A DNA stretch of 64,000 nucleotides. It comes from a virus. Its lineage: Duplodnaviria > Heunggongvirae > Uroviricota > Caudoviricetes. Of this stretch, positions 1 through 64,000 are shown piece by piece. A model generated the notes under the pieces. The model was not told the origin of the DNA. It worked only from the letters and a program-made list of their open reading frames with translations, and did not search any database. The stretch's first letter is position 1. Each line of letters opens with the position of its first letter. The position numbers and the translations under genes were made by a program. The stretch lies in IMG/VR virus record IMGVR_UViG_3300044678_002996, positions 17,301-81,300 of that record. One strand, given 5' to 3'.

Positions 1-237
1 CGTTTTTATCTATCACTACGTATTTTTGTCGAGGATCTTTAGCATTTTCATTGAATGATTTCCAAGGAAGCCAAATTTCAGAGTGGAAAGACCCTACTTC
101 GAAAGCTAAGTCCGCCCCTTCGGCATGCCCAGAGCGTAGTGTGTAACCTATCTTGTCTAGGTGTTCGGCTATGCTTATCATTTGTCTTAAAATATTGAAA
201 GGCGTCTCGCGTGAACCGATGCCAGCATAATATTTCA

Positions 238-702
238 TTATACCATTCTCCAGTTAAAGGGGTCAGACTGCCCGCCACTAGTCCGCATAGTTAATGCCTC
301 TTCGCAATTTCCACAGTATACTGCTGATCCATAGAATGGAACAGCCCGCATTGGCCACGCCGGTTCTGAGCAATATAGACACACAAACTTATTGGCGGGG
401 TGCTTGTAGTAAGTCCATTTATACGAGTCTTTTAGCTCATTAAATTCTTCTGGGGAGAATCGTTTTGTAGCGTAGGCGTCTTCTTTTTCTATAACGTCTT
501 CCAAGTCTTTTACTAACTTCTTGGCTTCGCTAAGAGCCGTGGCCGCACAATTGATCATAGCCTCTCTTTTTGAATTGCCGCAGCCGACTGTCCATAGACC
601 ATCAACTATATGGCACTTATAGACTTGGCTGATAGATCCGTGAGTTTCTTCTACAGATAGATAGTATTTTCCGACTTGCATAATCTTTCCTACATAAAAC
701 AA
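238..702 (-). CDS. dsRNA-binding-domain-like protein with C-terminal Cys-rich (Zn-ribbon-like) region
   Basis: N-terminal segment VGCGNSKREAMINCAATALSEA matches the dsRBD alpha-helix signature GxGxSKKxAKxxAAxxAL. C-terminus carries CxxC...CxxC (CLYCSEP...CGNCEE). Confidence 0.45.
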   Translation of the reverse strand: MFYVGKIMQVGKYYLSVEETHGSISQVYKCHIVDGLWTVGCGNSKREAMINCAATALSEAKKLVKDLEDVIEKEDAYATKRFSPEEFNELKDSYKWTYYKHPANKFVCLYCSEPAWPMRAVPFYGSAVYCGNCEEALTMRTSGGQSDPFNWRMV

Positions 703-820
703 AGGATTACATTAGCAACAGTATAACAAAAATACAGGGCAGCTTTTGGAAACTCTCCATAGTAACTCTCGTAGATACAAGCTAAGAATTGTATTACTGC
801 TAATGCTACCATGAATGGGT

Positions 821-1117
821 TCATTTTGATTTTGTGATTATTATCTTTGGATTTAGGACATCTTCTACGCATATTGAAAGTGAAAATTTTTCTACATTAG
901 GATGTTTGGCTTTAGCGGCCTCTATTTCTTTACCTACCTTACGGTCAACGTAAGACCATAAGTCATACTTGTGCTGTAGCCCGAAACTAGGAAGTGAACA
1001 ATATAGTGTAGCGTCGCCATACAGTTTCAAAAACTCTTTTACGTGTTCTTTTGGAATAGTCACTTCTTCTCTTATTGGCGGTGGGGCCACTTCTTTTTTC
1101 TTGAAAAATCCAAACAT
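821..1117 (-). CDS. hypothetical protein (start trimmed to internal Met MFGFFKK so it does not overlap tRNA-Gly)
   Basis: ORF-track ORF 821..1171 overlaps the tRNA at 1142..1214. The internal Met at about 1117 gives a plausible start. Confidence 0.35.
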   Translation of the reverse strand: MFGFFKKKEVAPPPIREEVTIPKEHVKEFLKLYGDATLYCSLPSFGLQHKYDLWSYVDRKVGKEIEAAKAKHPNVEKFSLSICVEDVLNPKIIITKSK

Positions 1118-1141
1118 CCTAAATCCTCCAGTTAAAGTTAG

Positions 1142-1214
1142 TGCGGTTAGACGGATTTGAACCGACAACATCCGAGGTGGAAGCCCGGCGCTCTGCCAGT
1201 TGAGCTATAACCGC
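1142..1214 (-). tRNA. tRNA-Gly (anticodon UCC)
   Basis: Reverse complement gives the cloverleaf. Acceptor is GCGGTTA/TAACCGC. Anticodon stem is CCGGG/CTCGG with loop CTTCCAC (anticodon TCC). T-loop is TTCAAAT. Length 73 nt. Confidence 0.8.
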
Positions 1215-1385
1215 GTCGTTATAGTCTATAACAAAGAATGTCTTATTCTGTGACAATTTGCACTACCACGTTGTTTTTGTTTGTAAAATTTTTCAGTCGA
1301 TTTGACAATATTGCATTGTTTACATGTTTTTTCTTTTGCGTTTATAGCCGACATATCATACTCTATAAGTAAGTTTATTATAACA

Positions 1386-1459
1386 AGCGATCTAACGGGA
1401 TCGAACCGTCGTGACACGGGATTGAAAGCCCGCCGCTATACCATACAGCTCTAGATCGC
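1386..1459 (-). tRNA. tRNA with atypical predicted 8-nt anticodon loop (CUUUCAAU); identity uncertain (UUC-Glu-like or UCA)
   Basis: Perfect 7-bp acceptor GCGATCT/AGATCGC. D-loop contains GG. T-arm is GACGG-TTCGATC-CCGTT. Only the stem GCGGG/CCCGU pairs consistently, leaving an 8-nt loop. Confidence 0.65.
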
Positions 1460-1690
1460 AAAGGGATGATATAGTGCGTTGCAAAATATACAACTTGTCT
1501 CGATGTAGTTAATCACGTTAATCAACTAGTCGTCTATCACTATATTCCCATCACCCCTCAGGTCGCTCAGTAACTAGATGTTAGTTAAAATATCCCGGAA
1601 TCCTCGGGGCAAGGTGCGCCTTGTATAGGCGTGCTAGGGAATGCCTAATATTTTGGAAACATTTTAATCACTGCCCTCAATGAGAGTGAA

Positions 1691-1793
1691 CCGGCGTGGT
1701 AGGGGTTGAACCTACATATTACTTTGGGTTAAGTACTTTCCCATTTCATCTCGACTTTGGTGGTCGATGCGTTTACTATTTCGCCACACGCCA
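1691..1793 (-). tRNA. atypical tRNA-like gene (about 103 nt) with a roughly 35-nt extra arm; anticodon loop CACCAAA (CCA, Trp-like, A33)
   Basis: Acceptor TGGCGTG/CACGCCG (7 bp, U1-G72). D-arm GCGA...ACGC. Anticodon stem TCGAC/GTCGA. Canonical T-arm GTAGG-TTCAACC-CCTAC. Insertion lies between the anticodon and T arms. Confidence 0.4.
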
Positions 1794-1817
1794 AATTGCC
1801 CTTTCGGGCGGAAACCT

Positions 1818-2144
1818 CTAAGTTTTTAGCCAGTCTTGTACGTCCTGTAGACTAACAATATTTGTGGAGCCCCATATGAATGTTGAAATCTTACTATGTA
1901 ATCTCTTAACATCAAGTGGCTTTTCAGTCACCTCAGCGCTAGATTTAGGGCGGCCCTTTAGGAACGCCATAGCCAAATTAGCTAATCTAGCTTCAGGGCG
2001 AACCTTAAGCATACGGTGATAATGTAGGTTGTTTTTCGCCCCAACATCATTTGTCCGCCTAATTTCTTTCCTGATTATACCAGCTTCCGCCGCCAAAGAT
2101 TTGATGTTAACTCTTGCTCTTTTTATTGCCATTTTGTACTTCAT
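1818..2144 (-). CDS. hypothetical basic protein
   Basis: 108-aa ORF that follows the tRNA cluster. Confidence 0.4.
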   Translation of the reverse strand: MKYKMAIKRARVNIKSLAAEAGIIRKEIRRTNDVGAKNNLHYHRMLKVRPEARLANLAMAFLKGRPKSSAEVTEKPLDVKRLHSKISTFIWGSTNIVSLQDVQDWLKT

Positions 2145-2249
2145 TGTATTTACCCTTTTGAAAAATTGAAGAAAGAAAGAACTTAAACTATCTTCAATTA
2201 GGGCGGCGATTTATTGCATTCACATGAACTGCTTCATATTAATATCCTT

Positions 2250-2441
2250 TCATTTGTAAAGTTCTATTGGGACTTTGTATGTATGCTTGATATCTACGAC
2301 AATCAGTTTTGTAATGTTTGGCATTTCTTCGAGAAATTTACGCACGGCGTCTTCTAGGGTTGATTCATCCGCGTCTACAAAACTAAATCCCTCGGGGTTA
2401 GATGGGTAGTTTGCTTCGTACATGAAAATATACTTATTCAT
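2250..2441 (-). CDS. hypothetical protein
   Basis: 63-aa ORF, co-directional with neighbours. Confidence 0.3.
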   Translation of the reverse strand: MNKYIFMYEANYPSNPEGFSFVDADESTLEDAVRKFLEEMPNITKLIVVDIKHTYKVPIELYK

Positions 2442-2647
2442 ACGTTACAGCACCATGAGCCATCGCAATCCTCTTCGGTATTACTCCAACCCAGCTCCTC
2501 TAAAATACTCACATCTTCTTCCGATACATCTACATCTGTCTCGAACATATAGATGATATCGTGTTCCGCCGAGCAGACGTACTGGTTATCACTGTTATAA
2601 TACTTCTGCAGAATTTGCATACCTTTGATGATATTTGATGTTTTCAT
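2438..2647 (-). CDS. hypothetical acidic protein
   Basis: 69-aa ORF with a 4-nt overlap onto the downstream gene (translational coupling). Confidence 0.3.
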   Translation of the reverse strand: MKTSNIIKGMQILQKYYNSDNQYVCSAEHDIIYMFETDVDVSEEDVSILEELGWSNTEEDCDGSWCCNV

Positions 2648-2778
2648 TTTACTCTTTCTTTTCTGGCCCCGGTGGCTTTATATCATAAATCTTTTCGTAT
2701 TCGCGTTGTTCTTTTTTAGCTAGGTAATAATACCTGCAATTTAGACATACTATCTTGGGGCTGAGAAATGCCCAATCT

Positions 2779-3219
2779 TCAGTTGTTTTGCAGTATGGGC
2801 AAACTTTTACCATCTAAAACCTGTCTTCCATGGGTCATTTTAACAGTGTCGCCGTCTGGTGTGACCTCATACCAAATATCTTCCCACGGGCCCCTAAAGG
2901 TAAGGGCCCAAGTGTCACTATGAGATACAACCCTATGCACATTAGTGCGGGGTGTAAACTTAGGCCAGAAAGACGGCCCAAAATTTTTCTTTTCGCCCTG
3001 ATATTTCTCTTCAGTAACAGTGCCCCTCAGGAACCACGTCAGGGCATTAAACGCGTGGGAGTGATAGTTCTCGCGTGACCCCTTCTTGAAGTGTAGTAGC
3101 CCTATGGAGAATAACGCCTTCCACTCTATCAGGAAGTATCCCGTCACGCCAGATTCTTTTCCGCCGTCGAATTTCTTGTAGAAAAATTTCGGAATCCACC
3201 TGTGTTTAAAGAGACTCAT
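2779..3219 (-). CDS. hypothetical protein
   Basis: 146-aa ORF. Confidence 0.45.
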   Translation of the reverse strand: MSLFKHRWIPKFFYKKFDGGKESGVTGYFLIEWKALFSIGLLHFKKGSRENYHSHAFNALTWFLRGTVTEEKYQGEKKNFGPSFWPKFTPRTNVHRVVSHSDTWALTFRGPWEDIWYEVTPDGDTVKMTHGRQVLDGKSLPILQNN

Positions 3220-3397
3220 TCTTCAGCCCCATAACAACTTTCAAGACATTCCCAAGCGTTTGGTAAAGCGTCCCAAACTCCCAGAGGAGCCCCTTGGGGC
3301 ACCTCAAGAAGCAGGTAGAGACAATCCTCCCCATTTACGATACGTTCTGGCAAATTTATTCCGGCCCGCATTGTTTGATATGAAAATCTAAGTAATA

Positions 3398-3685
3398 TCA
3401 TTTTATTTCCCAGTCAAAAATACAATCACTATCAAAGTCAAGTACATCTTCAGGTGTTAGTCCAAATTTTTTCATGGCAAGAACAAATTCCTCTTTTATA
3501 AGCTTATGTCCGCCCAGATCATCTCCGTCAACATATGTACTTTCCCAAACCTCTTTCCACGTGCCAGCGTCGTCGTCAAACTTATAAATCTGCAAATAAG
3601 AATATCCGGGGTCGTAGTAATCATCCCCATAATCAGAACTGCATCCACCAGTCTGTAACTTATACTTATTCATTTTTCTCTCCAA
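3398..3685 (-). CDS. hypothetical acidic protein
   Basis: 95-aa ORF rich in D/Y/G. Confidence 0.4.
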   Translation of the reverse strand: MERKMNKYKLQTGGCSSDYGDDYYDPGYSYLQIYKFDDDAGTWKEVWESTYVDGDDLGGHKLIKEEFVLAMKKFGLTPEDVLDFDSDCIFDWEIK

Positions 3686-3694
3686 TTAAGTTAG

Positions 3695-3809
3695 TGGGCA
3701 AAGTTGGGTTCGAACCAACGAAATTTGTGGCCTCATGAGCTTATAGCCTACCACACAACAGACACTATCCGAAACCTGTTGTTTGCGTAATTCCTCTCGC
3801 CTTTTGCCC
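3695..3809 (-). tRNA. atypical tRNA-like gene (about 115 nt) with a roughly 40-nt insertion
   Basis: Perfect 7-bp acceptor GGGCAAA/TTTGCCC. D-arm GCGAGAGGAATTACGC with GG. Canonical T-arm GTTGG-TTCGAAC-CCAAC. Internal stem CAACAG/CTGTTG carries a 14-nt loop. Confidence 0.4.
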
Positions 3810-3991
3810 GTATGCGGTGTGTGAGACGCATCCCTCTTAGATCACTCGTGAGTCACCAACTGTTAGTGGCACCACAAAGCATCACCCGCACTTTCGTTAA
3901 ACATAATTAGGCCCTCTTATACCACATCATACTTCTGATGAAATTAAGAATGGCGTGAAAAGCTATACACACCCCTAGAAAATACATTGCA

Positions 3992-4468
3992 TTACTCATA
4001 TTTCTTGTAAACCCCGTCTGAGCATAACAGAAACATACCCTCGAAAGAAGAAAAATATCCTAGCCAATCTGCGTGGAACCTATCGCTACCAACAAGTTTT
4101 ACCAATTCTTTATAGTCTTGATCAAACTTATTTGTTACATCTCTTTTACAGTATTTGGGCTCAAACTGTAGTCTAAGGACCAACGATGCCACTTGGTCAG
4201 CTTTTTCTTTGCAAAACGGCCCTATATATTGGACATATCCATCCGTCCGCCCAAAGGTTCCCCCATCGCCATAGATAACCGCAAGCACGTAGGACTTATC
4301 CCCAACGGAACCAAACGTTCCATCGGGGTAATCCATCTTCTTCTCAGAGATATCAAACCAGTGATCGTAATGCTCTTCGTGGCTGAAGCCGCTGTACTCT
4401 GTGCCATCGCCTTCATCATGGTCACTACCTTGGCGAGTTTTGTAGTTACACTTTACATAGAATGTCAT
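3992..4468 (-). CDS. hypothetical protein
   Basis: 158-aa ORF. Confidence 0.45.
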   Translation of the reverse strand: MTFYVKCNYKTRQGSDHDEGDGTEYSGFSHEEHYDHWFDISEKKMDYPDGTFGSVGDKSYVLAVIYGDGGTFGRTDGYVQYIGPFCKEKADQVASLVLRLQFEPKYCKRDVTNKFDQDYKELVKLVGSDRFHADWLGYFSSFEGMFLLCSDGVYKKYE

Positions 4469-4472
4469 ATTA

Positions 4473-4967
4473 CTATCCTGAATAAGGGTTATTATAACCT
4501 ACGTCACAACCACAATCTCCCGTGCCAAATGAAAAGCCTCTTGGCGTTCCGCAGCACGGGCATTTTGGCGAATTCTCTTTGTATACTTTCCAGTATTTTT
4601 CTCTAGAGAGACCCCAAAGTCTATACTCTGTTTCATAAAATTCATTAGTCCCTGTACCACATTTATTGTCTGGGTGTTTGTGATATTTAGAACCTAATAG
4701 TTTGATGTCAATCTTATTACTTTGTCGTGGCCTAGCCGCAGAAAACTTGCTACAAACATGAAGTGTTTGATGATTATGCGTAAATATTTCATCATATAGA
4801 CGCCACTTGCCCTTATGATCTTTGTGCCAGTATAATCCACCTTTGCCGCAGAATTTACAGCTTTTTGATGATGGCCCAATGTTTTCTCTATGATCATATC
4901 CTACATCGTAGTTATCATCATATTCTTCGCCAAAGAAACCATCACCATTTAAGCCACCGTAAAACAT
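4473..4967 (-). CDS. hypothetical Cys/His-rich protein (possible metal-binding)
   Basis: CKFCGKGG...HVC and CPCCG...CGCD clusters. Confidence 0.45.
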   Translation of the reverse strand: MFYGGLNGDGFFGEEYDDNYDVGYDHRENIGPSSKSCKFCGKGGLYWHKDHKGKWRLYDEIFTHNHQTLHVCSKFSAARPRQSNKIDIKLLGSKYHKHPDNKCGTGTNEFYETEYRLWGLSREKYWKVYKENSPKCPCCGTPRGFSFGTGDCGCDVGYNNPYSG

Positions 4968-4972
4968 TTTGT

Positions 4973-6619
4973 TTATCCTTCACAACTCTTACACTCGTTA
5001 ATAGATCTACTCAAAGCTAAGGCTGGGTTGACGCCCTTCTGATAGTAAAATCCCTTAACTCCATTTTCCCACCCGAAGATAAGTAATTGACTTACATCCT
5101 TAGGGGGCGTTTTAGGGTGAATCATCAAGTTAAGGCTTTGGCCCTGATCAATATATTTTTGTCGTTGGGCCGCCAATATAACAACTTCCTTCTGGGAAAT
5201 TTCCCCGAATGTCTTGAACACATTTTTATCATGTTCATCCAAGAAGTCTAGATGTTGTACAGACCCACCGTTAGTTAGGATAGACCGCCAAGTTTCCTCA
5301 TTGTCCTTACTTTTTTCAGCAAGTAATTTCTTAAGGTAAGGGTTTTTGTAGGTGAAGCTGCCCTTTGCCAATTTTTTAACAAAGAAGTTCGAGTCAATGG
5401 GTTCAATGGTTTCACTGACTTGGCCCAAAATAAATGCACTTGATTTAGTTGGGGCAACTGCCATTCTTGTAGCCATTCTTTCGCCTGTTCCCACCATTAA
5501 CTCAGGTTCGCCGTACAACTCAGCCAACTCTTTGGACGCTTCCAGCGTCTGTTGATTAAGTGTCTTGAAAATTTCACCATTAAGATGTTTAGCTTCCATA
5601 CTCTCAAAAGCAATATTCTTACTTTGAAGTAGAGAGTGCCAGCCCAAAACCCCCAAACCTACTGCCCGCTGTCTCTTGGCAAAGTTGTGGGCCGCTGCCA
5701 TATACTTCAGGCCTACAGTCTTATTAATGTACTCGGTAGTCACCGTATCCAAGAAATAAGTCAGAACCTTAACAGCGTCTGTGTCTTTCCACTCATCATA
5801 ATGCAGTAGATTCATCGAGGACAGAACGCAGACAAATGATTCGTCGTCTGTGGCGGACAGATGTATTTCATTACAGAGGTTGCTGGCATGAATACGCTTG
5901 CCCTTGTTCTTATAAACCAGTGGGGCGTTGTTGTTAGAAGTGTCGCTGAAGAATAAGTAGGGATACCCACTCTCAAATCGCTTCTTGATGATCGCCCCCC
6001 AAACTCTGATTTTTTCTTTATCCTTATTCAGTAGTCCTCGCATCCATTCGTCGGAGATACAAACCCCAATAGAGAGATCCTGAATTGGGTTGCCCTCACT
6101 TCGGATTTTAAGGAACTCAAGAATATCTGGATGTTCTACGGGCAGATAGACAGCCATAGATCCCCGCCTAATATTAGACTGAGAAATTACAGAAGTCATC
6201 TTATCAAATAATTCCATGAAGTGTACTGGCCCACTGGACTCTCCACCACTTGAAATCTTCGCCCCACGGGCACGTAAGTCCCCAAAGTAGGCTGACGTTC
6301 CAGCCCCGTACTTCGTCATAAAACCTGTCTCAGCCACCTTGCTGAGAATAGAATCCATTGTGTCATTGATGTAACTTCCGTTACAAGAACACGGTAAACC
6401 TCTATCCAGCCCATAGTTCGCCCATACTGGTGAGCTTAAGGAAAACCATCCTCTACTCATGTATTCTTCGAACTTCGTCGCGTAACCCTCTATATTGAGA
6501 TATTTCTCTGCTGTTTTTGCAATTTCCAGAATTCTTTCTTCAGCAGTTTGGTCTTCGCGGACGTAGCCCCGAGAAAGGAATTCGCGTGATTTTTGATTTA
6601 GCCAGTAGTACTTATTCAT
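4973..6619 (-). CDS. nrdA: ribonucleotide reductase class I large (alpha) subunit, class Ib (NrdE)-like, N-terminally short
   Basis: Active-site NLCNEI motif. SGYPYLFFSDT and AVYLPVEHPDILEFL align to NrdE/NrdA core blocks. C-terminal CxxC tail (CKSCEG). No ATP-cone region present. Confidence 0.9.
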   Translation of the reverse strand: MNKYYWLNQKSREFLSRGYVREDQTAEERILEIAKTAEKYLNIEGYATKFEEYMSRGWFSLSSPVWANYGLDRGLPCSCNGSYINDTMDSILSKVAETGFMTKYGAGTSAYFGDLRARGAKISSGGESSGPVHFMELFDKMTSVISQSNIRRGSMAVYLPVEHPDILEFLKIRSEGNPIQDLSIGVCISDEWMRGLLNKDKEKIRVWGAIIKKRFESGYPYLFFSDTSNNNAPLVYKNKGKRIHASNLCNEIHLSATDDESFVCVLSSMNLLHYDEWKDTDAVKVLTYFLDTVTTEYINKTVGLKYMAAAHNFAKRQRAVGLGVLGWHSLLQSKNIAFESMEAKHLNGEIFKTLNQQTLEASKELAELYGEPELMVGTGERMATRMAVAPTKSSAFILGQVSETIEPIDSNFFVKKLAKGSFTYKNPYLKKLLAEKSKDNEETWRSILTNGGSVQHLDFLDEHDKNVFKTFGEISQKEVVILAAQRQKYIDQGQSLNLMIHPKTPPKDVSQLLIFGWENGVKGFYYQKGVNPALALSRSINECKSCEG

Positions 6620-7107
6620 TAAATTGAGTATTCCAGTGATGTTAGTTTGAATTTGATAAATTTGTTGTAGTCAACAATATCATAATTTTCAGTGTTATTA
6701 AATTTACAGTTGTTTTCAAACCAATTAATAATATCAGGCTTATTTAGAAAGCCCAAGCAACCGAAATTAAACCCAATCGACTCGAAGTTAAAAATGTAAT
6801 TTTGTTTTGAACGAATCGATAATTTACATATCGACGGAAAACTTGGAAATATAGTAGTCACACCAGTTTGTTGATCATAATTCTTTTTACGCATGGTGGC
6901 GTCTTCGAACTTTATTTCTATTTGGTAATCATGATCATATTCTATCTCAAAATTACCTTGTACAAAATCAGTATATTCCTCCTCAGAGAAATTTAGAAAT
7001 TTAGATAAAGGTATTTCAATTGAAAGATTATTATGCCATTTTTCAGTCAACTCATTAATTTTTGTGTATCTCTCAAGAGAAAGTTTTAGCATTAGATTAT
7101 ATCCCAC
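6619..7107 (-). CDS. hypothetical AT-rich ORFan inserted between nrdB and nrdA
   Basis: 162-aa ORF rich in N/K/F/I. No RNR similarity. Confidence 0.4.
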   Translation of the reverse strand: MGYNLMLKLSLERYTKINELTEKWHNNLSIEIPLSKFLNFSEEEYTDFVQGNFEIEYDHDYQIEIKFEDATMRKKNYDQQTGVTTIFPSFPSICKLSIRSKQNYIFNFESIGFNFGCLGFLNKPDIINWFENNCKFNNTENYDIVDYNKFIKFKLTSLEYSI

Positions 7108-7270
7108 TTAATTGGATTAACAATATTACAATTTTTACATGTTATTGATAAAATCATGACACCTGACGTCATCCATACATTTTCGTGTCCACAAGAACAC
7201 GTAGTTATAAATGTCGGGACGTGTCCCTTTAATTTCTCGACATAAGTATTTTTTACTTGTTTGGTACTCA

Positions 7271-8242
7271 TTAAATGAGATCCCCTTCGTCAATTGTAAT
7301 ATTCTTTGCGTAATCTGTCGGGCGTTGGAAAAAGAAATCAGTTGAGTTATTACCGAGTGTGTCTTCATCCATCCACTCGAAATCGCGTCTAGCATTCACA
7401 TCAATCTCAAAGATTTGCCTAAATCCAATTTGATAAAGTGAATCATTAATACGGGACTTTACATACTCTTTCAGAATGTGAGCTGAGATACGTTTATCAG
7501 ACCAATCGCCCACAATCCAATCAATGATCTTAGATTCTGCTAAGAATGCCTGCTCCGCCTCATGCAGGATCTTATCCTCAAGCTCTGAATCAAACAACTC
7601 TGGAATCTCCGCCCGAATTGTATTGATCAGTTTAATTCCCACCTTAGCGTGGATGTCTTCTTCTCTCTTTGTATAATTAACCTGTTGGGCGGTGTCTTTA
7701 AGGACGTTGCGATATCGCTCAAACCATAGTACGACATAGAACTGGGAAAACAATGACACATTCTCTACAAAAAGTGTAAATAGTGCCAAAGCGTACACAT
7801 ACTGCTTCTTAGAGTCCTTGTAGTACTTGTGATTATGTTTTTTTAGATAAGCGATGCGGCCCTTTACAACATCCTCCTTGAGATTGTTCTCAAAGATGTG
7901 GCTAAGGTCCAGCTCCTCAAGAAGTCTCTCATAAGCGTTATTATGAATTACTTCTATGTTAGCCATCGTAATACCAAGATCGTAGAGAGACGGGTGGGGT
8001 AGGTTTTCCCCAAGTCTCGCCCAAAACTTCTTTACATCAATTTCAATCTGCCCAATAGCAGACAGAGTTCGCATGATAATCCCACGCTCTTCTTCTGTCA
8101 TTGAAACACGGAAGTCTTGCTTGTCGCCCGAAAATGTAAACTCTGAATCACTCCATTGGCCGTCGTGCATCGCTTTGATGAATTCCTTGGTCCAAGGGTA
8201 TTGATTAGGCTTGCGGGCAATTTGTTCGTCAAATATTGTCAT
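7271..8242 (-). CDS. nrdB: ribonucleotide reductase class I small (beta) subunit
   Basis: Ferritin-like di-iron motifs EVIHNNAYE and EEDIHAKVG. Length 323 aa. Confidence 0.9.
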   Translation of the reverse strand: MTIFDEQIARKPNQYPWTKEFIKAMHDGQWSDSEFTFSGDKQDFRVSMTEEERGIIMRTLSAIGQIEIDVKKFWARLGENLPHPSLYDLGITMANIEVIHNNAYERLLEELDLSHIFENNLKEDVVKGRIAYLKKHNHKYYKDSKKQYVYALALFTLFVENVSLFSQFYVVLWFERYRNVLKDTAQQVNYTKREEDIHAKVGIKLINTIRAEIPELFDSELEDKILHEAEQAFLAESKIIDWIVGDWSDKRISAHILKEYVKSRINDSLYQIGFRQIFEIDVNARRDFEWMDEDTLGNNSTDFFFQRPTDYAKNITIDEGDLI

Positions 8243-8322
8243 TTAGGTTCTTTTCATTTATAAATCTTTCTTTAGTGGAAACCGTTAAATATAGGGCGAA
8301 AACAAAATACAGGTGCCATTAA

Positions 8323-8526
8323 CTATCGTGATTCTAATTCGTCGCGTATCTCAAAAATTTCTGTTGACTGTAATCTTACAGCTTTATAAATAGTATAATC
8401 TTTAATCATGCGGCCCCAAAGATAAATACCTACATCTTTCGCAGAGTCAGTTGAAAGGATAGGCTTTTCTTTGTCTTTTGGGACTATTAAGTAACAGTCT
8501 GACGCTCTAGTGTTTTCACTGACCAT
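8323..8526 (-). CDS. hypothetical protein
   Basis: 67-aa ORF. Confidence 0.3.
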   Translation of the reverse strand: MVSENTRASDCYLIVPKDKEKPILSTDSAKDVGIYLWGRMIKDYTIYKAVRLQSTEIFEIRDELESR

Positions 8527-8710
8527 CTTCTTTATCCTTCATTTCTAAGATCAATGTTATTACATTATCAAGCTCTACATATTCTCCATCAGGATCTGGA
8601 CCGCCGCACCTGACGTCATAACTGCGGGGCCACCCCTCTCGTCCAAGCTCATATCTTTGAAGGGATTTGAGTCTATCTATCAATTCTTCGTAGCAATCTT
8701 TAAGCTTCAT
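8516..8710 (-). CDS. hypothetical protein
   Basis: 64-aa ORF overlapping its neighbours by a few nt. Confidence 0.3.
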   Translation of the reverse strand: MKLKDCYEELIDRLKSLQRYELGREGWPRSYDVRCGGPDPDGEYVELDNVITLILEMKDKEDGQ

Positions 8711-9266
8711 CTTTTTCCATTTCTAGCATAATCCTGCTTACACAGAATCTATCTGCTAAAATAGTTTTGTGTGATATCCCCATATCCCTAAGCATCTCTT
8801 TCATCTCGATATCACAAGACATAGCTTGCTCTTCATTTTGATATCGCCCAGATCCACTGTAAGGCTTAGCCCGACGTAGGTAGAAGTGATCGATCTTATA
8901 GCCATTTTCTTGGCAAATACCATGATGATTTTTCAACATGCTTAAAGAAGTATTGAACTTCTGCTCAAACTTATCATATTTCATGCCATAGAAATGTGTG
9001 AGTATTAGCGGTGAATCTGTGATAATGAAATCAAGATTATTGGCCATATAAATTCTCTCTTTGCGGGCCATTTTAGCAAAGATATAAGACTGATCTCCGT
9101 CTGCCGGATGGATATTATTCCACGCCCAGTCTTTGATATATTCTCTATTCATTTCGCATTCATATCCGTCCAATTTGAGTTGGTAGAATAAGCCAGCGCA
9201 CGCAGTACTTTTACCACAACCGGGTCCGCCGTACAAACAAATTATTCGCTTAGTCTTTAGTTTCAT
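8700..9266 (-). CDS. P-loop NTPase, putative nucleotide/nucleoside kinase
   Basis: Walker A ICLYGGPGCGKST near the N-terminus. Length 188 aa. Confidence 0.55.
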   Translation of the reverse strand: MKLKTKRIICLYGGPGCGKSTACAGLFYQLKLDGYECEMNREYIKDWAWNNIHPADGDQSYIFAKMARKERIYMANNLDFIITDSPLILTHFYGMKYDKFEQKFNTSLSMLKNHHGICQENGYKIDHFYLRRAKPYSGSGRYQNEEQAMSCDIEMKEMLRDMGISHKTILADRFCVSRIMLEMEKDEA

Positions 9267-10498
9267 TATCGCCCCAATATCTTTGCTTGTAATTCAGCCT
9301 GTGAAACAGGGAATGTAAGTTCGTCTAATAGATCCAATTTGGATGGGTCGATGTACTCGATCATCTTTTGGGCCATACATTTGTCAGCGAAGCCCATGTG
9401 TATTCGGACGTCAAATCTTCCGGGCCGAGTTAACGCCTCGTCAAGTATATCAACATTATTAGTAGTGGCGAAGATGATAGAATTATCCGGAAGATCAATT
9501 CCGTCTATCATTCTTAGGATGGTCGCCAGTTGAGAACTTTTAGAAGTGTCCTCGTCTCTTTTGTGAGTACATTCATAGCAATCTATATCTTCCATTACAA
9601 TAAACGTATTCTTTGGAAGACCAGACACCGCACTTAGAATACTGCTAAACGAACCCTCCTTAGGGGAGAAGTCAACGTAATAGATATCTTTCTTGTATTT
9701 AGAGGCTAAAGCCTGTATGAGACTACTCTTCCCAGTTCCGGGTGGGCCCTCTAGAAGAATGCCAATAGTTTTGTTACGCCCAAGTTTATCAAATCTTTCG
9801 TCCGACTCAAATGATTGTGCGACTGCGTTATCTACTCTAGCTAAATCCTTTTCGCCCATAAAAATTGATTCAAGCGGGCGTTCTTTCATCCCCTTGATTT
9901 TGTAGGCATTGCCCCATTCGTTAAATTTGAAGTAGCCGGGATCAACAGTTTCCTTGGTGTGCCACCTGCAAAATTCTTCGTAGAACTTATTTCTCATAGA
10001 ACGAGGTCGAAGGCCACTAAAGTAGACAGATATGGTCTCAGTCTTAGACTCTGTATGATTGTCTTGGTCAAGTGAAATAACTACCCTCACAAATGTAAAC
10101 CAGTTATACCAAAACCAATGGGCCCCGTAACCTGCTTCGTGTTTTGTTTTAACGGCGTGTGGAGGGTTTAAGCCAAATTCACGCTTTCCATTTGATGACG
10201 TTAAGGTGTATGTGTGCTTACTGCTTATCTTAATATTCTTAGGGTGCTTGATGAATTGGGACACATACTTATTAAATGAATCATAAAATTCTCTATTAGT
10301 AGCGGAGAGAAGAGTTATCTCTCTAATAAAGAAGTTTTTGATTACAAAGAATACGAATAGAATCCAACTTTTTAGGTAGTTGAGGATAGCAAAGCTTACA
10401 CTTCCCCCAATTGCCCCAGACATAAATTGGTTTGTTTTCATTTGTTCGATAAACCAGTCGATCATTTTAGAATTCCCTTCACCTGACTTAATGAACAA
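9266..10498 (-). CDS. AAA+ ATPase with N-terminal membrane anchor (BCS1-like architecture)
   Basis: Walker A GPPGTGKSS. Walker B FIVMEDID. Second region of homology TTNNVDILDEALTRPGRFD. Hydrophobic N-terminal segment ILFVFFVIKNFF. Confidence 0.75.
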   Translation of the reverse strand: MFIKSGEGNSKMIDWFIEQMKTNQFMSGAIGGSVSFAILNYLKSWILFVFFVIKNFFIREITLLSATNREFYDSFNKYVSQFIKHPKNIKISSKHTYTLTSSNGKREFGLNPPHAVKTKHEAGYGAHWFWYNWFTFVRVVISLDQDNHTESKTETISVYFSGLRPRSMRNKFYEEFCRWHTKETVDPGYFKFNEWGNAYKIKGMKERPLESIFMGEKDLARVDNAVAQSFESDERFDKLGRNKTIGILLEGPPGTGKSSLIQALASKYKKDIYYVDFSPKEGSFSSILSAVSGLPKNTFIVMEDIDCYECTHKRDEDTSKSSQLATILRMIDGIDLPDNSIIFATTNNVDILDEALTRPGRFDVRIHMGFADKCMAQKMIEYIDPSKLDLLDELTFPVSQAELQAKILGR

Positions 10499-10703
10499 CT
10501 CACATTTTCATGCAAAAATTTTCTTACTTCCTTTTTATCCAATTCTCTAATTTGATACGCAGAAGGAGAACCATCTTGATTTGCTCTGTGGATTACACCG
10601 TGAAATGTAGTAAAACAGTCGGGGCAGTACCAATAACCAAGGGCGCCCTCATTACACTTTACCCATTTAATGTAATATTTATGATGAATCCCCATAAAAC
10701 ATG

Positions 10704-11366
10704 TCATTTTAGAAACTCCAGTATTTGGTCTGATGGGCAGTATAGTACAGATTGTGTCGCAGCGGCCCCAGAGGATTGGACCCCCACTAACTTATCGTTG
10801 TAGAGTACAGCTCCGCCGCTTAGTCCGTCAATAACTTTGCCCTTTAATTTAAGGCACGGAAATCCATTTTCCTTGGTAATGACTTCTTTGTAATTTGGGT
10901 TAGTCATCTCATTCTTAATCATATCTTCAGACAGGGCATACCCATATGAGATATAACCCCGCTCTGCCAGAACAGCAAATTGGGCTAACTCCAAGAATCT
11001 AATATTCTCTTGAGGTTTTTCTGGAAAGTCAAGAATCATTATGTCTCGCTCTGAGTCAAATTTGGTGACTTGCAGCTTATATCTTGCGGACAAGTGTTTG
11101 TCAATGCTGTAGATTGAGCAATTAACTTCTTCTACTTTCTCGGAACCTAAGAGGGCATGCCAACAGGTTATTACTCTAAGTTTTTCAGAATGCTTAATAA
11201 CTGTGCCCGAGAACATTTCTATTCCTGCGGATTTCTCCACAGACAGCTTTACGTGGGGCCAGAAATCTTGAGCAAAAGATTGGGAGGCTAAAAGTAAAAC
11301 AAGCAGTAATGTCCTAATAATCATATCTTGCTTCCTAGTGGTTCTGGGATTGGGCAGTGCCCCCAT
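10704..11366 (-). CDS. secreted trypsin-like (S1) serine protease
   Basis: Signal peptide IIRTLLLVLLLASQSFA. His-motif TCWHAL. Ser-motif GLSGGAV (GDSGGP-like). Confidence 0.6.
   Translation of the reverse strand: MGALPNPRTTRKQDMIIRTLLLVLLLASQSFAQDFWPHVKLSVEKSAGIEMFSGTVIKHSEKLRVITCWHALLGSEKVEEVNCSIYSIDKHLSARYKLQVTKFDSERDIMILDFPEKPQENIRFLELAQFAVLAERGYISYGYALSEDMIKNEMTNPNYKEVITKENGFPCLKLKGKVIDGLSGGAVLYNDKLVGVQSSGAAATQSVLYCPSDQILEFLK
11086..11100 (-). repeat. co-oriented motif copy (TTGCGGACAAGTGT variant)
   Basis: Member of the T-run + GCGGACAATTGT family. Lies inside the protease gene and reads HLSAR in frame. Confidence 0.4.
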
Positions 11367-11541
11367 AGCATATCGTCGAAGACAGGGTGATCAATCGATA
11401 AGTAGCCCTCGTTAGTGTCTATGGTAAGCTCTGTTTCGTGGTCATGTGTACCTACATGATAAATTATAGGGGCCTTTTCAAGACTTTCCGTAGCCCAATA
11501 GTGTCCAGATCTAGTCGGCTTGTTTTTGGTGTATACTTGTA

Positions 11542-12132
11542 TCATTCTAATTCCCCTCTGTTTTTCCTATACCATTCTACATCATCATGGCCTTTACGCG
11601 CCATCATGTAATCATAAACTTCGTCTTCACTCCAGATTCCGAACCGCCCGCGTATTCTTAAATACGACTCGGGGGCTACGTCTAACATTCTTCGGTCGGC
11701 CCAAATGGAATCCCAATACTGGGATCGTTGGTCGTGCAAATGTCCGTGCAAGTGAAATGACCCGTAGTGAGAACTGGGCCATGCCATATGTGGATAGTGG
11801 CTCATCCAGCATTGTTGGTCTTTTACTTTTCCTGCGTATGTGTGGCGGAACTTATCACCGAATACGGTCTTACACGCTGCATCTGATGGACAATGATTCC
11901 CTTTAATTAGCCAAACATTTTTAGCTTTTATCATTTGTCTGTACCTTGATAAGTCAGATATATCTCCTAGGCAAAAATCTCCTAAAATATAAAGCTCGTC
12001 ACTGCGTTTTGTCGATGTGTTAATTATATCAATCAATGTGATTTCCCATTCTTTTAGAGAAAATCCTTTTCTCTCTGGGAAATTTACAGACTTTTCATGA
12101 TTAAAGTGTAGGTCTGCTGTAAAGTATTTCAT
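11542..12132 (-). CDS. calcineurin-like metallophosphoesterase (phage Ser/Thr phosphatase-like)
   Basis: Motifs DLHFNHE, ILGDFCLGD and GNHC. Confidence 0.7.
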   Translation of the reverse strand: MKYFTADLHFNHEKSVNFPERKGFSLKEWEITLIDIINTSTKRSDELYILGDFCLGDISDLSRYRQMIKAKNVWLIKGNHCPSDAACKTVFGDKFRHTYAGKVKDQQCWMSHYPHMAWPSSHYGSFHLHGHLHDQRSQYWDSIWADRRMLDVAPESYLRIRGRFGIWSEDEVYDYMMARKGHDDVEWYRKNRGELE

Positions 12133-12166
12133 ACAATATTTTCTTAAATAGTTAATAAATTTTAGA

Positions 12167-12183
12167 TTTTGGTGTAATATAGC
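12167..12183 (+). promoter_or_regulatory. conserved TTTTGGTGTAATATA motif upstream of the LAGLIDADG homing endonuclease gene
   Basis: One of three near-identical copies: 12167 (TTTTGGTGTAATATA), 13813 and 27597 (TTTAGTGTAATATA). Each lies 12-48 nt upstream of a plus-strand start codon. Confidence 0.35.
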
Positions 12184-12194
12184 TTGGAGGGATC

Positions 12195-12902
12195 ATGCGT
12201 TCCATAAAACACAGAAAGATTAAAATGCGAAGAGAATTAGTGTACTTACTTGGATATTTTTATGCAGATGGTTATTTGTCGGGTAAAAAATATAAATATC
12301 CTATTTTAGAAATGATCAGATCAGATTCTGAAAATATCATATACTGTTTAGAAAAAATTAATTCCAGATTTACAGTAAGCTATAGATTTAGAAAAAATAG
12401 TAAAAACGAACAAGCGTGCATAAGGCTATCGTCATCTGATGAAAATATTGATCTTTTCAAGAATGTATTGATGGATAAAGTAAATATGTCAAGAATCTTA
12501 AATTTTATCAACAGTGATAATTTTTGTTATTTTTTACGCGGGTTTTTTGACGGTGATGGATGTATTAATATTAGTAAAAACAAAAGTAAAGGGCGAATGT
12601 ATTTTTATGGTTCGTTTGAACAAAGGTGGGAATTGGTTTTTGATATTTTAAAAAAGCTAGAAATCAAATATACTTTTCAACAAATTGTCAGAAAAAATGG
12701 ATCGCACAAAAGCACGCATATTTGTATATCTAACAAGCATGGTATAAATCTTTTGTACGAATACATTTATCCAAATAGAGTTTATGATTTTGGCCTTTTA
12801 AGAAAGTATGAAAAACTGAATTCTATCAAAGGTAATATTAAACATAAGCATATTGTCACACATACAGATTCGCAGATTGCCAGTAAAATAAAAACTTATT
12901 AA
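12195..12902 (+). CDS. LAGLIDADG homing endonuclease (two-motif, free-standing)
   Basis: Two LAGLIDADG motifs, LLGYFYADGYL and LRGFFDGDGCI. AT-rich. Opposite strand to the flanking genes. Confidence 0.8.
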   Translation: MRSIKHRKIKMRRELVYLLGYFYADGYLSGKKYKYPILEMIRSDSENIIYCLEKINSRFTVSYRFRKNSKNEQACIRLSSSDENIDLFKNVLMDKVNMSRILNFINSDNFCYFLRGFFDGDGCINISKNKSKGRMYFYGSFEQRWELVFDILKKLEIKYTFQQIVRKNGSHKSTHICISNKHGINLLYEYIYPNRVYDFGLLRKYEKLNSIKGNIKHKHIVTHTDSQIASKIKTY

Positions 12903-12903
12903 G

Positions 12904-13239
12904 TCAGCCGTATACCATCTCATCTTCTTCTCCATCTATTGTCGAATATGAAGTAGACCCGTCATCCTCAAGGGTCGCTTCCACGACTCCCTTTTCGCAC
13001 AATCTACGTAGAGTGAAATCTACTATTAATCGAGATATTCTATCTCGCAATTCCTCATCTGACACATCAGACTTACAGGATTTTAGGGCGTAATAAGTTA
13101 TGAACTCGCCCACATACCCCTCGAATAACTCCGGCTCATGATCATAAGCAATTAAACACACTTCTAGCATCTGTTCTTCGTTAAGCATAACCCACCAAAT
13201 TCTAGTAAAAGTACGTAAACACACCATTCTCTTAACCAT
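12904..13239 (-). CDS. hypothetical acidic protein
   Basis: 111-aa ORF. Confidence 0.4.
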   Translation of the reverse strand: MVKRMVCLRTFTRIWWVMLNEEQMLEVCLIAYDHEPELFEGYVGEFITYYALKSCKSDVSDEELRDRISRLIVDFTLRRLCEKGVVEATLEDDGSTSYSTIDGEEDEMVYG

Positions 13240-13259
13240 GATAGCTAGTTTGGTGTTTT

Positions 13260-13700
13260 GCAGGGATTAGCCTGAAAGTACCAAAAATTGCAAATGGTTA
13301 AAAGTCCACATATCAAACTGAGCCCGATTTCTAATAGCTATCATAGTGGTTGTGCCGCCAATGTGAGCGGAGGACGCTGGAATTTCACAGACGCCTATTC
13401 ATTACTGAATTCACGAGCTATTACCGAGTCTACGGGATTTCTCCCTACAGGACGTGTTATTTCCTGTTCTCTAAAGCCAGTCTATTGGGCAAATGTCCGC
13501 ACACTCTGTGGGGCTCTGAGAGCCTTGTGGAGTTGACCACCCGATAACCCCTAACGGTTTATCAGCCTGTGGGTGAATTGCGTCAGACGCTTTCCTGTGG
13601 GCCCACAGATGATATTCTCGGCACAATGCCGAAGGTTTGATTTTTTGGACAAATGACCGCATTGATATGCGACACGCAGATTACTCAACGTGGTTGACAG
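13260..13700. ncRNA. candidate structured non-coding RNA (GC-elevated, no credible ORF)
   Basis: About 440 nt containing only short mutually overlapping ORFs. GC is visibly higher than the flanks. Several GC-rich inverted repeats, for example CCTGTGGGCCCACAG. Confidence 0.3.
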
Positions 13701-13812
13701 AGACAGAGTCTCCATAGTATAATACACCAGAGGCGGTCGATTTTTGGCATTTTTTCAGAAAAATTTTGAAAATTCCCAAAAAACATAGGTCTTTGGCAAA
13801 TGTTTTGTTTTT

Positions 13813-13829
13813 TTTAGTGTAATATATAG
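13813..13829 (+). promoter_or_regulatory. TTTTAGTGTAATATATA motif (second copy)
   Basis: Same motif as 12167 and 27597. About 45 nt upstream of the ATG at 13875, followed by an AAGAAGAAA RBS-like tract. Confidence 0.35.
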
Positions 13830-13874
13830 TGGGAAGACATCCCACACTCAAACTTAAAAACGAAAGAAGAAATA

Positions 13875-14201
13875 ATGGCAAGTTACGAATACAGCTCAAG
13901 CAACAACAATAGAGTAGTTACACAGGCTGGGCAAATCATAACGGGAGCTAATACCCCAGACACACGCCAGCACACAAATAAGTACGGGCGAGTTAATGGC
14001 GTTACTGCTATCGATATCCTAACAGGGGCAGTCACTTACAATGCTCTCCAAGGATCTGGTTATGGATTTTCTATTCCATTTACTGGAGTTCCAGCGGATA
14101 AAGAAGTAGATGCCCAAAACGATCCATATAGAGTTCCAGCAAGACTTACTGTTTTGGGTGGAATTAATCCAGTTTCCTATAATCATTCAACAGCTCACTA
14201 A
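13875..14201 (+). CDS. hypothetical protein
   Basis: 108-aa ORF, first gene of the rightward island. Confidence 0.5.
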   Translation: MASYEYSSSNNNRVVTQAGQIITGANTPDTRQHTNKYGRVNGVTAIDILTGAVTYNALQGSGYGFSIPFTGVPADKEVDAQNDPYRVPARLTVLGGINPVSYNHSTAH

Positions 14202-14212
14202 AAGGTAAAAAT

Positions 14213-14464
14213 ATGGACTTTCTTAAAAAACTAAAAGATGTTTTTGCTAAAAGTGTCCCAGACACTTCGCCAAGTGGTAAAGTTGACAGCACTGACTTGG
14301 CAAAAGTTAGCAAGACTGGTGTGCTTGTCGGGGTTGCAGCTACTTTATCATATTTGATAACGACAATTAATCCAGTAGCTCTTGGGCCGTATCAACCTTA
14401 CGTTATGTTGGGTTTGACTATTGGTCTCGATTTTGTAAATAAGCTTATTAAATCTAATTCATAG
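14213..14464 (+). CDS. small membrane protein (holin-like candidate)
   Basis: 83 aa with two hydrophobic helices: VLVGVAATLSYLITTI and VMLGLTIGLDFV. Confidence 0.4.
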   Translation: MDFLKKLKDVFAKSVPDTSPSGKVDSTDLAKVSKTGVLVGVAATLSYLITTINPVALGPYQPYVMLGLTIGLDFVNKLIKSNS

Positions 14465-14473
14465 GAGAAACAA

Positions 14474-14800
14474 ATGCCAGATTATAATGAAATCATAAAA
14501 AGTATCGTGGATAACTGGCAGCTAGCTTTAGGGGCGACCGGCATTGTCGGCGCCCTATTTTTTGATAAAATTAAGGCTAATCTAGCTAAGATTAATTTCT
14601 CAGCAGTAAAGTCTATTTTGCCCAAAAGGAAAGTTACTGCTAAAGATTCTAAAGCGGTCGAAGCTCGTGATATTGAAGCAATTGCCCATCTTAGAGACAG
14701 AGCTGTGGCTTCTGGGGACGAAACATTACTGCAAGAGATTAAGAGTGTAGCTTCTAAGTTTTTTGATATGCACAGCAAAAAAGGAAATACTAATGAGTAA
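14474..14800 (+). CDS. hypothetical protein
   Basis: 108-aa ORF with an N-terminal hydrophobic stretch. Confidence 0.45.
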   Translation: MPDYNEIIKSIVDNWQLALGATGIVGALFFDKIKANLAKINFSAVKSILPKRKVTAKDSKAVEARDIEAIAHLRDRAVASGDETLLQEIKSVASKFFDMHSKKGNTNE

Positions 14801-15221
14801 TTTTCTAAAAGTATTCATCTTAATGGTTTTGGTTTCTGGGTGTGCGAAGCAAGATGTTCCCGCTCCGGCATATAAGATAGAGGTTGTACAGTTAAGCGAG
14901 ATAGCCACTAAGGTTAGAGACGCCGCTAACGAAGATCAAATAAGCAATAAAGACCTTGGGATTTGGTATTCTATCTACAAAGGTACGTATCTTTATGGCA
15001 AAGAGTTTGATTTCGAAGGGCAGAAAGACTTTGGGGTTATCTTTGATAAACAAGTAGCTGTGCGTGATAAACTGATGCCTAATAAAACTGTTAAGTTTAA
15101 AGAGGTGGTGAATTCTGTGTTCGAAAAGTATAAAGAATTGGAATATAACGACACAAATCAAAGCAAATTTCTTGAAGAAGTTTCCTCTATTGCGGATGGA
15201 ATTAAAGCGGGGATTGACTAA
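14793..15221 (+). CDS. lipoprotein (signal peptide + lipobox)
   Basis: Internal Met MSNFLKVFILMVLVSGC gives an LVSGC lipobox. Start chosen at that Met rather than the ORF-track start 14763. Confidence 0.5.
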   Translation: MSNFLKVFILMVLVSGCAKQDVPAPAYKIEVVQLSEIATKVRDAANEDQISNKDLGIWYSIYKGTYLYGKEFDFEGQKDFGVIFDKQVAVRDKLMPNKTVKFKEVVNSVFEKYKELEYNDTNQSKFLEEVSSIADGIKAGID

Positions 15222-16105
15222 TGCCTCATAACAATACAGGCTGGATATCAGATCCAGACACAGTTGATTCAGTTTGTGAATCTTTAACGAATGGCATTTT
15301 TGGGGCAGCAGCCCCTCATTTGCTAAATGAAGGCAAGGGAAAGACCGTACTGCTTTACGAGAGTTACAAAGCAATTGGTATGGAATTTCCTGTATTGAAT
15401 CAGGGGCAGGTTGGAACTTGCACCTCATTCGGTATAGCGGGAAGTGTTGACACCCTTAAAGCAACTGAAATTAAAAAGGGCGAACGTTCAGAATTTAAGA
15501 ACATAACTGCGACTGAGCCTATTTATTATGGGGCTAGAAAGCTAAACGGCTGGCGTATTAACGGAGATGGGGCTTCTGTGGCTCTAGGCGTTAAGTACGT
15601 TGGTACATTCGGCACGGTGGCTCGTGGTAAGTATAATTCAGTTGACCTTAGTAATTATAGCGAGACTAGAAGTCGTCAGTGGGGCAATAACTCCGGATTT
15701 CCTAAAGAAATTGAAGAAATCTCAAAAGATTATATCATTGAGCAATACGCTCGTGTTACTTCTTATGATATGTGTAGAGATTCAATAGCCTCTGGATATC
15801 CAGTAGTAATTGGAAGCAATCAGGGCTTTTCAAATGTGTGTAATAATGATGGAGTAGCTAAGGCCAGTGGAAGCTGGGGTCACTGCATGTTTGCGTGTGG
15901 AATACGGGGCGACAAAGATTTGGTTCTTATCGTAAATAGCTGGGGGCCAAACTGGAATAGAATGCCCGTACGCAAGTTTAATGAGCCGAAGGGTTCATTT
16001 TGGGTAGAGGCCAGTGTTATAGATAGAATGTGCAAGCAGGACGCGTGGAATCTTGCAGCCCACAAGGGATATCCTAAAATAATCAATACGGAAGTAGCTT
16101 GGTAG
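15221..16105 (+). CDS. papain-like (C1 family) cysteine peptidase
   Basis: Catalytic elements in papain order: Q...GTCTSF (Gln/Cys), WGHCMFACG (His), VNSWGPNW (the Asn NSWG motif). Confidence 0.6.
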   Translation: MPHNNTGWISDPDTVDSVCESLTNGIFGAAAPHLLNEGKGKTVLLYESYKAIGMEFPVLNQGQVGTCTSFGIAGSVDTLKATEIKKGERSEFKNITATEPIYYGARKLNGWRINGDGASVALGVKYVGTFGTVARGKYNSVDLSNYSETRSRQWGNNSGFPKEIEEISKDYIIEQYARVTSYDMCRDSIASGYPVVIGSNQGFSNVCNNDGVAKASGSWGHCMFACGIRGDKDLVLIVNSWGPNWNRMPVRKFNEPKGSFWVEASVIDRMCKQDAWNLAAHKGYPKIINTEVAW

Positions 16106-16111
16106 GTAAAA

Positions 16112-17014
16112 ATGAAAAAACTGTTGTTTATAATCGGAATGCTGTTGCTTATAAACAGTGGCATGGAAAAGAGTGACCCAAAGCCCAACATAAACACTAG
16201 CTCATATATTTTTGAGCCAGACTCGTTGGCTATTGCATCTTTGATGAATTTTATGGGCAGTGTAAAAGCCGATGAAGTAGTTTCTTCAGAGTGTAAGTGT
16301 GACAAGTCGACAGGCTTGATATCTTATGATGGCGGTACTTCTAAAACCAAATGCGAGTGTTCTGTGGGCGGAAAGCCTTGTGGATGCGTAAATTGCACCT
16401 CTGGGGCGACTGCCGAAGAAGTTCAGACAGAAACAGTTTCTAGTGGCATAGATGATTCTGTGAAGGCCCTAAAGCGTCTTTACAAGACTTACTACGTTAA
16501 GAAGATGACTGCTTCGTGGTGTGGCCCGTGTGCGACTTGGCAAAAATCAATTTACCCTTCATTTGAATTTTTAGGGATTGAAGTGAAAGAAGTTGATATC
16601 GAGTCTGGTGAAGCTAAGGCTGATGTCAAGCTAATAGAACCAGATGTCGTGCCGTACTTTTTGATTTGCACAAAGACAGATGATTTTTATCATTATAAGT
16701 CTGACAAAGATTTTTTTGGCTATAGGGGTTCAGACTTTTCTGCAGAAAAGGCCACAGAGCTTATGTTCGAGCTTGACTCAGGTCTGCACCCCAATTTGAA
16801 AGAGGGTATTTGGTACGAAAAGGCCCAAAAAGAGCAATCTTCTCTTAACGGCAAAAAGTGGGCAGAAGTTAAGGACTATGTTTCTTACCTAAGAACGTCT
16901 AAAGACAAAGACAAATTCGAAAAATGGCCGCTAGAAAAGCTTTCATTCTACGAACTTAAGGGTATCTTTGACGATCTGCAGGCTGAAAAACTAGGGGTGA
17001 TGCATGGAATTTAG
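16112..17014 (+). CDS. secreted thioredoxin-fold protein (WCGPC) with N-terminal Cys-rich region
   Basis: Signal peptide MKKLLFIIGMLLLINSG. Cys cluster CKCDKS...CECSVGGKPCGCVNC. Thioredoxin active site WCGPCATW. Confidence 0.6.
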   Translation: MKKLLFIIGMLLLINSGMEKSDPKPNINTSSYIFEPDSLAIASLMNFMGSVKADEVVSSECKCDKSTGLISYDGGTSKTKCECSVGGKPCGCVNCTSGATAEEVQTETVSSGIDDSVKALKRLYKTYYVKKMTASWCGPCATWQKSIYPSFEFLGIEVKEVDIESGEAKADVKLIEPDVVPYFLICTKTDDFYHYKSDKDFFGYRGSDFSAEKATELMFELDSGLHPNLKEGIWYEKAQKEQSSLNGKKWAEVKDYVSYLRTSKDKDKFEKWPLEKLSFYELKGIFDDLQAEKLGVMHGI

Positions 17015-17297
17015 CCTAAGCACTCTTCAATCTTTATTGGTTGACAAGAAAGTTCAAGTAGACGAAGGGGTTTATCTTTGTTCTGATGCCAGCACAATTA
17101 AAACTGTGATGACAGTTAATGATGAGAAAGAGATCGTCATAGAATTTGACGCTCCCTTTACTTATCTACACGTAGAAAAGATCGGCCCGAAGAGGTTGCT
17201 TAATCTTGTAAAGCCTCGCGTTGAAGTTATCACTATTTCAGACACATCCATAAAAGTTAAGCTAAGCTCACTTGGCGAGTGGGAGTTTGAAAGATGA
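17004..17297 (+). CDS. hypothetical protein
   Basis: 97 aa, overlaps the upstream gene by 11 nt. Confidence 0.45.
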   Translation: MEFSLSTLQSLLVDKKVQVDEGVYLCSDASTIKTVMTVNDEKEIVIEFDAPFTYLHVEKIGPKRLLNLVKPRVEVITISDTSIKVKLSSLGEWEFER

Positions 17298-17587
17298 TAA
17301 CATACGAACAGTATCTGGCAGAGTGTACTAGCAATGATACACTGCTATTTACCGGCAAGAGAAATAAAAAGAATAAGCCAATCAAAGAGAAGAGATTCAA
17401 CCAGACTCGTGATTTTATCGGCAAAGAAATTGCTAATAGTAATTACTCTACCAGAGAAGAAGCAGAGTCTGATCTCGAAATTAAAATACAGAAGATGGAT
17501 CCAGTAACTTTTTTCCTTTTTAGAGTCCTGATAGGATGGTTAATAGGAAAATTGTTAGATGGATATTTCGGCCTAAGAGACCAATAA
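17294..17587 (+). CDS. hypothetical protein with C-terminal hydrophobic helix
   Basis: 97 aa, 4-nt overlap coupling. Confidence 0.45.
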   Translation: MITYEQYLAECTSNDTLLFTGKRNKKNKPIKEKRFNQTRDFIGKEIANSNYSTREEAESDLEIKIQKMDPVTFFLFRVLIGWLIGKLLDGYFGLRDQ

Positions 17588-18064
17588 GTCAAGGCTATTT
17601 ATAATTCGGTCGACGTCCACTCTTTCGAAGGACGGGCTTTTTTGAAGCTCGTCCTTATTTTTTTTGCCCAATACGAAATCAGTAAGTTCATTAAGAATGT
17701 CATCGGAAAAATGACCAAGGTACGATAAAAGCTCTTGTTCGGCTTCATTTTTTGGTTCATAGCTAAGCCCGTATGCGTGCTCTAAAGGCACCTCTGTCTC
17801 TGAATAGTATCGCTGATCTTCTATCATTCTTTTTAGGGCGTTAGATAAAGACTTCTTGACAAAGAAGAAAATATTTCCACGCTTAGGGTCAAACTTTTCT
17901 ACACATCGCCCAATCGTGATGTATAATTCGGACTTAATTTCGTCATAAGATAGATGCTTGTAGAACGCTCGCGGGACGAGTCTCATCTGCCCACTAATAA
18001 ATCCATAATTTTTAGCGAGCGACTCAAATGTTGGGGTTTCATTTCTGTTCATACAATTCTCCAT
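17573..18064 (-). CDS. small sigma factor (sigma-70 region 2-like; phage late sigma, gp55-like candidate)
   Basis: ITIGRCVEKFDPKRGNIFFFVKK resembles the sigma-70 region 2.1-2.2 signature GxxGLxxAvEKFDPxRGxxFstYA. Confidence 0.5.
   Translation of the reverse strand: MENCMNRNETPTFESLAKNYGFISGQMRLVPRAFYKHLSYDEIKSELYITIGRCVEKFDPKRGNIFFFVKKSLSNALKRMIEDQRYYSETEVPLEHAYGLSYEPKNEAEQELLSYLGHFSDDILNELTDFVLGKKNKDELQKSPSFERVDVDRIINSLDLLVS
17619..17660 (+). terminator. putative intrinsic terminator at the convergent junction
   Basis: Stem CGTCC...GGACG followed by GGCTTTTTTG, immediately after the last plus-strand gene. Confidence 0.4.
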
Positions 18065-18965
18065 TTTTGAAAACGATTAAATCCTTCAATTGGGCAGAAA
18101 GCTTATCTACTTCGTTAAGCTCTTTTTCAGTAGGATTTTCTATTATTTCTACTTCAACATTAGGCTCAGGAAATACTAGCACAATGTTTTGTATACCGTC
18201 ATCTACAAACTTTGAATGCGAAACAGCTTGGGCCTGTGCCGCGTAAGACTCTAGGTCTGGGGGTTCGTTCTTGATCTCAATATTAAGGGCTTTGTATATC
18301 GCCCGCTCAATATTCGCCTTGACTTCTACCACAGAATATAACTTGGCTGGGGCCATGACAATGAAGTATGGATCAAGCTTGGCGAAAAGTGCTACTCCGT
18401 CAACTTCTGACATAATTTTTTCGAAGTTCGGTATAGACGTTATCTTAAAACCTTTGAGGTGACCAACCTTAAGTTCATACAAATTAACTGGAGACAAAGG
18501 ATTTTCGGCTAAAAATCTGCCCCACGGGGTGTGATGTATCTGTCGTGCCTGATTCATCTGCCCAAACATCATATCAAGACCACGCATATTTTCATCGTCA
18601 TCTTCAAAGACTATATCTTCGTCGTCATCATCTTCTTCTTTTTCGTCATTAGTACGTTCGATATAGTTTAGCTTAAAATCTTCCCAAATTATCTGCGGCA
18701 TATCTTCTATCTCCGATCGTTTTTGTGTGCCCGGAACTTGTATGATTTCTCCATTATGGGCGATTAGCAGATTTTTAAGCATATCGTTACCAGCCATTGT
18801 AGTTATGACATCAATCATTTTCTTCGAAGAGTATTTAACACTAAGAAGTAATGATTTAGGCGACATACTAATAGTAAGGTACTGAAAACGCTTTTCTAAT
18901 CGCGACGCCATCTTGTGCAGAAAAGCTGCTGTTGATGTTAGCAAGCTTATAATTAGGTTTTTCAT
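18039..18965 (-). CDS. hypothetical protein with a poly-acidic tract
   Basis: 308 aa with EEDDDDEDIVFEDDDE. Confidence 0.45.
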   Translation of the reverse strand: MKNLIISLLTSTAAFLHKMASRLEKRFQYLTISMSPKSLLLSVKYSSKKMIDVITTMAGNDMLKNLLIAHNGEIIQVPGTQKRSEIEDMPQIIWEDFKLNYIERTNDEKEEDDDDEDIVFEDDDENMRGLDMMFGQMNQARQIHHTPWGRFLAENPLSPVNLYELKVGHLKGFKITSIPNFEKIMSEVDGVALFAKLDPYFIVMAPAKLYSVVEVKANIERAIYKALNIEIKNEPPDLESYAAQAQAVSHSKFVDDGIQNIVLVFPEPNVEVEIIENPTEKELNEVDKLSAQLKDLIVFKNGELYEQK

Positions 18966-19218
18966 CTAAAAATTCCTTTGGATGTAGTAATGTATAATAC
19001 ACTGAGATTTCGGGCCATATCGAGAAATCTACAAGTTTTATTGGGAAATAAGTAAGAGATCCGCCAGCGTGTTTCAGCATATCTTTTAATATTTCGTCAA
19101 CATCGCCTTGATTCTCTGGCTCAGATATTGTGAACTTGGGCAATTGACCATCTTTTAATAGGATTGAGATGGCCCCAGAGTTGTCTATAGCTTTAACTAT
19201 CATCTTCACATTCATCAT
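18868..19218 (-). CDS. hypothetical protein
   Basis: 116-aa ORF overlapping its neighbour. Confidence 0.35.
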   Translation of the reverse strand: MMNVKMIVKAIDNSGAISILLKDGQLPKFTISEPENQGDVDEILKDMLKHAGGSLTYFPIKLVDFSIWPEISVYYTLLHPKEFLDEKPNYKLANINSSFSAQDGVAIRKAFSVPYY

Positions 19219-20284
19219 CTTGATCCTCCTCTAGTATACTTATCATAGTACTAGCAGCGTGTCCCCAAGTAAATTTCTTAGCCATATTTTCTGCTGGTGC
19301 CGATAATATTTTTCCACTCTTGTAGTCTTCTAGCACAGTCCACATAGCAGAAATCAAGTCATCCTCTGAGTAGCTACACCATTCGCCACAGTTTGTGGGC
19401 GAGTCTTCTCTAAACCACATATTATCTACGGCGGGCACTAAGCCAGTCGGCTCTAGTAGATGGGTGGTTTCTTTATTTGTGAACTCGGTATGCCCGCTGT
19501 AATTCGTGGCTATTGAGAACTTTCCACAGCCCATAGCTTCGAGTAGTGGAAGATTCCAGCCTTCGGCGAGTGAAGGGGCGACGAAGCAGTATGACTGTTG
19601 TACAATTCTAGCTAAATCAAATGGGGATTCCACTCGCCCGATTATTTTAAGGCGATCGCCCAAGAGATCTTTGTACGCTTTCTTTTTCTGGTCAACAAAG
19701 TCTTTTATAAATTTGTTGTCGCAACTTAACCACAGTTCCACATTATCTTGTTCAGCAAACGCTTTGTGAAACGCCAGTACTATTTGGTCTTGTTGTTTTC
19801 TTACTTCCCACTTGCCAATAGATAGGAACACGCATTTGGGTGGCATGTATTTGTGCGGCGTGAACACATCATTATTGTATCCTGCGTTACAAATGCGTAT
19901 TGGTGTGTTTACTCCATTTTGCCTATATACTTCCGCCTGCCATTCGGTCGGCACGATTACCATTTCAAGTGAATTAAGGTGATTCTTTTCTATGGGGGTC
20001 AGTCGATTGAGTTCAGAGAATGTGTAACCGTATCTCTTGCCTAACCCAATACCTATAGCCATATCAAATTGGTGGGCAATTCTTAATGATGGGGCACAGA
20101 TATCAAACATTGGGGCGATGTCGAGCTTTTTGCGGACTAATGCATTGAACTCTCCGCAATCTCCCTGAGGTGATGAGTGGAGGTTAATGGCGGAGCAATA
20201 TCTGTCCATCTGTTTAAGAAGGTTCAGAGTTACTAACCCGTAGCTAGTTTGATTAGTGATATATCCAGTTAGGTTTATTTCCAT
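19193..20284 (-). CDS. glycosyltransferase, GT4 (GT-B, group 1) family
   Basis: C-terminal SLAEGWNLPLLEAMGCGKFSIATN matches the GT4 E-x7-E region. Confidence 0.7.
   Translation of the reverse strand: MEINLTGYITNQTSYGLVTLNLLKQMDRYCSAINLHSSPQGDCGEFNALVRKKLDIAPMFDICAPSLRIAHQFDMAIGIGLGKRYGYTFSELNRLTPIEKNHLNSLEMVIVPTEWQAEVYRQNGVNTPIRICNAGYNNDVFTPHKYMPPKCVFLSIGKWEVRKQQDQIVLAFHKAFAEQDNVELWLSCDNKFIKDFVDQKKKAYKDLLGDRLKIIGRVESPFDLARIVQQSYCFVAPSLAEGWNLPLLEAMGCGKFSIATNYSGHTEFTNKETTHLLEPTGLVPAVDNMWFREDSPTNCGEWCSYSEDDLISAMWTVLEDYKSGKILSAPAENMAKKFTWGHAASTMISILEEDQDDECEDDS
20135..20152 (-). repeat. co-oriented motif copy (TTTTTGCGGACTAATG variant)
   Basis: Inside the GT4 gene. Confidence 0.35.
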
Positions 20285-20300
20285 TTTTCCTCCAATAAAA

Positions 20301-20335
20301 AACTCCGGCTATTTCTAGCCGGAGTTCGTTCGTTA
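20301..20335 (-). terminator. intrinsic terminator (minus strand)
   Basis: 11-bp stem AACTCCGGCTA/TAGCCGGAGTT with loop TTTC, followed on the minus strand by TTTTTTATT. Confidence 0.6.
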
Positions 20336-20338
20336 AAA

Positions 20339-20740
20339 TTAGTCCATCAAATCGGCGATGTGATCCATATCACCAATACCTGCGGCGGTTTTTGTCAAAG
20401 CTGGGAATTGGCTAAGAATTTGACGTCTCAGCTCAATTTGCTCCTTAGAACGCTTTTTACCAGTACGCCCAAAGATCTCGTTAGGATCTGCAACTTGAAA
20501 TCTAACCTTTGCGACATGGTCGCGAATAGGGTTAAATACAGTTGTTCTGAAATTTTGGGCCAGATTGATAGCCTTCTTTTCATCTTCTGAAGTGTGGCCT
20601 GTAATAGCCATGCATTCTTGCATAGTTACATCAGGCTTTTCTTTTTTAGCTGCGATAATAAAACGCTGCATAGCTCGCGTCTTATTGCCGCCAACTTCTG
20701 TCAAACATCGTTCAAACATTTTCTGCAGATCAACTTCCAT
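20339..20740 (-). CDS. hypothetical protein
   Basis: 133-aa ORF followed by the terminator. Confidence 0.45.
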   Translation of the reverse strand: MEVDLQKMFERCLTEVGGNKTRAMQRFIIAAKKEKPDVTMQECMAITGHTSEDEKKAINLAQNFRTTVFNPIRDHVAKVRFQVADPNEIFGRTGKKRSKEQIELRRQILSQFPALTKTAAGIGDMDHIADLMD

Positions 20741-20930
20741 AAAACACCATCAACTTTCTAATAAACCAACGGTTATTAACAACCCAAACAAAGGGGATAG
20801 CACAATACTTCCCCAACTGTGTATCGAATGATACAACTCTGTATGAACAGTCATCAAACTGTCCACCCATACTCCAAATTTGTACAGCAAGAAAATAAAT
20901 GCTGTGCTAAGTATCCAAGTGAAACAAAAA

Positions 20931-21719
20931 CTAAGAATAGACTTCATTCTTAAATGGCCCTTCCTTAAAGTATTGTTTGAAATTTTGTATTAAGTCTGCG
21001 GGATTTTTACGCAATGGCTTAGGGGTAAGTGAGATGTTATTTCCATGCCACACATAGTTACAGACTGTCTCATTTACAAATATAAATTCTCCGCCCATTT
21101 CTGGTATTTGCTTATACAGCTCCCAGTCACATGCGTTAATCGCTAAACACGGCTTTATTTCGCCGTAAATTTCTGCTGAATAAATGAATTGCCCATTGTC
21201 TAGGCCGACCCTACGTGGATCTTGAGCCCGTGAATTTACCACCTTCAGTTCCCTGAAAACATTTTCCCCCTCAGCTTTTGCAAGTTCTCTTCTGTTGCCG
21301 AAAGCGAGCAGCGTCCATTCTCTTCTGGGCTGAATAATCGCAGAGTATAGAAGATTTAGCTTATCAGGTTCGGCGAAGCAGTCATCGTCCATTGGGGAAA
21401 CATACAGGCCTGATATATGCGAGATGCCAATATTTCTTGGGATTGAGACCGTCCCAGAATTTTCAGCTAACTCAATCAGCTTTATATTCATACCCATAAG
21501 ATCAACATAGGTTTCGACTATATCTTTGATCAGGTTTGGCTTTGGCGAGCCATCGTCCACTACTATGACTTCAAATTTAGGTGGGTCTTTTTGTTCAGCT
21601 AAAGAGTGTAAAGCCCGCTCCAAATATACTGGCCTTTTATAGGTTGGCAATACCACGCTTACCATATCTGGGTCAAGAGAGTCTATCCACCTGTACATTT
21701 CCCAATTGTTCTGAGTCAT
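20931..21719 (-). CDS. glycosyltransferase family 2 (GT-A)
   Basis: VSVVLPTYKRPVYLERALHSLAEQ...EVIVVDDGSP, typical GT2 N-terminus with a DxD-type motif. Confidence 0.7.
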   Translation of the reverse strand: MTQNNWEMYRWIDSLDPDMVSVVLPTYKRPVYLERALHSLAEQKDPPKFEVIVVDDGSPKPNLIKDIVETYVDLMGMNIKLIELAENSGTVSIPRNIGISHISGLYVSPMDDDCFAEPDKLNLLYSAIIQPRREWTLLAFGNRRELAKAEGENVFRELKVVNSRAQDPRRVGLDNGQFIYSAEIYGEIKPCLAINACDWELYKQIPEMGGEFIFVNETVCNYVWHGNNISLTPKPLRKNPADLIQNFKQYFKEGPFKNEVYS

Positions 21720-21936
21720 TTTTTATCCATTCATCCAAAGCTTTGTTTTGCTGAAAATCCTTTTGTTTTTCCAAAAGTGATTCCAGCGTAATATACGCAC
21801 TTCTTAATAACGCCAAGTAGATACCACAGTATTTCCCATTAGGGCTCATCTTGCATTTTGTCGGATGGCAGCAACCTGACTCTCCGCAGGCACACATGCT
21901 TCGCAATAAGGGTTTTTTTCTATCATACCTCGTCAA
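21673..21936 (-). CDS. hypothetical Cys-rich small protein
   Basis: 87 aa with CACGESGCCHPTKCKMSPNGKYC. Confidence 0.3.
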   Translation of the reverse strand: MTRYDRKKPLLRSMCACGESGCCHPTKCKMSPNGKYCGIYLALLRSAYITLESLLEKQKDFQQNKALDEWIKNDSEQLGNVQVDRLS

Positions 21937-22576
21937 TCCTCATACACTCAAAATTTCTAACCAAGTAGTCAATCTTGTCAAGATGGTCAGCTATTCCGTT
22001 GCCACAATTAAGATGACGGTATTTTGATGTATGTCCGTGGGCCACTATCATGCTGTTTTCATACAGGTTTTCCATGTGGGGCCACTTGTCCGCGAAGTTG
22101 AAATTATAGATGACTGTTTTAATCTTATCTCTGTAAGGCTCAGTCAGACAGAAGTAATTTATGTGGGAATATAGATGTGTGTACCCCAAGTCTATAAGGG
22201 CGTCGATTGTGGGGCCATTAAGACCCCAATGGGGGCCTCTAAATACTTTTGCATATGGAAGCCCAGCCGCGTTAAAGATCGCCTCAGCGGCCCGTATAGA
22301 GCTTACAGCCTCTTGGTAGGTTTTATGTTTCATTTCTTCGGGGGAGTGCAGAAGTCCGTGGACCCCTAGGCATACTCTATCATCTTCCACCATACGCTGT
22401 AATCTCTTACACCACTTCTTATCGTCAAATAGTGGCATTCCTCCGTATTGGGCTGGCACGAAGAAGTTTATCAATATTTCCTCGTATTGCTCATACAGTT
22501 CTTCCATTACGTCTAAGCAGTCTACGTCTGGATTAGGATGGAGGTCATCAAATTCTATACAGCATTTGGTGGGCAT
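21923..22576 (-). CDS. hypothetical protein
   Basis: 217-aa ORF. Confidence 0.45.
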   Translation of the reverse strand: MPTKCCIEFDDLHPNPDVDCLDVMEELYEQYEEILINFFVPAQYGGMPLFDDKKWCKRLQRMVEDDRVCLGVHGLLHSPEEMKHKTYQEAVSSIRAAEAIFNAAGLPYAKVFRGPHWGLNGPTIDALIDLGYTHLYSHINYFCLTEPYRDKIKTVIYNFNFADKWPHMENLYENSMIVAHGHTSKYRHLNCGNGIADHLDKIDYLVRNFECMRIDEV

Positions 22577-22911
22577 ACTAATATTTCTTTCCGTAAGACA
22601 CTTAAATATTGATGGTCATATTTTCCATCGTCCCATTGTATTTTTATGATGTAGTCAAGTCCAAATTGATTAACGTAAGTAACTACACCATATGTTTGCC
22701 TGTTGTTGAAGTCAACTCTAATCGCCCGATAGCCAACTTCTACTGGGGCTTTCTTTTTTTCTTCTACTACTGGCATAGGTGTTTCCATTGACATTGGTGT
22801 AAATTTGCCTTCCATATCAAGGAAAACCGGGTCGAGTTTAAGATCTTTCTTTTTGATCGTTAAGTATTGATCATACATCCCATTATGTTTAAATGTGTAT
22901 TCTGCCATCAC
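22555..22911 (-). CDS. hypothetical protein
   Basis: 118-aa ORF. Confidence 0.4.
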   Translation of the reverse strand: MMAEYTFKHNGMYDQYLTIKKKDLKLDPVFLDMEGKFTPMSMETPMPVVEEKKKAPVEVGYRAIRVDFNNRQTYGVVTYVNQFGLDYIIKIQWDDGKYDHQYLSVLRKEILVCPPNAV

Positions 22912-23450
22912 AGCTTCCTTAAAAGAGCGGATACATTAGCATCAGTATCCATTATGTTCATGATGTGAAAATTGGAGACGAATAATGTTTGCATTCCGTC
23001 CTTAGAAATTCTCCAGTAATCTCCGAATGAGGGCGGCTCGCCGTGGTAGTCTGGACCTTTTGGGCCCCATGGGCTATCCACGATTACGAATCCGTCTCTT
23101 CTCATTATTTGCTTGATGCCGTATGGGACATCCCACACGTTAGGAATATGCTCAATAACTTGGGTAATGATCACAAGATCATAGGGAGTGCCGTCCCACC
23201 AATCTTCTGGGGCTGTAATATCGCCCACTATGTCTGGGTTCCAAGCTTTGTCGAAGTCAAGTGTAGTTACTTCAAACTCTGGGAATAATTCTGGATTATC
23301 CAAACCCGGCTTTCCATTATGCGTTAGAGGGTTTCCCGCCACGCCAACATACAGCATTTGTGGTTTCTTGAGGTGGGCGACTCCTGCCCGTATAATTGGG
23401 GCGTAAGTTGCTACAGCCCGTTCGCAATCCTGTCGTGTCTTGCTCTTCAT
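22908..23450 (-). CDS. SAM-dependent methyltransferase (class I)
   Basis: DLVIITQVIEHIPNVWD...IMRRDGFVIV resembles Methyltransf_11 motifs II-III. Confidence 0.5.
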   Translation of the reverse strand: MKSKTRQDCERAVATYAPIIRAGVAHLKKPQMLYVGVAGNPLTHNGKPGLDNPELFPEFEVTTLDFDKAWNPDIVGDITAPEDWWDGTPYDLVIITQVIEHIPNVWDVPYGIKQIMRRDGFVIVDSPWGPKGPDYHGEPPSFGDYWRISKDGMQTLFVSNFHIMNIMDTDANVSALLRKL

Positions 23451-23983
23451 TGAAATAGTAGATCCTTTTTAAAGTAATTCAGGTCTTTTTTTTGACCATA
23501 TACCACTGTCTCGAAATTACCCCATGTTATTTTAAAGACCTCAAAGTATAATGTTTTCATTATACCATTGTTTAAATAATCTGCGTGCCCTAATGTGCTA
23601 TGTACTATTGCCATTGTGCCGCGTATATCCAGCTCTAAATAACATAGTATTTTATCTTTGGACTTTAACACGAACATTCTATTGTTTGGTGTATATCTGC
23701 TTATTGGCCATTTTTCTTTAGTTATCAAAACTGTTTTGCCAGACAGTAGTTCGTAGTTGAGATTTATCGAGCGGTTTTGCCGGATATTTGTCGAGGTCCA
23801 AATATCGTATAACTGAGCGCTTATAACCTCATTTATTTCCGTCAGTTCTTCAATCACATAAGTTAGTCTTTTAGCTTTATTAATAGACGTTCTAACATCT
23901 ACATCACAAGCTTTTAGATACTCTTCGGGCGTCTTAAATTCAGTCAGATTTAAACATGCGAATTTGTGGCCAGCTTTTGTCAT
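23447..23983 (-). CDS. hypothetical protein
   Basis: 178-aa ORF. Confidence 0.4.
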   Translation of the reverse strand: MTKAGHKFACLNLTEFKTPEEYLKACDVDVRTSINKAKRLTYVIEELTEINEVISAQLYDIWTSTNIRQNRSINLNYELLSGKTVLITKEKWPISRYTPNNRMFVLKSKDKILCYLELDIRGTMAIVHSTLGHADYLNNGIMKTLYFEVFKITWGNFETVVYGQKKDLNYFKKDLLFQ

Positions 23984-24627
23984 TTCATTAATACCGTCAA
24001 ATTGCCCATTGTATTATATTCTTTTGGGGTTATATCTCTATAATGAGGAGATATGTTTTTAATCCCACTAGATTGGTCGCCCTTATAGTCTACGATTATT
24101 AGCAGGCCCTTCCAAGCTAAAAGTCGCCATATTGTATCGTTCACCAGAATCTCTCGTTCTTCTTGAGATATAAAATGGAGCGAACAATGCAGTATGATGT
24201 AGTCGAAATATTGTTCTTCGAAATAGTCCCCAATCTCTCTCATGTCGATAGGACAGATGTCTTCAAGTCCGTAGACTTCTCGCCCGTACTTAGCCTCACC
24301 CAAGTGTATTGTCGTGCCATATACTTCAAAGTCATCCTTCAATTTGGATAACAATTCTCCAGCCCCGCACCCTAGGTCAAGTATTCTTTCGTTATCTACT
24401 TTACACCCCTTTATAAAATTTACTAGCCAATCAAATACCTGTGGCCCGTGAGTTTCTGAGGTTACATAGGGTTTAATAAACCTATTCGTAAGAGGCGACA
24501 TAACTTGAGAGTAGTCTTCTATTCTATCGCCGTATTCATTGGCGAGATGTCCGCGACTCACTTTGCTTATTTCTTTCACACATGCAGAAAGTGGCGTAGC
24601 CTTAAGTTTCTTGTATTTATCTTTCAA
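23980..24627 (-). CDS. SAM-dependent methyltransferase (class I)
   Basis: Motif I ILDLGCGAGELLSKL. Confidence 0.65.
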   Translation of the reverse strand: MKDKYKKLKATPLSACVKEISKVSRGHLANEYGDRIEDYSQVMSPLTNRFIKPYVTSETHGPQVFDWLVNFIKGCKVDNERILDLGCGAGELLSKLKDDFEVYGTTIHLGEAKYGREVYGLEDICPIDMREIGDYFEEQYFDYIILHCSLHFISQEEREILVNDTIWRLLAWKGLLIIVDYKGDQSSGIKNISPHYRDITPKEYNTMGNLTVLMK

Positions 24628-25207
24628 AACAAATATCCTCTCTTGATTCCCAAGCTATATGATACCCATTGTTTTTCAATAGCTTGGTAGTTCTTTCTAG
24701 CCGATATTCTTCAAGATGGGCTTTTTCAAATTCAATCTTCTTAATATCAAATCGCTCAAAATCTATTGAGTTAACAATGATATCATCGTGTCCTTCGGTG
24801 TCTATCTGAAGGTAATCTACTTGATGAGGAATATAATCATTGAGTGTTATGCACGGCACGGTAATTTTAACCAAAGCCTCATAAGCGTGGCCCATTTTGT
24901 ACATATGACTTAGATACATAGACGCATGTTGCGAGCCTTCATTTCCCGGTATATCGTTGTCGATATATAGTTCTACAGTGCGGTCGCAGTCTGACACTGC
25001 CGCCTCCATAATAGTCACATCTTTAAAGCCGTATGCCTTGTAGTTCCTAAGACAAATATGGGCAGCCTTTGGATTTGGTTCAAATAGGAGCAGTGTCCAG
25101 TCTAATGATTCAGGCAAATTTTCTTGACATAAGGCCCACACTGGGTCATTATCAGTTGCCCCTTTGTTAGCGCCAACTTGTACAATAATCACTTGTGCAT
25201 TCTCCAA
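24617..25207 (-). CDS. FkbM-family methyltransferase
   Basis: N-terminal IIVQVGANKGATDND (GANxG) and overall FkbM-like length. Confidence 0.55.
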   Translation of the reverse strand: MENAQVIIVQVGANKGATDNDPVWALCQENLPESLDWTLLLFEPNPKAAHICLRNYKAYGFKDVTIMEAAVSDCDRTVELYIDNDIPGNEGSQHASMYLSHMYKMGHAYEALVKITVPCITLNDYIPHQVDYLQIDTEGHDDIIVNSIDFERFDIKKIEFEKAHLEEYRLERTTKLLKNNGYHIAWESREDICFER

Positions 25208-25295
25208 GTGGTTACTATTGAGTTTATGCCTATCAAAATCATAAAGGTCATCAAGAATGTGAATAGTGGGTTTTTGTCTACAAAATCAAAAAATG

Positions 25296-25661
25296 TCATG
25301 ATTTGCTCTTTCTTATTTCGTCGGTTAATTCTATTAAAGAGTGAAGTCTACCAGATAAATATTGATAGGTTGGATCGGATTGTTTTGACTTGCACTTCTT
25401 AAGGTCTTGGCGAGCTGCCATCACAGCGTCACTTATTATATCTTGTACGCTCTTAGGGTATTCCTCTTCCACTAATTCTTCGGGAAGGTATTCATCCCAA
25501 AGCTCTACAACCGGGTAACAATTTGAACTTGTCTCGCAGTAAGTAATCTTAACGGGAAATCTGCAGGGAGTAAATTCAAAGTCTTGTGCCCATTTTTTGC
25601 GGGCGTGGACAAACAGGAATAGCTCTCGGTCATTGTTAATTGTGGCATGTTCAATGGCCAT
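25296..25661 (-). CDS. hypothetical protein
   Basis: 121-aa ORF. Confidence 0.35.
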   Translation of the reverse strand: MAIEHATINNDRELFLFVHARKKWAQDFEFTPCRFPVKITYCETSSNCYPVVELWDEYLPEELVEEEYPKSVQDIISDAVMAARQDLKKCKSKQSDPTYQYLSGRLHSLIELTDEIRKSKS

Positions 25662-25819
25662 TTAGTAACCCCTTATTGGCACAGAAACTATTTCTAAGAT
25701 AGTGGCGAGAGCCATATCCCGCTCCTCTTTTGTAGCGTTCTCATCTGCTAGTATTTCAAGCATCTGGGTTCCCACGGGCACCAGTGGTTTTTCTAGCGGT
25801 TTGTCTGTTGTGTATTTCT

Positions 25820-26074
25820 TCATGGGATTGGTGGTATCTTTATGTTTAGCCACATTGTTGGATTTGCTAAGATAGGATAAGAATATTGAATGTTTACATA
25901 TTCGTATTTAAGTTCGCCGTTCGCGTAACACTCATACCAAGAGATATCAGATCCCGGAAAGAAGTCAGAAGGAATTGCTGTCCATTTTACATGCCCGCAA
26001 TCTGAGATTACCACAGTCCCATCTTTTGGGGCGGACTCTATTGGGATCCATTCTAAATTCATTTCTTTGTGCAT
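25820..26074 (-). CDS. hypothetical protein
   Basis: 84-aa ORF. Confidence 0.3.
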   Translation of the reverse strand: MHKEMNLEWIPIESAPKDGTVVISDCGHVKWTAIPSDFFPGSDISWYECYANGELKYEYVNIQYSYPILANPTMWLNIKIPPIP

Positions 26075-26258
26075 TTGATATTCATTCTCATACCTATTAA
26101 GATAGCTAATCTATTATTTAGGCAAGCCAAGAAGTGATTTACTTCCATGTTATTATTCAGTTTTTCTACAATTTCATCTGTCATAGATTCTAAAACTAAA
26201 TTTTGGCACTTCATAGCTAGTTCGTTGCAAACTTTAGACCTTGCCTGTGAATCATCCA

Positions 26259-26537
26259 TTATTGTCCAGCCCCGAAACTTAAAGGTTTAGCTAATCGGTA
26301 TTCCAGACCCATACTACATTCGATCTCGATTCTATCTTCTCCGATATAGCCGTTCTCGTATTCATCTTCGCCGTTAATGATCTCTTCCTGAAGTTCATCG
26401 GTCATTTCATCTGCCCGAGGATGGCCGGCTATCATCTCCTCATAATTATTATAGATATACATTGTATATCCGCCATCTTGATTATCTTGGAGGCGTATGA
26501 CTACTGGTATGCTGATAATTTTAACTTTTTCGCTCAT
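26259..26537 (-). CDS. hypothetical acidic protein
   Basis: 92-aa ORF. Confidence 0.3.
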   Translation of the reverse strand: MSEKVKIISIPVVIRLQDNQDGGYTMYIYNNYEEMIAGHPRADEMTDELQEEIINGEDEYENGYIGEDRIEIECSMGLEYRLAKPLSFGAGQ

Positions 26538-26551
26538 GATCTGTTTGCCTT

Positions 26552-26800
26552 CTATTCTATTACCTTCAAAACAGTGAATTCATGTACAGAAGAATTGTAC
26601 GGGGGATGAAACCAATGTGGGGAAATCTCTTCCAGCCTAAAGTCCTGATGCTTATAGACTACTCTGTATCGGCCCGCAGCCTTCTCCATCAATTCTTTGT
26701 CGCCCTCAAGTTTCCATATTGCGGCAGTGTAAATAGCCACAATATCCCCCTCAAAAATTTCTTTCCCATCAATGTCTAGTACGTTTGTATTTCGCATCAC
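26552..26800 (-). CDS. hypothetical protein
   Basis: 82-aa ORF. Confidence 0.3.
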   Translation of the reverse strand: MMRNTNVLDIDGKEIFEGDIVAIYTAAIWKLEGDKELMEKAAGRYRVVYKHQDFRLEEISPHWFHPPYNSSVHEFTVLKVIE

Positions 26801-27459
26801 AAACTCAATTCGTGTTCTACGAATTTATCTTCGTTTTTTGAGACAAATACAAACTTCGCCCAAGCGATGTAATCATTCATAGGCTCACCCCTTTTCTGTC
26901 TGTGGGCCTCTACCATGATAACTATAGCCTTTTTACGTAATTCACTAACTTGGCAGTGTAACTGCACAATATCGCCCATCTGGGCCGCCGCCATAAATTC
27001 GCCCTCAAACTTGTGGGTAACGGCGTGTGTAGCGGTTTTACTGGATACCAGCAATTTTGCCGCGAGCATAGCAGCCGCAATATCCATCTGGGCCATAAAT
27101 TCACCCCCAAAAATCATAGGGATGTGATGATTACAATGTTTGGGCAAAACTGTAAAGTAAGTTGTAAGCTCTTGTTCTTGCATTTCAATACTTTCTACTG
27201 GCCACCAACATACGCCCCTATTGCCGCCAGTCGTGTCTAGCATTTCATTTGGGCGGGTTTTAATTACCTTTATATCTCGCTCTACCTCATAACATTTAGT
27301 TAGAGGGCCTCTTATCTGCCCATATCGTCCAAGTAGCTCTATCTTGTCAAGATCCCCAATTTCATCTATTATTAGACTGAAATCATAGGACATATAAAGT
27401 TTGCCCTTGTATAATACTGAGAAGTCGTCGTCAGTTTGAATTTTAAGATGGCCCAGCAT
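26797..27459 (-). CDS. protein with C-terminal hotdog-fold (acyl-CoA thioesterase-like) domain
   Basis: The C-terminal half (GGEFMAQMDIAAAMLAAKL...THAVTHKFEGEF...GDIVQLHCQVSEL) matches YciA-type thioesterase pattern. Confidence 0.4.
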   Translation of the reverse strand: MLGHLKIQTDDDFSVLYKGKLYMSYDFSLIIDEIGDLDKIELLGRYGQIRGPLTKCYEVERDIKVIKTRPNEMLDTTGGNRGVCWWPVESIEMQEQELTTYFTVLPKHCNHHIPMIFGGEFMAQMDIAAAMLAAKLLVSSKTATHAVTHKFEGEFMAAAQMGDIVQLHCQVSELRKKAIVIMVEAHRQKRGEPMNDYIAWAKFVFVSKNEDKFVEHELSL

Positions 27460-27496
27460 TAACTATGTCCTTTCAGAATGTCCGTGGTTTTGTGCT

Positions 27497-27516
27497 TGTT
27501 TCGCGGACAATTGTAA
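27497..27516 (-). repeat. co-oriented motif copy TTTCGCGGACAATTGT (intergenic, about 44 nt upstream of the start at 27459)
   Basis: Exact GCGGACAATTGT core. Confidence 0.45.
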
Positions 27517-27596
27517 CAATCATCGCACAACCTCAATATTCAAGATTATTGTCATAAGTTATCCAAAAATTTATCGAAAAAGTTAAAACATTTTGT

Positions 27597-27613
27597 CATT
27601 TAGTGTAATATAC
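27597..27613 (+). promoter_or_regulatory. TTTAGTGTAATATACAT motif (third copy) upstream of the HNH homing endonuclease gene
   Basis: Same motif as 12167 and 13813, about 42 nt upstream of the ATG at 27655. Confidence 0.35.
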
Positions 27614-27654
27614 ATTAGAGGGAATTCGCCCAGATTATTTATTAGAGACTAATT

Positions 27655-28458
27655 ATGAAAAAATGTACAGAGTGTTTGGTTGAATTAGAGCTTTCAAGTT
27701 TCTCAAAATCAAAAAACGGAAAAATGGGATTGAGAGAGAAATGCAAGCGATGTTGTTCTTATCTAAGTAAGATATACAGAGAGAAAAACAAAGGCAAATT
27801 ATTGCAAAAAACTAAAGAGAAAAATGCGGCTCGTGCAAAAAATGGGTACTACACAAGTTATAGACAGAGCAATAGCAAAAAGCTAAAAGAATATAGGGGA
27901 AAATATTATCTAGAGAATAAGCAAAAAATTAACAAAATGACCGCTGCTTATTACGAAAATAATAGATTAAATATTCTTAAGCAAATGAAAGAATACAGAG
28001 ATTCAAATAAAGACTTAATTAAAAAGAGAAAGCGTAAGTACGCATTAGAAAATAGAGAAAAAATTAATGCGCGTGTACGGTCTAGAGAAAAACGTGGATT
28101 ATCCGCAAATACGAAATTACGCGGAGTATTGCGGGCACGAATACGCGTAGCATTAAAATCTTACAAAAAGTCAGAATCAACCAAGCGATTAATTGGATGT
28201 GACTTAGACTTTTATAGGAATTATCTCGAATCAAGATTTACTAAAGGTATGACTTGGGAAAAACATGGTAAAAATGGTTGGCATATTGATCATATAATTC
28301 CATGTTCAAAATTTGATTTATCTGATTTAGAACAAAGAAAACTGTGTTTTCATTATACCAATACAATTCCTAGATGGGCAACGACAGCTATAGCAATTGC
28401 TCATGGTGAGACACTGGAGTATATTGGCAATCTAGAAAAGAGTGATAAAATTATTTAA
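27655..28458 (+). CDS. HNH homing endonuclease (free-standing) with repeated basic KxYR modules
   Basis: HNH core GWHIDHIIPCSKF. N-terminal CxxC...CxRCC. Internal K/R-rich repeats. Opposite strand to its neighbours. Confidence 0.75.
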   Translation: MKKCTECLVELELSSFSKSKNGKMGLREKCKRCCSYLSKIYREKNKGKLLQKTKEKNAARAKNGYYTSYRQSNSKKLKEYRGKYYLENKQKINKMTAAYYENNRLNILKQMKEYRDSNKDLIKKRKRKYALENREKINARVRSREKRGLSANTKLRGVLRARIRVALKSYKKSESTKRLIGCDLDFYRNYLESRFTKGMTWEKHGKNGWHIDHIIPCSKFDLSDLEQRKLCFHYTNTIPRWATTAIAIAHGETLEYIGNLEKSDKII

Positions 28459-29194
28459 CCCATTTTTCATATGTTTGTAAGTCGCCAGATCTTTCTCTGA
28501 AATATTCTGGATATCTTGCAATTTGTCCGAGACCCTCTTGATGCTCGACAGCCATACCAGTTTCTACATAAAACATTGGAATATTATTAGCAGCGGCATA
28601 CTGACTCAATTGCCCATCTTCAGTGCCACTAATACCTTTAATAAGGTCTGGCTGAAATGAGAAGCTTTCAAAAATAGATTTTGGGCACAGCCTAGCAAAT
28701 CCACCGACATGGTGGACGTTTCTAAGCATATAATATTTATCGTTTGTTTGATCATAATAAACAGATCTGCTGTGTCCGGGCGGGCCTGCCATATTATTTA
28801 CTAAACCTAATGGTTGTGGGCTAAAAATTGCTGTAGGGTACGCCTTGTGTATTGACATTGCTCTCGTGAAAAAATCTCTAGTAACAATTTCACAATCATC
28901 ATCCATTTTGAATATGAGGCTGCCCTTACATTCTGGGAGGATTTTATTTAAGCCCGCCCCAATCCCTATGTTCTCAGGCCATTCATGAATATGTATAGTG
29001 TAATTTTTAACAATCCGTGCATATGACCTAATGTGTTCTAATGTCTCTGGGTATTTGCAACCTTGAAACACTATATGATGTTCAATATTCACTGGCGATG
29101 CGTGATGATACGAATTTTTAACAGCAGAAATTATACATTGGGCCAAGTATTCCTCTCGCCCGCCCAACGTGAATGTGACAATAGAGATATCCAT
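28451..29194 (-). CDS. putative glycosyltransferase-like protein (GT-A-like, low confidence)
   Basis: An MDDDC acidic motif. Sits in the sugar/methylation gene cluster. Confidence 0.35.
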   Translation of the reverse strand: MDISIVTFTLGGREEYLAQCIISAVKNSYHHASPVNIEHHIVFQGCKYPETLEHIRSYARIVKNYTIHIHEWPENIGIGAGLNKILPECKGSLIFKMDDDCEIVTRDFFTRAMSIHKAYPTAIFSPQPLGLVNNMAGPPGHSRSVYYDQTNDKYYMLRNVHHVGGFARLCPKSIFESFSFQPDLIKGISGTEDGQLSQYAAANNIPMFYVETGMAVEHQEGLGQIARYPEYFRERSGDLQTYEKWVK

Positions 29195-29379
29195 TAAGCT
29201 AAACTCACCTCTATAAAGGCAGATATCTGGTCAGCCTGTACCATTGTGCCGTTCGACTGTAATGTTATATCTCCTACAGCAATTTCATATTCTGTGTGGC
29301 TATTAATCCATTCGGTAATAGCCTCGGTGATTTCCTTTTGACTTAGTTCTAATTTCATAACTTACCTTTCTTTGAAAAA

Positions 29380-29461
29380 CTCGGGCTAGGGGGATTCGAA
29401 CCCCACATGGTATATATACCAGCATTTTATTGCCGCGTCTAACTTTCGCCATAGCCGAGGA
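29380..29461 (-). tRNA. degenerate tRNA-like element (canonical T-arm, imperfect acceptor, no clean anticodon arm)
   Basis: T-arm GGGGG-TTCGAAT-CCCCC. Acceptor halves pair with one mismatch. The central part does not fold into a standard anticodon arm. Confidence 0.4.
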
Positions 29462-29499
29462 GTACACTCCGCAAGAGCCAGAGTGACGTCGTGTTATTG

Positions 29500-29781
29500 T
29501 TATGCGAGTATTATCCCGCTCTCAGTGCGTTTTTCTTGAGGCTCTTCCTCTATAGGAGGAGGGCTAAATCCTTCGACCAGATCTGATAAATCAAGTGGGG
29601 CGTCTGGCCAGTCCATGATCTCTGTTTCTTCGTCGTCTCCGTAAAGCATCTGTTGAAGATCTCCATGAAGGTGAACAAGGCAGGAGTAGCATAATGAATG
29701 CTTCATATTGCCCACGATAATTTGGCTGTCTACAAGGTGATCACATTTTTTGGTGTCGCAGTAGCGTCTTTTGGCGGCCAT
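29500..29781 (-). CDS. hypothetical protein (Cys/His-containing)
   Basis: 93-aa ORF. Confidence 0.35.
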   Translation of the reverse strand: MAAKRRYCDTKKCDHLVDSQIIVGNMKHSLCYSCLVHLHGDLQQMLYGDDEETEIMDWPDAPLDLSDLVEGFSPPPIEEEPQEKRTESGIILA

Positions 29782-29784
29782 AAC

Positions 29785-30165
29785 TTAATCCCAATTCCAA
29801 CGATTTTCTTCGTGTAAAGGTTTATTGAGCGGTATAGAGTCAATATCTTGGTGCTTAATCGCTTGCTTTGTTTTGCGGCGATCTCTTTTAGCCTGATACT
29901 CTTTGAGTGGTTTCTTGAATACTGTTCTACCGGGAGAGTCAGAGGTGTAGGTTTTCGCCCACTTTATTAGCTCTCGGGGCGAGTATCTATCTAGATTGTA
30001 AAGTTCCGTCCGCCCCTTTTTCCCAGACCAGATAGTCTCATGTATTTCACTGTCTTTTGGGGAAGTAACCTTAAAGCTTTTCCATGTGTTAGACGGAACG
30101 ACAGTGAATCCCTGTTCTCTCAAAATTTGCACAGCTTCTTCAGTGTTCATTAGTCCACCATACAA
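29785..30165 (-). CDS. hypothetical basic protein
   Basis: 126-aa ORF. Confidence 0.4.
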   Translation of the reverse strand: MYGGLMNTEEAVQILREQGFTVVPSNTWKSFKVTSPKDSEIHETIWSGKKGRTELYNLDRYSPRELIKWAKTYTSDSPGRTVFKKPLKEYQAKRDRRKTKQAIKHQDIDSIPLNKPLHEENRWNWD

Positions 30166-30291
30166 GTTACTTTATCGCAATCAGAACAGTACTCTAAGAA
30201 CCCACCATTTTGTATTAGCATTTGCACTAATGCGTGTTCAGGGTGTTCGCACTTGCCCAACCTAATTATTTGCTTAAGTTGGGCACATTTC

Positions 30292-30579
30292 CTAGCTACC
30301 GATATCTGTTCTTCTTTGTGATTCATTTAATTTCTCCACTATTAGACATGTTATTATGTCCGCCAGTGAGCCAATTATTCCAATTGAGGCGGTTATTTCC
30401 GCCCCGCGTCTATCTGTAAAATAGAAGAATAATACAAAAGATGCAATTGCTAGGGCAAACATTATGCCTCTATAAACCCACGCTGCTACTGCGTTTACAT
30501 CATATTTGTAAATGTAGTAAGAGTGCGGCATATCTGAAGGCGGGGCCTGATACGGATTCTCTGTCATAGATCGCTCCAA
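30292..30579 (-). CDS. small membrane protein
   Basis: Two hydrophobic helices in 95 aa. Confidence 0.35.
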   Translation of the reverse strand: MERSMTENPYQAPPSDMPHSYYIYKYDVNAVAAWVYRGIMFALAIASFVLFFYFTDRRGAEITASIGIIGSLADIITCLIVEKLNESQRRTDIGS

Positions 30580-31250
30580 TTAACAAAAGGGCTCATAAAT
30601 GGCATATGACAATGAGTGGATGAAGCCACCATAGGTGTATAGAGTTTAATATTACGAAGAGCTAGGGCCCTAAACAGACCCCTATCATACAATCCATATT
30701 CATAAGCAACGTCGAACACTCGCTCATACAATTTAGATGTAATCGCCCACGTACATGTGGTGCTTTCTGCACTACGCCAGTATTTTTTCTTGCCCAGAAC
30801 GATTTTGGTCTTCTCATAGTCTACATCGTCATTCCTAGTATATCTATCAGGATGATCATAAAGACTTATGATTGAATCTTTAGTAAGGGAGAACCCCTCA
30901 AGTAAAGTTTCTAGGGCGTCATCTGTGTGGAGATAGTCGTCTTCTACAAAGTAGATGATGTCACTTTCTGGGGCACCTGCCGCGAAGAATAGACAGTACT
31001 CTAAAGATTGTAGGTTATTCTTGAAATCTATCTTTTCGATAGGTATATCAAGGAACTCCAAAGTCTGGTGCAAAAGTCCGCAAGGCCCATCGTGCACGGC
31101 GTTTATCTGTACTTCCACATCCTTAATAGGATTGTATCTAAATACATCAAGGAAGTTCCTAAGGCATCGCTCTTTGGAGAACTTGGGTGGGCGTACTGAT
31201 TTCTTGTGGTCTTCTTCGCAACATCTATAGACTACTTGGATTTTTGTCAT
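30564..31250 (-). CDS. hypothetical protein with DxD-like motif (possible GT-A glycosyltransferase)
   Basis: Motif YFVEDDYLHTDDAL. Confidence 0.35.
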   Translation of the reverse strand: MTKIQVVYRCCEEDHKKSVRPPKFSKERCLRNFLDVFRYNPIKDVEVQINAVHDGPCGLLHQTLEFLDIPIEKIDFKNNLQSLEYCLFFAAGAPESDIIYFVEDDYLHTDDALETLLEGFSLTKDSIISLYDHPDRYTRNDDVDYEKTKIVLGKKKYWRSAESTTCTWAITSKLYERVFDVAYEYGLYDRGLFRALALRNIKLYTPMVASSTHCHMPFMSPFVNWSDL

Positions 31251-31408
31251 CGAATGGATTCTCCGTCAGTTTTTTAGCTAAAGCCCACCTTTTACAACAT
31301 TCACAGTCTTCATTGAAGTCTTTACATTTTGGCCCGAACCATCTCTCTACAAAATATTTCACGTCTTTGGCCTGTTTCTTAAAGAGTTTGCTGAGTCTTT
31401 TATCTGTA

Positions 31409-31798
31409 CTAGGCTTCATTACCAAACTCTTTTAATAGTCTCTCAAGTACTGCAGCGACTTCAGCTAAGCACGCCTTATCATCTAAAAGGACGTTATAGA
31501 AAGGCTTGCTGGATGTGGGCGGGTGGTCTGGGTTTTTATTGACGCCCCACAGCCCTATTCCTTGGTCATTGCAGTAGTCAATAGCTTCACTTAGTACAAG
31601 GCCTTCGCGGCAAGTAAAAAGGATTACCTTTGCATTAAGATGTTTCTGGCATCTACGCACTAGGTCTCTGATGTATTCTAAATCATAACCTGAGTTTTTC
31701 CAATCGAAAATTGTGTCATCAAAGTCAAGGGCAATGATCAAGTTTTGGTGTTGCTCATACACACCGTACAATTTATTGAACAAATCTGGGAGCTTCAT
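31409..31798 (-). CDS. HAD-superfamily hydrolase (small)
   Basis: Motif I IIALDFDDTIF (DxDxT). Confidence 0.5.
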   Translation of the reverse strand: MKLPDLFNKLYGVYEQHQNLIIALDFDDTIFDWKNSGYDLEYIRDLVRRCQKHLNAKVILFTCREGLVLSEAIDYCNDQGIGLWGVNKNPDHPPTSSKPFYNVLLDDKACLAEVAAVLERLLKEFGNEA

Positions 31799-32121
31799 TT
31801 TACAACCTCAAATAATACGATGTAATTAAATATAAGGTGGACAGTGTTGTCTCTAACGATTCCTAATATCCACTTTTGGTAATCTTCACAACCCTTCAGT
31901 TGATAGTCTGATAGTTCTTTGACTATACCGCTATGGTCCACCAGAAGGTGCCCAAAGAATATTGCAAACAATTTCAGAGGATCTTGTGTCAATAGGGCGA
32001 ATGGAAGAGTGTAAGCAAGGCAGTGGCAGATGGCGGGTAATAAACTTTTGGTCTTATTTATGGCCATCCAGTTATTTTGGAGTAGGTAGTCGCCAATTAG
32101 GTGGCAGATTATTTGTTCCAT
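31795..32121 (-). CDS. hypothetical protein
   Basis: 108-aa ORF with 4-nt overlap coupling. Confidence 0.35.
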   Translation of the reverse strand: MEQIICHLIGDYLLQNNWMAINKTKSLLPAICHCLAYTLPFALLTQDPLKLFAIFFGHLLVDHSGIVKELSDYQLKGCEDYQKWILGIVRDNTVHLIFNYIVLFEVVK

Positions 32122-32378
32122 TTTGATGCATCCAAAATGTTAGAAACACCGTAGAAAACCAAAAGTACGGTATTTAGTACTGGGGGTAATGACAACACCA
32201 TGCAGGCAAATAATGATTCGCCCGTAGTCTTTTTGTTGACGATATCATTCATTATCATTACGTAGAATGATGCCACTAATGATATTAGATATACTAATAC
32301 CAATGTCTGGTGTACATTAAAGTTCATTGCGATAATCATACATTTTCCCATACTTTGATTTTGTTTTTGGGCGACCAC
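32109..32378 (-). CDS. small membrane protein
   Basis: 89 aa, two TM-like helices. Confidence 0.35.
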   Translation of the reverse strand: MVAQKQNQSMGKCMIIAMNFNVHQTLVLVYLISLVASFYVMIMNDIVNKKTTGESLFACMVLSLPPVLNTVLLVFYGVSNILDASKWNK

Positions 32379-32905
32379 ACGTTTGGATCTTCGTAGTCCG
32401 CGATAGGTGGCTTTCCCTCAAAATTTAAACTCATACAGCATTCCATCGTCACAAGATGGCGTACTGGGGCCTTGATATAAGGGAGTGTCTCGTTTACCTT
32501 GACGTGCGAATGTACCATTAATATGATACATGGTTTATCAAATTCCAAGAATGTGTCTTGAATTTTGAATCTTTTGGTAGTGAGGCGATCTATGTCCCAG
32601 TTTTTGTCCCGTAGTACTGGGTCTACTGAGTAACAATCCCATTTGGTACAGAAGGCACAAAGAGCGGCAGTTCTTGGCGAGAATCCATCGCCCACACACA
32701 CTACCGCTATATCATCTTTGTATTCCACAGGTAAGTTACTAATGGCATATAGTGCCCCAAAGCTTTCTGTGATTTCCTTCGCGTTTGGGAAAAGGCCCCG
32801 AATAAGCATGTCAGGGGCGGCTTTCATCCCCATAAACCTGTTGATATAACGTCCTTTGTATCGTGCGTTATTGCCATTTAGTTTACTCGTTTTGAAGTCC
32901 AGCAT
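32336..32905 (-). CDS. hypothetical protein
   Basis: 189-aa ORF. Confidence 0.4.
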   Translation of the reverse strand: MLDFKTSKLNGNNARYKGRYINRFMGMKAAPDMLIRGLFPNAKEITESFGALYAISNLPVEYKDDIAVVCVGDGFSPRTAALCAFCTKWDCYSVDPVLRDKNWDIDRLTTKRFKIQDTFLEFDKPCIILMVHSHVKVNETLPYIKAPVRHLVTMECCMSLNFEGKPPIADYEDPNVWSPKNKIKVWENV

Positions 32906-33545
32906 TTAAGAACCTTTTCCCTGCGGTATTGTAGAAGCTATGGAAGGCGAAACTTTTGTAAGTGGACAAATCGTCGTAATCGTGTGGGCACTCTGGTATG
33001 GAGTGTTCCACACAGAATTCTCGGGCTAACATGACTGGAGCGAACTTTATACCCACTTCAGACATCCAATGGTAACAATATACACAAGCGTAAAAATCTT
33101 CAGCGTCAAGATCTTTGATGCCAGTTTTGCTGTAAGGCAACATCGCTGTGGCCTCTAAAAATTTACGACTACGCAAAGAGACCCCACCGTTACCCACTCT
33201 GTTAACCCATTGGTTGGGCCAAGGAGCCCCAGCGTAATCGTATTTAAGCAAATCGCTATTCCACATCGCCCCGTTGATTATACAAGAATCATACTGAATT
33301 GTCATTACGTAGTCATGTTCAACATACTTACGTAATTCTTGTAGCATAAACTTAGAATAATCTTGGTAGTCGAATTCAGCAACTACTGTGGTGAACTCAT
33401 GCTGGACATCGTCGGCTACTTTTTGCGGACAAATGATCTTAACATCAGAGAGACCCCACATACTGCGGATCGATTTCCTAATCGCAAGTAATGTCCCTTC
33501 CATAAATTCCGTGTCGGCTACGACAGCTACTAATTCAATCTTCAT
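32883..33545 (-). CDS. hypothetical protein
   Basis: 220-aa ORF. Confidence 0.4.
   Translation of the reverse strand: MKIELVAVVADTEFMEGTLLAIRKSIRSMWGLSDVKIICPQKVADDVQHEFTTVVAEFDYQDYSKFMLQELRKYVEHDYVMTIQYDSCIINGAMWNSDLLKYDYAGAPWPNQWVNRVGNGGVSLRSRKFLEATAMLPYSKTGIKDLDAEDFYACVYCYHWMSEVGIKFAPVMLAREFCVEHSIPECPHDYDDLSTYKSFAFHSFYNTAGKRFLNAGLQNE
33419..33436 (-). repeat. co-oriented motif copy TTTTTGCGGACAAATG
   Basis: Inside the gene 32883..33545. Confidence 0.4.
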
Positions 33546-34470
33546 TTTCTTTTAGAGCCTCTTCTGTTAATCTGAGGGAATTCTCAAGAAGGTGCTTGAT
33601 AGCGTCATATTCGTTGTGCTGCGGCCCACTAAATACTGGAGCGTAGTATCTATTTACCTGATACATATAGGAGTCAAGTAGTTCGATATCAACATTCGCC
33701 CCGTGCATTTTTTCTGGAAGAGGAGTTTCTGGGGGGAATTCTATCCCGCCCAATCCGAGCATCGCCATTGACGCCGTCAACTCATACTTTTTCTTAAGAA
33801 TTAAATCATAACTTGTTCCAACTTCAGTAGACATAACGGTCTCTGTTATTTCCGGAACGTCGATCCACTCTAAAAGGTCTTTGGTTTTGTAGAATCCATG
33901 ACCTTCATTTTTACTGTGCAGCCATTCCCCATCAGAAGCTATAAGCTTATCACTGCCCACAATAGAGTAGATGAGATTATATCTCTCCTTGTTTTTGTTG
34001 AGTGTTTGCTCAAGCTTAAAGAATTGAGGGAACTTATCTAACACCCAATGCTGGCACATGTAGTTGTAGGCGGAATTTTGTTTCCGCGAAAACTCTATTG
34101 CAGGCTTAACAATATCTGCCAGAAAGAAAGTGATATAGATTCCATCTGATGGCTCGTCCATCCAGTCGGTTCCAACCCACTCGTGAAACGCTTCTTCCGT
34201 AGGCTCTATTTTGAGGACCTCTTTGCAAGTCCAAATGAACCCCTCGTCTATAGTGATATCTTCTATGTTTCCATAGGTGTCACAGCTTCCGTAGATGATA
34301 GGCGATGCGGGCTTGAAAAGTACCCTTTCCCCCTCATTTGATCCCATGAAGTTTTTCTCAAATGGGAATCTCTTTTTAACGTATTCATCTGGCTTTAAAA
34401 GCATAATGCCTACCTTTTGTGAGTAGATAGGCATATTACTTAAACAACAGCTAATAGAGAAACATCCCAT
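33535..34470 (-). CDS. hypothetical protein
   Basis: 311-aa ORF. Confidence 0.45.
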   Translation of the reverse strand: MGCFSISCCLSNMPIYSQKVGIMLLKPDEYVKKRFPFEKNFMGSNEGERVLFKPASPIIYGSCDTYGNIEDITIDEGFIWTCKEVLKIEPTEEAFHEWVGTDWMDEPSDGIYITFFLADIVKPAIEFSRKQNSAYNYMCQHWVLDKFPQFFKLEQTLNKNKERYNLIYSIVGSDKLIASDGEWLHSKNEGHGFYKTKDLLEWIDVPEITETVMSTEVGTSYDLILKKKYELTASMAMLGLGGIEFPPETPLPEKMHGANVDIELLDSYMYQVNRYYAPVFSGPQHNEYDAIKHLLENSLRLTEEALKENED

Positions 34471-35399
34471 TAGTCGACACCTTCTTCTGAGTAGCTTTGG
34501 ACAGCGGTGTTCTCAATCGCCCACCAGTACCCGCTAAGGTACAAATCATCATGTTGATTATGATTAACAGCGCCATCAACAAACAGAGGGATTGGTTTAC
34601 CCCCGTTGATATTTAGACTATCTGCAATTTCATACATCACATTACAAGCTACAACATGAGTATTTGATGACTCATTATCGTTTCTACCTCGCAGGTAATG
34701 GATGACAATGTCATCTTGATACAAGTTATTCACGGTCAATTTCTTGACACCCGCATAATCTTCAATTTTACCGTCCAATTTGACGAAGAACCACTCACCT
34801 TGTCGGCGAATATTTTCTTTTGGAGTCTTGCGAATATGGGCGGGCATCAATGAGGTATAAGCGTTTTCGATTGTGAAAACCGGCTCACTCAATTGGCACC
34901 CAAAGTATTGATCTTCATCAACACCCATGATGATGTATTTACGTACGTCACCAATAGTTAAGGTGAGTAACACATTTGGTGACCGATGCCATGTATTACG
35001 CCCAATAAACACAAAACCCGGCCCCGGCTTTTTAGTTTTTGGGCCAGATATTCTTTCTTCTGGATGGAACTCAGCCACGCGACAACCCTTTAGGGCAGTC
35101 ACAATATCATCTTTGGTAGGCTCTCGTTCAGCCCCGAGAAATCTCGCTAGACATCTGAAGCTTATTGTGAGAAGGCTAAATCCATCTGATCCATATTCAT
35201 CACTAGGGATTACAGCCCCGCCATCGTCGCCGTTCACCAAAACCAGATCGTCGCCAGCCAAATATGCTATTGGGACCATCTTAGCAACGTCGACAACACC
35301 CTTTTCGTGGTGATGATACAAAATATTTTCAAACAATTTCCTTGAACCATATCGTGGTGAGATTACTTCTTCGTTGAAAAAACCTACTGGTCCGTACAT
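34470..35399 (-). CDS. hypothetical protein
   Basis: 309-aa ORF. Confidence 0.45.
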   Translation of the reverse strand: MYGPVGFFNEEVISPRYGSRKLFENILYHHHEKGVVDVAKMVPIAYLAGDDLVLVNGDDGGAVIPSDEYGSDGFSLLTISFRCLARFLGAEREPTKDDIVTALKGCRVAEFHPEERISGPKTKKPGPGFVFIGRNTWHRSPNVLLTLTIGDVRKYIIMGVDEDQYFGCQLSEPVFTIENAYTSLMPAHIRKTPKENIRRQGEWFFVKLDGKIEDYAGVKKLTVNNLYQDDIVIHYLRGRNDNESSNTHVVACNVMYEIADSLNINGGKPIPLFVDGAVNHNQHDDLYLSGYWWAIENTAVQSYSEEGVD

Positions 35400-35408
35400 A
35401 TTAGTTCC

Positions 35409-36713
35409 TTAAGATAAATCTTCGGGGTCAACAAATCCAACCTGCTCTTGGGCCAGACCGGCCAAAAGCTTATAGTCATACGACTTATTCTTGAATACAG
35501 TCCAGTGGGCGCCGTTTGCCCGGACACATACGCCTTCACGAATATGGCGGAAGCACACAGTAGAAGGGCCATCAGATAAGAATCTTACACGGGTGACCAA
35601 TTTCTCTAGGTCACCATCATATTTGAATCGCTCAATTACTGGGCAATACTTAATACCGTGGGCCGCACACCACGCTGTGATGTCATCCCAAGGGAGGTCT
35701 ACTTCGGAACCGTCATCCAGCACGTAGGAAATGCGATATACATAAACATCGAATTCCCCAGATGGTATGCCGTAGGTGTAGACCATTGATTCACCGTATT
35801 GCTTACGGAGATCCTTATCAGTAACCTTTTGGCGAGGAGCGATTGTCTTCTGGTCCTCATATCCCACAACCTCGAAGTAAACCTGCATTTGAGGCTTGAG
35901 GTATGGGGTTATGCGATCAGCCACTTTCTTTCTCCAAGATTCGGAGAAATATCCGCCCGACGATTTATCAGTCAGGATAGTGCGTCGCGTACCGTTATAT
36001 TTTCGGAGAACACGATTATCAATCTTAAAGAAGCGAGACAGAAGTTTCTCGATAATAGTTAGTGGGCGGAGTTCGTAGCCCCACGCTACTCGTTGTGAGG
36101 TTCCTTCCATCTTCTCTGTTATGACAATGTCGTCTCCGACTTTGAACTTATGGGCATTCTTTAAGAAGTGATTAGTATCCTTATGCTCTGGAAAGATATG
36201 GACAGGTTTGTCTTTCCCAAAGAATCGGATCTTCAGCTTTTCTAAAAAGCCTTTTGGCTTCTTTCGTGACTCTCGTTGTTTAGCCCGAAGTTGTTCGGGC
36301 GATTCGTACTTACAACAGATTGGTATATCCTGTATTGTATCTACGTAATCGCCCTCTGACAACTTGGATATGTCCACCCCAGCTTTTTCCAGATAAGAAA
36401 GAGGTGCCCAAAAACCATAGCTCTTAATGCCCTGAAATGTTTGGGCCCGCACCTTGCGATTCGCATCAAACATCCCGCCCAGATTCTTGCCAGTTTCCGG
36501 GCATTTGCGACGGATTAAGTCGTTTGCCAGACATAACTCTGGCGAAAGCTGTAAGTCGCAAGAGAAGTAAATGCCCAATGTATTATCTAGGCACGACTTG
36601 CTCACAATTACTGTCTCCCCACATACTTCCCCAACAGCCAGAGAATGTACCTCTGGGTTAGGGTGTGGTGTTACTTTTACTCGGGCAATTATTCCGCTAT
36701 GGTTTTCAGACAT
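35409..36713 (-). CDS. ATP-dependent RNA/DNA ligase-family nucleotidyltransferase (Rnl2-like core with N-terminal extension)
   Basis: Motif I ITEKMEGTS (compare Rnl2 KIHGTN). Motif IV-like EGVCVRA. Motif V-like FKNKSYDYK. Confidence 0.45.
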   Translation of the reverse strand: MSENHSGIIARVKVTPHPNPEVHSLAVGEVCGETVIVSKSCLDNTLGIYFSCDLQLSPELCLANDLIRRKCPETGKNLGGMFDANRKVRAQTFQGIKSYGFWAPLSYLEKAGVDISKLSEGDYVDTIQDIPICCKYESPEQLRAKQRESRKKPKGFLEKLKIRFFGKDKPVHIFPEHKDTNHFLKNAHKFKVGDDIVITEKMEGTSQRVAWGYELRPLTIIEKLLSRFFKIDNRVLRKYNGTRRTILTDKSSGGYFSESWRKKVADRITPYLKPQMQVYFEVVGYEDQKTIAPRQKVTDKDLRKQYGESMVYTYGIPSGEFDVYVYRISYVLDDGSEVDLPWDDITAWCAAHGIKYCPVIERFKYDGDLEKLVTRVRFLSDGPSTVCFRHIREGVCVRANGAHWTVFKNKSYDYKLLAGLAQEQVGFVDPEDLS

Positions 36714-36721
36714 TTTAATCC

Positions 36722-37108
36722 TTACTCAGATAAAGCTGCAAGTTCTTTCATCAAATCATCAACACTCTTGCCCTGAAGTTCTTCGTCTTTCTTGCGATCG
36801 ATGAGTTCAAGGATCTTATTACGCTTCTGACGCTTTTCGGCTGCCTCTGTGGCCAAACGAGCTTCTTCTTGTTTAACATTGATAATGTGTACAAGAACTT
36901 CCAACGTAAGAGTTAGGGTCTTATCAGGCCCGCTCTTAGGTTTTAGGAAACTGTTGGCGGCAGTCTTAGTGACCTGCTCTTGTACGCCTACGGCGATTTC
37001 GTCCAGATCCTTCAGTTTCAGATCCCACAGATCTTCTGCTGTGACTAGGCCATTCTTCGCCCGAAAACGTAACTTCTGTCGACTTGCTTGTTCAAAAATT
37101 GACATCAT
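36722..37108 (-). CDS. hypothetical coiled-coil protein
   Basis: 128 aa, K/E-rich. Confidence 0.4.
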   Translation of the reverse strand: MMSIFEQASRQKLRFRAKNGLVTAEDLWDLKLKDLDEIAVGVQEQVTKTAANSFLKPKSGPDKTLTLTLEVLVHIINVKQEEARLATEAAEKRQKRNKILELIDRKKDEELQGKSVDDLMKELAALSE

Positions 37109-37114
37109 AATTCC

Positions 37115-45353: not shown

Positions 45354-46951
45354 TCTAATCTCCCCCTTATTTCGCCCAAAGTAGTTTTGTTAAACTGCAC
45401 GCCATTTTCAAACATAACTTTCAACTCACCACCAAGTTCTTCCTCAGGTGTGCAATCATTCTTAAGGGTTAGTTTTCCACCCTTATCTTTGACTACAGCA
45501 AGCAAGCCCTTCGCAGATTTTTTATGGCCACCTGTTTTAGGATCTTTGAAGATAGGCTTAGCCTTCCCATCAATTTCCACATAGGTAGCCTTACAGGCGA
45601 TACTGAAAGTATCACGAGTATTGTACTGGTATGTGTAAGATCCCACGCCGAATACTACGTTTGTGGATGCGAAACCCTTGTGTTTCAACCGATCACAAAT
45701 TTGTTCACATCGAGTGAAAGTAATACTGTCACCATAAATTAGCCCAATATGTGGATCTAATTCAAGATACCCCTTTGAGTTTTTGGTCGCCCCAAAGGTT
45801 TCAGCAAGGATCTGAATAGAGCCCTTCACTTCATCCTCAGTAAGTTCTTGACAGGTTATATCAAAATACTTATTATCTGATGTTTTAACAGCGTCGAAGG
45901 TCTCGGTGCCGTCGTTATTCCACAACTTAATATGGAACGGAGTTCTTCTTACCAACTGAAGATAATCGTCAGAGGTTTGTTTTACATTCTTAACAATGTA
46001 CCCAGTCACAATCTTAACTGGGTCACCGCTGTCGGGCCGAATTACGACCTTACCATTACGGGCCATAATCTTAGATTTAAGGGCCGGTAAGATTTTCTTA
46101 AGGACGTTCCAGTAATCCCATGTATCACTTACGATGGACACAATACCCGCAGGATACACATCCTCAATAATTCTGCGGAATGTTTCTTCTTCTGATTCAT
46201 CCCCACCCGCACACATTACACTGTGTTCAGTAGCTGGTACACTACATCCCACCAATTCTTCGTCGATATTCGCCCCGTAGAATTCCTCAAGGAACTCAAT
46301 AGCTGAGACTGTATCCGTCCCGACGAAACTTAGTAGGTGGGCTGCCCCACTAACGTATCCAGTTTCAACGCTACTCATTCCCCGCATGGAGAAGTCGTGG
46401 CACTGGAAATTAACAAACGGGCAGTTGTCGGAAGTCTCAGCGGCGTACTTGGATACCAACTTCTTAAACTGATGGGCGATAGTGGCTGACACGATAGCTT
46501 GCCACATTACCGTCTGAGTCAAGGTTTCGAGGAAGTTCGTGACCCAATAGAATTCATGCTTTGTGTTCACGATTGTCATGAACGGCACTTGAATTGGGCA
46601 CAATGTTCCTTCGGGCAAAGCCTTCAGGCGAATTGGCAAGTAGCCCAAATCGTGCAGACTTTCCATAGTCTTTGTGCTTACTGAGTCTTTGCCAGTAACA
46701 GCGTCCATCATTCGCTTGAATTTTGCAACAACCTTCTCTTTCGGCTGAGAGAAGAACCGCTCATTCCAGTTACGAATGAAGTATTCCTCAACCAGATATT
46801 GCGTGCCGAACACTACGATTGAATCCACGCCTTCCATTCGCGACGAGCGAGCGGTAGTATTGGAATACACCACTTGCGTCTTTGCAGGGTATTGTGGCGG
46901 GTGAGAGAACTTGTATACGTCGGCGAGTAGTTGTGGACTTGGTTTGAACAT
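45350..46951 (-). CDS. nadV: nicotinamide phosphoribosyltransferase (NAMPT/NadV)
   Basis: N-terminal ADVYKFSHPPQYP matches the NAMPT DSYKxTHxxQYP block. 533 aa, typical NadV length. Confidence 0.75.
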   Translation of the reverse strand: MFKPSPQLLADVYKFSHPPQYPAKTQVVYSNTTARSSRMEGVDSIVVFGTQYLVEEYFIRNWNERFFSQPKEKVVAKFKRMMDAVTGKDSVSTKTMESLHDLGYLPIRLKALPEGTLCPIQVPFMTIVNTKHEFYWVTNFLETLTQTVMWQAIVSATIAHQFKKLVSKYAAETSDNCPFVNFQCHDFSMRGMSSVETGYVSGAAHLLSFVGTDTVSAIEFLEEFYGANIDEELVGCSVPATEHSVMCAGGDESEEETFRRIIEDVYPAGIVSIVSDTWDYWNVLKKILPALKSKIMARNGKVVIRPDSGDPVKIVTGYIVKNVKQTSDDYLQLVRRTPFHIKLWNNDGTETFDAVKTSDNKYFDITCQELTEDEVKGSIQILAETFGATKNSKGYLELDPHIGLIYGDSITFTRCEQICDRLKHKGFASTNVVFGVGSYTYQYNTRDTFSIACKATYVEIDGKAKPIFKDPKTGGHKKSAKGLLAVVKDKGGKLTLKNDCTPEEELGGELKVMFENGVQFNKTTLGEIRGRLE

Positions 46952-46960
46952 TTCAAATTC

Positions 46961-47440
46961 CTATGGATGAACGAGATGAACTTTGGTTACGAATGGTAGA
47001 AGGTTGGCTAACGCCCGTGGGCCGTTTTTAGCCTTTTCTTTGATTACTTCGGCCCCAACAGATTGAGGGCGACCTTTATCTCTTTCGATACAGAGATATT
47101 CATCCGCTGTGAATACTACTAACTCAATATCATAAAGAGGGTCAAAATTAACAGCAACTTGCGTGAAGATTTCGAGTGAGTATTTGTTGTTAATGCTACC
47201 TGTGTCGAACACTATGAGCTTACGCCCATCTTTTAGGGCCGCGAAGACCCGCTCCTTTGCCTCTTGCACAGCCCGCTTGTAGAATTCCCCATGTTTTTCA
47301 TGAGTATATCCCGGATAAGACTCCTTGATTTTATCGGCTGAGATGATGTATTCTTCATCATAATGCTCCTGAAGCCACGTACTTTTACCAGCCGCTGGTA
47401 AACCAAAGGTACAAACAAATTTAGCCATCGCACTTTCCAA
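46961..47440 (-). CDS. P-loop kinase (polynucleotide-kinase/AAA_33-like kinase domain)
   Basis: FGLPAAGKSTWLQEHYDEEYIISADKIK resembles the T4 Pnk kinase-domain N-terminus (GCPGSGKSTWA...NRDD). Confidence 0.45.
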   Translation of the reverse strand: MESAMAKFVCTFGLPAAGKSTWLQEHYDEEYIISADKIKESYPGYTHEKHGEFYKRAVQEAKERVFAALKDGRKLIVFDTGSINNKYSLEIFTQVAVNFDPLYDIELVVFTADEYLCIERDKGRPQSVGAEVIKEKAKNGPRALANLLPFVTKVHLVHP

Positions 47441-47690
47441 CTTCTATGAATTGTACTGTTGTGTAAGTTCTTGTGGGAATTACGATTTCTTTGCCGTCAA
47501 GTAGGAAGATCTCAGTGCCTTTGTCGCCCCAACCCATATACTCGGCCCCAAAGTATGAGAACGAGCGGTCTTGACAACAAGCCATGATATGCTTTACAAC
47601 GTGATCAGAAGTGTGGCAGATACATTTACATGGATAATTAGGATCCACATAGATTATATCATATCTGTGTTTTGTCTTTAGGTGTTCCAC
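47421..47690 (-). CDS. hypothetical Cys/His-rich small protein
   Basis: 89-aa ORF. Confidence 0.3.
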   Translation of the reverse strand: MEHLKTKHRYDIIYVDPNYPCKCICHTSDHVVKHIMACCQDRSFSYFGAEYMGWGDKGTEIFLLDGKEIVIPTRTYTTVQFIEVGKCDG

Positions 47691-48448
47691 ACCCGTCCCT
47701 TTCGAGTGTAAATCTGTTGGTAATGACCCAAAAGGGCCCCTAACCCTTGTGAGAATATTCCATGACTTACATAAAGGATCAGCTTATTGGGACCGCAGTG
47801 GGCGACTGCTTTCGCCACCTCGATGAATGTACGTCCTCCGTCGCACAGGTCGTCGCATACGAGAATGTTTTTCCCAAAAGGTATGTTGGGTACGATAGTC
47901 TCAAGAATATGTCCAGTAGCCTCGTCGCGTATTTTCTCTGCGACGATGAATTCTTTGGCGGACAATTGTGAGTATCTCGCCGCCGCCCCTTTGTCGGGCA
48001 ATAGCAGAAGGTCAATTCCCTCGCGTTCGACAATGTCCGCAATATTCTGTTGTGGCAGTGTGTTCACCAACTTAATATTGCGGTATTGGTCGAAGAACGC
48101 AGGATTGTGGACGTCGAACGTATGAAGTTCACATTTGCCCATCATCTCAGCAAAGAAATGTAGAGCCCAGCAAGATGTGTTTACAATACCTTTATCCTGC
48201 CTCGCGTAAGGAAGATATGGGACGTCCCAGATAACTAGCTGGTTGGCGGGTTCCTTTATCTTCATCCTTTCTACGAAGTAGAGCAGTTGGAAGATGTGCA
48301 GCAACTCATACTCGTCCTCAAATTCCCAGTGAATTCGCAGTACGTCTTCCTTAAAGGCATTTAGTAGCCCTTCGGGCTGTTTCCAGACTTGAGATGTCTT
48401 ATCTGGAAATCTTGTAACGTTCAGAGTAAATCCGTTTATATGTATCAT
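47678..48448 (-). CDS. type I phosphoribosyltransferase-fold protein, PRPP-synthetase-like (Prs/Adps-like)
   Basis: PRPP-binding loop ILVCDDLCDGGRTF. Length 256 aa. Adjacent to nadV. Confidence 0.55.
   Translation of the reverse strand: MIHINGFTLNVTRFPDKTSQVWKQPEGLLNAFKEDVLRIHWEFEDEYELLHIFQLLYFVERMKIKEPANQLVIWDVPYLPYARQDKGIVNTSCWALHFFAEMMGKCELHTFDVHNPAFFDQYRNIKLVNTLPQQNIADIVEREGIDLLLLPDKGAAARYSQLSAKEFIVAEKIRDEATGHILETIVPNIPFGKNILVCDDLCDGGRTFIEVAKAVAHCGPNKLILYVSHGIFSQGLGALLGHYQQIYTRKGRVWNT
47951..47969 (-). repeat. co-oriented motif copy TTTGGCGGACAATTGT
   Basis: Inside the Prs-like gene. Encodes QLSAKEF. Confidence 0.45.
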
Positions 48449-48523
48449 AGCCCTATCACTTTATGAATTGAAATACCAACAAAAACACAAACTTCAAGGG
48501 CTAGTAATACTGCCCAGATTTCA

Positions 48524-49234
48524 TCAGCCGAAATAATTCGGCGGGTCTTTGACAAATTCAAAGCCTTTACATTCTGGCGGGGCATCTTTGATCCTTAGCT
48601 TAGCGGAGTCGAATTGGCGACCAACCCTATCCATAAGTCTTAGTGATTTGTCTGGGTTGACTTTAAGAATCTTGAAAACAATTGTTCCATCTTCAGAGAG
48701 GGCCCATTGTTTTTTTAGTTTGACCTCAAGAAGATCCGGTGAGCAATCGATAATAGAATACCTGTAATACCAGAAAAGTTGTTGCTTACCAGCGTATTCT
48801 GTTTCGATTTTGTAAATGTAGTTCGGGTCGCCACCCGGACGACGAGATATGTCAATGATTTTACCATAACTGCCGATGAGGTCAGTCATAGCATCATCCC
48901 AGCTCAGATCGCCGTGTTTTTTTGTATGTCGACGAATAATTCTTACTGAGGAGCCCTTGGCGAATTTACCGTCATCCTTTACGAGAGAGTTCCCGTAGAA
49001 GACGTATTCAAACCAATTACCGTTATGTTTGAATTTGACGTTAAACATATCATAATCTGAGTTGTCTTCACATCTATCATAAACGGATGTGATTTCTCCA
49101 TGCAGATTGATATACGCGTAAAATTCATCGGACCATAGGTCATTTTCATCTTCGTCAGGGCTTTTAAAGATTATTACTCTGTCGCCCTTTTGATATTCGA
49201 AAAGATCACTCATAATGACTCCATAAAGCCCCAT
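48524..49234 (-). CDS. hypothetical protein
   Basis: 236-aa ORF. Confidence 0.45.
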   Translation of the reverse strand: MGLYGVIMSDLFEYQKGDRVIIFKSPDEDENDLWSDEFYAYINLHGEITSVYDRCEDNSDYDMFNVKFKHNGNWFEYVFYGNSLVKDDGKFAKGSSVRIIRRHTKKHGDLSWDDAMTDLIGSYGKIIDISRRPGGDPNYIYKIETEYAGKQQLFWYYRYSIIDCSPDLLEVKLKKQWALSEDGTIVFKILKVNPDKSLRLMDRVGRQFDSAKLRIKDAPPECKGFEFVKDPPNYFG

Positions 49235-49264
49235 ATTTCAGGGGCTTGTTCGAGGAATTAAAAA

Positions 49265-50569
49265 CTATTTAGCGGCAGTAGCCTGTTTTGGCGGCTCGGG
49301 GATAGGCATCAGCATATTGATACCTTGCCCACTACCCATCATGTAGACTGGATACTTTCCGTCCCATTTTTCAAGTCCTTTGGCCCGCACTTCGATTTCC
49401 TTCAACTTGAGGTAGAATTCCTCAGATTGTTGGGCTTTTTCGATTTCGTAGGCCTTCGCGTCGGCCACTGCCTGAATACCTTGGGCTTCTGCCTCTTTCT
49501 CTGCGAGAATCGCTTCAGCCTTAGACTTTGCGGCGAGTAGGATTTGCTTATTCATTTCCTCTTGGGCGACAGTCTTAGCGATAGCAATAGATTTCTCTTG
49601 CTCTGCTGTAAAGACTTCGACCATCTTGGCGATAATCTTAGCATCTTTGTAAACAAAGCCGCCAGTAATACCAAGGTTTGTGATGGTGATGCCACGCTCA
49701 AGAAAGAATGCTTTCACATCTGTTACGGTTTTTGTAAGGATTGGCGTTGCCCCTTTTCTTAGGGCATCCATCGGCATATCCGTTACATTTAATCCGAATT
49801 CGGTAGCAAGTTTCGCCCGAATTTCTTGGTCCATCACTTGCTCAAGACTACCGTTCTTGTAGTTAGCTAAGAACTTAGCAGCATCAGCCCGTGTATCGAT
49901 TTTTGCCGTACAGCTCCATCCGGTAGAGAATTCTACTTGGTCACTTGTCATAACCCAGATCGCTTCGTTTTTAGCGCTCGTCCCACTATTTGGGTCAGCG
50001 GTCCATTCTCTTGTCACCGACGATCTGTCGACCTTAATAAAACGGGCAGCGTCACGCCACTCGCCATTATATCCCATAGTCTCATAACCAAGCTGAATCC
50101 ACATTTGGGGGATTTTAACTTGTTGTGAGTTTACCATGTTTGAAGTGAAATCTTCGGGCGAAGTAGTGGATTGATCTTTCACGTTCTCATTCGAGATGAG
50201 GAAGCCTACCTCATGGGGCTCAATGACCTCAAGCTTAATAGGCTCGAATGGTTTTCGACACCCCGCCGTGAAGAGCAAAAGTAAGAGCGGTGAGACCTTT
50301 AGCAACTTGCGGGCGTGATGTTTTGCCTCACTCGCCCACATGATCACGTTCATAAACAATACACCCATCCACACCCCCATCACGAGATTGTTACGATCAG
50401 CATGATTTTGCATCAATTCGTGACGATTCGGCTCATTCAGTTGCTGCACCGACGCCGAGATGTCCTTCGATGACTCCTCCGCCGTAAAACGTTGGGTGAA
50501 TACAACACAGCAAATAATAGACACCATTGTAACCAAAAACTTTGTAAACAATTTAGCTCTCCAGTTCAA
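49265..50569 (-). CDS. SPFH/band-7 (HflK/flotillin-like) membrane protein
   Basis: N-terminal TM helices. Central SPFH-like block. C-terminal AEAILAEKEAEAQGIQAVADAKAYEIEKAQ coiled coil typical of HflK/flotillin. Confidence 0.65.
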   Translation of the reverse strand: MNWRAKLFTKFLVTMVSIICCVVFTQRFTAEESSKDISASVQQLNEPNRHELMQNHADRNNLVMGVWMGVLFMNVIMWASEAKHHARKLLKVSPLLLLLFTAGCRKPFEPIKLEVIEPHEVGFLISNENVKDQSTTSPEDFTSNMVNSQQVKIPQMWIQLGYETMGYNGEWRDAARFIKVDRSSVTREWTADPNSGTSAKNEAIWVMTSDQVEFSTGWSCTAKIDTRADAAKFLANYKNGSLEQVMDQEIRAKLATEFGLNVTDMPMDALRKGATPILTKTVTDVKAFFLERGITITNLGITGGFVYKDAKIIAKMVEVFTAEQEKSIAIAKTVAQEEMNKQILLAAKSKAEAILAEKEAEAQGIQAVADAKAYEIEKAQQSEEFYLKLKEIEVRAKGLEKWDGKYPVYMMGSGQGINMLMPIPEPPKQATAAK

Positions 50570-50837
50570 TTTCGGTTAAGTACTTATCCACAATTTTGAT
50601 CATCATCTTACGATATTCCAAAGCCTCGTCAGTCCATCCGTCTTGAGAAGAAACTTCTTGACCTTTTCGCATACCCTCAAGGTAACCTTCGTGGTATGTT
50701 CCAATATTTCTCGTGCGAGTTAGTTCTGTCCGGACGCATTCAAGCTCCGCCTCAGACGCACGCTTTCTCCCGTATACAAAAAACAGAAGCAGAGAAAGAA
50801 TTATTATGATTCCAATTTGAATCTCAAGATGCATCAT
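50553..50837 (-). CDS. small membrane protein
   Basis: N-terminal TM IGIIIILSLLLFFVYG. Confidence 0.35.
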   Translation of the reverse strand: MMHLEIQIGIIIILSLLLFFVYGRKRASEAELECVRTELTRTRNIGTYHEGYLEGMRKGQEVSSQDGWTDEALEYRKMMIKIVDKYLTEIELES

Positions 50838-51181
50838 TCCTCCTCGTTATTCACAACATTTACAAAAGGATTTCCGTGACTCATAGCCGCGTGATATCCG
50901 AGCGTGTAGGATGAGTTGGTAGAGTTAGTCATACCGTCACGTACGCCATCCTCGTATGTTTTTCTGGCGGACAATTGTACGAGATCACTCTGGAAGTCAG
51001 CAACCTGTTCTTCCAGAATTTGGGCGTTGAGCTTCATAGCCTCAATTTGGGCCGCTGTCGCCACCCTTTGACTTTCGGCATTAGATGAAGCCACAATTGC
51101 CCAATGGGCCGGTGCCACTGTGACAATGTGAACAGGGACAGTAATGAAACAGAAACACAATGCAAGTTTAACAAACTTCAT
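50834..51181 (-). CDS. secreted/membrane hypothetical protein
   Basis: Signal-like N-terminus MKFVKLALCFCFITVPVHIVTVAPA. Confidence 0.4.
   Translation of the reverse strand: MKFVKLALCFCFITVPVHIVTVAPAHWAIVASSNAESQRVATAAQIEAMKLNAQILEEQVADFQSDLVQLSARKTYEDGVRDGMTNSTNSSYTLGYHAAMSHGNPFVNVVNNEEE
50961..50979 (-). repeat. co-oriented motif copy TTTTCTGGCGGACAATTGT
   Basis: Inside the gene 50834..51181. Encodes QLSARKT. Confidence 0.45.
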
Positions 51182-51193
51182 CTTAAATCGCCC

Positions 51194-51637
51194 TTAAGTA
51201 ATTGTATATCCGAGAACACCACCAATGAAACGAAAGATCTTATCTGCTTGTTTGAGGTCGATAGTCTTGCACCCACATTCAAAAACCTTTGACTCCTTAT
51301 CGTAAGTAAGAAAATCGCCCTCAATATCAATTGGCTCGTTAACTGGCACGCCGTCGATGATCTTTACAACCTTGTGGAAAAGTGTGACTTCATCATAGTC
51401 AATTGTAAATTCTTCTCCGTCTGTGTATCCGCCGTCTTCAGTCTTGTGTAAGACAACATTCTTGCCAAGAGAGTCCGCACTGAACGAAAAATATGTGCTT
51501 CCGTCAGTAGATTCAACTTTAACATAGATGTTCTCTGGGGAGCTAGCTCCGTCAACTCCGTCGAACTCATCCATTTTGATGATTTGTTCGAACGTTGGGA
51601 ACTTAACTGTAACCGTGTCTTTCTTAGCTGTCGCCAT
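51194..51637 (-). CDS. hypothetical protein
   Basis: 147-aa ORF. Confidence 0.4.
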   Translation of the reverse strand: MATAKKDTVTVKFPTFEQIIKMDEFDGVDGASSPENIYVKVESTDGSTYFSFSADSLGKNVVLHKTEDGGYTDGEEFTIDYDEVTLFHKVVKIIDGVPVNEPIDIEGDFLTYDKESKVFECGCKTIDLKQADKIFRFIGGVLGYTIT

Positions 51638-51689
51638 CTCTAAATCCTTTGGTTGGGTGTAAAAATAACCGAAGGGCTTACGCCCTGTT

Positions 51690-52070
51690 TCATCTTAGGT
51701 GATCTGTTGCAAAATCATAAAGCTCTTCGAAGGGTGGGTAACCACTTATACCTTTCCCTTCCGCCAATAATTCGTTTAAGTAAACTTGAAAACCACGTTC
51801 TGGAATCCATGGGCCAGCAGGGAAAAGCCATGTCGACCCAATGGTTATAGAAGAGTCTTGGTCTATTATAGACTCCTCTGTGGCGTCAGATTTATTAAGC
51901 CTTATTACAGCTTTTGTCGAGCCTATTCCGTGCTTCCGCCCAGCTTTCAATATCAGTGGTATGTTGAACTTCTTACAGAAGTCCGCCACCGACATTGGCT
52001 CGTCTATCTCAAATTCGCGACGGCTTGTTCGAATTTGATAGGGGTGAGATAGAAGTAAGATTTTTATCAC
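51690..52070 (-). CDS. hypothetical protein
   Basis: 126-aa ORF. Confidence 0.35.
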   Translation of the reverse strand: MIKILLLSHPYQIRTSRREFEIDEPMSVADFCKKFNIPLILKAGRKHGIGSTKAVIRLNKSDATEESIIDQDSSITIGSTWLFPAGPWIPERGFQVYLNELLAEGKGISGYPPFEELYDFATDHLR

Positions 52071-52397
52071 GGAAGCAAATCCTTAATAGTTGTCTTATCC
52101 AACTTCCCGTCTTTTGGCATGATGGCAACGCAAAAATTTGCGGCACTTGCAGAATACAAAAGGGCTTGCGTGTTTCGGTTGTCCACCATAATTGCACAGC
52201 ACAAAAGAAGCGAACCCATGTAGGCATTCAAATATCTCATCGTCTGTCCCTTATTGATAATCCAGTTGAACAATCCTGATGCAACTTTCTTCTGCCCGCG
52301 TCTCTTGGATACTTAATCCAAGATTCGATAAACCCCAGCCATAAGTGGATGGACATACCGAGTGTGTTGTATTTCTTGAGTAATTCTTTACGTGTCA

Positions 52398-52748
52398 TCA
52401 CTGCATCCAGATGTAGGCAAACCCGCCAATGAGCATGAGAAGGAAGATGATTGGAATGAGGATAATCGCCGCTTCGCCCGTAACCTTTGGTTTCTGCTGA
52501 GGGATATTCAAAAGTTCACAAGTTCTAACAGTGAACTCAAAAACATCTCTGAGTTCATTTTCATCCAAATTATCAAGTTCATTTCTGACGTCACCCGTTT
52601 CCCAAATTACAGTCGGTCCGCCCATAATCTTATCACGACCCCATGCGGCAATCCGCACCACCTTTTGCCCAGATTTTTCTGTGCGAGGGAAATTCGGGTA
52701 CGTATAAAAATAAGCGTCGTAGATCTCTCTTTGTCCCTGAATCTTCAC
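52398..52748 (-). CDS. hypothetical protein with C-terminal TM helix
   Basis: 116-aa ORF. Confidence 0.35.
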   Translation of the reverse strand: MKIQGQREIYDAYFYTYPNFPRTEKSGQKVVRIAAWGRDKIMGGPTVIWETGDVRNELDNLDENELRDVFEFTVRTCELLNIPQQKPKVTGEAAIILIPIIFLLMLIGGFAYIWMQ

Positions 52749-53197
52749 GGCAAACCTTTCAAGTAACTCATAATAAAATCAACATTCTCTTCTGTTAGGC
52801 CAAACTGATGTTGAGTCCTAAAGAAGAACACATTGGGCAATTCTGGGTCGACATATTTGCTTTCCATGTCGTCCAGTATAATACAAGAGGTGTACTCATT
52901 CTTAGAGAGCCACTCAGCTATCTCTTGGTTGCGATTCATTGGATTACTATGACACGGAGTAGTGTCAAATATGGTAAGTCCGATGCCCAATAGATTAGCC
53001 CGTACTTCAGCCAAATTTTGGGGCGTGCGTCGCCGGTCAGAAGAAAGTACAATCTTGGGGCCACCCAAAAGGTCACAAAGTAACCTTAGGTTACTCATAT
53101 TGTAGGCATTAAACGAATCATCTGAGATGTCGTTATTACACACGCCATCTATATCTAGAAAGATATAGCTGATCAAGTTAGTCTTTCGAGTCAGCAA
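52745..53197 (-). CDS. HAD-like phosphatase (Pnk-phosphatase-like candidate)
   Basis: N-terminal YIFLDIDGVCNND (DxDG motif I). Confidence 0.4.
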   Translation of the reverse strand: MLTRKTNLISYIFLDIDGVCNNDISDDSFNAYNMSNLRLLCDLLGGPKIVLSSDRRRTPQNLAEVRANLLGIGLTIFDTTPCHSNPMNRNQEIAEWLSKNEYTSCIILDDMESKYVDPELPNVFFFRTQHQFGLTEENVDFIMSYLKGLP

Positions 53198-53435
53198 TGC
53201 ATATTAGCATTACAATGCCACCACTAATTGCAACGTATGTGGAAGCCATAATACCGCACAAGAATCCATTCATTTTCTCTTCTGCGATCCACTGGTCTTT
53301 CGCTTTGTCGTAGTGCTGAACAGTTTCTGGCGGAAACATTGGGCAATAATGTTCAGCCATCGCTGCAAACATAGGCACGAGGGGCAGAGAGATAAGGAGC
53401 AAAGCTCCAAAAATAACACAGAGGGCGCGTTTCAT
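53178..53435 (-). CDS. small membrane protein
   Basis: 85 aa, two TM helices. Confidence 0.35.
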   Translation of the reverse strand: MKRALCVIFGALLLISLPLVPMFAAMAEHYCPMFPPETVQHYDKAKDQWIAEEKMNGFLCGIMASTYVAISGGIVMLICIADSKD

Positions 53436-53866
53436 TGGACTCTAAGCCTTTCGAACGTTAGGTGAAGTTCTAGCATCTCTTCTATGGCGTTTACCAACTG
53501 ATCCAAAGAATGGAACTTGACATCCTTATCATTGATCAGTTCCAATAATCTTTCTGGGGATGTGCCGGTCTTTGTGAAAAAATCAAAGATTGAGGCGACG
53601 TGTTCAGGCTTCACCAATTGGTCGTTCAGCATATTCCGGCGGGGAATGTCTGCGTGTGTTCGGGCGTCTGTTTTAAGCCCGCCCGCGATGTCTTTACGCC
53701 ACAAACGTCGAGTACGAGCAGTGTACTTATACTCTGGGAGCTTACCTGCTAGCTCTTCCACTCTTTTTTGTAGGTGTATTAGACTTGTCCTGTCACCCAG
53801 TTCTCCCAACGCAACGAAGATGGCCTGTTTAAGTTTCATCAAGCACTCCCTCTTTCTACAGTACAA
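53432..53866 (-). CDS. hypothetical protein
   Basis: 144-aa ORF. Confidence 0.4.
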   Translation of the reverse strand: MYCRKRECLMKLKQAIFVALGELGDRTSLIHLQKRVEELAGKLPEYKYTARTRRLWRKDIAGGLKTDARTHADIPRRNMLNDQLVKPEHVASIFDFFTKTGTSPERLLELINDKDVKFHSLDQLVNAIEEMLELHLTFERLRVQ

Positions 53867-54141
53867 AGCTTACAAACGACTGTTCTCTTGTGTGCCTGAA
53901 ACATATTCTGGCAAATACAACACTGATTCCAATAATTGCCATTCTCATGGGAGAAGTCTTCAGGCCAATTTCTTGAGAGCACTTCCCCATTGATAATCAG
54001 AATGGACATCGCTGGGAATTCCTCAATAGGTGGGACTTCATTGAGGATCGTTAGATGGCTGTATTCGGCGATCACTTCTTTTGCGGACAAACGCCTGATG
54101 TAAGGGGCATCATTATGTCGAATAATACAGATCACGGGCAC
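53839..54141 (-). CDS. hypothetical protein with C-terminal CxxC pairs
   Basis: 100 aa with CCICQN...CKLC. Confidence 0.35.
   Translation of the reverse strand: MPVICIIRHNDAPYIRRLSAKEVIAEYSHLTILNEVPPIEEFPAMSILIINGEVLSRNWPEDFSHENGNYWNQCCICQNMFQAHKRTVVCKLCTVERGSA
54078..54092 (-). repeat. co-oriented motif copy TTTTGCGGACAAACG
   Basis: Inside the gene 53839..54141. Encodes RLSAKEV. Confidence 0.4.
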
Positions 54142-55082
54142 GCTCCACAGGGAGTATGGAGAATTGGCAATCCCGCCCCAACTGAAGGGCGAACTAATTC
54201 TGGATTATCTTTCATCCATTGTTGTACGAACCATAATTGCCCACAACCACCGCCCACATCATCTTGCCCAGCGGGGTCGAAGACTCTTACATTATATCCA
54301 GCGTCCAACATCTTGGAGCTGAAATTTGTGGCTAATTCCCGCTGATGGTCATTCTTAGCGGGTAAGCCTTCATTACGCTCACAGATCACACTAATAGTGC
54401 ATTCCCAAATATTTGGGTCAAATTGAGCTTGTAGCCGTGCAACATCTTCATCAGATGTATTGTCGTCCGCCGCACAATAGTTGAAGAAAGGTTTACGCCC
54501 TGTAGCCATTCGCCACATAAATCCCTCATAACCAATGTTATTAAGAGATAGTTTGGCTTTAAACGGGATGAGCTTATTCCGCTCTTCATCAGTAGATTTG
54601 TGGACAGAAAACTGCAGGCCTACAGTTGGGACATCAATTGACAACCTGCGAAGTGGGTCGTAATCAATATCTGGTCCGATTGTACTAATCAACAAAGCTG
54701 CATTGGGGTACTTACTGTATAGTACCCGTATGGCGATTTCAAGATTCTTGAAGTTGAGTAGAGGCTCGCCCATACTCATAAACATAATCTGCAATCGCCC
54801 CATTGACAGTGGGTCTACTCCAGTTTGCCCAATTGAGTAGTCCACTTGTTCAACAATTTCGTCCGCTGTAAGGGATCTTACAAAAGCATCCCCTGCCCCG
54901 CAAAATCTGCATCCCACAGGGCATCCAGATTGCGTTGAACAACAGATAACAGTCCGCGTGGCGTAATCGGGGTACTTGTAGAGTACACTTTCTGCCACAG
55001 CATTATCCTTGGTATACACAAATTTGCACACCGAGGATTCTGAACTGTCAATACGCTTGATATCATTCCAATAAGTAAGCAT
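54132..55082 (-). CDS. rlmN: radical SAM enzyme, RlmN/Cfr-like RNA methyltransferase
   Basis: CCSTQSGCPVGCRFCGAG gives the CxxxCxxC cluster in an RlmN-like context (RlmN SSQVGCxxxCxFC). MSMGEPL matches RlmN MGMGEPL. Confidence 0.65.
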   Translation of the reverse strand: MLTYWNDIKRIDSSESSVCKFVYTKDNAVAESVLYKYPDYATRTVICCSTQSGCPVGCRFCGAGDAFVRSLTADEIVEQVDYSIGQTGVDPLSMGRLQIMFMSMGEPLLNFKNLEIAIRVLYSKYPNAALLISTIGPDIDYDPLRRLSIDVPTVGLQFSVHKSTDEERNKLIPFKAKLSLNNIGYEGFMWRMATGRKPFFNYCAADDNTSDEDVARLQAQFDPNIWECTISVICERNEGLPAKNDHQRELATNFSSKMLDAGYNVRVFDPAGQDDVGGGCGQLWFVQQWMKDNPELVRPSVGAGLPILHTPCGACP

Positions 55083-55095
55083 TATGTTTGTCCTG

Positions 55096-55470
55096 TTATT
55101 CTAAATACAGAATTCTAAGCTTAAGAATAGAACAGAGGGCGTTTAATTCACTGACTGTTTTGGGCGTCATTGATTGGGGTAACACGCCAATAGGCGTTAT
55201 TCTCACCTCAGACCAATCATTGATTATTATGCATCCCTCATCGCTAACGGCGTAAACCAAACACTTTGAGGGGATAGCTTCCATCACACCCCGTGAAGTA
55301 TTTTGCCATTCAGCATTTGGGAAAAGCTTAAGGTAGTCGGGGAAAACTTCGCATTGGCAATCTTCTTTTTTGATTTTCCCTGTGCCTTTGCACAATGTGC
55401 ATTTATGGCGAACCCACATTCTTATTACCCCACTCAGCGGGAACCGCTGGAATATCATTGATTGGGACAA
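55096..55470 (-). CDS. hypothetical Cys-rich protein
   Basis: 124 aa with CTLCKGTG...CQC. Confidence 0.35.
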   Translation of the reverse strand: MSQSMIFQRFPLSGVIRMWVRHKCTLCKGTGKIKKEDCQCEVFPDYLKLFPNAEWQNTSRGVMEAIPSKCLVYAVSDEGCIIINDWSEVRITPIGVLPQSMTPKTVSELNALCSILKLRILYLE

Positions 55471-57055
55471 ACTTTAGCGGCTCGCTCCCAAATTTTACGT
55501 GAATCTTAGGTAAACAAGACTTCACAAAATTGAGGCTTTCAACTGGATTGAAGCTTACGTATCCAATACCAGCTAACAAACTTGAAGCCACAACATATCG
55601 GGCGGATTTTTTAGCAGCGTCGAGCATGTTCTCGATAGGCTCGGCAATCCAATATGATAACATCGATTTCTTGGGAATCGCGGAAGTAGTGAAAGCATCA
55701 CTTGCCAGCACATAGTCTTCGGTGATTTTGGGCGGGGCTGGTGTCTGGGCCGTAGGCCTTTTGATTTGCGCCAATGCTACTTCCTCAGGGATTTCTTTGT
55801 ACAATGCGTCGTGATATTTACACCAACTGGCGTCTGACAACACTTCCGTGCCATCGTATTTTGTTAGGACATGGGCGAACTCACTTGTTCGTTTGACAAA
55901 TGCCCAATCCTTACCGTTTAGTGGAGCGTAGTATTTCGGATACACTTCCTTTTTAGGAGCAGGCACTTGGGCCACCGGCTTATTAATCCGCCCCAAGGCA
56001 ACTTCTTCAGTTAATTCGATATCGCCAATAGATTTATCCCGTGAAATCCAATGAAACTCATGGCTTTCCTTTCCATTATGGCTAACCAGACGATGTTTGG
56101 TTTCGCTGACCCTTTTACGGAATGCGTAATCATTTTTATTTGGACCAGACATTTCGTAGTATTTTGGATACTTCTCTTCTTTTGAAGCTTCGCTGATCTT
56201 AGAGATGATGTAATAAGCGGAACTCTGATAATCAGATTCAGCTTGACGGGCATGACCATCAATTCCAATAAACCATTCGCCCGTTTTAGGCATTCTGTAT
56301 TCTGGTGTAACAGAGGCGAACTTGAAACCTGCTGGCAATGATGGCATCTTACTTTCTTCCTTTTCAATGATTATACGAATAAGAGTTTTGGATTCATCCT
56401 TGTCTACTTGTATGGCATCGCCACTAAAACAAGACATATACCAATCACCCTTTTTGGGTGGACGGGCTTGTGGGAATCCTCCTGCGTAACGGAATCCCTT
56501 TGGGGCAGGTTTAAGTTTGAAAAACTCTTCTACAATTCTTAATTTTTCGTCCCATTCAGTCCCAATCCTCAACGTGCCATCTGGTAAGTACATCCAACCA
56601 TAATGCAGGAAATTACCTTGTCTATTATGATTTTTGGGCGACGACAACACTTGTTGTATTGTTTGTCTGCTGTCATTAAACCCCGGAGAGCATTCAATTG
56701 TGGCGAAATATTCCTTGCAATGGTGATTTGCCGCAGTAATGTGAACGACGTAACCACCAGCGGTAAGGTAGGTCTTTCCTACTTCTAATTTGATCATTTT
56801 GACCGATGATGGGGCATGAAACCGCTCGACAAGATACTGCTGATTCGCGCCAATGTCGTTTGTAATTTCAACCCACGCCTTGCTATCCGAAAGAACTATA
56901 TAACTCTTGCCGATTGTTATACTGAGATTACCATTTTCGTTTTCCTTACAAACAGCCACATCACCTTTGTTGAACATCTGAATCTCCGTGTTTTGGGGAC
57001 AATTGTATGGGCTACCCACGTAGTTTAATCTCTCTGCTCGCCTCCATAGCCGCAA
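55403..57055 (-). CDS. large hypothetical protein with internal tandem repeats of about 65 aa
   Basis: Repeats YPKYY...AF(R/V)KR(V/T)SE..H.L...G.E...W...ALG(R/Q)I(N/K)(K/R)P.AQ.PAP. Confidence 0.5.
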   Translation of the reverse strand: MRLWRRAERLNYVGSPYNCPQNTEIQMFNKGDVAVCKENENGNLSITIGKSYIVLSDSKAWVEITNDIGANQQYLVERFHAPSSVKMIKLEVGKTYLTAGGYVVHITAANHHCKEYFATIECSPGFNDSRQTIQQVLSSPKNHNRQGNFLHYGWMYLPDGTLRIGTEWDEKLRIVEEFFKLKPAPKGFRYAGGFPQARPPKKGDWYMSCFSGDAIQVDKDESKTLIRIIIEKEESKMPSLPAGFKFASVTPEYRMPKTGEWFIGIDGHARQAESDYQSSAYYIISKISEASKEEKYPKYYEMSGPNKNDYAFRKRVSETKHRLVSHNGKESHEFHWISRDKSIGDIELTEEVALGRINKPVAQVPAPKKEVYPKYYAPLNGKDWAFVKRTSEFAHVLTKYDGTEVLSDASWCKYHDALYKEIPEEVALAQIKRPTAQTPAPPKITEDYVLASDAFTTSAIPKKSMLSYWIAEPIENMLDAAKKSARYVVASSLLAGIGYVSFNPVESLNFVKSCLPKIHVKFGSEPLKFVPINDIPAVPAEWGNKNVGSP

Positions 57056-57266
57056 CAGCCATGATAAGGGTTTTATTGTCAGGGCTTAAAATGCTCCATA
57101 TCAAATCTGGGTCAGATGCCCCAGAGCCTGCCGTCGCCCTTATGTCTACTAGGACATCCATAGGTTGAACAGCTAGCGGCCTATCTCTCAACATAAGAGA
57201 GGCCGACGCAAACCCCAACTCTTCCGCTCGTTCTTGAAATTCTGGGTGATCCATTTGATTCCTCAT
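57012..57266 (-). CDS. hypothetical protein
   Basis: 84-aa ORF. Confidence 0.3.
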   Translation of the reverse strand: MRNQMDHPEFQERAEELGFASASLMLRDRPLAVQPMDVLVDIRATAGSGASDPDLIWSILSPDNKTLIMAVAAMEASREIKLRG

Positions 57267-57273
57267 AAGAAAA

Positions 57274-57358
57274 TGGGCGTGATAGGATTCGAACCTATTA
57301 ACCCCGAAGGGAGAGGATTTACAGTCCCCTGCAGCTCGCCAGCCTCTGCCGCACGCCC
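57274..57358 (-). tRNA. tRNA-Tyr (anticodon GUA), type II with long variable arm
   Basis: Acceptor GGGCGTG/CACGCCC. Anticodon stem GGGGA/TCCTC with loop CTGTAAA. T-arm ATAGG-TTCGAAT-CCTAT. Length 85 nt. Confidence 0.8.
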
Positions 57359-57376
57359 AGCCTAAGCCTTTAGGCT

Positions 57377-57955
57377 TTAGCTCTTCATGATCTCAGGGCT
57401 CTCAATCGTAATCTTCGGCAAGCATGACTTAAACAAGTCCATTGCCTTTTCTGGGTTGTTGTAAGTGTACACGCCACCCACAATCGCCCCTGTCAGTGTG
57501 ACGTAGCGTACCGCCCGCATAATTTTTGTGGCGACCTCAGTCATTGGTTCAAATGCCCAGTAGTTGACTGTACGCCAACCCCACTTACCAGCGAACTTAG
57601 CTACGCCAGTTGCCACTTTAATCGCAGTTGCCTTTTCCATAGTAACCTCTTCTTTCTTGATGAACATAGAAAAGTCCGCCTTACGATCGGCAGACTCAGT
57701 AACAATATCCGCCCTTTTTGGGGCGAACGCCCCTAATAATTTGTGGGCGGCTTCTTCAGTAATCTCGATCCAATCCCCACTCTCAACAAAATGGTCTTTA
57801 TTTCTTGACCATTCTGTTATACACCCGATCTCTCCGTTTTTCTTTACCGCATTAGAAAAACAACCTTTGCGGATTATGTAGGCTGTATCATCGAGCCAGC
57901 CTCTCTTATTCGCGTAATATTTCACCATGTTTTGCCTCTTTTGAAAATTGTTCAA
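57377..57955 (-). CDS. hypothetical protein
   Basis: 192-aa ORF. Confidence 0.45.
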   Translation of the reverse strand: MNNFQKRQNMVKYYANKRGWLDDTAYIIRKGCFSNAVKKNGEIGCITEWSRNKDHFVESGDWIEITEEAAHKLLGAFAPKRADIVTESADRKADFSMFIKKEEVTMEKATAIKVATGVAKFAGKWGWRTVNYWAFEPMTEVATKIMRAVRYVTLTGAIVGGVYTYNNPEKAMDLFKSCLPKITIESPEIMKS

Positions 57956-58106
57956 TCAATTTGGTTTCTTCTTCTTCTCTCTTCTTCAATTCTTCTTCAT
58001 TCATAGACTTTGCTAAAAGTGGAATAAACAAAGAAAGCAAAACGCCTATTATGATTAAAAGACAGAAGATTATGATTGAATTGAAGAGTGTTTGAAGAAA
58101 TCCCAT
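57906..58106 (-). CDS. small membrane protein
   Basis: 66 aa with TM helix IIIFCLLIIIGVLLSLFIPLLA. Confidence 0.35.
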   Translation of the reverse strand: MGFLQTLFNSIIIFCLLIIIGVLLSLFIPLLAKSMNEEELKKREEEETKLIEQFSKEAKHGEILRE

Positions 58107-58108
58107 AA

Positions 58109-58136
58109 GTGGACCCGGCGGGAATTGAACCCGCGT
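58109..58136 (-). other. tRNA 3'-half fragment (T-arm + 3' acceptor strand) lacking a 5' partner
   Basis: GCGGG-TTCAATT-CCCGC followed by CGGGTCCA. No matching 5' acceptor strand within tRNA distance. Confidence 0.3.
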
Positions 58137-58341
58137 CTTGCATAAAAAAGAGCAATAGATTCGTTCACAAGTTTAGGGGCGAACGCCCCGGTTCAAGTGG
58201 ATATTACAGAACGTCCTCAATTTGGATAACAGGGCAATGAGGGGCCCCGAGACTATGCAGCCTGAGCAAAAGTTTTTGCTTTTATTTTTTAATCGACTTT
58301 TAAAGTGGCCGGTCGATCAACCACTACCTGCATCTATTACA

Positions 58342-58746
58342 CTATTTACCAATCAATACCTGTCGGGCCCGTGGTGGCACTTTGTCTGCCTTTTCAAGAT
58401 TACATAATTCACATAACACTTGTCTATTATCTGAAGAGTCTTTCCCTTCTCTTGCTATAGGAATTATATGGTCAACTGTCATAGCGACCAAATCTGCGGA
58501 GACTATCATAATACTCGGAAGAGACTTGTTAGTTCGTGGTTTGCCCACAAATATATAGTCGCCTCTACGAGGGCAATAAGAACATTTAGCCCCCATATTG
58601 ACCACCTGTTTGATTCTCCTTAATTTCCTTCCAAGTGATAGTTCACGAAATACTGCGATATCAAACGGGATTATTCTGTAATCAGAATATTTGATTAACA
58701 GATCAATTTCGGAAGAAAATAGGTTGTCGATACAAGTATTGTCCAT
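58342..58746 (-). CDS. HNH endonuclease
   Basis: CSYCPRRG...VDHIIPIAREGKDSSDNRQVLCELCN (HNH with Zn-ligand cysteines). Confidence 0.7.
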   Translation of the reverse strand: MDNTCIDNLFSSEIDLLIKYSDYRIIPFDIAVFRELSLGRKLRRIKQVVNMGAKCSYCPRRGDYIFVGKPRTNKSLPSIMIVSADLVAMTVDHIIPIAREGKDSSDNRQVLCELCNLEKADKVPPRARQVLIGK

Positions 58747-58748
58747 CT

Positions 58749-59204
58749 CTATTTCCTGAAGTGATTACGCCTTAAGGACATCAAACATTCACCCAACAAG
58801 TTTGTGCCCCACTTTGCTTTGTTCGCGAGGGCATCTTTGGCGGCGAACCCAATACCCAAAATTTTATCTGTGGGCGACGCTTCTACTAGGACTTCATCTT
58901 TCTTGAACGACTCTTCGAGGGCAACCCGGAACTCTTCACACGCACTGAACTTAATCTCAAGGGCAAACATCATTGAGGGGATCTTGAGGTCATCCCATTT
59001 CTCTTCTGAGAAGTTTCTGACCGATCGCCCTGCGTTCTTCGCGTCACGCGGAGTTGGGGCAACTCTTATGTTTTGGAGTGCCACTATGTCGTGGAATGCA
59101 GCCCCTTTGAGGGCCATAAAGATTTTCTCAGAAGTGAAAGCCTCGTTACCATTGATAGGGTGAAAGTTTGAGAAAACTCCGCCCCAGAAGAATTTGTAGT
59201 TCAT
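58749..59204 (-). CDS. NADAR/YbiA-like (DUF1768) domain protein
   Basis: FFWGGVFSNFHP...FTSEKIFMALKG matches the NADAR N-terminal signature. Confidence 0.6.
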   Translation of the reverse strand: MNYKFFWGGVFSNFHPINGNEAFTSEKIFMALKGAAFHDIVALQNIRVAPTPRDAKNAGRSVRNFSEEKWDDLKIPSMMFALEIKFSACEEFRVALEESFKKDEVLVEASPTDKILGIGFAAKDALANKAKWGTNLLGECLMSLRRNHFRK

Positions 59205-59548
59205 TTTTCCGCCGATATTAGGTAGTCTGTAAATGAGTCTGCATACTTAATTCTGTAAGACTCATTTGTGTTTATGGTGTTCCACACTTCCTCACTACAC
59301 GATAAGGTAAGTGTTTTGCCGCCTTTGCATTCAAAAACGGCCATAAACTCAGTCCGCTGGTTGGCCCCGATTTTGGTATATACCTTTGTGCATACGCCCT
59401 CACTTTGTGTTTGATTTCCAAGCCCCAGTGGCCCTAACGCGGGTACTAATAGGGCTATTAGAATACAAGTTATGCCGATTACTACGAGCACCTCAACGAG
59501 AGTAAAGCCGCGTCTAGTCATTCTCAATTGCTCCGGCGAAGGCATCAC
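59201..59548 (-). CDS. type IV prepilin/pseudopilin-like protein
   Basis: Class III signal RRG|FTLVEVLVVIGITCILIALLVPA (G-FTLxE plus a hydrophobic helix). Confidence 0.55.
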   Translation of the reverse strand: MMPSPEQLRMTRRGFTLVEVLVVIGITCILIALLVPALGPLGLGNQTQSEGVCTKVYTKIGANQRTEFMAVFECKGGKTLTLSCSEEVWNTINTNESYRIKYADSFTDYLISAEK

Positions 59549-59747
59549 TTACTCCGTCCTTGTAGAAATTACATAATTCCTTGAATTCCTTCTTGATATC
59601 ATAATCATTTTCGGATAGCACCCAGTCTACAATGATTGTTGGTGTTCCAATAAAAATGACTATCAGTGTGAGTAGTATAATCTCACCGATTGCTCGACAT
59701 GATTTACCCGGAATGTTAAACAAGAACCTCATTGCTTTTTTCATCAT
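59514..59747 (-). CDS. small membrane protein
   Basis: 77 aa with TM IGEIILLTLIVIFIG. Confidence 0.35.
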   Translation of the reverse strand: MMKKAMRFLFNIPGKSCRAIGEIILLTLIVIFIGTPTIIVDWVLSENDYDIKKEFKELCNFYKDGVSDAFAGAIEND

Positions 59748-59753
59748 AATGCA

Positions 59754-60029
59754 TTATTCCTCGTTTTGTTTTTGCGGACAATTGTCAACATCCTCAATGG
59801 ACGTAACGACTGAAGTGGCGAGCAGGCGATAGTCGGCCCATTCGTTGATTTTATCCGTTAGGATCTCGATACGCTGGCCCACCTTAATTACAACTGGGTG
59901 TGTATTTTGGATACTACCCTTGTTTGTGCGGATTTTGCCGGACTCAGTAGAGGTTTCTACTCGTTCCCAAGTTTTAGCAACGAGGTCTATGAGATAGACA
60001 GACCCACTTTCGGTAGTTACTCGTTTCAT
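59754..60029 (-). CDS. hypothetical protein
   Basis: 91-aa ORF. Confidence 0.35.
   Translation of the reverse strand: MKRVTTESGSVYLIDLVAKTWERVETSTESGKIRTNKGSIQNTHPVVIKVGQRIEILTDKINEWADYRLLATSVVTSIEDVDNCPQKQNEE
59768..59786 (-). repeat. co-oriented motif copy TTTTTGCGGACAATTGT (intergenic, about 20 nt upstream of the start at 59747)
   Basis: Exact core, followed on the mRNA strand by GAGGA and ATGATG. Confidence 0.45.
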
Positions 60030-60040
60030 TGATCAAACTT

Positions 60041-60556
60041 CTAGCTGTATAGCTCAAAGATATCAAGGGCCAGATTTCTCAGCTCTTGTTCAAGCTCCAC
60101 GTCAACTCCAGTAAGACACTCGTCTAACAGAAGAATAGATTCCTTGGCGTAGACAATAGCGAATCCGTCGCTTTCGGGCATTTCGTAGAGGTTATCAATT
60201 CGGTCGATTAGCTTAACAAGCTTTGATTCCGTCCGAATACCCTTGATTTTTTCCCGATTAGCTTTCTTTCGTTCAGCCCGATTGCCTTTGACATCTTTGT
60301 CGTTAGTGAGGTCTTCTACATATCCCTCTACTATGTGCCCAAAACAGAGGGCGATTTCAGACAGTTTTACACCGCAGTCTTCTACAACATCATGCAGAAA
60401 GGCCGCTGCTACCAATTGATTTGTAGCCATCCCATGAGTAGCTACGCGGCCCGCGACGCGAATCGGGTGTGTAATGTAGGGCCTGTTACTGTATTTACGC
60501 TTTTGCCCTTTGTGTTTTTCGGCGGCAAATTGGGCTGCATCAATGATTAATTCCAT
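60041..60556 (-). CDS. HD-domain small alarmone hydrolase ((p)ppGpp hydrolase, SpoT/Mesh1-like)
   Basis: AEKHKGQKRKYSNRPYITHPIRVA...AAAFLHDVVED matches the RelA/SpoT HD hydrolase N-terminus (HxGQxR...PYIxHP...HDxxED). Confidence 0.65.
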   Translation of the reverse strand: MELIIDAAQFAAEKHKGQKRKYSNRPYITHPIRVAGRVATHGMATNQLVAAAFLHDVVEDCGVKLSEIALCFGHIVEGYVEDLTNDKDVKGNRAERKKANREKIKGIRTESKLVKLIDRIDNLYEMPESDGFAIVYAKESILLLDECLTGVDVELEQELRNLALDIFELYS

Positions 60557-60557
60557 T

Positions 60558-60746
60558 TCAACCCCACACTAAAGCACAAATGGCAAACACTATGAACGCC
60601 ATTGATATGACGAATTTGATAAGGCCAGAGAGGCCAGAGATTCCTACGTCTCCGTTATCATCAGCTACGCCGACAATAAACAATAGAATTCCAAGACAGG
60701 CGTTCATTATCCAGAAAATCAGCGAGAGTATTACGAAAGCTTTCAT
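60558..60746 (-). CDS. small membrane protein
   Basis: 62 aa, two TM helices. Confidence 0.35.
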   Translation of the reverse strand: MKAFVILSLIFWIMNACLGILLFIVGVADDNGDVGISGLSGLIKFVISMAFIVFAICALVWG

Positions 60747-60778
60747 ACCAACTCCTTAAATCATTGGACGAAGTCCCA

Positions 60779-60849
60779 AAGGGCGGGAAGGATTCGAACC
60801 TTCGCTACTGGAATCAAAATCCAGTGTGCTACCGTTACACCACCGCCCT
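60779..60849 (-). tRNA. tRNA-Gln (anticodon UUG)
   Basis: Acceptor AGGGCGG/CCGCCCT. Anticodon stem CTGGA/TCCAG with loop TTTTGAT. T-arm GAAGG-TTCGAAT-CCTTC. Confidence 0.8.
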
Positions 60850-60860
60850 ACGTAGCTAAG

Positions 60861-61328
60861 CTACTTTATGAATTCCTGAATTTGGGGTCGATCTGCTCGC
60901 CCCCAGATTGCCATACAAAACGGAATAGACGGATACGATCTCCACCATACGATCAGGGCTGGATCAATTGGGGCCTTAGGGGCAGTCTGAATTGCCCACT
61001 CACTCTCTTTGTAAAGAATAGCCATACCCACCGCTTTGGCTTTATTGGTCTGATCGTTAACCATTTCCCGTACCCTTTGGGGCAGAATTGGAAATGATTT
61101 TGGAGTTGCCCGCTCTATTTTGTTTGGGAGTGACCGCCCAACCCGTATTTCTATGTTGTCAGAGCTATAACTGTGTATAGAAGGAACAACATAGGTGCCG
61201 CTCTGACGAATATATGACCGCTCCAAACGATCGTGCGGCGAAGCTAAGGCCAGATTGGCATCCCGTCTTTGTCTCGGGCAGATAGCAGTAGCCCCAAATC
61301 GATTTGTTGGCTTCTCGCAAGAATCCAA
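60861..61328 (-). CDS. hypothetical protein
   Basis: 155-aa ORF. Confidence 0.4.
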   Translation of the reverse strand: MDSCEKPTNRFGATAICPRQRRDANLALASPHDRLERSYIRQSGTYVVPSIHSYSSDNIEIRVGRSLPNKIERATPKSFPILPQRVREMVNDQTNKAKAVGMAILYKESEWAIQTAPKAPIDPALIVWWRSYPSIPFCMAIWGRADRPQIQEFIK

Positions 61329-61525
61329 CTCAGATCTTCTTGTGATTCGCGTGATTTATCCAAGACATTAGCGTAATCACATTCTGCTGATGTTCCCTGT
61401 CTTAGGGTTTTGATATATTCCTTATCCACTGGCTCGCTGGATTTTATTTGGCATTCCATCAGGGCATTGCCGATTGGATCGTTGTTAACAGCTACTGGAG
61501 CAGGCTTTTTCCATAGTCCGAACAT
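61244..61525 (-). CDS. hypothetical protein
   Basis: 93-aa ORF overlapping its neighbour. Confidence 0.3.
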   Translation of the reverse strand: MFGLWKKPAPVAVNNDPIGNALMECQIKSSEPVDKEYIKTLRQGTSAECDYANVLDKSRESQEDLSWILARSQQIDLGLLLSARDKDGMPIWP

Positions 61526-61686
61526 TAGAAGTCCTCACAAATTTACTTGCAAAAGTTATCACGTGGGATTTCAATCATGGTGTCACAGTTATATCATCAT
61601 AATGTTTGTGAGACTCGATTTTAAGAGTTCGCCCGTCTTTTAGGCGGATGACTAAAGTTCTGTACTCACTCACTGGAACAAATAAA

Positions 61687-61759
61687 TGGTGCCGCTGAGA
61701 CTTGAACTCAGGTCTTCGGATTTAAAAGATCCGTGTAATAGCCACTATACTACGACACC
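61687..61759 (-). tRNA. tRNA-Lys (anticodon UUU)
   Basis: Acceptor GGTGTCG/CGGCACC. Anticodon stem CGGAT/ATCCG with loop CTTTTAA. T-arm CTGAG-TTCAAGT-CTCAG. Confidence 0.8.
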
Positions 61760-61867
61760 GAAGCAGGCTTTCGCCTGCCAGATTTATCGCCAATAACGGA
61801 TGTAAAGCATAGCTTAACTCCTTTTACTTAGAGGCTTTGTGGCATTGTTATTTCGTTCGCAAACTGA

Positions 61868-62134
61868 TTATTTAGCTTGCTCTTTATTTTCTCCGCCACT
61901 ATACCAAGGAATCCAATTCATACGTTCCTTAGTGCGTTGCGTAGCTTCAGCCTCTGTGATCTTGGTACGCTCAATTTCTGTTTGAGCATTGATTTGGGCT
62001 TGTGTTTCCGCTTGCTTAACAGAAACTTCTGCCGTCACTTCGGCATTTTTGATGGCAATATCCTTGTTGATGTAGGCCACGCCCACAGCAGCGGCGGACA
62101 CGATCAGAACCACTAACACAGTTTTTGCGGACAA
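61868..62134 (-). CDS. small membrane protein (TTG start inside the GCGGACAATTGT motif)
   Basis: 88 aa with N-terminal TM MSAKTVLVVLIVSAAAVGVAY. Confidence 0.4.
   Translation of the reverse strand: MSAKTVLVVLIVSAAAVGVAYINKDIAIKNAEVTAEVSVKQAETQAQINAQTEIERTKITEAEATQRTKERMNWIPWYSGGENKEQAK
62112..62128 (-). repeat. co-oriented motif copy TTTTTGCGGACAATTGT overlapping a gene start
   Basis: Exact core. The TTG of the core is the predicted start of 61868..62134 (MSAKT...). Confidence 0.45.
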
Positions 62135-62376
62135 TTGTTAGGCAGATCGCGTTGGGCCCGCTGAAGTTTCTTCTTCAAGACTTCAACTTCCCTTTTGAGA
62201 ACTTCCACTTCGAATTCGGCGGCTGTTACTTTGATCTCCGCCATGTAGAAGGGCTTAGCTTTTGAGAAGTTATGCACCATCATTTTAGGGATGGTCGCAA
62301 TATACTCCTCTAGCCGCTTACGCAGCAGGTCTATTAGGATGTCCCTGTTCGCTTGCCCAACGTTAACCACAATCAC
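62113..62376 (-). CDS. hypothetical coiled-coil protein
   Basis: 87-aa ORF. Confidence 0.35.
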   Translation of the reverse strand: MIVVNVGQANRDILIDLLRKRLEEYIATIPKMMVHNFSKAKPFYMAEIKVTAAEFEVEVLKREVEVLKKKLQRAQRDLPNNCPQKLC

Positions 62377-62535
62377 CTCACTTTAAATCGCAGTTTCTTC
62401 TACGTTGACCATTAGCGTAACCAACTTTGTAGTCGGCTGATGCTGATGTTTTAAGGGGGCGATCTTTGAATCCCGCCCGAAACCCAGCATCGCGATCAGC
62501 TTTTGCCCTGAAATTTAGCTTCAGTTGCTTCATAG

Positions 62536-62886
62536 CTACGCCTTATGAATAGACGACAGGTCATCCAGCACCGCGTCAGCGATTTCGCACACGCAATCTT
62601 TGAGTTGATAGAGGGCAGCCTTGTTCACCATTTTGATGACGTCTTCGATATCAGGCCCGTTGACTTTGCCCCAGAATATTTCAGTTCTTACAGCGTCTTT
62701 ATTTTCGCCATACGAGTTCGAAGAAAGTGTGGCAAACGCTGTGTAGTACACACTATTGGGTTCAAGGTGGCCCACATTGGTAGTTGTGTCGTTTTTTACC
62801 AGTGGGAAACAACCCTCTGCAAATTCTTGCCCAACAGTTGTTTTGAATCCTGCGTGAAGTTTAATTTTGGGTGTTACATTCATCAT
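62536..62886 (-). CDS. hypothetical protein
   Basis: 116 aa. Preferred over the antisense 228-aa plus-strand ORF on composition grounds. Confidence 0.4.
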   Translation of the reverse strand: MMNVTPKIKLHAGFKTTVGQEFAEGCFPLVKNDTTTNVGHLEPNSVYYTAFATLSSNSYGENKDAVRTEIFWGKVNGPDIEDVIKMVNKAALYQLKDCVCEIADAVLDDLSSIHKA

Positions 62887-63033
62887 CAGAAATCATCTCC
62901 AAGTCGCAGGCGACTGAAATTCCAGCTAACGCACGGAGGGATTAAACGCATGGCGTCAATACTGTCGAGGGCAGTTATGATAATAAGCTCAAAGGGCGAA
63001 TTCTCCCAACGCTTAATCCACACACGAAAAGTT

Positions 63034-63426
63034 TTACCTTTCGGCGATTCTGAAACAATCGAGCGTTTCGCTCGATTCGAAGAATTCGAAATGTTTGGGG
63101 TCCATGTCGACATCAAAGTATTCTCCCCAGCAAGGATGGAAGGTCACAGATTTGTAAAGCGGGTAACTTCCAAAGTGGACTACGTCACCGACTTTGATAA
63201 CGGTTACATCACTCGGTTTGTGTACATCTGATTGATGGACGCACTCAAGCTCTTTGATACACCGCCCATAAACTTTTGGACCCGCCTTTATTTCATCATA
63301 AATGCGGCTTTCGTTCTTTGAGCGCATACCCTCCACTGAGCGCAAGACCATTTCGATGTCTTGACGCTGGTCCAGCAGGGCTTTGAGCATTGGACTGATT
63401 TTAGGCATCATACTGGCACCACCCAA
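63034..63426 (-). CDS. hypothetical protein
   Basis: 130-aa ORF. Confidence 0.4.
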   Translation of the reverse strand: MGGASMMPKISPMLKALLDQRQDIEMVLRSVEGMRSKNESRIYDEIKAGPKVYGRCIKELECVHQSDVHKPSDVTVIKVGDVVHFGSYPLYKSVTFHPCWGEYFDVDMDPKHFEFFESSETLDCFRIAER

Positions 63427-63980
63427 ACACTTGCGTAAATTTCTGAGCTGTTAGGGAATTGCAACAAAACCTTGTAATACCCGAGTTCAGTGATTGGTTT
63501 TGGCAAGTAAACGTGTGAAGGTTCTACTTGTGAGAAACCGTTTTTATTCAGGCATTTAGCAATGTCGTATTTATCCAAACGTTTTAGCAGGATGGGAGGG
63601 GCACCCTCCCCAAGAGTTTTACTTTCAATCGTGAAAGATCGGACCTCAATTTCTCTGGACATTTTAGCCCAGTCGGTGCCGACACGATTCTTATGGGCCG
63701 CGATAGCCTCTTCAGCGTCTGATGTTGTGCGGAAGTATCCACCAGTCCCGTCAAGATTATTGCGGGAACAACTTGTACGCTCTTCGCCACCTTTGCTTAA
63801 GTACCGAGTAATACCGTCTGGTTTCCTGTAGACTACGAAATGTCCTACACTATTTGCCTTTGTTTCATACCCACCTGAAACAGTTTTAGGCGGCGTGATC
63901 GCTCCAGCCTGAGAAAACTTTTCGACAATCTGTTGAAGCGATGGACACCCCCGCTCCCCAGATGAGTAATAAGCCCCCAT
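63408..63980 (-). CDS. hypothetical protein
   Basis: 190-aa ORF. Confidence 0.4.
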   Translation of the reverse strand: MGAYYSSGERGCPSLQQIVEKFSQAGAITPPKTVSGGYETKANSVGHFVVYRKPDGITRYLSKGGEERTSCSRNNLDGTGGYFRTTSDAEEAIAAHKNRVGTDWAKMSREIEVRSFTIESKTLGEGAPPILLKRLDKYDIAKCLNKNGFSQVEPSHVYLPKPITELGYYKVLLQFPNSSEIYASVWVVPV

Positions 63981-64000
63981 TAAGATTCGGGCAGCTTTTT

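Follow-up and report, generated by a model that had tools for sequence, protein, structure and literature searches.

A phage radical-SAM protein of the RlmN/Cfr superfamily belongs to a clade that lacks the RNA-binding N-terminal domain and has recurrent NAD+/ADP-ribose gene neighbours

Introduction

To our knowledge, RlmN and Cfr are the only class A radical-SAM methylases that have been characterised, and the two share the same RNA adenosines as targets. RlmN (TIGR00048; PDB: 3RFA and 5HR7) makes m2A2503 in 23S rRNA and m2A37 in tRNA; Cfr (NF000424/TIGR04432; PDB: 9P0P) makes m8A2503 in 23S rRNA and confers PhLOPSA resistance. RlmN-type enzymes are slow. Both enzymes carry an HhH2 N-terminal domain (NTD) that anchors the L-shaped RNA substrate and binds the acceptor stem or H91 arm (PMC13001441). 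The contacts of Cfr to the rRNA and to the ribose and phosphate of A2503 that we refer to below are taken from the Cfr-87-mer cryo-EM complex; the same paper explained the choice between C2 and C8 by a 180-degree flip of the adenine and named no single residue as its determinant (PMC13001441). Besides RlmN and Cfr, the phylogeny of Kaminska 2009 recognised only "an additional small subfamily of unknown function".

The second group of described systems that is relevant here is the NAD+ reconstitution (NARP) pathways of phages and the Macro, NADAR and Nudix genes that accompany them. NARP1 is defined by Adps and Namat, and NARP2 (Nampt and Nmnat) is found in ~1.1% of phage genomes (10.1101/2024.02.11.579819). 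In the literature searched, a radical-SAM gene is not among the described components of NARP1, NARP2 or NARP3, and the known chemistry of these pathways shows no evident place for a C-methylase.

Here, we analysed a radical-SAM (rSAM) gene in 64,000 nucleotides of viral DNA (the window, meaning the whole stretch analysed), which an initial annotation had described as a phage-encoded RlmN/Cfr-like enzyme. The gene belongs to a family for which no characterised member was found in the libraries and literature searched, and of which no description was found in the literature searched on RlmN/radical-SAM methylases in phages, NARP2, NadV or anti-defence.

Results

A phage gene with a complete catalytic core

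The source of the window is a ~109 kb lytic phage, and the rSAM gene lies in its early-gene arm. The identical protein was found on a 108,868-bp metagenomic contig, and homologues with 50–60% identity are encoded by isolated phages of Stenotrophomonas, Xanthomonas, Vibrio, Salmonella and Aeromonas. Together with the gene content of the window (RNR, NAMPT, a Prs-like gene, RNA ligase, further PHROG families, tRNAs and tmRNA), these homologues bear out the initial view that the gene is phage-encoded. The 52–58 kb region of the window gave no match to known phages in a nucleotide similarity search, and no known defence or anti-defence model was matched at the locus by PADLOC.

The open reading frame (ORF) has exactly the bounds given in the initial annotation, and its ATG start codon occupies positions 55080–55082 (Table 1). 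The ORF listing leaves no room for an upstream extension; the ORF upstream (124 amino acids) ends with a stop codon at 55096–55098. No promoter or terminator signals above chance were detected in the region of the rSAM gene.

Table 1. Positions of the rSAM gene, its motifs and selected neighbouring genes in the window
Feature	Position	Strand	Evidence or remark
316-aa radical-SAM methyl synthase gene (NTD-less, RlmN/Cfr superfamily)	54132..55082	-	ORF, NCBIfam, AF2, Foldseek
Codons of C47 through the C54-x3-C58-x2-C61 [4Fe-4S] motif	54900..54944	-	Alignment to E. coli RlmN 3rf9; columns invariant
MSMGEPL, residues 102-108, GEP-type SAM-binding motif common to RlmN/Cfr	54759..54779	-	M102, G105 and E106 invariant in the phage family, RlmN and Cfr
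GGGCGQL, residues 277-283, with C280	54234..54254	-	C280, G281, Q282 and L283 invariant in alignments
AGGA Shine-Dalgarno, 8 nt 5' of ATG	55091..55094	-	Direct sequence reading
100-aa Cys-rich ORF overlapping the rSAM stop codon	53839-54141		No Pfam, PADLOC or BLAST counterparts at other loci
NADAR-domain gene, 3.7 kb upstream	58749..59204	-	Pfam NADAR; same cluster near rSAM in 7/73 loci
Prs/Adps-like gene	47678..48448	-	phrog_619 E 1e-50; Pribosyltran
NAMPT/Namat-like gene, 7.2 kb downstream	45350..46951	-	phrog_448 E 2e-198

The encoded protein is a member of the class A radical-SAM methyl synthase superfamily. Profile searches matched it to the NCBIfam RlmN model TIGR00048 (E 2.5e-25) and to the Cfr models (E 1e-20 to 2e-22), and sequence searches matched RlmN/Cfr chains in the PDB at E 1e-17 to 1e-12. 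The AF2 model (pLDDT 92.1, pTM 0.91) has a partial TIM-barrel radical-SAM core with a beta-sheet extension, and the structures nearest to this predicted fold are those of RlmN and Cfr. Each of the top 11 Foldseek matches was a chain of RlmN/Cfr type (TM 0.59–0.74, E 1e-19 to 3e-13; RlmN at E 7e-18 to 1e-19), and viperin followed as the next fold (E 8e-7).

Both motifs cited in the initial annotation, the CxxxCxxC cluster and MSMGEPL, are present in the 316-amino-acid ORF. The cluster cysteines C54, C58 and C61 lie within QSGCPVGCRFCGAG (residues 51–64). A lack of the C-terminal catalytic cysteines had been named as evidence against an RlmN/Cfr-like enzyme; C280 and C47 are both present, the former equivalent to the methyl-carrying cysteine (E. 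coli RlmN C355, Cfr C338) and the latter to the resolving cysteine (RlmN C118, Cfr C105). Residues invariant with RlmN and Cfr comprise these five cysteines, the GEP motif, S133, S159/H161 of the S-x-H motif, R168 and CGQL. Sequence, fold and catalytic cysteines therefore uphold the superfamily placement, and the ping-pong methyl-synthase chemistry of RlmN is presumably common to the rSAM protein. The catalytic core and fold are likewise those of Cfr, with which the protein also has in common a tyrosine at Cfr position 97 and an aromatic residue at position 252.

A clade distinct from RlmN and Cfr

The protein is neither RlmN nor Cfr. It scored 89.2 bits with the RlmN model TIGR00048, for which the cut-off is 290, and 53–74 bits with further RlmN equivalog models, for which the cut-offs are 422–633. 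The Cfr models NF000424 and TIGR04432 gave 79.9 and 73.6 bits, below their cut-offs of 530 and 550, respectively. Amino acid identity was 21–23% to RlmN and 25–27% to Cfr.

The NTD-less family to which the protein belongs comprises thousands of sequences, with 84 clusters at 50% identity and E <= 1e-30. These sequences occur in phages and prophages whose hosts include Gram-negatives, among them Proteobacteria, as well as Actinobacteria, Firmicutes and Saccharibacteria. Eighty longer representatives (at least 265 amino acids) were aligned with 13 reference sequences. All five cysteines were found in 70 of the aligned proteins, 51 of them NTD-less, and these 51 retain the SAM-binding motifs while diverging to ~27% identity, a pattern that points to purifying selection for the complete chemistry of a methyl synthase.

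A neighbour-joining (NJ) tree was built on the core columns of these 70 proteins, with the NTD excluded. The 51 NTD-less proteins were separated from the 19 RlmN and Cfr proteins by an exact bipartition with a bootstrap of 82/100. Tree distances from the query were 2.2–2.3 to RlmN and 1.8 to Cfr, compared with 1.1–1.2 between RlmN and Cfr. The initial annotation had suggested phylogeny as a check on its assignment, and the tree places the rSAM protein outside both the RlmN clade and the Cfr clade; the NTD-less clade is probably sister to RlmN and Cfr together.

Loss of the RNA-binding domain and contacts

Matches to the RlmN/Cfr profiles begin at position ~72–74, the first ~70 residues of RlmN/Cfr being absent. 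In the alignment, the phage family begins after the NTD, and the HhH2 domain is wholly missing. We considered whether the NTD might be encoded by a separate gene upstream, but the upstream ORF has neither an RlmN N-terminal domain nor any Pfam match. A small partner protein replacing the NTD was also considered, but the flanking ORFs had no Pfam, PADLOC or BLAST counterparts at other loci, and no conserved partner able to supply RNA binding was detected among the neighbours of the compared loci. N-terminal extensions are seen in four members (P0122, P0124, P0129 and P0199) and at several bacterial loci; these contain no Pfam domain and probably reflect ORFs called too far upstream.

The residues with which Cfr contacts its RNA are also replaced. 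In the alignment, Cfr S103 corresponds to V45 in the query, R184 to A128, R185 to A129 and R327 to F268; N288 corresponds to S231 or a neighbouring threonine, depending on the alignment. S153 is replaced by methionine, residue 328 (lysine or arginine in RlmN) is an aspartate, and the H90-helix contacts S182, R184 and R185 are not conserved. The same comparison separates the query from RlmN, in which the positions are R184, R185/H, R327, N288 and S/T103 (Cfr numbering). Among the 19 NTD-containing proteins, R327 is present in all, N288 in 18 (one has aspartate) and a basic residue at position 184 in 17, whereas 40 of the 51 NTD-less proteins have phenylalanine at Cfr position 327. Eight basic core positions are conserved in RlmN/Cfr, and the NTD-less clade keeps only the three that do not contact RNA; conservation is lost at the other five, which contact rRNA in the Cfr complex. 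The rSAM protein is also acidic, with a pI of ~5 and a net charge of -9, compared with -1 to +8 for RlmN/Cfr. R196 and K197, equivalent to Cfr R249/K250, are kept in the query's subfamily, where Y37 and F199 are also Cfr-like. The scarcity of conserved basic residues in the NTD-less clade would also be unexpected for a polyphosphate ligand.

Recurrent NAD+/ADP-ribose gene neighbours

Neighbouring genes were clustered without bias across 73 distinct viral rSAM loci. The top real neighbour clusters were NMNAT-Nudix (19 loci), NAMPT (18), Macro (10), NADAR (7) and a nucleoside deoxyribosyltransferase (NDT)-like family (7), all on the same strand as the rSAM gene. An NAD+/ADP-ribose gene (NAMPT, NMNAT-Nudix, Macro or NADAR) lies within 10 kb in 29 of the 73 loci, with the rSAM gene often inside the operon, and within 1.5 kb in 20. 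About one locus in four has NAMPT or NMNAT within 10 kb, and 15 loci have both. NAMPT is the tightest-linked recurrent neighbour (median distance about 0.4–0.5 kb), with 15 of its 18 occurrences within 2 kb (p 1e-8).

The linkage is kept across loci while gene order is shuffled. NARP2 operons enclose the rSAM gene, including one copy at 26% identity, and the order is NMNAT-rSAM-Macro-NAMPT at one locus (L139) and rSAM-Prs/Adps-like-NAMPT at another (L228). NARP1-type adjacency is seen in Vibrio phage 496E54-1, L228 and L265, and in L231 a Nudix-NrtR gene overlaps the rSAM stop codon. Family members at such loci are co-oriented with, and often inside, NARP1- and NARP2-type clusters. One diverged member (P0140) is an rSAM-Nudix fusion whose gene adjoins NAPRTase and NMNAT, and another (P0222) is fused to a dGTPase-like HD domain; the partner domain is of a nucleotide hydrolase type in both. 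A domain swap with the NatV ADP-ribose pyrophosphatase was considered for this Nudix domain and rejected, the likeness to NatV being confined to the Nudix box.

The linkage to NAD genes is facultative. No NAD gene lies within 10 kb in about 60% of the viral loci and 87% of the bacterial-genome loci, and the rSAM gene is present in 8 of 80 sampled NARP2 loci (~10%) and near none of 21 genes closely related to the NAMPT of the window. Here, the Prs/Adps-like and NAMPT-like genes form a NARP1-type pair about 5.7–9.7 kb from the rSAM gene, with about a dozen genes between, and the NADAR gene is the nearest of the three; we treat these genes as context only for the rSAM gene. Islands of unrelated counter-defence genes could also give linkage to NAD genes without a common substrate.

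Discussion

Taken together, the retained catalytic core, the lost RNA-binding parts and the neighbouring genes lead us to suggest, at a little below even odds (roughly 0.45), that the rSAM protein C-methylates adenine in a non-ribosomal substrate tied to NAD+/ADP-ribose counter-defence; the same estimate jointly covers the proposal that the product of the ORF is a catalytically active methyl synthase of class A. As in RlmN and Cfr, one SAM would methylate C280. A second SAM would be cleaved at the cluster bound by C54, C58 and C61, and the resulting 5'-deoxyadenosyl radical would take a hydrogen from the S-methyl group. The methylene radical would then attack the adenine ring at C2 or C8, and the covalent adduct would be resolved by C47 with release of the C-methyl adenine. 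The substrate would be neither 23S rRNA A2503 nor tRNA A37, and most plausibly an adenine nucleotide of, or from, the NAD+/ADP-ribose pool; candidates are NAD+, ADPR, an ADPR-derived signal, a (d)NTP or an RNA 5' end. This proposal has to be weighed against the RNA substrates of every characterised superfamily member, and the slowness of RlmN-type enzymes makes it less likely that an abundant metabolite is converted in bulk. The enzyme may be viewed as an optional accessory of phage counter-defence against NAD+-consuming host immunity.

A broader proposal, that these are the first class A radical-SAM methyl synthases to act beyond rRNA and tRNA by C-methylating adenine within a nucleotide, whether free or conjugated (NAD+, ADP-ribose, dATP/DNA, or an immune signal that is ADPR-derived or an oligoadenylate), is rather doubtful. 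If true, phages would gain a chemical means to disarm or evade NAD+- and nucleotide-based immunity, and NARP operons would have an unrecognised accessory. The NTD-less proteins make up a third, very large class A clade in which the unusual chemistry is presumably kept, the substrate site is rebuilt and the RNA-binding domain is gone. Their clusters with NAD+-reconstitution, Macro, NADAR and Nudix genes link the family to the NAD+-centred arms race between phages and bacteria, and the family could bring to light either a new class of substrates for such enzymes or a new mechanism of counter-defence.

The enzyme may instead methylate adenine in another RNA, or by another mode of recognition, for instance in a tRNA anticodon loop, tmRNA or the 5' end of mRNA or NAD-capped RNA, which we regard as unlikely. 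Its role would then lie in repairing RNA, or in immunising it against host defences that act by ribonuclease or RNA ADP-ribosylation, much as Hen1 marks RNA that has been repaired. All known members of the superfamily use RNA (PMC13001441), and the kept equivalents of Cfr R249/K250, with the Cfr-like Y37 and F199, are in line with such a role. Macro and NADAR domains also act in NAD-dependent RNA repair (PMC7824862), and the Nudix domain of P0140 is weakly similar to RppH-type RNA pyrophosphohydrolases as well as to MutT and NudI types. Genes for tRNA-Tyr, tmRNA, tRNA-Gln and tRNA-Lys lie 2–7 kb upstream of the rSAM gene in the window, which also encodes an Rnl1-type RNA ligase; the homologue in Stenotrophomonas phage ANB28 lies within a tRNA cluster, and an RNA ligase cluster is found near the rSAM gene in 6 of the 73 loci. 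However, tRNA or tmRNA genes were as frequent within 10 kb of rSAM-negative control loci (21/60) as of rSAM loci (22/60), and the anticodons were inconsistent, so a tRNA-linked function was rejected as a specific signal. The missing acceptor-stem/H91-binding domain, the lost basic contacts, the acidity of the protein and the lack of a conserved RNA-binding partner among the neighbours also weigh against an RNA substrate.

Methylation at C2 or C8 of an adenine in DNA or dATP/dAMP would amount to a new phage DNA modification against restriction or other DNA-targeting defences and seems improbable. The replacement of the contacts to the ribose 2'-OH/3'-O and phosphate (Cfr S103, S153, N288 and R327) by V, M, S/T and F would fit a 2'-deoxy substrate. 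Divergent members are fused to a dGTPase-type HD domain (P0222) and to the MutT-like Nudix domain, although the former fusion sits in a bacterial-looking context. In Bradyrhizobium-type prophages the gene lies in the replication/recombination module, the usual place of orphan DNA methylases, and the NDT-like gene is nearby in 7 of the 73 loci. Nevertheless, we know of no C2- or C8-methyl adenine base in DNA. Pathways of DNA hypermodification are conserved within clades, whereas this gene is a sporadic accessory, and no dATP-clearing, kinase or polymerase module is conserved among its neighbours. The enzyme class is slow and spends two SAM per methyl, and the acidity of the protein is again unfavourable.

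The initial annotation proposed that the enzyme methylates 23S rRNA A2503 or tRNA, or is a Cfr-type resistance cargo. A working RlmN/Cfr analogue of this kind would modify A2503 at C2 or C8, and/or tRNA A37, with translation retuning or PhLOPSA-type resistance as the outcome. The catalytic residues are kept, no family or fold scores better than RlmN and Cfr, the protein is slightly nearer to Cfr than to RlmN, and public annotation pipelines name it 23S rRNA (adenine2503-C2)-methyltransferase. Yet the low scores, the tree position, the loss of the NTD and RNA contacts and the lack of rRNA or tRNA gene context beyond background make both functional proposals very unlikely. In most bacteria, C2 of A2503 is already modified by the host RlmN. 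The family spans a broad range of hosts without any resistance-gene context and was not seen on sampled cfr plasmids; the plasmid matches sampled, at the sensitivity used, were true cfr or rlmN genes or stretches without annotation, none reaching 33% identity to the rSAM protein. The pipeline name probably misleads in suggesting that viromes carry ribosome-modifying enzymes or a potential for Cfr-like resistance.

Finally, a decayed or repurposed protein that is not a methylase in vivo, such as a SAM-consuming or protein-binding factor that serves a non-catalytic role or another radical reaction, is highly improbable: the alignment shows clade members, several of them fragments, from which at least one catalytic cysteine is missing, but the complete set of five is retained by the 51 NTD-less proteins described above, in a family of thousands.

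Identity and predicted chemistry of the radical-SAM protein

ORF calling in the window recovered an ATG-start minus-strand frame for a radical-SAM gene (rSAM) that encodes 316 amino acids and whose ends agree exactly with the initial annotation, and both motifs quoted there were found, QSGCPVGCRFCGAG at residues 51–64 and MSMGEPL at residues 102–108. An AGGA Shine-Dalgarno sequence lies 8 nt 5' of the ATG, and the gene sits within a long run of co-directional minus-strand genes; no promoter or terminator signal in the gene string around it exceeded shuffled expectation. The window is phage DNA, with genes for both ribonucleotide reductase subunits, NAMPT-like and Prs-like proteins, an Rnl1-type RNA ligase and a glycosyltransferase, plus five tRNA genes and one tmRNA gene. 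An identical copy of the protein is encoded on a 108,868-bp metagenomic contig; no GenBank phage close at the nucleotide level was found for the 52–58 kb part of the window.

Pfam gave no more than a generic Radical_SAM match (36.9 bits). In NCBIfam, every top match was to an RlmN or a Cfr model (E 2.5e-25 to 2.7e-14) and began at about profile position 72–74. Scores were far below the curated cut-offs (89 against 290 for RlmN, 80 against 530 for Cfr). Sequence matches in the PDB were to RlmN and Cfr only. The AlphaFold model, built with 35 family sequences, was confident (pLDDT 92.1, pTM 0.91); its 11 top Foldseek matches in the PDB were RlmN/Cfr-type chains (E 1e-19 to 3e-13), with the next fold, viperin, twelve orders of magnitude weaker. 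By residue-level alignment, C47 corresponds to E. coli RlmN C118, C54/C58/C61 to C125/C129/C132, and C280 to C355. All five cysteines are invariant in a 13-sequence alignment that includes four RlmN and three Cfr proteins, as are E31, M-x-x-G-E-P, S133, S159/H161, R168, Y202, N208 and CGQL. The RlmN/Cfr-like assignment is right at the superfamily level. The protein is neither a member of an unrelated radical-SAM family nor one lacking catalytic cysteines, the combination that had been named as ground for rejecting the assignment; both C47 and C280 are present.

Judged from these alignments, the protein has all the requirements of the RlmN/Cfr methyl-synthase mechanism and is a class A radical-SAM methyl synthase with its predicted catalytic parts intact. 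It would methylate an adenine carbon, at C2 or C8, with C280 carrying the methyl group and C47 resolving the intermediate. In the Cfr structure, the choice of C8 rather than C2 is attributed to a 180-degree base flip, not to identified residues (PMC13001441), and for this reason the choice is not predictable for the query.

Loss of the RNA-binding parts

The query and all its close relatives begin directly past the approximately 70-residue N-terminal HhH2 domain (NTD) of RlmN and Cfr, which holds H91, corresponding to the tRNA acceptor stem of the RlmN-tRNA complex (PMC13001441). All protein-RNA contacts given for Cfr in that work were transferred onto our alignment. None of the NTD contacts is present in the query; the H90-helix contacts S182, R184 and R185 in the radical-SAM domain are Pro, Ala and Ala, and of the target-adenosine contacts, S103 is Val, S153 is Met and R327 is Phe, with N288 falling on Ser or, in a different alignment, on the neighboring Thr. 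Position 328 is Asp, against Lys/Arg in RlmN.

The survey was widened to 93 proteins, 70 of which have all five cysteines (19 with a genuine NTD and 51 without), and these 70 fall into a clean dichotomy at the contact sites. NTD-bearing proteins have R327 in 19/19, N288 in 18/19 (one Asp), S/T103 in 18/19 and a basic residue at 184 in 17/19, whereas NTD-less proteins have F327 in 40/51, mostly T/K at 288 and Val at 103, and mostly a non-basic residue at 184, Ala being commonest (18/51). Eight basic core positions are at least 70% conserved in RlmN/Cfr. Three of them (Cfr K79, R128 and R221) persist in the NTD-less clade; the five lost (R184, R185, R249, K250 and R327) are precisely those that contact RNA. 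The query subfamily retains R196 and K197 at the Cfr 249/250 positions. The query is acidic (pI 4.95, net charge −9), and its 120 closest relatives have a median pI of 5.5, compared with 6.6–8.9 for RlmN/Cfr references.

Phylogeny and distribution

In a neighbor-joining tree of core columns only, with the NTD left out, the NTD-less proteins split exactly from RlmN plus Cfr in 82/100 bootstraps; the RlmN-Cfr distance was approximately 1.15, against 1.8–2.3 from either to the query. These data show that the query belongs to a phage-borne sister clade of RlmN and Cfr, in which the domain that binds RNA has been lost together with the conserved contacts to RNA.

A word-indexed search returned 5,405 homologs at E <= 1e-5, the top 120 all of approximately 310 amino acids and many on 100- to 350-kb contigs. 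At E <= 1e-30, an exhaustive representative search yielded 84 clusters formed at 50% identity, full-length RlmN/Cfr-type proteins entering only at approximately 100 bits. Isolated carriers include Stenotrophomonas phages ANB28 and BUCTxx99, Xanthomonas phage JGB6, a group of approximately 137-kb Vibrio phages, Salmonella phage Arash and Aeromonas phage Ahp1, with remoter NTD-less versions in Pectobacterium, Bacteroides, crAss-like and Pseudomonas phages, including jumbo phage 201phi2-1. The family is rare in bacterial genomes (77 loci in 185,579 species) and scattered over Proteobacteria, Actinobacteria, Firmicutes, Bacteroidota and Saccharibacteria; a Bradyrhizobium copy lies within an obvious prophage replication module.

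Public names conflict: records PQ434692.1, OR529408.1, OQ436456.1 and JGI gene calls use "23S rRNA (adenine2503-C2)-methyltransferase," "ribosomal RNA large subunit methyltransferase N," "prohibitin family protein" and "putative radical SAM protein, partial," and "RlmN" and "radical SAM protein" also occur. Our membership tests do not support calling these proteins rRNA methyltransferases. Our literature search found no paper describing the NTD-less family, and a 2009 RlmN/Cfr phylogeny mentioned no more than an additional small subfamily of unknown function. The family is already in databases but uncharacterized and mislabeled.

Linkage to phage NAD+/ADP-ribose modules

Gene context was compared in 80 viral loci (±10-kb flanks), the window and five reference loci, with all ORFs clustered by all-against-all BLASTP, spurious antisense ORFs set aside in neighbor ranking, and loci with anchor proteins at least 95% identical merged into 73 distinct groups. 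The commonest neighbors were an NMN adenylyltransferase-Nudix protein (NMNAT; NatV/NadM type, with a Nudix-NrtR variant; 19/73 groups), NAMPT/NadV (18/73), a Macro-domain protein (10/73), NADAR and a nucleoside-deoxyribosyltransferase-like protein (7/73 each), and an RNA ligase and a 5'-3' exonuclease (6/73 each); the last two aside, every one is a NAD+/ADP-ribose or nucleotide enzyme. Genes for NMNAT, NAMPT and Macro were on the rSAM strand in every case. Of the 18 groups with NAMPT, 15 have it within 2 kb of rSAM, closer than uniform placement would give (binomial p = 1.4e-8). Any NAD+/ADP-ribose gene occurred within 10 kb in 29/73 groups and within 1.5 kb in 20/73. Linkage is kept through varied orders (NMNAT-NAMPT-rSAM, NMNAT-rSAM-NAMPT, rSAM-NAMPT-NMNAT, rSAM-NAMPT and NAMPT-rSAM).

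The NAMPT-NMNAT pair of the NARP2 type of NAD+ reconstitution was present in 15/73 groups; approximately 1.1% of phage genomes are reported to carry NARP2 and 4.3% to carry NARP1, which uses Adps and Namat (10.1101/2024.02.11.579819). Reciprocal sampling of 80 loci anchored on NARP2-type NAMPT found NMNAT in 78, Macro in 38 and rSAM in 8, inside the operon in all 8 (e.g., NMNAT-rSAM-Macro-NAMPT in L139); in L130 the same operon slot is taken by a copy that shares just 26% identity with the query. NARP1-type adjacency was seen in Vibrio phage 496E54-1 (Prs-like-NAMPT-rSAM), L228 (rSAM-Prs-like-NAMPT) and L265 (Prs-like-rSAM), and in L231 rSAM overlaps a Nudix-NrtR gene at its stop codon. These data show preferential linkage of the NTD-less clade to the NAD+/ADP-ribose modules of phages. 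The linkage is facultative: approximately 60% of viral groups have no such gene within 10 kb, only 8/63 bacterial-genome loci have one, and none of 21 loci anchored on NAMPTs closely related to that of the window carries rSAM. In the window, a NADAR gene lies 3.7 kb upstream of rSAM and a NARP1-type pair 5.7–9.7 kb downstream, roughly a dozen small genes away. Part of the linkage could be explained by co-location of unrelated counter-defense genes.

In two natural fusion proteins the NTD-less domain is attached to a nucleotide hydrolase. One of them, P0140 (43% identity to the query), has a Nudix domain at its C terminus, and NAPRTase-family and NMNAT genes come immediately after it. The other, P0222, has a dGTPase-type HD domain, lies in a bacterial-looking context and is followed by a DUF7768 gene. 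The P0140 Nudix belongs with the MutT/NudI/RppH type rather than with the NatV ADP-ribose pyrophosphatases, so a "domain swap" of the NatV Nudix onto rSAM was rejected. A protein in L267, like P0222 built on a divergent NTD-less RlmN-like domain, has a C-terminal region of approximately 250 residues with no Pfam match.

Candidate substrates

The substrate would be something other than A2503 of 23S rRNA or A37 of tRNA. The likeliest single class, in our view at a probability of roughly 45%, is an adenine nucleotide that belongs to the NAD+/ADP-ribose pool or derives from it, with the enzyme acting as a counter-defense accessory. An RNA target recognized in a different manner is a less likely alternative, and DNA or dATP an improbable one. 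A classical rRNA or tRNA function is slightly more doubtful still. A tRNA-linked role was suggested by ANB28, whose homolog lies inside a tRNA cluster, and by the tRNA and tmRNA genes 2–7 kb upstream of rSAM in the window, but it did not survive a control comparison: such genes occur within 10 kb in 22/60 rSAM loci and 21/60 rSAM-negative NARP2 loci, and no recurrent tRNA identity near rSAM or conserved adjoining partner protein was found among the loci compared. The initial proposal of ribosome retuning or resistance cargo is unlikely given the scores below the RlmN/Cfr cut-offs, the missing NTD, the lost RNA contacts and the position outside RlmN and Cfr in the tree. A role without methylation is very improbable for this conserved core. 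The family may give a rare enzymatic chemistry its third class of substrate, and may be a hitherto unrecognized accessory of phage NAD+ counter-defense operons.

Other features of the window and compared loci

Features of the window and of sampled loci (L-numbers)
Feature	Location	Strand	Remarks
tRNA-like gene	1386–1459	−	ARAGORN 4-nt anticodon "ttca," 8-nt loop; 32 bits as Rfam tRNA
Rnl1-type RNA ligase	35409–36713	−	phrog_968, E 1.5e-40
670-aa protein	37115–39127	−	phrog_1735, E 7e-222
NAMPT/Namat-like (NARP1-type pair)	45350–46951	−	
AAA_33 kinase	46961–47428		Between NAMPT-like and Prs-like genes; weak similarity to bacterial Pnkp kinase domain
Prs/Adps-like (NARP1-type pair)	47678–48448	−	
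Putative Cys-rich ORF, 100 aa	53839–54141	−	CCICQ...CKLC; 10-nt overlap with rSAM stop codon
rSAM	54132–55082	−	
tmRNA	58107–58370	−	Rfam RF00023, 71.5 bits (gathering score 47); ARAGORN tag AKTFAQAA*
HNH-endonuclease ORF	58342–58746		Abuts/overlaps 5' end of tmRNA
RelA/SpoT-type HD hydrolase domain, stand-alone, 171 aa	60041–60556	−	TIGR00691, E 1.7e-21, N-terminal hydrolase region only
P0222 fusion	L014:724–3003		
Divergent NTD-less fusion	L267:1720–3357		
tRNAs with 4-nt anticodon ("ttca," "tgaa")	L089:11500–11573; L063:4469–4544		Two unrelated rSAM loci
CUA-anticodon tRNAs	L040:14585–14658; L058:2815–2887; L071:2014–2088		Amber-suppressor type; ARAGORN label tRNA-Pyl

The overlap of the putative Cys-rich ORF with rSAM suggests translational coupling. 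Neither this ORF nor the one flanking rSAM on the upstream side matched Pfam or PADLOC, and the Cys-rich ORF did not turn up as a common protein among the compared loci. The phrog_1735 protein is approximately 43% identical across more than 500 large phages of Gram-positive and Gram-negative hosts and is named galactose-binding domain protein in some records. The 171-aa HD protein resembles a small alarmone hydrolase, a possible counter to (p)ppGpp/(p)ppApp-based host responses.

RNA ligase, kinase and tRNA genes together suggest a tRNA-repair capacity of the phage. The tRNA-like gene with a 4-nt anticodon could be a UGA or frameshift-suppressor tRNA. Permuted tmRNAs were called by ARAGORN alone in many rSAM/NARP2 loci (e.g., L047, L050, L145, L157, L168, L174, L183, L185, L188 and L132). 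Further CUA-anticodon tRNAs were found in L153, L157, L180, L184, L185 and L188; they recur in phage loci with NARP2 operons, a hint that these phages may suppress stop codons or use recoding.
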